From Holosporales bacterium (GTDB taxonomy: Bacteria; Pseudomonadota; Alphaproteobacteria; UBA3830; JAIRWN01), in assembly GCA_031267535.1 (NCBI GenBank), contig JAIRYS010000009.1, forward strand, positions 1 through 41,897: DNA of 41,897 nt, in the 5' to 3' direction. How positions within the stretch are numbered: position 1 is the first letter of the stretch; each line of letters opens with the position of its first letter. A program made the translations under genes and the position numbers. Under the pieces are notes generated by a model. The model worked only from the letters and a program-made list of their open reading frames with translations. It searched no databases and was not told the origin of the DNA. Shown in pieces: positions 1-41,897 of this stretch.

Positions 1-1214
1 ACCGCAGCCAAGAAAAACACTGATGTAGATTTAAGTTGAGATGATCTGCGCAATGGAATCCGCCGAACAGGTTTGCGTATACGGCTTGCGAGCCGCAGCT
101 CAGGCTGCGTACCATCAGATTGACTACCAAGTTTGCCTAGATATGCAGGGGACTTCCGAGACCTGTCGTCACGTATAATGTTCATGTTCGTCTCCTCTGA
201 TGAAGTCACTTTTGATTTCATACCAGTCCCTACTAATGAAGCTTTTTGAGAGAAAGACGATTTGTCTGATGTAGAAATATATCCATCGAGAAAGCCACTG
301 AGGCTTCTAAGTTGCTTTGTTAGCGGCGTATTACCAAATCTACTTAGACTTTCAGACAACCGCGCTGATGTTTTGTTATATCCATCGAGGAGGTCCTTTC
401 GACCTCCGAGCCGCAGCTCAGGCTGCGTGCCATCAGACTTTGCCGCAGCAGAGGATCTCGAGATTCTAACTCTAGCCTGCTGTTGATCTCTTGCCTTTCC
501 GCCTTCTTTCTCCGACAAGCTGAGCAACCTTTGAGCTTTGCTCAGTTTGGGCTTGCTAACGCAAGGCTCGGAAGCCTTAGTGGCTTCCTCGATTGACAGT
601 TCTACGAACTGATTTCTATCCGAGTCAAAACTATCATTCGATTTAAAATTGCGAATCTTATTTAGATAAGAGCCTAATTTACAATTGTAATTTGCCGATT
701 CTGCGAATCTAACTGTCTCTATTTTAGCGCCAACAACCGTTGTTAGCTTGTTGCCTGATTCCTTATCCCAATATCCGCCGAGCGAGCCTGCGAATGCGTT
801 TACGAGCCGCAGCCTTGGCTGTATACCATCTGACTTGCAGTTTTGCTTACCTTTACATTCAGAAGACAGCGACAACTTAGACAAACATCCGCCGAGCAGG
901 CCTGTATTCTGACCTGCAGCCCCCTGCGAACGCAGGGCATTGAGGCAATATTGTCGTTGACCTAGGCCGTCCAGCCGATCACCAGGCCGCGACCCGCTGT
1001 CAAGCTTAGACCTTAACTCATCCGCAGCAATATTGATCAAATCGTCACATATATCGGCCATGCTACGGCCAGAGACAAGGGAGTTTACAAGAGGTTTGTC
1101 CAGATAGGCTTTCTGATTTGACAGATGGGGGGGGGGCAGTTGACTGATATTCAAAAGGTCGCCAGATACTTTAGCTGACACAAAACTACTCAAGCTACCT
1201 TTTATTAAACTCAC
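1..1214 (-). CDS. Repeat-containing hypothetical protein, 3' end beyond the window
   Basis: Hand translation from GTG at 1214 (MSLIKGSLSS...) found no stop down to base 1, about 404 codons. It is absent from the ORF track, presumably because it has no stop in the window. It contains three SDG(T/I)QP(E/R)LRL motifs, one 33-aa unit shared with the ORF at 41372, and an in-frame C10 run (PPPH). Confidence 0.6.
   Translation of the reverse strand, partial: MSLIKGSLSSFVSAKVSGDLLNISQLPPPHLSNQKAYLDKPLVNSLVSGRSMADICDDLINIAADELRSKLDSGSRPGDRLDGLGQRQYCLNALRSQGAAGQNTGLLGGCLSKLSLSSECKGKQNCKSDGIQPRLRLVNAFAGSLGGYWDKESGNKLTTVVGAKIETVRFAESANYNCKLGSYLNKIRNFKSNDSFDSDRNQFVELSIEEATKASEPCVSKPKLSKAQRLLSLSEKEGGKARDQQQARVRISRSSAAAKSDGTQPELRLGGRKDLLDGYNKTSARLSESLSRFGNTPLTKQLRSLSGFLDGYISTSDKSSFSQKASLVGTGMKSKVTSSEETNMNIIRDDRSRKSPAYLGKLGSQSDGTQPELRLASRIRKPVRRIPLRRSSQLKSTSVFFLAA
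58..119 (+). repeat. Two-hairpin palindromic element, copy A
   Basis: ATCCGCCGAAC...GAGCC-GCAGC-TCAG-GCTGC-GTACCATCAGA; matches the copies at 380 and 773. Confidence 0.8.
281..324 (+). repeat. Palindromic element, degenerate copy D
   Basis: ATCCATCGAG-AAAGCC-ACTGA-GGCTTC; stem1 nearly matches copy E in the opposite orientation. Confidence 0.65.
380..437 (+). repeat. Palindromic element, copy C
   Basis: ATCCATCGA-GGAGGTC-CTTTC-GACCTCC-GAGCC-GCAGC-TCAG-GCTGC. Bases 399-426 are the exact reverse complement of 41428-41455. Confidence 0.85.
514..593 (-). repeat. Palindromic element, copy E
   Basis: On the minus strand: ATCGA-GGAAGCC-ACTAA-GGCTTCC-GAGC-CTTGC-GTTA-GCAAG, plus a third stem CTGAGCAA/TTGCTCAG. 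Bases 547-570 are the exact reverse complement of 21668-21691. Confidence 0.85.
773..834 (+). repeat. Palindromic element, copy B
   Basis: ATCCGCCGAGC...GAGCC-GCAGC-CTTG-GCTGT-ATACCATCTGAC; homologous to copy A. Confidence 0.8.
887..937 (+). repeat. Palindromic element, divergent copy H
   Basis: ATCCGCCGA-GCAGG...CCTGC-AGCC-CCCTGCG-AA-CGCAGGG; same architecture with different stem sequences. Confidence 0.55.
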
Positions 1215-1465
1215 CCAAGAAAGCTCTCATCATAGACGTTTACTCGCAAAAAACATCAGAAGGGTACAACATTGCCCCAAGTATATGCAAAGAAAAAAAT
1301 CGAGTCGCATAAGTACCAATCCAAACAGCGCTAGCCATAATAAAAAACAAACCCAAGTCAACCATGTGAAAATTTAAACCTTTGCAAATAATTGACGCAT
1401 ATTTGTTAGCCCGATAGCATTGCAGCTGGTAATTGCGCATATAGACATATGGATGAGGTGTAGCT

Positions 1466-1858
1466 ATGGGGCAGTATAAATGGGTTTTTTTACCTCTCCA
1501 GCTTACTGAAAAGAAAGATTATTTTGGCAAAAAACCAGAAATGCCGTCAGGATTACTTGCCAATTACGACATGCTCACTGAAAGCGATAGTAAATATGTG
1601 TATGAGATTAAAAAAGATGTTTTGTTTTCTGGTTTTAAACGATATCTACATCAACTAGAAACAATATTTGATGATACAGAATACTGGATAAATGAACATT
1701 GGGATGAATTTGATAAAATTTCTGAAACGAACGACCTAGAAAAATTTACAGAATTTGTCGAAAAGAATGCCAATGGAGTTTGTCCTTTCATATATGGTCA
1801 CTCTTTTGCTAGCAGTTACACGCTTGATATAATGGTGGCAGCTATAAAGCATGGCTAA
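1466..1858 (+). CDS. Hypothetical protein, AT-rich
   Basis: 130-aa ORF with a GAGG Shine-Dalgarno upstream of ATG; no recognised motif. Confidence 0.6.
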   Translation: MGQYKWVFLPLQLTEKKDYFGKKPEMPSGLLANYDMLTESDSKYVYEIKKDVLFSGFKRYLHQLETIFDDTEYWINEHWDEFDKISETNDLEKFTEFVEKNANGVCPFIYGHSFASSYTLDIMVAAIKHG

Positions 1859-1994
1859 AAGAGTATACAACGCTGAAGCATATGGATAAGCTGCTCCGGC
1901 TTGTGCTACCAGACGAGCCTTTAGCAAAGGCAACTCTGTTTACTATATGGGGGTAACTAGCGGATATTGTCAAATTGCCGCCACACAGTGTTTT

Positions 1995-2280
1995 CCTCGG
2001 TTGATGGACGGCTGAGGCCTAGGTAACTGTAGCCCAAATCGGTAATCATTCTTCCCCGAGAGGTCCGCTGCACAAGGCCTTGCTAAAGCAAAAATGGGTC
2101 TATTACCTCTTCGATTGCGTCTTTTTGTTTGGACAATACGGCACAAAGGGTCTCTACCTCCCTGGGCCGCCGTTATAAAATTCTACAATGCATTTTAGAT
2201 ACCGCCGATCCATCATGTCTAGACCTAAAATTATCAACTTCAAGGCTTGTCAAAGCTTGGTCGGCAATTGTTTTGTCAAT
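1995..2280 (-). pseudogene. ruvB: Degenerate duplicate of the ruvB 3' end
   Basis: Aligns to about 2330-2612 at an offset of about 332 bp. It has an extra A (CCTAAAATTAT vs CCTAAATTAT), an in-frame TAG at 2083-2085 and many third-position differences. Confidence 0.85.
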
Positions 2281-2289
2281 GCAGTATTG

Positions 2290-3330
2290 TCAGAATAGTT
2301 TTAAAGAACAATCGTCGCAGTTTTTGTTTGGTTGTGATGGTTTGTCTAGGCCAAGGCAACCGTATCCCAAATCTGTGATTACCCTGCCGCGAGAAGTCCT
2401 CTGCACTAAGCCTTGTTGAAGCAAAAATGGTTCTATTACCTCTTCTATTGCGTCTTTTTGCTCGGACAGTACGGCACAAAGGGTCTCTACCCCTACCGGA
2501 CCGCCGTTATAAAATTCTACAATGCACTTTAGATACCGCCGATCCATCATGTCTAGACCTAAATTATCAACTTCAAGACTTGTCAAGGCTTGGTCGGCAA
2601 TTTTTTTGTCAATTTTGCCGACGCCTTTAACTACCGCAAAATCCCATACGCGCCTAAGCAAGCGACAAGCGATTCTCGGCGTTCCGCGTGAGCGTTCCGC
2701 AATTTCCCAAGCGCCTTCGTGTCCTATCTCTACGCCAAAGATAGACGCATTGCGGTTGATGATTGTCTCAAGCTCTTGATGATTATAGAAATCCAAACGC
2801 ATCTGAATGCCAAAGCGGTCTCTAAGCGGCGATGTAAGTAGCCCTGATCTGGTGGTTGCCCCGACTAAGGTAAACCTTGGCAAATCGATTCTGATGGACC
2901 GCGCAGCCGGTCCTTCGCCGATGATTAGGTCGAGCTTAAAATCCTCCATAGCGGGATATAGAACCTCTTCAATTAGGGGGCTAAGCCTGTGAATCTCGTC
3001 TATAAAAAGGACGTCATTAGTCGAAAGATTCGTAAGCAACGCAGCAAGGTCCCCTGCTTTGGCGATCATCGGTCCAGAAGTAGCTTTAAAGCCCACGCCC
3101 ATTTCGCGGGCAATTATCTGGGCTAGCGTGGTCTTGCCCAGTCCCGGCGGGCCGTAGAATATTGTATGATCAATTGCTTGTGCGCGTGATTTGGCGGCCT
3201 TTATAAATACGTCAAGGTTTGATTTCAGTTTAAGCTGGCCAATAAAATCACGTAGGTATTGCGGACGTGTTTCGGCGATGTGTTCAGTATCGGCCTCTTG
3301 ATCGCAAGGAGATAGAATCCTTTCTTTCAT
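2290..3330 (-). CDS. ruvB: Holliday junction branch migration helicase RuvB
   Basis: GPPGLGKTT Walker [17 protein letters not shown] and SRGTPR motifs. Confidence 0.98.
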
Positions 3331-3351
3331 ATGACGCTGCTGGTGACTCCT

Positions 3352-3960
3352 CTATAACGATGTAAGCCGGCCGAGGATTTGGCGAAATACCTCTTCGAAT
3401 CCTTGCTCGGATGGTACGTCTTTTAAAACGCTCAGGATATCGGCTTTTTTGTATCCTAGATTTACCAGCGCTGAGACGACGTCCAAAATAACCCCTGCCG
3501 GGGCGGCGGCAGATTCGCCGCCAGTCGCAAGCGAAATGCCGGCCGATTGCTGAGACGGCATTTTTTTATCTTTTAGTTCGTTAATTATCCTAAGGGCCAG
3601 TTTGCCGCCGACCCCATCGGCCATGCACAACTTAGCTTTGTCTTCATAAAAAATCGCTTGAAAAACGTCAGCCGGTTTACAAACGGAAAGTATCGATAAA
3701 GCAACTTTCGCCCCAACTCCTTGCACTGTAAGCAGCAATTTAAACCACTCTCGTTCTTCAGGGCTTGCAAAGCCATACAGCAGCCAACCGTCTTCTCTAA
3801 CCATCAATTCTGTATAAACCAAAACCTCAACCTGCCCTTGGTTTTGAAATTTCTCCAGCGAAGGTCTTGGGCAAAATACCCTATACCCGATTATCCCTGT
3901 ATCAACAGTGATGTGATTATCTGAAACATCGCAAATTTTACCGCGTAAAAAGTTGAACAT
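3352..3960 (-). CDS. ruvA: Holliday junction protein RuvA
   Basis: MFNFLRGK start (ATG 3960), LYGF, GVGAKVAL HhH motif, ALVNLGY C-terminus; lies between ruvC and ruvB. Confidence 0.96.
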   Translation of the reverse strand: MFNFLRGKICDVSDNHITVDTGIIGYRVFCPRPSLEKFQNQGQVEVLVYTELMVREDGWLLYGFASPEEREWFKLLLTVQGVGAKVALSILSVCKPADVFQAIFYEDKAKLCMADGVGGKLALRIINELKDKKMPSQQSAGISLATGGESAAAPAGVILDVVSALVNLGYKKADILSVLKDVPSEQGFEEVFRQILGRLTSL

Positions 3961-3962
3961 AG

Positions 3963-4460
3963 TCAGCAGCTCATCCTTAAATGCGGACTCCAATTGGCGT
4001 GACATATGGCCACAGCCAAAGCGTCGGCAGCGTCGTCTTTTACCTCTGGGCAAGTTGGAAGCAGTCGCCTGACCATCATTGCGATCTGCGCTTTATCAGC
4101 ATGTCCAACGCCAACGACAGCTTTTTTTATTTTGTTTGCGCCGTATTCACTGACTTCGATACCGGCATGGGCCGGCGCGAGCATGGCTGCCGCTCTTGCT
4201 GCCCCAAGCTTTAGGGCCGAAGACGGATTGGAATTCATGAAAGTCTCTTCAATAGCAGCCTCTGTAGGCTTTAAACGAACTATTACCTCTGACACCTCAC
4301 TATAGATAGTGTTAAGTCGCGAAGCTAGGTCCTTTTTACTATCCGGGCGTATTACCCCATGATCAAGGTATCTAAGATTGTTTCCTTCAATCAACACAAC
4401 GCCCCACCCCGTCTTATTAAGACCGGGGTCGATACCAAGAACTGTGCGCTTAGACGGCAT
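3963..4460 (-). CDS. ruvC: Crossover junction endodeoxyribonuclease RuvC
   Basis: LGIDPG, IEE and DAADALAVAICH motifs. Confidence 0.98.
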   Translation of the reverse strand: MPSKRTVLGIDPGLNKTGWGVVLIEGNNLRYLDHGVIRPDSKKDLASRLNTIYSEVSEVIVRLKPTEAAIEETFMNSNPSSALKLGAARAAAMLAPAHAGIEVSEYGANKIKKAVVGVGHADKAQIAMMVRRLLPTCPEVKDDAADALAVAICHANWSPHLRMSC

Positions 4461-5212
4461 CAGGCCTTGAGGTACGATTGCATGAATTCGTCCGATACGT
4501 CACAGTTGGCTACGACTTGTTGAACGTCTTCATTGTCTTCCAAAGTCTCAATCAGCCTAAACAAGGTTCCGGCGGACTCGTCGCTGATCGGCGTTAATGT
4601 TTTTGGCTGCCACACAAGGCTAGCCGAGGTTGGGTCTGAGAACTTTTTGGTCAGCGCGTCTCTTACTGCAGCAAAATTATTCACGCTTGTAATTATCTCA
4701 TACCGAATATCATCTTTCATATCATCAGCGCCAGCTTCAATCGCCACCTCTAACATGTTGTCAGACGGACTAACTTCAAGCGGATAGACGATAACGCCAA
4801 CCCTGTCGAACATAAAGCTGACGCTGTTGGTTTCTCCTAATGCTCCGCCAAGCTTGTTAAACGAAGCCCTGACGTCAGAGGCAGTTCTTTTGCGGTTATC
4901 GGTAAGAGCCTCAACCATAATTGCGACCCCGCTGGGCCCGTATCCTTCATACCTGACTTCCTCATAGTCTGCACCATCTTCCCCTCCCATAGCTTTCTTA
5001 ATAGCGCGCTCTATGTTGTCGCGAGGCATATTCTCACCACGCGCGTTGACCAGAATATTACGCAGTCTAGAGTTGCTGGATGGATCATCTCCTCCGCCGG
5101 TTTTCACCGCGACAGCAATCTCTCTAGCCAACCTGGAAAACACCCTGGCGCGCCTGGCGTCTTGCGCGCCCTTACGGTACATAATATTTTTAAATTGAGA
5201 ATGCCCTGACAT
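4460..5212 (-). CDS. yebC: YebC/PmpR family protein
   Basis: MSGHSQFKNIMYRKG, YEGYGPSG and TDNRKRT motifs; upstream of ruvC. Confidence 0.97.
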   Translation of the reverse strand: MSGHSQFKNIMYRKGAQDARRARVFSRLAREIAVAVKTGGGDDPSSNSRLRNILVNARGENMPRDNIERAIKKAMGGEDGADYEEVRYEGYGPSGVAIMVEALTDNRKRTASDVRASFNKLGGALGETNSVSFMFDRVGVIVYPLEVSPSDNMLEVAIEAGADDMKDDIRYEIITSVNNFAAVRDALTKKFSDPTSASLVWQPKTLTPISDESAGTLFRLIETLEDNEDVQQVVANCDVSDEFMQSYLKA

Positions 5213-5228
5213 AGCGGTTTTTGTTTGG

Positions 5229-5786
5229 TTATTTTCTCCAGCGCTTAGAAATGCTCATAGAGCCTGCAAATAACAGTATCTTTAGCATATCTGAAACCAA
5301 AAATGGGAAAAGTCCGACAACAAACGCCTGCCAGAAATTATTCAAAGCAACAGCTACGAACATGACGCCCGGAATATAAATCGCCATCAACCCCGATAAA
5401 CCTGAGATTAAGTGCTTAAAAAATGACTCTTTATGCCAGGTTGCAGTCATACATCCAACTAAATATGCTGCCACCGGCGTCCCTATAAGATACCCGCCTC
5501 TTGCCGAACACAACATTCCCAGACCTCCGGCGCCTCCGGCAAATACTGGAAGGCCACATACTCCTTCTGCTAAATACAGCATGACAGAAGCAAATCCTCT
5601 TTTACCTCCCAGCAACCCGCCAACCAGCAAGACAGCATACACCTGCATAGTCATTGGCACAGGCGTTAACGGTACGGCTATCTGAGCAGATAAAGCAATA
5701 AACAAACTGCCCAATACTATGTATACAGCATTCAACCAACCGGCTTTATTTTGGCTTACTGCAAGTTTTTCCATATTTGTTTTCAC
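5229..5786 (-). CDS. bioY: Biotin transporter BioY
   Basis: PVPMTMQ, YLAEG..GLPVFAGG and GGYLIG motifs; hydrophobic. Confidence 0.95.
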   Translation of the reverse strand: MKTNMEKLAVSQNKAGWLNAVYIVLGSLFIALSAQIAVPLTPVPMTMQVYAVLLVGGLLGGKRGFASVMLYLAEGVCGLPVFAGGAGGLGMLCSARGGYLIGTPVAAYLVGCMTATWHKESFFKHLISGLSGLMAIYIPGVMFVAVALNNFWQAFVVGLFPFLVSDMLKILLFAGSMSISKRWRK

Positions 5787-5930
5787 AACTACAACACCAG
5801 GTTAGAGTTACCACAGCGCCACAATCGCGTCTACTTTGATTTTTCAGGCAGGCTTAAAAATAAGATGTCTGCTAGAGCACAATTCGTTTTTACCCATCTT
5901 TAATGGAAATAACGCTATATTAATATAACT

Positions 5931-5999
5931 CTACAAACAGCCAACGAAATATGCATGTTCTCCGATATCAATGAATATTTGAAATTCCCGCGATTGCAT
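5931..5999 (-). pseudogene. N-terminal stump of a HipA-like toxin
   Basis: ATG overlaps the HTH gene stop (TAATG). It encodes MQSREFQIFIDIGEHAYFVGCL*, which resembles HipA N-termini (VxVDL...VGRLW) with TAG where TGG would be. Confidence 0.5.
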
Positions 6000-6343
6000 T
6001 ATTGTCCGCCTGTGTTTGAGTTCGGCCTTAATAGTTTCGGCAAGCGTACACGTTTGGGTAATTGCTCCTCCGCCAATTGTCTTCCGATGATATCTCCCGA
6101 TAAGTCCAGCAAATTCTGCAGCTTGTCGATCATTCCCAAGATAAAAATAACAGTCGCATAAGTTCCAAAAGACACCGACGGATCACCTTGTTCGATTTTT
6201 GCAACAGTAATCGCTGTAACGCCAGCCCTTTCAGCCACCATAGCGATGGTGATATTACGACGAATCCGAGCCTCCTTTATGTCTTTACTAAGTTTTCTCA
6301 ACGCCCTCTTAACGGGAATGTGCAAAACAATCTTTTTCTTCAT
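5999..6343 (-). CDS. XRE-family HTH regulator (HipB-like antitoxin)
   Basis: IKEARIRRNIT...VAERAGV...VAKIEQGDPSVS helix-turn-helix pattern. Confidence 0.85.
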   Translation of the reverse strand: MKKKIVLHIPVKRALRKLSKDIKEARIRRNITIAMVAERAGVTAITVAKIEQGDPSVSFGTYATVIFILGMIDKLQNLLDLSGDIIGRQLAEEQLPKRVRLPKLLRPNSNTGGQ

Positions 6344-6431
6344 GATATTCAGTTCATAAAATAATCAATCCCTGTTTATAAAACATATCATAATATGGCT
6401 TAATGCATCCGATTGGAAAAAATTTACAAAA

Positions 6432-6905
6432 ATGAAAATCGATTATCCAGTCTATCACAAACGTCTTATATTAACTGTTGCACAATGGTATCTCGACGCC
6501 TGGGGAAAATATACGCGAAATCCGTCGATTGAAAAAGCAAAAGCGCAGCTTATAAATCGACTAAATACCGATAAACTAGATATATATTTCTTATGTCTTG
6601 ATAACGGTTACAGCAATGAACCGATCGGTACGTTCAGTTTGACACAAAAAGGCATTCCAGAAAACGAAGGTTTTCCCCATGTTTGTCTCACTTGTTTGTA
6701 GTTGGAAAACATCGCAGACACAAGTTCGGAGAAGCTCTTGTTAATCATGCCAAACAACAAGCTCAAAATTTCGGATTCGAAAAAAATATACCTTTACACT
6801 ACCGATAAAACCATCCATTCATGGTATGAAAAACTTGGCCGGGGAATCACAAAAGAAGATGTTGCTGGCAGGATTGATATAAAGATCATAGAGGCGGACT
6901 TATGA
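6432..6905 (+). pseudogene. GNAT acetyltransferase, frameshifted twice
   Basis: Shifting frame at about 6671-6678 and back at the A7 run 6780-6786 gives PCLSHLFVVGKHRRHKFGEALVNHAKQQAQNFGFEKIYLYT...WYEKLG, i.e. GNAT motifs A and B. Confidence 0.8.
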
Positions 6906-7297
6906 AATTTTCCTTTGAAAAAGCAGTTTGGAAAAACGCTTTTGGGATAGATGTTGCGGAACATTGCGGGGCAGACAATCCGTTTCCCATCGATTGTGCT
7001 GTTGCAAAATTCCGCAGGGGGAAATATCCGCGGAAGATAAATCACGGATTTAATGAAATGTTTTATGTTTTGGATGGGGAATGTTTCATTGAATTTGATG
7101 GTGAAGCCGTGCGTCTGAAAAAGCAGGATGTCCATATCATAGAGCCGGGAAGGCCACATGCAACCAGCGCCGAATACGCGGATATTTTGATAGTTTGCAC
7201 GCCTTCCTTCGATATCAAAAATGTGGAATTTCTGGATGAAAATACGACCAAGATACTAAATAGAATCAGCGGCATCTTATTAGAAACTTCATTGTAG
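6902..7297 (+). CDS. Cupin domain protein
   Basis: EMFYVLDGECFIEFDGE and IEPGRPH cupin motifs; ATGA overlap with the upstream gene. Confidence 0.85.
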   Translation: MKFSFEKAVWKNAFGIDVAEHCGADNPFPIDCAVAKFRRGKYPRKINHGFNEMFYVLDGECFIEFDGEAVRLKKQDVHIIEPGRPHATSAEYADILIVCTPSFDIKNVEFLDENTTKILNRISGILLETSL

Positions 7298-7353
7298 GCG
7301 CTTTTCGTTTTTGCCTACTTGATATTCACCAGAATTAGGGCAACAAAAGACGG

Positions 7354-7825
7354 TGTCAAGCCCCCGAATTTTGTGCCAGTTGATTCGAAGAATGGCGAGA
7401 GAATAGGATGAACGCTTCAGGAGAGAGGTAATTTAGGGAGGAATGAGGCCGACTTGATTGTATTCCTTTCGACAAATTCCGCTAATGATTTTAGCTTCCT
7501 TCAATTAATAAAACGCCTCGCGATTCAAGAGTTCGTCTCGCAAAGTTACGCAAAACGCTCGATAACGCCGTTTCCCAAGGGCTTTCGGGAGTTATGTAGG
7601 CGGTTTTTACCTCCACGTCACGAATGAACTTTTGCACGTTTTTTGCAATGAACTTAGATCCGTTGTCACCGCGGATAAATTTCGGAATTCCCTTAGCCAA
7701 GAACAGCTTTGAAAGAGCACCCAGCACATGTCTGGATGCGATGCTGCGTTCCACCTGGATTTTCAGCGATTCTTTGGTGAGTTCGTCTATTATGGTGAGG
7801 CATTTGTATTTTCTGCCGTCCACTA
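7354..7825 (-). mobile_element. IS3-family insertion sequence remnant (integrase core fragment plus one terminal inverted repeat)
   Basis: DGRKYKCLTIIDELTKE, P..IRGDNGSKF and PESPWE, then a frameshift. An IS3-like end TGTCAAGCCCCCGAATTTTGTGCCA starts at 7354. The 5' half is missing. Confidence 0.88.
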
Positions 7826-7938
7826 AAACCTAACAAATCCGCCAATCTAACCTATAAATTCAAACCTATAATAACTTGTGCGGATTAATAATTTGCGGAT
7901 ACTGATAGGTACGGCCGGCAAAATTTGCATCAACACAT

Positions 7939-7966
7939 AAAAAGACCTCCGCGACAAGCGCGGAGG
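7939..7966 (-). terminator. Rho-independent terminator of pal
   Basis: CCTCCGCG-ACAAG-CGCGGAGG stem followed on the minus strand by TCTTTTT. Confidence 0.75.
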
Positions 7967-8003
7967 CAATAAAATAAGGAGAAAAAAATGAGAGAAGAAA
8001 AGA

Positions 8004-8495
8004 TCACTCTATAGCAGTGATCGAAACACGGTTTTGACGCCAAAACTCTTCTTTAGAATCAGAGCCGACGCCTCTAACCTCGATCGGCTTATCTTTACCG
8101 TAGGAGATAACAGTAATCAGATTAGCCGGTACCCCATGCGCAACAAGAAAATTCCTGACCGCATTGGCGCGACGTTCACCCAAACCGAGGTTATACTCCC
8201 TTGTCCCACGCTCGTCGCAACGCCCTTCAATGACAACACGCCCAACCCCTTTATGTTGCAACAACCACTCAACCTGACGAATCAAGGTGGCTTGCGACGC
8301 ATGGGTTAAAGCTGAGCTGTCAAACTCAAAAAACACTCTATCGCCGGCTGTGGCAACAAAACTGCCGGCAGCCCCCTTTGTAAACCCAGCGGCAGAAGGC
8401 CCCCCGTCTATACCAACGTTTCCGCCTCCACGATTAGACTGACACCCCATCAACAACGCCGCCGTCAACAATAAACTTACTCCAGTGTACTTCAT
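8004..8495 (-). CDS. pal: Peptidoglycan-associated lipoprotein Pal (OmpA family)
   Basis: Lipobox LMGC; DRVFFEFDS, DERGTREYNLGLGERRA, ISYGK and NRV motifs; ATG at 8495. Confidence 0.93.
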   Translation of the reverse strand: MKYTGVSLLLTAALLMGCQSNRGGGNVGIDGGPSAAGFTKGAAGSFVATAGDRVFFEFDSSALTHASQATLIRQVEWLLQHKGVGRVVIEGRCDERGTREYNLGLGERRANAVRNFLVAHGVPANLITVISYGKDKPIEVRGVGSDSKEEFWRQNRVSITAIE

Positions 8496-8647
8496 AACAA
8501 ACTCCAACAACTTACGCACAACTCACACGGGCAGAATTTAGCACTAAATTCGCTACTTAAACGATAATAAAAAACAATAACGTAAGCCGTTAGTTACCTT
8601 GTGCCCACAACATGTTGCAAAAACAGCTCACTTAGTAAAATTATGGT

Positions 8648-9502
8648 TTAATCTGGAAGTCGGGCAATCACACGCCTAACCCGCCGCAGATCGGAATCAA
8701 CGACCTCGAAAGTAATGCCTGAGTGGTGGCTAAAAATCTCTCCGACAGACGGAACTCTGTTTGCAATTGAAATTATCAAACCGCCAACGGTTTCTACATC
8801 AGGAACTTTGCCGTCGTCTGTTGTCTCTACAAATTTGGCAGACAGGGCTTTCCCCGCCTCCTCTATCGAGGTTTTTGCATCGATCAAATACGATCCGTCT
8901 TGTTGCTTTACCAAGGATGGAGCGGCTGCTACTTCATCGTTTTGCTGAATGCTTCCAAGCACCTTAAGCACGACTTCTGCAAATGTGACAAGGCCGTCTA
9001 TTCCCCCGAATTCATCAACGACCAGCATAAGACGTTTCCCAGTGAGGCGCATTTGCTCCAGCAGCTCATCCAGTTTAATACTGGGGGCTATAAAAGCGGC
9101 CTCTTGGATAATAGTGTCAATATCAAATTTTTTTGGATTAAAGAAAAATTGCAGAATGTCTCGGATGTTTACGACGCCAACGATATTATCCAAATTATCC
9201 TTATAAACTGGTATTTGCGATTTAGAAGCGCAAGAGAAGATTCTTACCAGATCTGCAAAGCTTATATCATGCTCGACCGCGACAATTTCCGCCCGAGGGA
9301 CCATTATGTCTTCAGCAGCCAAATCTCGCAGACACAAGACATTGCTGAGCATTAGTTTTTCATTAGGATTAATCTCTTCGCCTTCCGGGGTAGTTTCCTC
9401 CATAAAATCGTCCAAGGCCTCATTGACGATGTCTTTGCTGCTAGGGTGATTTCTGGAAAAAATGTTTTTGATTTTATTGAACAATGGCCGCGCCTCTATC
9501 AT
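8648..9502 (-). CDS. corC: CBS/CorC-HlyC domain protein (Mg/Co efflux CorC)
   Basis: DIMVPR, VVDEFGGIDGLVT and ETVGGLI motifs; downstream of ybeY; ATG at 9502. Confidence 0.9.
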   Translation of the reverse strand: MIEARPLFNKIKNIFSRNHPSSKDIVNEALDDFMEETTPEGEEINPNEKLMLSNVLCLRDLAAEDIMVPRAEIVAVEHDISFADLVRIFSCASKSQIPVYKDNLDNIVGVVNIRDILQFFFNPKKFDIDTIIQEAAFIAPSIKLDELLEQMRLTGKRLMLVVDEFGGIDGLVTFAEVVLKVLGSIQQNDEVAAAPSLVKQQDGSYLIDAKTSIEEAGKALSAKFVETTDDGKVPDVETVGGLIISIANRVPSVGEIFSHHSGITFEVVDSDLRRVRRVIARLPD

Positions 9503-10022
9503 TCTCCTGCTTGTACGGATTCGCGATTGCAAGATCTCTAAGGATCTCAACCTCCTTGTTTTCCATTACTTTTGCGTCATCTTCTGCATTATGGTCATAG
9601 CCAAGCAAATGCAACAACCCGTGTAGAGCCAAATGCGCCGTATGATCATCTAAAGATTTCGTCTGTTCTTGAGCCTCCCTTTTAATTGTATCTATTGACA
9701 AAGCCACGCTGCCTAGCATCTTAGGTACGCCATCATCGCACGCGCCAATAAAGCGCTGAGCTTGAAAAGACAGAACGTTGGTTGGCTTGTCTTGGCTACG
9801 GTAAGTCTTGTTAAGCTGTTTTACGACATTGTCGTCCACCAGAAGGAAATCCATGGACTTATTCTTAAGATCCCCCAAACCAAGATGGCGTACTGCGTAG
9901 GAAATCACTTTACGCAGAAGTTCAGAAGTCTCTTTAACTTTCCATTGAGAGGAAACAGACCTAACCGAAATCTCTAAGTCTTCGGCCTTAAACTCGATAC
10001 ATTCAGAACTGTCTTCCGGCAT
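9474..10022 (-). CDS. ybeY: rRNA maturation RNase YbeY
   Basis: LNKTYR..DKPTNVLSF and HGLLHLLGYDH motifs. Confidence 0.96.
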   Translation of the reverse strand: MPEDSSECIEFKAEDLEISVRSVSSQWKVKETSELLRKVISYAVRHLGLGDLKNKSMDFLLVDDNVVKQLNKTYRSQDKPTNVLSFQAQRFIGACDDGVPKMLGSVALSIDTIKREAQEQTKSLDDHTAHLALHGLLHLLGYDHNAEDDAKVMENKEVEILRDLAIANPYKQENDRGAAIVQ

Positions 10023-10058
10023 ACGATAATAAAACTATGCTGAACATACTATCAGAAC

Positions 10059-11429
10059 CTAGATCAAAGTTCCACTAAGACTGTGCTTATCCAGGTCTGT
10101 TATATGAACCTGTCGCATATGGCCGATAAGGCTTTCGTCAGAGTTTACATAAACAGGCTGGTTGTATGGCGTGCGACCGATTACCTGACCGTCGTGACGG
10201 CCAAATCGCTCGAACAGTACGGGCTGAACGCTGCCAACGCTTTCGTTGTTAAAGTCTTGTTGCTGTTGATCCAAAAGATCTTGCAGAACTGCAAGCCGCT
10301 GCTCTTTCACTTTCTCCGACACTTGATCAGGCATATTTTCTGCGGGAGTATTTGGGCGCGGGCTGAACTTGAAATAATAAGACTTGGCAAACTTAATCTG
10401 CCTGGCTGTATCCATAGTGCCTTCAAAATCTTCGTCGCTTTCGCCTGGAAATCCTACGATAAAATCGGATGACATTGCTATTTTGGGGCAAACGTCACGT
10501 AGCTGGGCGATTATGTCGATATACAAACTGCGGTTATAGTGGCGGTTCATCATCTTCAGAATTCGATCAGATCCGGACTGTATAGGAAGATGCAATGCTG
10601 GCATCAAAGCCGGCACGCGGCCAAAAGCGCCAATAAGACGCTCAGACATACTGCAAGGATGCGAAGACAAAAACCTGATACGCGATATTTCCGGATATTC
10701 AGCGACCTCCTCTATCAAATCTACAAGGTCAAGTTTGTTGTCGTTGGCGTCCACGCCATCGTAAGCGTTGACGTTTTGCCCTCCTAATGTGATTTCCTGA
10801 ACGCCATTTCGTATCAGCAGCTCTATTTCCTCTTTAATTCCATCCAAAGGCCGAGAGTATTCTATTCCTCGAGTCTTAGGCACTACGCAGTACGAGCAAA
10901 AGTTTTTACACCCTTCTTGCACTGTAACAAAAGCGCAGGGGCCGACATGGCTCATACCGACTGAACTGAAGCATTTGAATTTTTCTTCATTGTGTATGCC
11001 GGTGCTTACTATAGGCGCGTACTTACGGCCAGCTTTTTGTTGAGCCTGTATTGACTCAATCGCTTCCGGCAATTTATGCGCGGATTGTACGCCCATTACT
11101 ATATCTACATTCCCAGAACGTCGAACTATCTCGCCGCCAAGTCCCTGCGCTATACAACCGGTCACAACCATTACAAACGGCAGACCCTCCTTAAGGCGCT
11201 TATCCCTGATTTCCTTCAAGCGACCTATGTCAGAAAAAAGCTTTTGATCGGCCTTATCGCGTATATGACAAGTGTTGAATATAACAACGCCGCAAGTTTT
11301 ATCCTGGCAACTGTCCACTTTGTGAAAATTGTTGCGGCCAAGCAGCGATATGATTTTGTCCGAATCATATACGTTCATCTGACAACCGTAGGTTTTTATC
11401 CAAACGCCTTTATACATTTGATCTAACAA
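10059..11429 (-). CDS. miaB: tRNA-2-methylthio-N6-dimethylallyladenosine synthase MiaB
   Basis: TYGCQMNVYDS, NTCHIR, radical SAM CKNFCSYC, DFIVGFPGE and a TRAM C-terminus. Confidence 0.97.
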   Translation of the reverse strand: MLDQMYKGVWIKTYGCQMNVYDSDKIISLLGRNNFHKVDSCQDKTCGVVIFNTCHIRDKADQKLFSDIGRLKEIRDKRLKEGLPFVMVVTGCIAQGLGGEIVRRSGNVDIVMGVQSAHKLPEAIESIQAQQKAGRKYAPIVSTGIHNEEKFKCFSSVGMSHVGPCAFVTVQEGCKNFCSYCVVPKTRGIEYSRPLDGIKEEIELLIRNGVQEITLGGQNVNAYDGVDANDNKLDLVDLIEEVAEYPEISRIRFLSSHPCSMSERLIGAFGRVPALMPALHLPIQSGSDRILKMMNRHYNRSLYIDIIAQLRDVCPKIAMSSDFIVGFPGESDEDFEGTMDTARQIKFAKSYYFKFSPRPNTPAENMPDQVSEKVKEQRLAVLQDLLDQQQQDFNNESVGSVQPVLFERFGRHDGQVIGRTPYNQPVYVNSDESLIGHMRQVHITDLDKHSLSGTLI

Positions 11430-11556
11430 AACGTCTCTAGACTAGGTAATTAAAATTAAATACCGCAGCGCTTAACAAGTGCTTAAGGCAAAACAACTTT
11501 GCGCGCAATCTACCCCCTCCCTCAAGCATAACTGCTTGCAACAGTTTATATCCTAG

Positions 11557-11826
11557 TTAGGCTTCAAGTTCATTACGCAATTGCAAAATGATCTCCTCAA
11601 GCTCTTGCTCGCTGAGTTTGTTTATATCAAAAGGTTTGTCGGTTTTCTTCCGATCCAAAAAGCCGCAGATTTTACTGATAAGCTCTTTCGCTTTAATAGC
11701 CGAGGCTAAATCATTGTTATCAAAAGCCAACTGATATATCCGCTGAAGATCGCTAAGCGTTTTATCAAGTTCGTTTAGCTTATTGGTCGACTGCCCTAAA
11801 GGCGCTGTTGGTTTGGTCTTTTTCAT
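11557..11826 (-). CDS. Small helical hypothetical protein, possibly terminase small subunit-like
   Basis: ATG at 11826, 89 aa. AFDNNDLASAIKAKELISKICGF...KLSEQEL recalls TerS C-terminal halves. Confidence 0.5.
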   Translation of the reverse strand: MKKTKPTAPLGQSTNKLNELDKTLSDLQRIYQLAFDNNDLASAIKAKELISKICGFLDRKKTDKPFDINKLSEQELEEIILQLRNELEA

Positions 11827-11933
11827 AGTGATATAAGGAATTACTGGACGGCCGACCATCTGTGCCGACAAAGGCACAGACAGCCGCCATCTGCAACAAC
11901 CGCTAAGACGCAATAATGCGTGCGAAGACGGAC

Positions 11934-12146
11934 TTAGTGTACGCTTACCGGAATAAGATCGCTTAAACAAATGGCTTGTACAGCCGAATCCTTAGAACTA
12001 CTGCTGCCAAGGTTAGATCCATCGGCGGCATATATGGAAAACTTATCGCCCTGGACCGGCTTTACATAAGCCACTACGTTAATGCCCAAAGTCGCAAACT
12101 CTCGCTGCGAGATTTTTCTCAGCCAATCCTGATTTTCCGTCAGCAT
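11934..12146 (-). CDS. DUF1150 family protein
   Basis: FATLG...AYVKPV, IYAADG and C-terminal VSVH; directly downstream of ibpA, as is usual in Alphaproteobacteria. Confidence 0.85.
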   Translation of the reverse strand: MLTENQDWLRKISQREFATLGINVVAYVKPVQGDKFSIYAADGSNLGSSSSKDSAVQAICLSDLIPVSVH

Positions 12147-12155
12147 AGCATCTAT

Positions 12156-12635
12156 CTACCTGGCTGAGGCTTCTTTAGCCGACGCTTCGCAAGTTTTTGA
12201 TGTAATAGCCTTCAATCCTCTGTTGTCATTGGATTTTATAGCTATTTTGCGAACTTGCGATGCGATTTTTGGACGCACTAAATTGATATGCAGCAAACCA
12301 TTGTCAAAGTCTGCGCTGGACACTTCTATCCCTTCTGCTAAAACAAATGAGCGTTGGAACTGGCGCGTTGCGATTCCGCGATGTAAATATATTCTATCTG
12401 CATCGTCACTCTGACTGCCTTTGATCGTAAGCTGGTTATCTTCCATAGAGATCTCAAGATTCTCTTGACTAAAGCCAGCTACCGCCAGGGTTATGCGAAA
12501 TCCCTGATCGCCAATCTGCTCTATGTTATAGGGGGGATACCCCTCGCTTGAAGATTTTGATAATTGATCGACCAATCTTTCGAAATGATCGAAACCTAAA
12601 AACAACGGACTATCAAACAAAGAAATTCTAGACAT
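12156..12635 (-). CDS. ibpA: Small heat shock protein Hsp20 (IbpA)
   Basis: LGFD, YPPYNIE, LAVAGF, YLHRGIA.R.F.R.F.LA and NGLL.I motifs; ATG at 12635 with a GAGGAG Shine-Dalgarno. Confidence 0.95.
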   Translation of the reverse strand: MSRISLFDSPLFLGFDHFERLVDQLSKSSSEGYPPYNIEQIGDQGFRITLAVAGFSQENLEISMEDNQLTIKGSQSDDADRIYLHRGIATRQFQRSFVLAEGIEVSSADFDNGLLHINLVRPKIASQVRKIAIKSNDNRGLKAITSKTCEASAKEASAR

Positions 12636-12775
12636 AATCAACTCCTCTATTAAGCAAGCTGCTAAACACCTTGGCAGATTTCGCTTAAAGCCAAACCGGA
12701 CCAAGAACCCATGCGACCCCAGTTGGGCGCCACAAACCGCTAAGAAACCCAGAATCTACTTTGGCGTTCCCTAAC
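12636..12775 (-). promoter_or_regulatory. ROSE-like RNA thermometer 5' UTR
   Basis: CUUGCU-uaauag-AGGAG placed to pair over the Shine-Dalgarno, with upstream GC-rich hairpin potential (GGCGCCCAACUGGGGUCGC), ahead of a small heat-shock gene. Confidence 0.7.
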
Positions 12776-12937
12776 ACGCTCATTTCTAACACATATTACG
12801 ATAAAAGTCAAGTAAAATTAAAAGCGTTATCTTTAAATTTACAACGTAGGTTTGGATGTTTACTTCAAATGATTACATCCGGCCATTGTTTATGATAGTC
12901 TAATACTTAGCATTCGAATTTGTACATAGGTGGTATA

Positions 12938-13627
12938 TTGAGCGAAATATTCAACGAGCTTGAGCAGGAAGTTAACGAAGATATTCGTCGCGACAAGCTG
13001 ATTCGCATATGGAACCAGTACGGCAAGTACATTATCGCAGCTTTGGTTTTGACCATAGGCAGCATAATCGGTTATATGTCGTGGAGAAGCTATAAAGAGG
13101 CTAAGGCCGTCGACTCAACCCAGCATCTTATACAGATATTGAGGCAAGTCGAGCAAGGCAAAATTATGGATGCTTTCACAGGGCTAAGAGAGCTGTCCAA
13201 CAAGTCTTCAGCCGACGTAAAAATGTTAACAGAGTTCATATACTCTGGACTACGTCTTAAGGTTTATGAACAGTCAGGAAAGATCAACGAGCTTCAAGAG
13301 CAAGAGCTTGACGAGTTAGTCGCCATAGAAAAAGACGTCAAGCAAGACATTGTGTGGCGAGATCTCGCCGCTTTGACGACAGCGCTATATAAATTTGATG
13401 TTTTAACCCCGCAAGAGCTTATCAAAAAGTTAAAGCCACTAACAACCGTAGATAGGCCATTTATGTTTTCAGCACTTGAGATTACTGCCTTTTTACATAT
13501 GAAAGCAGGCGAGTTTGAGGAAGCTAAATCGCTTTTCGAACAAATATCAAAAGACAGCAACGCTCCGGCCGAGATGCGTCAGCGCGCTGAGCTAATGCTG
13601 CAAAACCCTATTTTACACCGTGGATGA
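12938..13627 (+). CDS. TPR/YfgM-like ancillary SecYEG protein
   Basis: SEIFNE..QEVNEDIRRDKL...WNQYG, one TM helix and a helical C-terminus; TTG start after AGGTGG. Confidence 0.8.
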   Translation: MSEIFNELEQEVNEDIRRDKLIRIWNQYGKYIIAALVLTIGSIIGYMSWRSYKEAKAVDSTQHLIQILRQVEQGKIMDAFTGLRELSNKSSADVKMLTEFIYSGLRLKVYEQSGKINELQEQELDELVAIEKDVKQDIVWRDLAALTTALYKFDVLTPQELIKKLKPLTTVDRPFMFSALEITAFLHMKAGEFEEAKSLFEQISKDSNAPAEMRQRAELMLQNPILHRG

Positions 13628-15111
13628 GACTCGTGGCTACAGACAATCAAGATCAGCAAATTAGGCTTGCAAGACTGCAAAAGGTCGCCGATCTGCGTAA
13701 ACGCGGGATAGAGCCTTATCCTTACGAGTTTGCTAAGACACACTCGTCAGAACAAATTCACGCAGAGTTTAATTATCTTAAGGCAGATCAGGAAAGTGGA
13801 AAGCAGGCGTCGGTTGCCGGAAGGGTAATGTCCATCCGTAATGACGGCATGTTTGTTGATTTGCATGATCCAAAAGGTAAAATTCAGGTCTTCTGTCATA
13901 AAAAGCAGCTAGCTGAAGATAAGCTTGAATTGATTCAGTCTCTTGATCTTGGAGACATTGTAGGCATAGTTGGCAATGTCAGGCGTACCCCTAGGGGAGA
14001 GATAACCGTCGACGCCACTGATGTACAACTGCTGTCGAAATGTCTGCTTCCATTGCCTGAGAAGTATCACGGTCTTGCTGACCGCGAACTCAGGTACAGG
14101 CAGCGTTATTTAGACCTGATCACCAATAAAGATTCGCGAGATGTGTTTACCAAACGTTGTTTGGCTACAGATACGATCAGGAAAGCGCTGGTGGACGACG
14201 GTTTTATGGAAGTCGAAACTCCGATGCTGCATCCTATCGCAGGAGGGGCTATTGCGAAGCCGTTTATAACTCGTCACAATGCGCTAGATATGGATCTTTA
14301 TTTGCGTATCGCCCCTGAACTATATCTAAAAAGACTTATCGTGGGTGGGCTTAGCGAGCGAGTATTTGAGATAAACCGTTGCTTCAGGAACGAAGGTATC
14401 TCCACTCGCCACAATCCTGAGTTTACGACCATTGAGATATATCAAGCCTACGCTGATTATAATGCCGTTATAAAAATTACGGAAAATGTCGTGACTTCTG
14501 TAGCCCAAGCGTTGCACGGACAGCTGTCGATCGAATATGACGGAAAGACTTTAGACTTGTCTGCTCCTTGGAAACGGCGATCTATGACAGGGCTGATTCA
14601 GGATCAAACCGGCGTCGATTTTCTTCAAATATCCGGTGATGAAGAAGCCAGGTCTTGTGCAAAAAATATTGGCGTTATCGTCGATGACAGCTTTGGCTGG
14701 GGAAAAGTTATAGAAGCTGTATTTGAGGAAAAAGTAGAACACCTGCTTATTCAACCGACTCACGTGACAGATCTTCCGCGAGAAATTTCCCCTCTGTCCA
14801 AGATTCACAGGCTTGATCCCAGGCTAACCGAGCGGTTTGAGACTTATATCAACGGCTGGGAAATAGCAAACGGCTTTTCTGAGCTCAATGATCCAATTGA
14901 CCAGCACGACCGTTTCGCTGAGCAGCTCAAAGCGCGTGAGGCTGGCGACGGCGAAGCTCACTGTATGGACGAGGATTTTATTACTGCCTTAGAATACGCC
15001 ATGCCGCCATGCGCCGGCTTGGGAATTGGCGTCGATCGGCTTGTTATGATAATGACCAATTCTTTGTCAATCAGGGACGTAATTGCTTTTCCAACGCTCA
15101 GGCCTAAGTAA
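13624..15111 (+). CDS. lysS: Lysine-tRNA ligase, class II
   Basis: RYRQRYLDLI, LRIAPELYLKRL, FRNEG, HNPEFT and GIGVDRL motifs. Confidence 0.98.
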   Translation: MRLVATDNQDQQIRLARLQKVADLRKRGIEPYPYEFAKTHSSEQIHAEFNYLKADQESGKQASVAGRVMSIRNDGMFVDLHDPKGKIQVFCHKKQLAEDKLELIQSLDLGDIVGIVGNVRRTPRGEITVDATDVQLLSKCLLPLPEKYHGLADRELRYRQRYLDLITNKDSRDVFTKRCLATDTIRKALVDDGFMEVETPMLHPIAGGAIAKPFITRHNALDMDLYLRIAPELYLKRLIVGGLSERVFEINRCFRNEGISTRHNPEFTTIEIYQAYADYNAVIKITENVVTSVAQALHGQLSIEYDGKTLDLSAPWKRRSMTGLIQDQTGVDFLQISGDEEARSCAKNIGVIVDDSFGWGKVIEAVFEEKVEHLLIQPTHVTDLPREISPLSKIHRLDPRLTERFETYINGWEIANGFSELNDPIDQHDRFAEQLKAREAGDGEAHCMDEDFITALEYAMPPCAGLGIGVDRLVMIMTNSLSIRDVIAFPTLRPK

Positions 15112-15224
15112 ACTTTATTGATCGCTAATCAGATATTTTTTTTGAACTTTTGCTCTGTAAATATCTGGCCCAATGACTGTCAGCCAAGTATCTCTACCCG
15201 ATCTTTATTCTATCCTCCATAGGT

Positions 15225-15290
15225 ATGGTATTACTACGGCATATGCTGCTAAAGCGTATTTATTTTTTCTGTCTTAAGGAACGAGGATAA
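15225..15290 (+). CDS. Candidate leader peptide MVLLRHMLLKRIYFFCLKERG
   Basis: Short ORF whose last codons contain the Shine-Dalgarno (GAGG) of the ABC-F gene and whose stop is 3 nt before its ATG. Confidence 0.3.
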   Translation: MVLLRHMLLKRIYFFCLKERG

Positions 15291-15293
15291 ACG

Positions 15294-16682
15294 ATGCACG
15301 CTCCAATCCATATAAAAGATCTAAGCTTGTTGCTTCCGCACAAAACCTGCTTTGAGGGTTTCTCAACGTTAATCTCATTTGGGGACCGAATCGGTATTAT
15401 TGGCCGCAATGGAAGCGGTAAGTCTTCCCTGCTTCGCATGATTACGGAACAAAACCCTAGTATTTCGTTGGCATACGTTCCTCAGACCATATCCGATTTC
15501 GATTCGCTAAGTGGAGGAGAGCGTTTCAATAAAGCTTTGTCTCTGGCGCTTGGCAAAGATCCGTCACTTCTTTTACTAGACGAGCCAACTAATCACCTGG
15601 ACCTAGATAATCGAAAAAGCCTGACGCGTCTGTTAAAGTCGTATCATGGCGCCTTAATCATTGCCACCCACGACAAAGAGCTTCTGCGCAGCTGTACCCA
15701 GATTCTGTGGCATATCGACGGTGGAACAATCACGGTTTTTCGAGGAAGCTATGACGATTATGTCGGTGAAAAACATCTAAAGCGTCGGTCGCTTGCGCAT
15801 CAGATTGATCTGGCAGAGCGAGAGAGAAAATTCGCGCATCAACAGCTGATAAAAGAGCAAGAACGCACATCCAAAAGCATCAAATTCGGCAAGAAAAAAG
15901 TAGAAAACAAAAAATGGATGAAGAGCGTCGGGGATCTTAAAGCTATGAAGGCCGAAAAATCCCAAGGCAGTAAGCTAAAGAATATCGACGAAAGGAAACA
16001 GAAGCTGTCAGGCCAGCTGAATGAAATGCGTCTGCCGGAAATCATTACGCCGAGATTTAAATTTACATATCAGGACACATCCGGCAGATCCATTGTCTCT
16101 ATAACGAACGGTACGGCTGGATATGCCAGTAAAGTTATACTGCGAAACATAAATTTCTGTGTCGGCTCACAAGAACGTGTTGCAATCGTTGGGCGTAATG
16201 GAGTTGGGAAGACGACCCTTGTTAGGGCAATTTGCGGTGACCCATATATTGTGAAGTCTGGCAGCTGGAGCGTGCCGAACCCCCGAGATATAGGCCGTCT
16301 AGATCAACATTACGACAACTTAGATCCGGAAAAATCCGCCCTAGAGATAATCTGGGAAGCCAGCGATAAATGGCACGATTTTGCAGAAGTCAGAAGTTTT
16401 TTAAACGACTATCTGTTTCGAAAAAACGAAGAAGTAAATGTGCCGCTAAAAACAATGTCTGGGGGAGAGAAGGCCAGATTGTCTTTGGCCAAAATTGCCG
16501 CCAACCCGCCTAAGCTTCTGATTCTAGACGAAGTCACCAACAATATAGACATGGAAACACGCGATCACTTAATTGCAATTTTGCGGCAATATACCTCTAG
16601 TATTATTGTAATATCTCATGACGAGGGTTTTCTGAGCGAAATCGGCGGTTGGAACTGTATTGAAGCGGTGAAATTTCTGTAA
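15294..16682 (+). CDS. ABC-F family ATPase (antibiotic-resistance ribosomal-protection-like)
   Basis: Two ABC domains (GRNGSGKS/LSGGE/LLLDEPTNHLD and GRNGVGKT/MSGGE/LILDEVTN), a long charged linker and no TM segments. Confidence 0.9.
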   Translation: MHAPIHIKDLSLLLPHKTCFEGFSTLISFGDRIGIIGRNGSGKSSLLRMITEQNPSISLAYVPQTISDFDSLSGGERFNKALSLALGKDPSLLLLDEPTNHLDLDNRKSLTRLLKSYHGALIIATHDKELLRSCTQILWHIDGGTITVFRGSYDDYVGEKHLKRRSLAHQIDLAERERKFAHQQLIKEQERTSKSIKFGKKKVENKKWMKSVGDLKAMKAEKSQGSKLKNIDERKQKLSGQLNEMRLPEIITPRFKFTYQDTSGRSIVSITNGTAGYASKVILRNINFCVGSQERVAIVGRNGVGKTTLVRAICGDPYIVKSGSWSVPNPRDIGRLDQHYDNLDPEKSALEIIWEASDKWHDFAEVRSFLNDYLFRKNEEVNVPLKTMSGGEKARLSLAKIAANPPKLLILDEVTNNIDMETRDHLIAILRQYTSSIIVISHDEGFLSEIGGWNCIEAVKFL

Positions 16683-16790
16683 TGCTACAATGGCTCCTGG
16701 TGGTAACCAATGTAAGGAGACTGTACACGCCCTTGCAAACGGATCCCCTCTCACTTAAAAAATACGTATTATTTTATAGGAAAGTGAGCA

Positions 16791-16828
16791 TAAAAAAGAG
16801 GCAGGGAGCCAGTAGCCCCGCACCTCTT
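16791..16828 (-). terminator. Probable terminator between convergent genes
   Basis: AAGAGG...CCTCTT stem preceded by an A run (a U tail on the minus strand). Confidence 0.5.
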
Positions 16829-16876
16829 AGTATTTGCCAACAAAGCCTCGCTTAACGCGCTGACTTGGCTTGATAA

Positions 16877-17389
16877 TTATTCCAATGTAGCATCAGATGC
16901 TATGCGCAAAAAACGAGGGCTTAACGCTTTAAAAGTTTCTATTGCGTCTTCTCCGAATGGTGTAAACATATCCTTAAACAGCCATTTAGGAGCATCAGCG
17001 GGGAGGCCTTTAACCATAAGATCCAGATAACTTAATTGTACGCCGAACTCAATACCAAATTGGGCTGCATACACCGAACGAATCCCTTCTGCATACAAAG
17101 TAAAGAATAATCCTTTAAAATAAGTTTCTAAGCCTAGTTCACTAGCTGTATAAAGTTTTTCAGTAGAGTTGATAAATCCCACAAAACCTATGGTGTCATC
17201 CTGGTCCTCCATGTCTTTTGTACTAAAAATCAAGCACTGGGGTTTCATGAAGATTAAAAAAGATTCAGGGAAAGCAGTTTTAAATTTCCATGTATACACT
17301 CTTTGGAAAATACAAAAATTGCCTGATTTTCTTGAACTCTTTACTAAAAGAGGATCAACATTGGCGCCATAAATTGCGGAAGGCGCCAA
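16877..17389 (-). CDS. Hypothetical protein
   Basis: 170-aa ORF; start uncertain; no recognised motif. Confidence 0.55.
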   Translation of the reverse strand: MAPSAIYGANVDPLLVKSSRKSGNFCIFQRVYTWKFKTAFPESFLIFMKPQCLIFSTKDMEDQDDTIGFVGFINSTEKLYTASELGLETYFKGLFFTLYAEGIRSVYAAQFGIEFGVQLSYLDLMVKGLPADAPKWLFKDMFTPFGEDAIETFKALSPRFLRIASDATLE

Positions 17390-17530
17390 ATTATAACGAT
17401 ATGTAAAGAATGCGCAATCTCCGAAACTTGCCTCTTTTTATTATTATAAAACTTCCTAGAAATACAAGAAGCATAACAACACAAACAATCATATAAATGG
17501 CCGCCGACTCAACGCTGGCCTTTCATTATG

Positions 17531-17558
17531 AAAAACCCCCACAGGCAAGTGAGGAAAA
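17531..17558 (-). terminator. Terminator after the 5S rRNA
   Basis: Minus strand CCTCAC-TTGCCT-GTGGGG-GTTTTT. Confidence 0.55.
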
Positions 17559-17573
17559 GAACACGAGGATTAA

Positions 17574-17692
17574 GGCCTGGCAGTGAACTACTTTCCCGTA
17601 CCTTAAGGCACAGTATCATCGCCGCTGGGAACTTTCGCTTTCCAGTTCGGAATGGGATGGAGCGTTGGGCTTCCCGCTGTTGCCACCAGGCC
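17574..17692 (-). rRNA. rrf: 5S ribosomal RNA (stand-alone)
   Basis: GGCCTGGTGGC...ATCCCATTCCGAAC...GATGATACTG...GGGAAAGTAG...CTGCCAGGCC with pairing ends; about 119 nt. Confidence 0.93.
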
Positions 17693-17707
17693 GATCCTAC
17701 AAGGCTG

Positions 17708-17735
17708 ATTCTATCATATACAAACAATCATGCAA
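17708..17735 (-). promoter_or_regulatory. Sigma70-type promoter for the 5S gene
   Basis: TTGCAT-16 nt-TAGAAT, ending about 15 nt upstream of the mature 5S start. Confidence 0.6.
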
Positions 17736-28069: not shown

Positions 28070-28660
28070 ATGAGTAAAAAACTGAAAATTGCTCTAATTG
28101 TTTTTGTCGTCTTTTGCTGCAAGACCCATGCAAATCAGGTCAACGTCGAAGAACGAGAGCTGTATCTATCTCAAATAGAATCATTTTTTGACGACATAAA
28201 GGCAATGAACGCCAGATTTATTGAAGTAAGCAGTACAAAAGGCATTGCGTCAGGCGTATTCATGATAATGCGGCCGTACATGAAGGTAAAATACGAAACT
28301 CCGCATCAAAATGTAATTGTTGCAGACGGCCAGAACCTTTACCATTGGGACTGCCAGCTTGAAGAACAGTCTAAGTACGACATAACTTCGTCCCCCGTTG
28401 CTGCTATACTAAGTAAAAAACTGAACCTGAGAAAAAATACGATTGTTAAAGCGGTTAAACAAGACTCAGCCAAAATATGGATTAACCTTAGCCTCACGGC
28501 CTATTCCGGTGTAAAATCAATTGTGTTGGTCTTTACCAAAAAGCCATTTTGCCTTATTCAGTGGATACTTATAAACGACCGCAACGATACAGTTGAGGTT
28601 ACTTTGCAGGACGTCAATCTTAAGGCTAAGCTCAACCAGGCTGATTTTAGCCTGAAATAG
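28070..28660 (+). CDS. lolA: Outer-membrane lipoprotein carrier LolA family
   Basis: Signal peptide; A.F...G...RP...Y..P...IVADG pattern; terminal F. Confidence 0.8.
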   Translation: MSKKLKIALIVFVVFCCKTHANQVNVEERELYLSQIESFFDDIKAMNARFIEVSSTKGIASGVFMIMRPYMKVKYETPHQNVIVADGQNLYHWDCQLEEQSKYDITSSPVAAILSKKLNLRKNTIVKAVKQDSAKIWINLSLTAYSGVKSIVLVFTKKPFCLIQWILINDRNDTVEVTLQDVNLKAKLNQADFSLK

Positions 28661-28661
28661 C

Positions 28662-30581
28662 CTAAGCAGACCGCAATATGGCCTTACACCTGTCGGCGAT
28701 ATGTTGAGGCGTAAGCCCAAAGTGTTCGTACAAGTCGCTGCATGGGGCCGAGATACCGAAGTCGTCGATACCTATGCAGCGATCCAAGCTGCCGGTGTAT
28801 TTTGCCCACATTGCGACAGAGCCGGCCTCCAAAGACGCCACAGGAGCGCGCCCAAGCGCCATGCTTTTGTATTCTTTGCTTTGTTGGTCAAACAGTTCAC
28901 AACATGGCATTGATACCACAGCGACGTTAATGCCTTCGTTAAGCAATAATTTCCTGACAGACAAAGCAAGGCTTACTTCTGAGCCAGTAGCAAGCAAAGT
29001 CAAGTCTCTATCTTTCGCTGATTGCCCAGCCGCTTTTCCCAATACATAAGCGCCAAAGCTGCACAAGTTTTCATCTCTATAATCATTTACCGGCGGCAAA
29101 TCTTGACGTGAGAGGATAAGCGCAGACGGCACATTGCGGTTTTTTATGGCCAGCTCCCAACATTCAGCGGTTTCAATACTGTCTGCTGGGCGCATCACAT
29201 TTATCCCCGGTATAGATCGCAGCCCTGTAAGCTGTTCGATTGGTTGGTGAGTCGGACCGTCTTCGCCTACCCCAATTGAATCATGGGTGAAAACGTATAT
29301 AACCCCAAGTTTCATCATTGCGCTCATCCTGATACTTGCGCGCATATAATCGGAAAAACACAGGAACGTGCCGCCATAAGGGATAATGCCCTCATCATAC
29401 AGCGCCAAGCCGTTCATAATGCCGCCCATGGCGTGCTCGCGGATGCCATAATGTATATATTGGCCGCAATGATTCTCTATGGTTATGATACGCATATCTT
29501 TACCATGCGTTCCATTGGATGGGGTTAGATCCGCAGACCCGCCAATCAATCCCGGCAGTACTGAAGATAAAGCGTTTATCACGCTCTGCGATGCTTTACG
29601 GGTTGCTGTCGGCTTTTGGTTGCCGGCAAACTCTTTTTTTGCCTGCGCTATAGTCTTTTTTATCTCATCTAATGAAACGGCATTTGATTTATTACTTTTG
29701 GTCGCAAAAGTTTTGGGCCTCAAGCCAACTTGCCGCCAGGCTGAAAGAATATCTGAGGGGATTGCAAACGGATCTGCCGTCCATCCAAAAACCTTACGCA
29801 TCTGCGCTACTTCATCGTTTCCCAAGGGCGATCCATGGCAACCAGAATTACCGGCTTTTGTTGGCGCCCCATAACCAATCGTTGTTCTGCAGGCAATAAT
29901 CGACGGCCTTAGGTTATTTTGTGCCGCCGAGATTGCGGCGACGATTTCTTGTTCGTTGTGACCGTCTATACTTTGATAATGCCAATTATAAGCGCCAAAA
30001 CGCATACGAATATCGTCTTTGCACGTTATATCTGTAGGACCGTCGATGGTGATATGGTTATCGTCGAACAGTACTATAAGCCGGCTAAGCCCTAAAGCGC
30101 CCGCAAACGAGGCTGCTTCGTGCGAAATCCCCTCCATAAGATCCCCGTCTCCGGCGATAACGTAAGTAAAGTTACCATTACCCTTTGTCCTTTCAGCCAC
30201 AGCCATTCCAACCGCATTCGCCAAGCCTTGTCCCAGCGGCCCTGTTGTTGATTCAACTCCTTCCAGCAGGCCATACTCAGGATGCCCACTGCACTTCGAG
30301 CCCTTTTTGCGAAAGCTTTTTATGTCTTCAAGCGTTAACCCCTTATATCCAGTCAAAAACATAAGCGCATACAGAAGCGTGCTGGCATGTCCGGCCGAAA
30401 TAACCAGCCTGTCTCGGTCTGAGCGCAAGTGATCTGCTGGATCGAACTTCAAAAAATCACGGAACAGAACGCTTGCCACATCAGCAAACCCTAATGCTAT
30501 GCCCGGATGACCAGAGCCGGCGTTTTCGATCATATCCACTGCCAAAAACCGAACAGCATTGGTCATCTCTTTAAAATTCAT
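28662..30581 (-). CDS. tkt: Transketolase
   Basis: SGHPG, TTGPLGQG, GDGDLMEG, GSADL and THDSIGVGEDGPTHQP motifs. Confidence 0.98.
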   Translation of the reverse strand: MNFKEMTNAVRFLAVDMIENAGSGHPGIALGFADVASVLFRDFLKFDPADHLRSDRDRLVISAGHASTLLYALMFLTGYKGLTLEDIKSFRKKGSKCSGHPEYGLLEGVESTTGPLGQGLANAVGMAVAERTKGNGNFTYVIAGDGDLMEGISHEAASFAGALGLSRLIVLFDDNHITIDGPTDITCKDDIRMRFGAYNWHYQSIDGHNEQEIVAAISAAQNNLRPSIIACRTTIGYGAPTKAGNSGCHGSPLGNDEVAQMRKVFGWTADPFAIPSDILSAWRQVGLRPKTFATKSNKSNAVSLDEIKKTIAQAKKEFAGNQKPTATRKASQSVINALSSVLPGLIGGSADLTPSNGTHGKDMRIITIENHCGQYIHYGIREHAMGGIMNGLALYDEGIIPYGGTFLCFSDYMRASIRMSAMMKLGVIYVFTHDSIGVGEDGPTHQPIEQLTGLRSIPGINVMRPADSIETAECWELAIKNRNVPSALILSRQDLPPVNDYRDENLCSFGAYVLGKAAGQSAKDRDLTLLATGSEVSLALSVRKLLLNEGINVAVVSMPCCELFDQQSKEYKSMALGRAPVASLEAGSVAMWAKYTGSLDRCIGIDDFGISAPCSDLYEHFGLTPQHIADRCKAILRSA

Positions 30582-30720
30582 CTTGTCCCCTTACAATATA
30601 GCTCGATTATTAGCAAACGCTGGCTTACGTGGAAAGTTAATAGTTAGTTAAATTAAGTTTTTCCTTGCACAAATCGTTATTACCATCTAGATTGTGGCCG
30701 TTCGTGGCAAAAGGGCTTTT

Positions 30721-31455
30721 GTGAGCTTTTTCGATCGCAAATTTAAGCGCATTTTGTTGAAGCTTTCTGGCGAAGCCCTTATGGGCGCGCGCGATTATGG
30801 CATAGACTATGACTACTTGTTTAAGTTAGTGGAAGCGATTGCCAATTTAGCAGACGCCGGCATCCAGCTTGCCATAGTTGTTGGCGGTGGAAACATTCAC
30901 CGTGGTTCACGCGGGGTAGAGTACGGTGTTTCCAGGGTCAACGGCGATTTCATGGGAATGTTGGCTACTGTGATTAACGCCATCGCTATTCACAGCGCTT
31001 TAAACAAACTGGGCAAAGAATCGCGCGTTATGTCCTCAATTCGTATGCAGGAGGTATGCGAACCATATATTAATCATCATGCGCACAAGCATCTTAGTAA
31101 AGGACGCATTATAATCTTGTCGTCCGGCGTAGGGATTCCTTTTTTGACCACAGATACTGCCGCGGCGCTTAGGGCCGTAGAGCTTGAATGTGATGTAATG
31201 CTTAAGGGTACTCATAAAGTAGACGGAGTGTATAACTGCGACCCGGCAAAGAACGACGAGGCTGTTTTCTTCGAAAAAATCAGCTACTCTGAAATTCTTG
31301 AGAAGAACCTTAAGTTTATGGACGCGTCTGCGGTAACATTGGCGCGTGATAACAACCTGCCTATGGCTGTTTTTTCGATAAAGAATCCATCAAATTTACT
31401 GGATGTAATTTGCGGCAAGTGCAGGTGTTCGTTTATTTCTGGAGAAAAAGATTGA
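30721..31455 (+). CDS. pyrH: UMP kinase
   Basis: RILLKLSGEAL, VGGGN, D.MGMLAT and TTDTAAALRA motifs; start may instead be GTG 30694. Confidence 0.97.
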   Translation: MSFFDRKFKRILLKLSGEALMGARDYGIDYDYLFKLVEAIANLADAGIQLAIVVGGGNIHRGSRGVEYGVSRVNGDFMGMLATVINAIAIHSALNKLGKESRVMSSIRMQEVCEPYINHHAHKHLSKGRIIILSSGVGIPFLTTDTAAALRAVELECDVMLKGTHKVDGVYNCDPAKNDEAVFFEKISYSEILEKNLKFMDASAVTLARDNNLPMAVFSIKNPSNLLDVICGKCRCSFISGEKD

Positions 31456-32012
31456 GCGAAGAGTTATTGGCAGATTTAAAAAAACGCATGGCTGGCAGCC
31501 TAGACGCTTTGCAGCGTGAATTTAAAAGCATAAGAACCGGCAGGGTTTCGACTGATATCCTTGACGGCGTGCGCGTCGAGGCATATGGGAACGACCATAT
31601 GCCGCTTAATCAGCTTGCTTCTGTCAGCGTTTTGGATGCACGTACGCTTGGGGTCCAAGTCTGGGACCGAGAACAAGTAAAAGCGGTTGAGCGCGGTATA
31701 AGCGAATCTGGCCTGGGTCTTAATCCAGTAGTGGAAGGTACAGTTATGCGTATCATAATTCCCGATATAAGCGAGGAGAGAAGAAAAGAATTGCTTAAGG
31801 TTGCCTCTAAACACGCTGAGAATTCACGTATTTCGGTCAGGAATATACGTCGTGATGGAATGGAGGCGATAAAGCGTAAAGAAAAAGATAAAGAAATCTC
31901 CGAAGACGAGCAGAAGCGTTTCTCTGCCCAAATACAAAAACTTACCGACGATTTTATAAAGCAAACCGATGAGGCGTTTGCTGCCAAAGAAAAAGACATT
32001 ATGCGCGTATAA
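31452..32012 (+). CDS. frr: Ribosome recycling factor
   Basis: IRTGR, GLNP, EERRKEL and RNIRRD motifs; TTG overlapping the pyrH stop, with a GGAG Shine-Dalgarno. Confidence 0.97.
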   Translation: MSEELLADLKKRMAGSLDALQREFKSIRTGRVSTDILDGVRVEAYGNDHMPLNQLASVSVLDARTLGVQVWDREQVKAVERGISESGLGLNPVVEGTVMRIIIPDISEERRKELLKVASKHAENSRISVRNIRRDGMEAIKRKEKDKEISEDEQKRFSAQIQKLTDDFIKQTDEAFAAKEKDIMRV

Positions 32013-32021
32013 ATAACCCGT

Positions 32022-32729
32022 ATGACTGATAAAGCTATCCCGAATCATGTGGCGCTTATTGCCGACGGAAACAGACGTTGGGCTAAAGCCAACGGCATGC
32101 CGAATAAATATGGCCACAGAAAAGGTTCCGACGCGTTGGAGATCTTGATCAATACAGCTGCATCGAAAGGTATTAAATTCTTTACATCATTCATTTTCTC
32201 TACTGAAAATTGGCAGCGCACCCAGGAAGAAGTTGATTATCTGATGGACCTGCTTGAAAAGAAAATTTTATCCCGCAAAGTTGATGAATATGCAGATAAA
32301 GGATACAGGATCAGGGTTATTGGAGATCGCAGTACTCTTCGCCCCAATATTGTCAAAGGAATAGAGCGCGCCGAGAACCTGACCAAAGATAACGATGTTA
32401 TGACGGTTGTGCTTGCTATTAATTATGGAGGACGACTTGATATCACGAATGCCGCGCGTAATATCTGCAGGAAAGTACTGGATGGCGAAATCAGCCTAGA
32501 AGCAATAGACGAAAGCACAGTAGGCAACGCCTTATACACAACCGGCATTCCCGATCCAGATATGCTAATTCGTACCGGAGGCGAATATCGTATTAGCAAC
32601 TTTTTATTATGGCAGTTTGCATATACAGAGATATTTTTCTGTGACAAGCTTCTGCCGGATATAAAAGAAGCCGATTTGGATGAGATTTTAACTGCCTACG
32701 CCCAAAGAAAACGCCGCTTTGGACAGTAG
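32022..32729 (+). CDS. uppS: Undecaprenyl diphosphate synthase
   Basis: HVALIADGNRRWA, FSTENW and RTGGE.RISNFLLWQ motifs. Confidence 0.97.
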   Translation: MTDKAIPNHVALIADGNRRWAKANGMPNKYGHRKGSDALEILINTAASKGIKFFTSFIFSTENWQRTQEEVDYLMDLLEKKILSRKVDEYADKGYRIRVIGDRSTLRPNIVKGIERAENLTKDNDVMTVVLAINYGGRLDITNAARNICRKVLDGEISLEAIDESTVGNALYTTGIPDPDMLIRTGGEYRISNFLLWQFAYTEIFFCDKLLPDIKEADLDEILTAYAQRKRRFGQ

Positions 32730-32825
32730 AAACCAATCGATTTCACCGAAAAAATAAATTTAATATACTTATGATAAACACAACGCGCCTATAATTACCT
32801 TTCGGCAGGCTCGTCCAAGGTTACT

Positions 32826-33737
32826 ATGAATGACAGTATAAAAGACTGGATACGGTGGCTTGAAGTAGAGAAAGGATACTCTCGTAACACAATTACCTCT
32901 TACAAGATTGATTTTGTGCACTTTGCCCAATTCATGTCAGAGCATGCCGAAATTGACATAGAATCTGATGTCTGCGACATGAAGGCTTCTGACTTAAGGG
33001 CGTGGTTGTCTTCTAGAATCAGGCGCGGCCATGGCGCTAAATCAAATGCAAGGGCGCTTTCCTCTGTAAAATCGTTTTTTTCCTGCCGACTCCGTCGCGG
33101 AAAGAAAATTCCCGAATTTGTGCTTAGATTCAGGGCGCCTAAGGTTATTCCTTCACTGCCAAGGCCCTTGACGCAAAGCCAAGCACATAATGTTATTGAA
33201 CACGAAGAACGCACCAAAACTCAATGGATCGCTGTGCGTAATAAAGCTTTGCTAATCCTGCTGTATGGCGCGGGGCTTAGAATCAACGAGGCTCTTTCGC
33301 TGGATCATGCCAACATAAATCTCGCAAAAAAAGAGGCGCTTATTAACGGCAAGGGAGGTAAGCAGAGACACGTTCCGCTGTTGCCAATAGTGCGTGACGC
33401 CCTAAGCCAATATGTTGAACTTTGTCCATACCCTCGTTCTGCATCCGATCCAGTGTTTTACGGAGCAAGAGGCAAGCGCCTTGCAGCGCCAGTGTTTGAA
33501 AGGCACGTATCTAAGATAAGGCAGACGCTTAACCTTAAAGAATCGGCCACCCCCCACGCTCTTAGACACAGCTTCGCTAGTCATTTGGTTGCTAACGGGG
33601 TAGGAATCCGCACAGTACAGGAACTGCTCGGGCACGCAAGCTTAGCCAGCACTCAAGTCTATACCGACATATCCGATGCAAGACTAATGGAAATCTATCG
33701 GGAGACGCATCCGCTTAGCAGAACGGTTGATATCTGA
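32826..33737 (+). CDS. xerC: Tyrosine recombinase XerC
   Basis: LLYGAGLRINE, GKGGKQR, TPHALRHSFASH and LLGHASLASTQVYT motifs. Confidence 0.9.
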   Translation: MNDSIKDWIRWLEVEKGYSRNTITSYKIDFVHFAQFMSEHAEIDIESDVCDMKASDLRAWLSSRIRRGHGAKSNARALSSVKSFFSCRLRRGKKIPEFVLRFRAPKVIPSLPRPLTQSQAHNVIEHEERTKTQWIAVRNKALLILLYGAGLRINEALSLDHANINLAKKEALINGKGGKQRHVPLLPIVRDALSQYVELCPYPRSASDPVFYGARGKRLAAPVFERHVSKIRQTLNLKESATPHALRHSFASHLVANGVGIRTVQELLGHASLASTQVYTDISDARLMEIYRETHPLSRTVDI

Positions 33738-33820
33738 CATGCCAATAAGATGATAATACGCGATTAATTCTCGTCGTTTTAAGTCAACAACCGTGTTATT
33801 CACTAAATAAAGCAATACAG

Positions 33821-34791
33821 TTGGGTATTTGTATCGTGTTTTATAAATTAAAAAAACTCCTTAAACACAGCGCCGCCTTAAAGATAGGCGTGTATATATA
33901 TCGCAATATTATCACAAATACAGGCAAACTTTTTAAAAAGTGTAGGTTGAAATCAGGCGATGGAGCAACTCACAAAGCGTTGTCAATGAATGAATCGTTG
34001 GCATACATCAAAAGCGTTTTTAACGATTATAAAAAAGTATCTGGCAAAGAAAGGTTTTATGGAAAAGTGCTAGAATTGGGGCCTGGAGATTGCGATGGCG
34101 TTGGTTTGCTGTTTTTAAATGATGGGGCTTCTCATGTTGATCTTGCAGATCGCTTTTACTCAGCAAGAGACTCTGAGCAGCAAAAGCGTATCTTTGACTG
34201 TTTAATAGCCGAGTATCCAGAATTATCGCAGTTGCGCTCTGATTTGGGCAAGCGCTTGATTAGATACTATGGAGAGGATGCTAGCGGGGAAAAATTTTTC
34301 GATAAGAGTGGGGGGGGGGGGGGTACGACGTCATAGTTTCACGCGCTGTGCTTGAGCATGTTGACGACCCTGCGCTTGTGATAAAAAAGATGTACGCCTC
34401 TTTAAACCAAGGGGGATGTCTGATTCATAAGGTTGATCTTAGAGATCACCACATGTTTTCGCCGGAAAAGAGCCCTGTAAAGTTCCTTGAGGTTTCTGGG
34501 TTTTTATATAAGCTGATGACTTATGGATCTGGGCTGCCCAATAGATGCTTGTTTCACAAGTATAAAAAACTCTTAAAATCACTAAGCCCCAGCGTTAAGT
34601 TTTTCTGCACAGGATTACACGGGATCGACTCTTTTCAAGAAATTTATAAAATAGACGACATTCCTACAGAACTGGAAAATCGCGCGATAGCTTTTATCGA
34701 CAGCAACAGACATCTATTCGCGGACGAATTTAAAGAGGTTTCAAGCAAAGACTTGGCAGTTTCTAGTTTCTTTTTTGTTCTTGAAAAGTAA
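33821..34791 (+). pseudogene. Class I SAM-dependent methyltransferase, out of frame at a G14 tract (possibly phase variable)
   Basis: Upstream part has VLELGPG; downstream frame reads YDVIVSRAVLEHVDDP...LNQGG...VDLRDH. G12 or G15 at 34310-34323 would fuse them. Confidence 0.85.
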
Positions 34792-34810
34792 AAAAACCAT
34801 CTCGCCCGTT

Positions 34811-34845
34811 TTATTCACAAAAAATGTGTATATGTTTGTGAAAAA
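34811..34845. promoter_or_regulatory. Cluster of DnaA-box-like 9-mers
   Basis: TTATTCACA (+, 34811), ATATACACA (-, one mismatch) and TTTTTCACA (-), compared with consensus TTWTNCACA. Confidence 0.45.
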
Positions 34846-35033
34846 ATCTTTTAAAGCGAATTTGTAACTAGAGTTGAATGTGGTGCCTATTTTTTAGCAG
34901 AGTGAGCTTGGAGAGTAAGTAGTGGCACGTCAACAACGACAGCTTTAGTAAATTACCCGGCGTCTTCGTTTTTTCTTGATTTTGACTGGGACAACTTTTA
35001 GCAGTTAATGGGCAATATAAGGGGAGGTTTTCT

Positions 35034-35567
35034 ATAGTTTACGTTCCTGCGTCTTCGGACAGTAAGCACAGAGTGAATCGCGGCATTACTGCTGTGCGTG
35101 TTTTGGTAATTGACGAAAACGGCGATACGCTTGGCGCGCTCAGTCGAAACGAGGCCTTAGATCGGGCCGCAGAGGTTTCTTTGGATCTCGTAGAAGTCTC
35201 GCCAAATTCTGATCCGCCGGTGTGCAGGATTATGGATTATGGAAGGTTTAGATATGAATCTAAGAAAAAGAAAACTGAGGCGAAAAAGAATCAGAAAGTA
35301 GTAAATATAAAAGAAATTAAGCTAACGCCCAATATTGGCGAGCATGATTATCAAGTAAAAATGGCCAACCTCAAAAAGTTTATAGCATCAGGAGATAAGG
35401 TAAAAGTAACTTTACGGTTCCGAGGCAGGGAACTTTCTCATAAAGAGCTGGGTGAAAAGCTGATAGACCGAGTCTTACAAGAATGTGAAGAATTTGCGAA
35501 ACCAGAGGATTTGGCCAAAATGGAAGGAAAGCAAATGATTATAACTTTGTGTTCGGTTAAGATCTAA
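35034..35567 (+). CDS. infC: Translation initiation factor IF-3 (ATA start)
   Basis: LDLVEVSP..DPPVCRIMDYG, KEIKL and GDKVKVTLRFRGRE motifs. An in-frame ATA lies 6 nt after GGAGG; non-canonical starts are typical of infC. Confidence 0.95.
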   Translation: MVYVPASSDSKHRVNRGITAVRVLVIDENGDTLGALSRNEALDRAAEVSLDLVEVSPNSDPPVCRIMDYGRFRYESKKKKTEAKKNQKVVNIKEIKLTPNIGEHDYQVKMANLKKFIASGDKVKVTLRFRGRELSHKELGEKLIDRVLQECEEFAKPEDLAKMEGKQMIITLCSVKI

Positions 35568-35654
35568 TAGCAGTGTCGAGGTTATTCTTGCCCGGTCGAC
35601 ACATAAGTGGTAGCTGTAGGGTTCCGTACACAATAAACTGAGGTTTAAGAGCAG

Positions 35655-36119
35655 ATGAGCAAAGAAAGAGAATCTCAAATAAAAGGAGAAACCAGCTCAG
35701 AGCCGTCTATGGTGATCATAGCTCAGTTCATTAAGGACTTTTCTTTTGAAAATCCTAATCCAACAGCGCTCATGAGTGGAGAATCTACCGTTCAGCCGAA
35801 CATTAATGTAAACTTTAAAGTTGACGTTAAAAGCGTCTCCAAGGACGTTTATGAAATATCGCTCTCAACTACCATAAACGCTAAGCAAGAAAGCAAGCAA
35901 ATGTTTTTACTGGATCTTTGTTATGCTGGACTATTTAGTCTTACCAATATGAATCAGGAAATGCTTGACATGGTTAGTAATGTTGAATGCCCCAGGATGT
36001 TGTTCCCATTCCTCAGGAGCATAGTCGCAAATGCTACCGCCGATGGAGGATTCGCTCCGCTTTACTTGTCGCCTGTAAATTTCTTAGAATTTTATAACCA
36101 ACAAATACAAAGTAAGTAA
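35655..36119 (+). CDS. secB: Protein export chaperone SecB
   Basis: QFIKDFSFENP, YAGLF, ECPRMLFPFLR and GGF.PL.L.PVNF motifs. Confidence 0.96.
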   Translation: MSKERESQIKGETSSEPSMVIIAQFIKDFSFENPNPTALMSGESTVQPNINVNFKVDVKSVSKDVYEISLSTTINAKQESKQMFLLDLCYAGLFSLTNMNQEMLDMVSNVECPRMLFPFLRSIVANATADGGFAPLYLSPVNFLEFYNQQIQSK

Positions 36120-36144
36120 ATTTTACTAGCTTCGGCATCATATT

Positions 36145-37971
36145 TTGGAGGATAAATTGAACGCTAAAACCCTTCATATCACGCGCATAGGCGACATAGA
36201 TGCTTTCGATGTGAAAAATGATGCGATTCTTATGCCTGTTTGCATTGCTAACGCTGCGTTGCTGGAAAAATATCCTGAATTTATGGATTTGGATTTCAAA
36301 GACCCGTTTCCAACTGAGCAACAAAGAGAAGGTATCTACCAACGAGTTATACGGTTCTCTGAAGATAAATGCCGCGAGCTAAGAGACCGTATAGCCGGCA
36401 AATGCTCAGTTTCCTATCCAGAACATATATTAAACTTCATATACGGTTACAGCATATTCTCGCTGACTATAGAGGTGACCTACAGATATCACGCGATTAA
36501 AGACCAGCTAAAAGGCCTAACACGAGACCATTTTGTTGTTAATACGGTCAATGCTGAGTTTCCACGAAGATATACGCAAAATTATCAATATTTCAACAAT
36601 TTGACTGGTTCGCTTAGCTACCAAGAGTGGCTGACAGCAGCGATTTTAGAGCATATAAACGACCATAGAATAAAAATCGTGCGCTCTCGCAGTTGGAGTC
36701 CTGTGCCGGAGGATTTTTTACAAACCTCGTTCACAGAGCGTTTGTCGGGGCTATTAAAATCAAGCTCAACATGGAAAAAGCCTTGGCGTATTGCCTATTT
36801 CGCTATAGACGAGATTTGGAAGACGCTGCCCAAAAAATACAAGCCATTCGATCAAATTCGGTCAATAGACAGCGTTATGTCAATTCCGTTTTCTTTGATT
36901 TTATTCATAAAAAGTTTTTGTAAAACTATCGATAAGTTTGTAATTCCTGCCGACACTAAGTCGGCGGCGGTTCTAGACAACGATGCATTCGATGAAGTAG
37001 AGCCGTTGGTCGACGAAATTCTGGATAAGGTTTTTGATTTTGAAAGAATTGTTGGCGACTTTCATTCGAGAATACAAGCAAACATTGAAGATTTACCAAA
37101 AAGAACTGGCGATATTTTTAACAGGACATCGTTTGCTAATGATGATTTGGCATTTTATCAAGCGGCGGCAATGCTTGTGGGGTGCCGATTGTTTTTTGTC
37201 CAACATGGGTCAGATTACGCCACTCTGAAACGAAATCCGATAGGAGAAATCATAGAAGATAGAGGAACGGGTTTTGTCTTTGCTGGACACGCTAAACACC
37301 CAAATTGCAAATCGCATGCAATATCGATGCCATCTGCGTTTTTTTCCAGGTACGCATACAAGAAGTTGCTCAAATACGACGATTTGGTTTTTGTAACTAC
37401 GGTCTTTTATCCTGAAATGGAGTATGTTTTTATGCAGAGAGATAGTGTTTTTCGTGTTTTGAAAGACGAAGCAAATTTTATAAACGGGCTTTCTGAAGAG
37501 ATCAGGCCGCATTTGATCTTTAGGGACCATGCGAATTACAGGGCTTGGAATCCCAATTTTAGCCATACCGAATATCTAAAGCGCCGAATCAAAGATTTGC
37601 GTTTTTTGAATGAAGGCGTTGACGTTTCTAAAAGAATGTTGGGCAGCAAACTCATAGTATCAAACTATATCAGCACCCTGTGGTATGAAGCTATGGCCGC
37701 AAACGTTCCTATGGTCACCTATCCTATAGATTATAACTTTAGAGGACTTGTACCCGAGGTAGAGGAATTTTACGAGCGCATGAAAAAAGCTGGCGTCATG
37801 CACAGCGACTATAAGAGCGCTCTGAACAAGGTTCACGAGATTTGGTCGGATGTGGATTCCTGGTGGTATTCCAAGGAAATTCAGCAATTGAGGGATGAGT
37901 TTTGCTATCGCTATGCTTGGTCCAGCAAAACCTGGCGACGCGATTGGATGAAATTTCTCTGGAATCTTTAG
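36145..37971 (+). CDS. Putative surface-glycan transferase (LIC12162-like family)
   Basis: QHG motif, ST..EAMAANVP and C-terminal W.DVDSWW.S..IQ..R..FC..YA, as I recall for this family. Confidence 0.65.
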   Translation: MEDKLNAKTLHITRIGDIDAFDVKNDAILMPVCIANAALLEKYPEFMDLDFKDPFPTEQQREGIYQRVIRFSEDKCRELRDRIAGKCSVSYPEHILNFIYGYSIFSLTIEVTYRYHAIKDQLKGLTRDHFVVNTVNAEFPRRYTQNYQYFNNLTGSLSYQEWLTAAILEHINDHRIKIVRSRSWSPVPEDFLQTSFTERLSGLLKSSSTWKKPWRIAYFAIDEIWKTLPKKYKPFDQIRSIDSVMSIPFSLILFIKSFCKTIDKFVIPADTKSAAVLDNDAFDEVEPLVDEILDKVFDFERIVGDFHSRIQANIEDLPKRTGDIFNRTSFANDDLAFYQAAAMLVGCRLFFVQHGSDYATLKRNPIGEIIEDRGTGFVFAGHAKHPNCKSHAISMPSAFFSRYAYKKLLKYDDLVFVTTVFYPEMEYVFMQRDSVFRVLKDEANFINGLSEEIRPHLIFRDHANYRAWNPNFSHTEYLKRRIKDLRFLNEGVDVSKRMLGSKLIVSNYISTLWYEAMAANVPMVTYPIDYNFRGLVPEVEEFYERMKKAGVMHSDYKSALNKVHEIWSDVDSWWYSKEIQQLRDEFCYRYAWSSKTWRRDWMKFLWNL

Positions 37972-38067
37972 GGCGGTGGTCTCGTTTCGCTGCGAACTTA
38001 GTCCACTTCGCTCTTTACAATTTGGGCTATCTTTCATAGACTGTTCGCCACAGGATGGTGGTTTTAT

Positions 38068-38144
38068 GGGGGCGTAGCGCAATTGGCTAGAGCAGCGGTC
38101 TCCAAAACCGCAGGTTGTGGGTTCGAGTCCTTCCGCCCCTGCCA
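38068..38144 (+). tRNA. tRNA-Trp(CCA)
   Basis: GGGGGCGTAGCGCAATTGGCTAGAGCAGCGGTCT-CCA-AAACCGCAGGTTGTGGGTTCGAGTCCTTCCGCCCCTGCCA; upstream of secE. Confidence 0.97.
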
Positions 38145-38182
38145 GTTCTGTGTATCGAGTCGTTAAGTTAAGTGGAGTTACT

Positions 38183-38377
38183 GTGGAAATTAATCCAGCA
38201 AAGTTTATAAGAGAGGTTCGCAGCGAAATAGGCCGAGTAACATGGCCCAGTAAGCAAGAGACAACCTCCACAACCATAAGCGTTTTTATTATGGTTTTTG
38301 TCGCAATGCTGTTTTTTATAGCGTCCGATCTGGTTATATATAACGTCATAAAAAAGCTTATAGGCCTGGAGGTATAG
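38183..38377 (+). CDS. secE: Preprotein translocase subunit SecE
   Basis: FIREVRSEIGRVTWPSKQE plus one TM helix. Confidence 0.95.
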   Translation: MEINPAKFIREVRSEIGRVTWPSKQETTSTTISVFIMVFVAMLFFIASDLVIYNVIKKLIGLEV

Positions 38378-38380
38378 CCT

Positions 38381-38911
38381 ATGCCTATGCGCTGGTATGT
38401 TTTGAATGTCTATTCCGGCTTTGAGAAAAAGGTTGTAGGGGATATTCTTGAGCGTGCTGAAAATAAGGGGTTGGCGTCTTTTTTTGGGCAAATGCTGGTC
38501 CCGTCTGAGGACGTGATCGAGGTCAAGCGAGGAGTAAAGACCTCAACTGAAAAGTGCTTTTATCCCGGATATATACTCGTCGAGATGGATATGAACGACG
38601 AAAGCAATTATCTGGTTAAGACCGTCCCAAGAGTAGGAGGATTTCTTGGTTCGAAATCTAAGCCAATGCCGATTACTGCGGCCGAAGTGGACCGTATCCT
38701 GAACCGAGTGGCCGAAAGCGTGTCTCATCCTAATAACACGATTATATTTGAGATTGGAGAAAAGATTCGGGTGTGCGAGGGGCCATTCAATACATTCAAT
38801 GGAACAGTTGAAGAAATTGATCAAGAGAAAGAGCGCTTGAAAGTCTCGGTTTCCATATTTGGAAGGCCAACTAATGTCGACCTTGGTTTCTATCAGGTCG
38901 AAAAGACTTAA
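38381..38911 (+). CDS. nusG: Transcription termination/antitermination factor NusG
   Basis: WYVLNVYSGFE, YPGYILVEM, and the KOW motif GPF..F.G...VSIFGR. Confidence 0.98.
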   Translation: MPMRWYVLNVYSGFEKKVVGDILERAENKGLASFFGQMLVPSEDVIEVKRGVKTSTEKCFYPGYILVEMDMNDESNYLVKTVPRVGGFLGSKSKPMPITAAEVDRILNRVAESVSHPNNTIIFEIGEKIRVCEGPFNTFNGTVEEIDQEKERLKVSVSIFGRPTNVDLGFYQVEKT

Positions 38912-39024
38912 GGCCGGTAAGGAACGACTTTCGTTATGGGCGCTGTTGTAAAGCTTAAAGTCTTATGTTAGAAAGGCGCTAGTAATATTTAGCAATGAAA
39001 GCACAATCTTTTTAAGGTATATCA

Positions 39025-39453
39025 ATGGCCAAGAAGATCGCCGGTTACATAAAGCTTCAGGTTCCTGCTGGCAAAGCTAATCCTTCTCCTCCGATTGGTC
39101 CGGCTTTGGGCCAGCGTGGGCTTAATATTATGGATTTTTGTAAGGCTTTTAATGCTCAAAGCCAGAATATGGAGGCTGGTACGCCTATTCCGGTTGTAAT
39201 TACGGCTTATGTGGACAAAACGTTCTCGTTTGTAATGAAGACGCCTCCGGTGACGTTTTTCCTGAAAAAGATGGCAAAAATTGAGAAAGGGGCCAGCGCC
39301 CCCGGCAGAGGTTTTGTTGGGCGTGTTACGCTAGACCAAGTAAGGGAAATCGCCCGTTTAAAAAAAACAGATTTGAATGCTAATGATGAAGAAGCCGCTA
39401 TGCGTATGATCGAAGGGTCGGCGCGTTCTATGAGTCTGGAGGTAGTTAGTTAA
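39025..39453 (+). CDS. rplK: 50S ribosomal protein L11
   Basis: [33 protein letters not shown]. Confidence 0.99.
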
Positions 39454-40151
39454 TGGTCAAACTTTGTAAAAGACTTAAGAAAATCCGCGAGTTGATTGAT
39501 TCCAGCCGTTCTTATAGTTTGTCAGAAGCGGTTGCCGTTTTAAAGAAAAGCGTTCCTTGTAAATTTGATGAAACGGTTGATATTGCGGTCAACTTGAATA
39601 TAGATCCGCGTAAAACCGAGCAGAACATACGCGGCATGGTGACGATGCCGAATGGCACCGGTAAAAGCGTACGGGTTGCGGTTTTTGCTAAAGGCCCTAA
39701 GGCTGATGAAGCCAAAGCTGCGGGGGCAGATCTTGTCGGCGCTGATGATTTGGCTGAATCAGTTTCTGGCGGGAAAATAGATTTTGATGTTTGTATCGCC
39801 ACGCCTGACATGATGGGGGTGGTGGGCAAGCTTGGTAAGCTGCTCGGCCCGAAAGGGCTTATGCCTAATCCAAAGCTTGGCACAGTTGTTCAGGATGTGG
39901 CTATGGCGGTCAAGTCGGCAAAAGGCGGACAGGTGGAGTATAAGCTTGAAAAGGCTGGCATAATTCACGCCGGTATATGCAAGCTAAGCTTTGATGCGAC
40001 GGCCATTGAAGGCAATATCAGAGCCTTTTTAGGCGCGGTGTTAAAAGCTAAGCCGACTGGGGTTAAAGGTTCCTACTTGAAAAAGGTATCGGTTTCGACT
40101 ACCATGGGGCCTGGTGTGCAGATTGATGTTTCAAGCGTCGCGTCAGCTTAG
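39453..40151 (+). CDS. rplA: 50S ribosomal protein L1
   Basis: [22 protein letters not shown] and STTMGPG motifs. Confidence 0.99.
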
Positions 40152-40205
40152 CGGCTCTTGAAGCGAGGGTTCCCCTGGGAAGTAGGGGAAGTGATGTGTA
40201 AGGTT

Positions 40206-40290
40206 CTGTCTAAGACCGCCGGTGCTTTTGGCTTAATTTCCGGCGTAGATGGCGATCGGTTCTTCCGTCCATGTCTTGGCAAATCCTAAT
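40206..40290 (+). promoter_or_regulatory. Ribosomal protein L10 leader
   Basis: CTAAGACCGCCGGTGC...TTAATTTCCGGCGTAGA between rplA and rplJ. Confidence 0.75.
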
Positions 40291-40308
40291 TGTTAAAGTG
40301 AAGGTGAA

Positions 40309-40821
40309 ATGGATCGCGTCCAGAAACGACAGCTTATTGACAAGCTCAAGGAAGCCTCATCTGAGGCCAACCTTGCAGTGTTGGTCAAATACAATGGGCT
40401 GACCGTCGCAGAGGCATTGGATCTTAGGAACAAAATGCGAGCCGCCGAAGCGTCTTATGTTGTTGTAAAAAACACGCTTGCTCGTATCGCGTTGTCTGAG
40501 ACTAAGTTTGGCCCAATGACGGATCTTTTTAAGGGACAAACAGCCATTGCTATCTCGCAATCTCCGGTCGCTGCGGCGAAGGTTGCCGTCGAATTTGCCA
40601 AAGAGTTTGAAGAGAAATTTGAGATTATTGCCGGATGTATGGACGGCCAGGTGTTATCCATATCCGATGTAAAGATGTTGGCTTCGCTGCCTTCGCTCGA
40701 TGGGCTTCGGTCTAAAATTATTGCGATTATTTCTGCTTCTGCGCAGAAAATCGCAGCTGTCTTGCAGGCCCCAGCCGGGCAGTTGGCGCGTTTGTTTGGG
40801 GCTTATTCAAGTAAAGGTTAG
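40309..40821 (+). CDS. rplJ: 50S ribosomal protein L10
   Basis: Y.GLTV....LR, VVKNTLA and LASLPS motifs. Confidence 0.98.
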   Translation: MDRVQKRQLIDKLKEASSEANLAVLVKYNGLTVAEALDLRNKMRAAEASYVVVKNTLARIALSETKFGPMTDLFKGQTAIAISQSPVAAAKVAVEFAKEFEEKFEIIAGCMDGQVLSISDVKMLASLPSLDGLRSKIIAIISASAQKIAAVLQAPAGQLARLFGAYSSKG

Positions 40822-40841
40822 TTTTTTAATGGAGAACAGGC

Positions 40842-41219
40842 ATGAGTGCAGATTTAGATAAAATTATCGATACGCTTTCCAAGCTTACTGTATTGGAAGC
40901 GGCAGAGCTGAGCAAGAAGCTTGAAGAAGTATGGGGGGTCAGCGCTGCGGCTCCGGTTGCGATGGCGGCTGCTCCTACGGCTGCGGCTGCTCCTGTCGCG
41001 GAAGAAAAAACAGAATTTAACGTGGTTTTAACTGACGTTGGCGCTGAAAAGATTAAAGTCATTAAGGCGGTAAGAGAAATAACCGGCCTCGGCTTAACTG
41101 AAGCAAAAACTTTGGTCGAATCCGCTCCAAAGCCTTTGAAGGAAGGGGTTAACAAAGATGAAGCCGCAGAGATTAAGAAAAAGATCGAAGAAGCCGGCGC
41201 TAAAGTCGAAATAAAATAA
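40842..41219 (+). CDS. rplL: 50S ribosomal protein L7/L12
   Basis: [15 protein letters not shown] and [19 protein letters not shown] motifs. Confidence 0.99.
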
Positions 41220-41371
41220 GAGCGCGGCCGTAAATCGACCACATACGCATCTCAGTGGAATGTATCATCATATGATAATGGGGACACTCGTTTTTCTGGC
41301 GAGGGTTTCCAAATACGGGCGGCGAGATGTGCGTTTAAATTCAAAGTATGAATTTGTGAAAGACTGGTCGT

Positions 41372-41897
41372 TTAGTTAGATCCAGGCGAGGAGATCTGAT
41401 AAAATTTAGAAGCGAGTCCAATATAGTGCAGCCTGAGCTGCGGCTCGGAGGTCGAGAGGGCTTCCTCGATTGCCAGTTCTGCGAACTGGACTCGTTTTAG
41501 GCTAAAACTACTGCCGGATTCAAGGTTATTAACTGTATCTGAATAGAAACTTGATACATGATTATATTTTGCTAACTCTGCGAACTGGACTTTATTTGAG
41601 TTAGAATTATTGTCGAACTTAAAGTCATGAGCTTCGTCCAAAAGAGAACTTGATTTGTAATTATAGGTTGCTGGTTCTTCGAACTGAATTTGTTTTAGGT
41701 TAAAATCGTTACTGGACTCAAAGTTACTAATTGCATCCAAATAACAACTTGATGCATGACTATGTTTTGCCAGTTCTTCGAACTGGACTTTATTTGAGTT
41801 AGAATTATTGTCGAACTTAAAGTCATGAGCTTCGTCCAAAAGAGAACTTGATTTGTAATTATAGGTTGCTAATTCTTCGAACTGATCTTGTTTTAGG
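41372..41897 (-). CDS. 33-aa tandem-repeat hypothetical protein, 5' end beyond the window
   Basis: The frame stays open from the window edge to TAA at 41372. Repeats QF(A/E)E(L/P)A.....SS...D......; it ends in an element-derived IEEALSTSEPQLRL segment. Confidence 0.6.
   Translation of the reverse strand, partial: LKQDQFEELATYNYKSSSLLDEAHDFKFDNNSNSNKVQFEELAKHSHASSCYLDAISNFESSNDFNLKQIQFEEPATYNYKSSSLLDEAHDFKFDNNSNSNKVQFAELAKYNHVSSFYSDTVNNLESGSSFSLKRVQFAELAIEEALSTSEPQLRLHYIGLASKFYQISSPGSN
41428..41470 (-). repeat. Palindromic element, copy G
   Basis: Minus strand ATCGAGGAAGCCCTCTCGACCTCCGAGCCGCAGCTCAGGCTGC; 28 nt identical to copy C. Confidence 0.85.
41471..41897 (-). repeat. 99-bp tandem repeat array with alternating A/B units
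   Basis: CGAACTG recurs at 41482, 41581, 41680, 41779 and 41878 (exactly 99 bp apart); 41581-41699 and 41779-41897 are nearly identical. Confidence 0.92.

Follow-up and report, generated by a model that had tools for sequence, protein, structure and literature searches.

The palindromic elements in the window (the whole 41,897-nt stretch of DNA analysed here) belong to a new repeat family, not previously described, in which each unit carries two hairpins of variable sequence. On balance, this is probably a lineage-restricted family of palindromic repeats, similar to REP, RPE and NIME elements, which has been reshuffled by recombination and is tolerated in reading frames. The existence of the family, as originally predicted from the window, is confirmed. 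The accompanying interpretation, that of a dispersed miniature element under structural constraint, is borne out in part: the family is real and constrained in its pairing, but it is neither widely dispersed nor inserted in the interior of conserved genes.

The repeat core is 52–55 nt long and reaches ~75–85 nt with a conserved tail, an extent taken from solo copies. Its parts are arranged in the order ATCGAG, variable hairpin 1, invariant CGAGCC, variable hairpin 2 and tail; the predicted layout ATCCRYCGAG–stem 1–GAGCC–stem 2 is visible in a MAFFT alignment of 21 copies (alignment A1). A covariance model built from this alignment (R1) recovered seven of the eight copies claimed originally at E < 0.002, whereas the eighth (887–923) is marginal (Table 1); the copy that had been placed at 514 is the far end of the minus-oriented copy at 546–597 with its tail. 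The reported exact matches of 28 and 24 nt are readable directly from the sequences, and longer complementarity links 384–426 with 41428–41470 (43 nt, 93%) and 517–602 with 21636–21721 (86 nt, 72%).

Table 1. Repeat copies and associated features in the window (bits and E-values from R1; z, fold relative to shuffles).
Feature	Coordinates	Strand	Properties
Stop-free frame of repeat modules, 408 codons	3..1226	-	0 stops versus 13–39 in the other five frames
Long-variant copy (hairpin 1 region 22–23 nt)	58..113	+	52.5 bits; fold z -0.60
Half copy with hairpin 1 retained and a diverged hairpin 2 region	281..332	+	21 bits, E 0.0017; z -1.0
Canonical copy	380..431	+	74.6 bits; RNA fold -26.1 kcal/mol, z -3.98, 0/200 shuffles equal; minus-strand reading ...QPELRLGGRKDLLDGY
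Parts of the canonical copy	380..431	+	ATCCATCGAG, hairpin 1 GGAGGTC/GACCTCC (loop 5), CGAGCC, hairpin 2 CGCAGC/GCTGCG (loop 4)
218-nt composite unit	380..597	.	Two facing copies, spacer ~110 nt
Canonical copy, second type	546..597	-	52.6 bits; z -3.78; hairpin 1 GGAAGCC/GGCTTCC; hairpin 2 CTTGC/GCAAG, 1 nt shift; minus-strand reading IEEATKASEPCVSKPK
H0, third small palindrome CAGTTC-NNN-GAACTG	597..611	.	Usual left neighbour of the element; translated QF[A/E/V]EL in one orientation, QFCEL in the other
Long-variant copy, partly decayed	773..827	+	47.1 bits; z -1.0
Marginal copy, other second hairpin CCCTGCG/CGCAGGG	887..937	+	13.9 bits, E 0.24; z -2.03
ATG + G10 homopolymer tract	1124..1137	+	PPP inside the minus-strand frame
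Decayed solo copy, second type	21646..21692	+	28.1 bits; z -0.72; at the synteny break separating uvrC from tRNA-phaC; ATG+G11 lies ~100 nt upstream
Chimeric copy	41423..41474	-	63.0 bits; z -1.46; from alignment, hairpin 1 left arm GGAAGCC type, right arm GACCTCC type, hairpin 2 first type; translation IEEALSTSEPQLRL
99-nt tandem repeat (33 codons) with H0 palindromes	41470..41865	.	Family D1; H0 sites at 41474 and 41771

Within A1, 87.9% of cells are paired, versus 27–47% when the partners are slid, and two-sided changes are found at seven of the 13 pairs. In a set of 60 copies, which includes 46 distinct arm pairs, helix 1 is 90.4% paired, two-sided changes affect every one of the 13 pairs and the cells with such changes number 106 versus 42.7 in shuffles; the copies are paralogues, and these covariation counts, like the four-combination table and the spacing test below, rest on non-independent events. 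The mismatches in the 60 copies (A·C 36, G·T 27, other 11) indicate no strand asymmetry. It is at the nucleic-acid level that the hairpins are conserved, both strands alike, in agreement with the structural constraint proposed originally. The related claim that the stems vary while their pairing is preserved holds as to the compensatory two-sided changes, but many copies fold no better than shuffles: only those at 380–431 and 546–597 fold clearly better (z -3.3 to -4.0, equalled by 0–2 of 200 shuffles), and the copies at 58, 773, 281, 41423 and 21646 have z values of -0.6 to -1.5. Alignment A2 was fitted to the model, which is counted against the favoured explanation.

A whole-genome search with R1 identified 31 copies on 13 of the 37 contigs of the source genome (G000, an 856-kb draft, 94.9% complete) and 34 in the sister species (G001), the second carrier of the double-hairpin repeat. 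The scan of genome and relatives which the original prediction proposed therefore revealed further copies outside the paralogous ORFs. No copy came from G002, G003 or the remaining 54 of the order's 58 genomes, the third species of the genus being among those without copies. Restriction to two sister species, with ~30 copies each, points to a young and small system. In a sample of 150 genomes drawn from the various families of the class, R1 found one weak singleton and nothing convincing, and an exact-pattern scan of 185,579 species genomes and the JGI metagenomes returned only GC-rich singletons, which score 17–27 bits with R1 through hairpin 1 alone. Positions 350–640 had no blastn match among plasmids and phages. 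The predicted lack of a recognised described family is upheld by Rfam, which gave nothing at the elements in a search of the whole window at gathering score, and no match at E ≤ 1 in 1–1300.

In the source genome, 26 of the 31 copies are located in mosaic arrays <2 kb from contig ends, and the word "dispersed" does not fit them. The arrays adjoin a family-specific family of predicted outer-membrane beta-barrel lipoproteins or fall between housekeeping genes, whereas solo copies accompany prfB (downstream), uvrB (3' end), uvrC (upstream) and ffh (beside it). Those at prfB and uvrB are orthologous between the two carriers, and the repeat family is older than the split of the two species. Single copies are decaying.

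The arrays are mosaics of the repeat and two partner modules, one containing the H0 palindrome inside a ~99-nt unit and the other resembling the 5' start of a gene. Exact H0 occurrences number seven in the genome versus 0.05 expected, all at arrays. At the end of the window, the chimeric copy and the 99-nt repeat form an array downstream of rplL (40842–41219, plus strand) that reaches the contig end, with an open minus-strand frame of 174 codons (41375–41896). ATG+polyG tracts also accompany the arrays, and similar ones occur at 21539–21551 (ATG+G11) and in the sister species. Every combination of left flank, hairpin 1 and hairpin 2 occurs, and chimeric hairpin arms are present. Left-flank and hairpin-2 types occur in four combinations in both species (Q-A 5, Q-B 13, Y-A 13 plus 7 of the A' subtype, Y-B 4); 17 of the 60 copies could not be assigned for flank, hairpin 2 or both. 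The 218-nt unit recurs on two further contigs (C17:1607–1824 and C15:11293–11510) with the common peptide ...SEPCVSKPKLSKAQRLL...AAAKSDGTQPELRL; the idea that it derives from the lipoprotein cassette by deletion was abandoned, as the two have unrelated internal sequences.

Several loci indicate rearrangement at copies. In the leader common to the window contig (C26) and C17, divergence begins exactly at the element. Gene order is broken at copies between prfB and rplY and between uvrC and tRNA-phaC; the latter two are unlinked in G001, G002 and G003. The flanks of the C41 locus in G001 correspond to the two ends of source contig C20 in inverted arrangement. A comparison of filled with empty sites gave no clean pair: the neighbours of rplL differ in G001 and G002, the G002 region downstream of prfB is not alignable to the carriers' site, and at the uvrB 3' end G002 has no element but is too diverged there to count as a clean empty site. 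Target duplications, which the original prediction suggested looking for, are not seen at solo copies. The present spread and reshuffling would have occurred mainly with flanks attached, by homologous or template-switch recombination at hairpins and by segmental duplication rather than by cut-and-paste transposition. Arrays might then act as recombination substrates through which inversions arise and surface-protein genes exchange their 5' and 3' flanks.

As predicted, both orientations of the element are stop-free within the minus-strand frame at 3–1226, being read as SDGTQPELRL...LDGY and IEEA...SEP. Of 13 array regions examined, 12 have 0–5 stops in one frame versus 8–49 in the others; the exception is contig C33 of the sister species, with at least 20 stops in every frame. 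The arrays include open frames of 408, 250 and 246 codons, and of 18 spacings between copies in the same orientation, 12 are divisible by 3. Being free of stops in the frames used, with lengths that are mostly divisible by 3, the units would be tolerated and so come to resemble in-frame insertions. Sites of tolerance would be weakly constrained translated stretches such as the leader before the lipoprotein signal peptide and the last uvrB codons.

A selfish mobile element of the RPE type, inserting in frame and in either orientation into pre-existing genes and donating peptide modules to them, would explain a single 408-codon frame that reads both orientations, units without stops in several frames and the prediction of array ORFs by gene callers. 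It would also fit the copy that overlaps the last 5 codons of uvrB and supplies its stop, and the copy-bearing leaders that are in frame in four of four intact lipoprotein paralogues with an upstream copy (three from G001). However, none of the 31 copies in the source genome lies in the interior of a conserved housekeeping gene, contrary to the predicted in-frame insertion into protein genes, and the uvrB case is one of stop loss, not insertion, as a 12-nt deletion took away the native stop. In addition, copies bring shared flanks with them and are not clean inserts, and arrays of the sister species, as on C33, are rich in stops. Substitution in arrays is near-neutral, with a pN/pS of 0.55 and uniform codon-position differences (25:35:37), compared with 0.10 and 51:45:170 in uvrC. 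Their codon usage is also non-genic: scores are 0.014–0.111, compared with 100 control genes that average 0.207 and go no lower than 0.074, and the frame at 3–1226 (0.059) scores lower than all 100. Insertion of this kind is unlikely also in view of the host ORFs, which have no homologues outside the lineage. Among 1.84 billion protein representatives there were nine matches, eight of them short array ORFs of this type and one (P0003, 1693 aa) rejected as an unrelated repeat protein; a separate protein search with the 408-codon frame returned only itself, and array frames have no Pfam or NCBIfam match. The claim that the element supplies peptide modules to new proteins is thus unproven, because the host ORFs are themselves made of modules, lack outside homologues, evolve near-neutrally and use non-genic codons. 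Array ORF calls are long but probably not ordinary genes.

Some translation of the arrays is nevertheless likely to be selected, as 408 stop-free codons fused in frame to a lipoprotein gene, together with the three G001 paralogues, exceed what passive tolerance would easily produce. The frame at 3–1226 continues in frame into an outer-membrane lipoprotein gene on contig C37, positions 1–92 of the window contig being identical to C37:38752–38843. On the minus strand, the copy at 58–113 is located a few nucleotides upstream of a possible TTG start of the lipoprotein signal peptide, MRRSSQLKSTSVFFLAAVAIISSGC, whose frame runs on into C37. The predicted fold of the flanked lipoprotein has a mean pLDDT of 66, and all its Foldseek neighbours are outer-membrane barrels at TM ~0.3, so that beta-barrel is a class label only, given with modest confidence. 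One conceivable, though improbable, reading makes the arrays disposable leaders that are translated and that separate a phase-variable ATG-polyG start from the lipobox signal peptide of an outer-membrane beta-barrel lipoprotein. Through the hairpin modules, expression of the downstream gene would then need ribosomes reading through the leader in frame, and the same modules would also serve as joints for the exchange of 5' cassettes between surface-protein genes. If true, this would be a new type of contingency locus, with a palindromic family domesticated in the coding leader of a reduced-genome alphaproteobacterium.

A further possibility, judged quite unlikely, is an orphan REP- or PATE-type element moved in trans by a Y1 (IS200/RAYT-like) transposase that survives in the sister species and is lost or unassembled in the source genome. 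The conserved single-stranded head ATCGAG followed by a variable-sequence hairpin is REP-like, inverted pairs exist in the form of the 218-nt unit, many copies in the source genome are decaying, and G001 has one intact 158-aa IS200-like Y1_Tnp gene, which is absent from the non-carriers G002 and G003; as this enzyme is intact, transposition in trans could still occur. Yet the association is based on four genomes, and the source genome has 31 copies but no Y1_Tnp, DDE_Tnp_1, resolvase, RVT_1 or OrfB_IS605, its recombinase inventory consisting of only two tyrosine recombinases and broken rve fragments. The cognate transposase sought by the original prediction was thus not found there, although a transposase or more copies could be unassembled in a 94.9% complete draft broken at arrays. 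Even an unfiltered R1 search gave no match in the ~2 kb around the G001 transposase gene, so that there is no REPtron-like arrangement, and the hairpins flanking this gene look unrelated to the repeat. The listed copies have no GTAG tag, and a CGTC-type stem is present in only ~8 of 60. A diversity-generating retroelement or retron was dropped because no reverse transcriptase is present.

In the sister species, a sense copy lies 94–100 nt before the mature lipoprotein in four of seven paralogues, and an antisense copy 41–43 nt after the stop in three of five paralogues with downstream sequence; facing copies can enclose the whole lipoprotein gene. This regular placement, the upstream ATG+polyG tracts and the strong folding of canonical copies would be expected of cis-regulatory RNA hairpins in an mRNA leader or 3' UTR, acting in stability, processing or translation-coupled on/off control. 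Such a role is very unlikely for the family, as copies take either orientation relative to the flanked genes, many fold no better than shuffles, and no copy is present at two of three lipoprotein paralogues in G000 or at any examined in G002. G·T and A·C mismatches are also equally common, which argues against selection on one RNA strand. The element was rejected as an intrinsic terminator as well: the hairpins lack a following T-run, and a scan of 1–1500 flagged no hairpin 1 or 2 site and only one weak site, at H0 (597–611), no more than in shuffles.

That the arrays are ordinary repeat proteins, namely lineage-specific surface or secreted genes whose repeats are kept for their peptides and whose hairpins are incidental, is hardly credible despite the long open frames, spacings that are mostly multiples of 3 and recurrent peptide motifs common to both species, as compensatory changes keep the pairing and alter the peptide (GGRKDLL versus GSREGFL versus AGACAGLL), a given stretch of DNA is read in either orientation and in varying relative frames, solo copies are intergenic, and the substitution pattern, codon usage and lack of Pfam/NCBIfam matches noted above are not those of such genes.

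The favoured explanation, a recombination-reshuffled and frame-tolerated palindromic family, can be set beside known systems as the cited sources describe them. Like RPEs, the elements are short palindromic repeats in a reduced alphaproteobacterial genome (PMC10969869, PMC3767692, PMC3733652), can occupy a reading frame and leave it open, are passed down at matching loci in related species, and have no dedicated transposase known from these accounts. RPEs are described as palindromic and 100–150 bp long, compared with a core of 52–55 nt here (PMC3767692), and as sitting inside unrelated conserved housekeeping genes, whereas here conserved interiors hold none of 31 copies and copies are clustered in mosaic arrays. 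The CGTC tetranucleotide reported at one end of RPEs is not general here, being limited to one hairpin-2 subtype in ~8 of 60 listed copies (PMC3733652). The carriers also belong to a different order, one with only 58 species genomes.

The family resembles REP, BIME and REPIN sequences in that an imperfect palindrome, variable in sequence, comes after a conserved head, solo copies lie 3' of genes or in the gap between convergent ones, occasional copies are intragenic, and inverted dimers and clusters occur (PMC3733652). REP and REPIN elements are described there as a GTAG (or CGTC) tag beside an imperfect palindrome of 20–40 bp; in contrast, no GTAG or general CGTC tag is present here, the head being ATCGAG and two hairpins being joined by the invariant linker CGAGCC. 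A repeat-flanked RAYT, part of the REP system in that account (PMC3733652), is found in neither carrier. REPs are mostly extragenic in that description; solo copies here are alike, yet most copies lie in open-frame arrays.

NIMEs consist of dRS3 units (ATTCCC-N8-GGGAAT) flanking RS modules (PMC1797815). As here, short inverted-repeat arrays separate modules of 50–150 bp in several families, the arrays vary between close relatives, and they adjoin surface-protein genes in a genome with homopolymer-tract genes (PMC1797815). NIMEs have been proposed as recombination substrates, and the same source reports none outside Neisseria (PMC1797815). The host here is probably an alphaproteobacterium, to judge from a match to TrcR, an alphaproteobacterial family. 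The unit sequence here is unrelated to dRS3, so that the likeness is in behaviour only, and NIME arrays are described as non-coding, whereas arrays here are stop-free and can be fused to the flanked gene (PMC1797815). The 218-nt unit, with inverted terminal copies around a short spacer, and the gene-adjacent placement resemble Correia elements and other MITEs, some of which are known to form in-frame fusions (PMC10969869, PMC1797815). Unlike in the MITEs of these accounts, no target-site duplication is seen at solo copies, no autonomous IS with matching ends accompanies the family, the only transposase remnants being broken rve fragments, and in G001 the "terminal" copies can enclose an entire lipoprotein gene.

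In these sources, coding-compatible palindromic repeats are treated as a peculiarity of Rickettsia and Wolbachia (PMC3767692), and mosaic repeat arrays beside surface-antigen genes as one of Neisseria (PMC1797815). The new family combines both behaviours in an unrelated, uncultured lineage with a genome of ~0.86 Mb. It raises the questions of how a repeat arises without an obvious transposase, how its pairing is maintained, and how it reshapes surface-protein loci and gene order. In practical terms, the arrays break assembly, which is reflected in the position of 26 of the 31 copies at contig ends.

On balance, the element appears to define a genuine new family, specific to its lineage and belonging to a kind already known; its in-frame look would arise from stop-free units, mostly multiples of 3 nt, reshuffled by recombination. 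The motif ATCCRYCGAG-hairpin-CGAGCC-hairpin recurs inside a minus-strand open frame of 408 codons in the first 1.2 kb of the window. Copies were gathered across the genome (G000) by nhmmer, 21 were aligned with MAFFT, and a covariance model was built on this alignment. When searched against the genome and its relatives, as the original prediction had suggested, the model detects 31 copies in G000, spread over 13 of its 37 contigs, and gives 34 matches in a sister species (G001; prfB DNA 88% identical to that of G000). Seven of the eight copies first seen in the window are recovered at E < 0.002, the exception being the marginal copy at 887 (E 0.24).

The model has no match, even under lax filters, in a third species of the genus (G002; prfB 77% identical), in the other genus of the family (G003) or in the rest of the 58-genome order, and 150 genomes sampled over families of the class yield one weak singleton. 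The exact 28-nt degenerate pattern occurs only as isolated GC-rich single sites in 185,579 species genomes and JGI metagenomes, and the element has no match in Rfam, plasmids or phages. No description of the family was found in full-text searches of the literature on palindromic repeats, RPE and NIME, in Rfam or in sequence scans, in agreement with the initial view, which did not recognise it as a described one.

The proposal that stems vary yet stay paired holds: 87.9% of the cells in the 21-copy alignment pair, with two-sided changes in 7 of 13 pairs, and shifting the 3' partners by 1-3 columns lowers pairing to 27-47%. Across 60 copies of both carrier species, in an alignment made to the model and hence biased towards it, helix 1 is 90.4% paired, two-sided changes occur in 13 of 13 pairs, and two-sided change cells number 106 versus 42.7 in shuffles. 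These copies carry 46 distinct stem-1 arm pairs; variants include GGAGGTC/GACCTCC, GGAAGCC/GGCTTCC, GCAGGC/GCCTGC, GCAGAT/ATCTGC and GGAAGCT/AGCTTCC. Clear excess folding stability over shuffles is confined to the canonical copies 380 and 546 (z -3.3 to -4.0), and several others are not clearly more stable than shuffles (z -0.45 to -1.5); the family is a mixture of intact and decaying copies.

Stem-1 mismatches are mainly transition-type and symmetric (A.C 36, G.T 27, other 11), indicating that pairing is not favoured on one RNA strand. Copies also face either way with respect to the genes they flank, and both observations are consistent with a cause that acts on DNA or independently of orientation. 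Arms could be kept complementary without any function by a known mutational route, the template-switch correction of quasi-palindromes; the covariation therefore denotes maintained pairing, not necessarily function.

Within 2 kb of a contig end lie 26 of the 31 G000 copies, in arrays with two further modules, a small palindrome and a gene-start-like module (see table). The palindrome has seven exact sites versus 0.05 expected, every one at arrays, and at the window's right end it forms a 99-nt tandem repeat. An array (window 41372-41897, up to the contig end) lies directly downstream of rplL, and a minus-strand ORF of 138 codons at 40826-41242 is probably an antisense shadow of rplL; arrays are also found directly upstream of the rseP-bamA-skp cluster (locus L001:235-987, contig C30 of G000).

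Element copies, associated modules and tracts (C, contig of G000; L, extracted locus)
Feature	Location	Description
Small palindrome module		CAGTTC-NNN-GAACTG; read QF[A/E/V]EL, reversed QFCEL
Gene-start-like module		Shine-Dalgarno-like site + ATG + basic peptide ...YLGKLSRKFS
218-nt unit	window 380-597; C17:1607-1824; C15:11293-11510	two facing copies
Solo copies	downstream of prfB; end of uvrB; beside ffh; upstream of uvrC	outside arrays
Copy at 281	window	first hairpin alone retained
Copy at 21646	window	decayed
ATG/polyG tracts, at arrays or lipoprotein genes	window 1124-1137; window 21539-21551; C22 ~69560; L058:1693-1705 (G001); L070, L074 (G002)	

Left-flank, hairpin-1 and hairpin-2 types are present in every combination in both species (17 of 60 copies being unclassified on one or both counts), and in several copies, including 41423-41474, the left and right arms differ in type. 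The leader common to the window and contig C17 parts exactly at the window's element. At the solo-copy junctions prfB|rplY and uvrC|tRNA-phaC, gene order is unlike that of relatives. The flanks of a G001 lipoprotein locus (contig C41, L058) correspond to both ends of G000 contig C20 (448-1061 and 20365-21722), inverted and about 19 kb apart; this is an inversion with breakpoints coincident with repeat arrays. Judged from such sequence comparisons, copies would have spread by recombination rather than by clean insertion.

The two carriers share orthologous copies at two sites, one downstream of prfB and the other at the uvrB end; the family is therefore older than their split. In G001, the uvrB copy begins 5 nt past the stop; in G000, 12 nt including the stop are lost, and reading runs 5 codons into the element, to a stop in a hairpin loop. 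This stop loss is a concrete route from extragenic repeat to coding sequence.

The original prediction placed the copies in frame within protein-coding ORFs. The stop-free frame over the copies stands: window 1-1226 has 0 stops versus 13-39 in other frames, and 12 of 13 array regions examined have 0-5 stops in one frame versus 8-49 in others, although the large array on G001 contig C33 is stop-rich. Neighbouring copies of the same orientation are spaced by a multiple of 3 in 12 of 18 cases (binomial p 0.004 versus one third; copies not independent). Other evidence speaks against coding. Differences between paralogous array modules are near-even by codon position (25:35:37; pN/pS 0.55), versus 51:45:170 (omega 0.10) for uvrC compared between the carriers, and omega 0.27 for lipoprotein paralogues. 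A codon-usage score that picks out the correct frame in 98 of 100 long genes (mean 0.207, minimum 0.074) gives 0.014-0.111 for array frames, which are frequently outscored by an antisense frame, and array ORFs have no homologue beyond the lineage among 5.8 billion or 1.84 billion proteins. In our reading the arrays are not ordinary genes but, at the most, translated stretches under weak constraint. A bolder alternative, which we consider unlikely, is that the arrays serve as a phase-variable lipoprotein's translated leader, domesticated and studded with hairpins.

The left-end frame of the window runs on into a gene on contig C37, whose product combines a lipobox signal peptide with a C-terminal domain of some 285 residues. 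This domain has a weak OMP_b-brl match, under cut-off, and its predicted structure is all-beta (mean pLDDT 66), with Foldseek neighbours that are all outer-membrane barrels at low TM (~0.3). The lipoprotein family is restricted to the window's taxonomic family: G000 has 3-4 copies, G001 has 7-8 and G002 several, and G003 has distant members. In all four intact paralogues having an upstream copy, three of them mutually paralogous, the leader reads in frame into the lipoprotein, a point in favour of coding. In G001, 4 of 7 paralogues have a sense copy 94-100 nt ahead of the mature protein, 3 of 5 with downstream sequence have an antisense copy 41-43 nt past the stop, and the contig C41 paralogue is bracketed by inverted stretches of about 70 nt, each comprising the small palindrome and the element. 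Not all paralogues show this association: two of the three in G000 and those examined in G002 lack a copy even when model filters are off, and G002 lipoprotein genes begin ATG ... polyG ... signal peptide without an array.

Both the lipoprotein family and the arrays are accompanied by ATG codons that run straight into G10-G13 tracts, or by tracts that lie just within the N-terminus (MGLLIIRAGGGG(G)SHY in G002); in the window (1124-1137 and 21539-21551) and in G001, such ATG+polyG motifs are close to arrays. These tracts are candidate slipped-strand phase-variation sites; at L058, the ATG is out of frame with G11, and G10 would bring it into a leader-plus-lipoprotein frame of 401 codons.

Compared with known systems, the RPE-like behaviour originally proposed is retained for the frame-compatible palindromes and the reduced alphaproteobacterial genome, but fails on RPE size, the CGTC tag and insertion into unrelated conserved genes (PMC10969869, PMC3767692, PMC3733652). 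The head plus variable hairpin design and extragenic solo copies resemble REP/BIME, whereas their tag and a RAYT flanked by repeats are absent (PMC3733652). Like NIME, the arrays are dynamic mosaics adjoining surface-protein genes, but no sequence is shared and NIME arrays are non-coding (PMC1797815).

A cognate transposase, which the original prediction had suggested looking for, was not found. G000 has no Y1_Tnp, DDE_Tnp_1, resolvase, reverse transcriptase or OrfB_IS605; its recombinases are two tyrosine recombinases, one XerC-like within the window. Broken integrase-core (rve) fragments at window 7491-7823 (minus strand) and C25:8874-9161, one with an internal TAG, are insertion-sequence remnants in an otherwise almost transposase-free genome. 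G001 has a single intact IS200-like Y1 transposase of 158 aa (contig C35:6934-7410; L097:1935-2411), and none was found in G000, G002 or G003. The model has no match within about 2 kb of this gene, whose flanking hairpins look unrelated to the element. It adjoins an OMP-like gene and polyC/polyG tracts.

The G000 draft has 856,400 bases in 37 contigs (94.9% complete, ~44% G+C), the window being the entire contig C26; genomes are small throughout the order (all 58 species genomes, mostly 0.7-1.3 Mb). A match to PF06242 (TrcR family), which we take to be alphaproteobacterial, points to an alphaproteobacterial host. The window's first 92 bases match the final 92 of contig C37 exactly, and the finding is therefore located at an assembly break. 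Exact 119-nt overlaps between many G000 contig ends are an assembly-graph signature, and at least one further large repeat family, unrelated to the element, occupies contig ends (C3 right, C9 right, C27 left, C32, C29 left region; 24-49 blastn hits per end). The final ~280 nt of ruvB (2290-3330, minus strand) recur 333 nt downstream as a duplicate with 82-97% identity (window 2002-2280 versus 2335-2613), leaving a ruvB 3' fragment after the gene. A lone 5S rRNA gene (window 17575-17690, minus strand) has protein ORFs on either side, with no 23S or 16S match within the 41.9-kb window. On G001 contig C35 (L057:534-1502), ribosomal protein S9 has a K/A/S/T-rich N-terminal extension of about 190 residues, and two element copies lie downstream of its gene.
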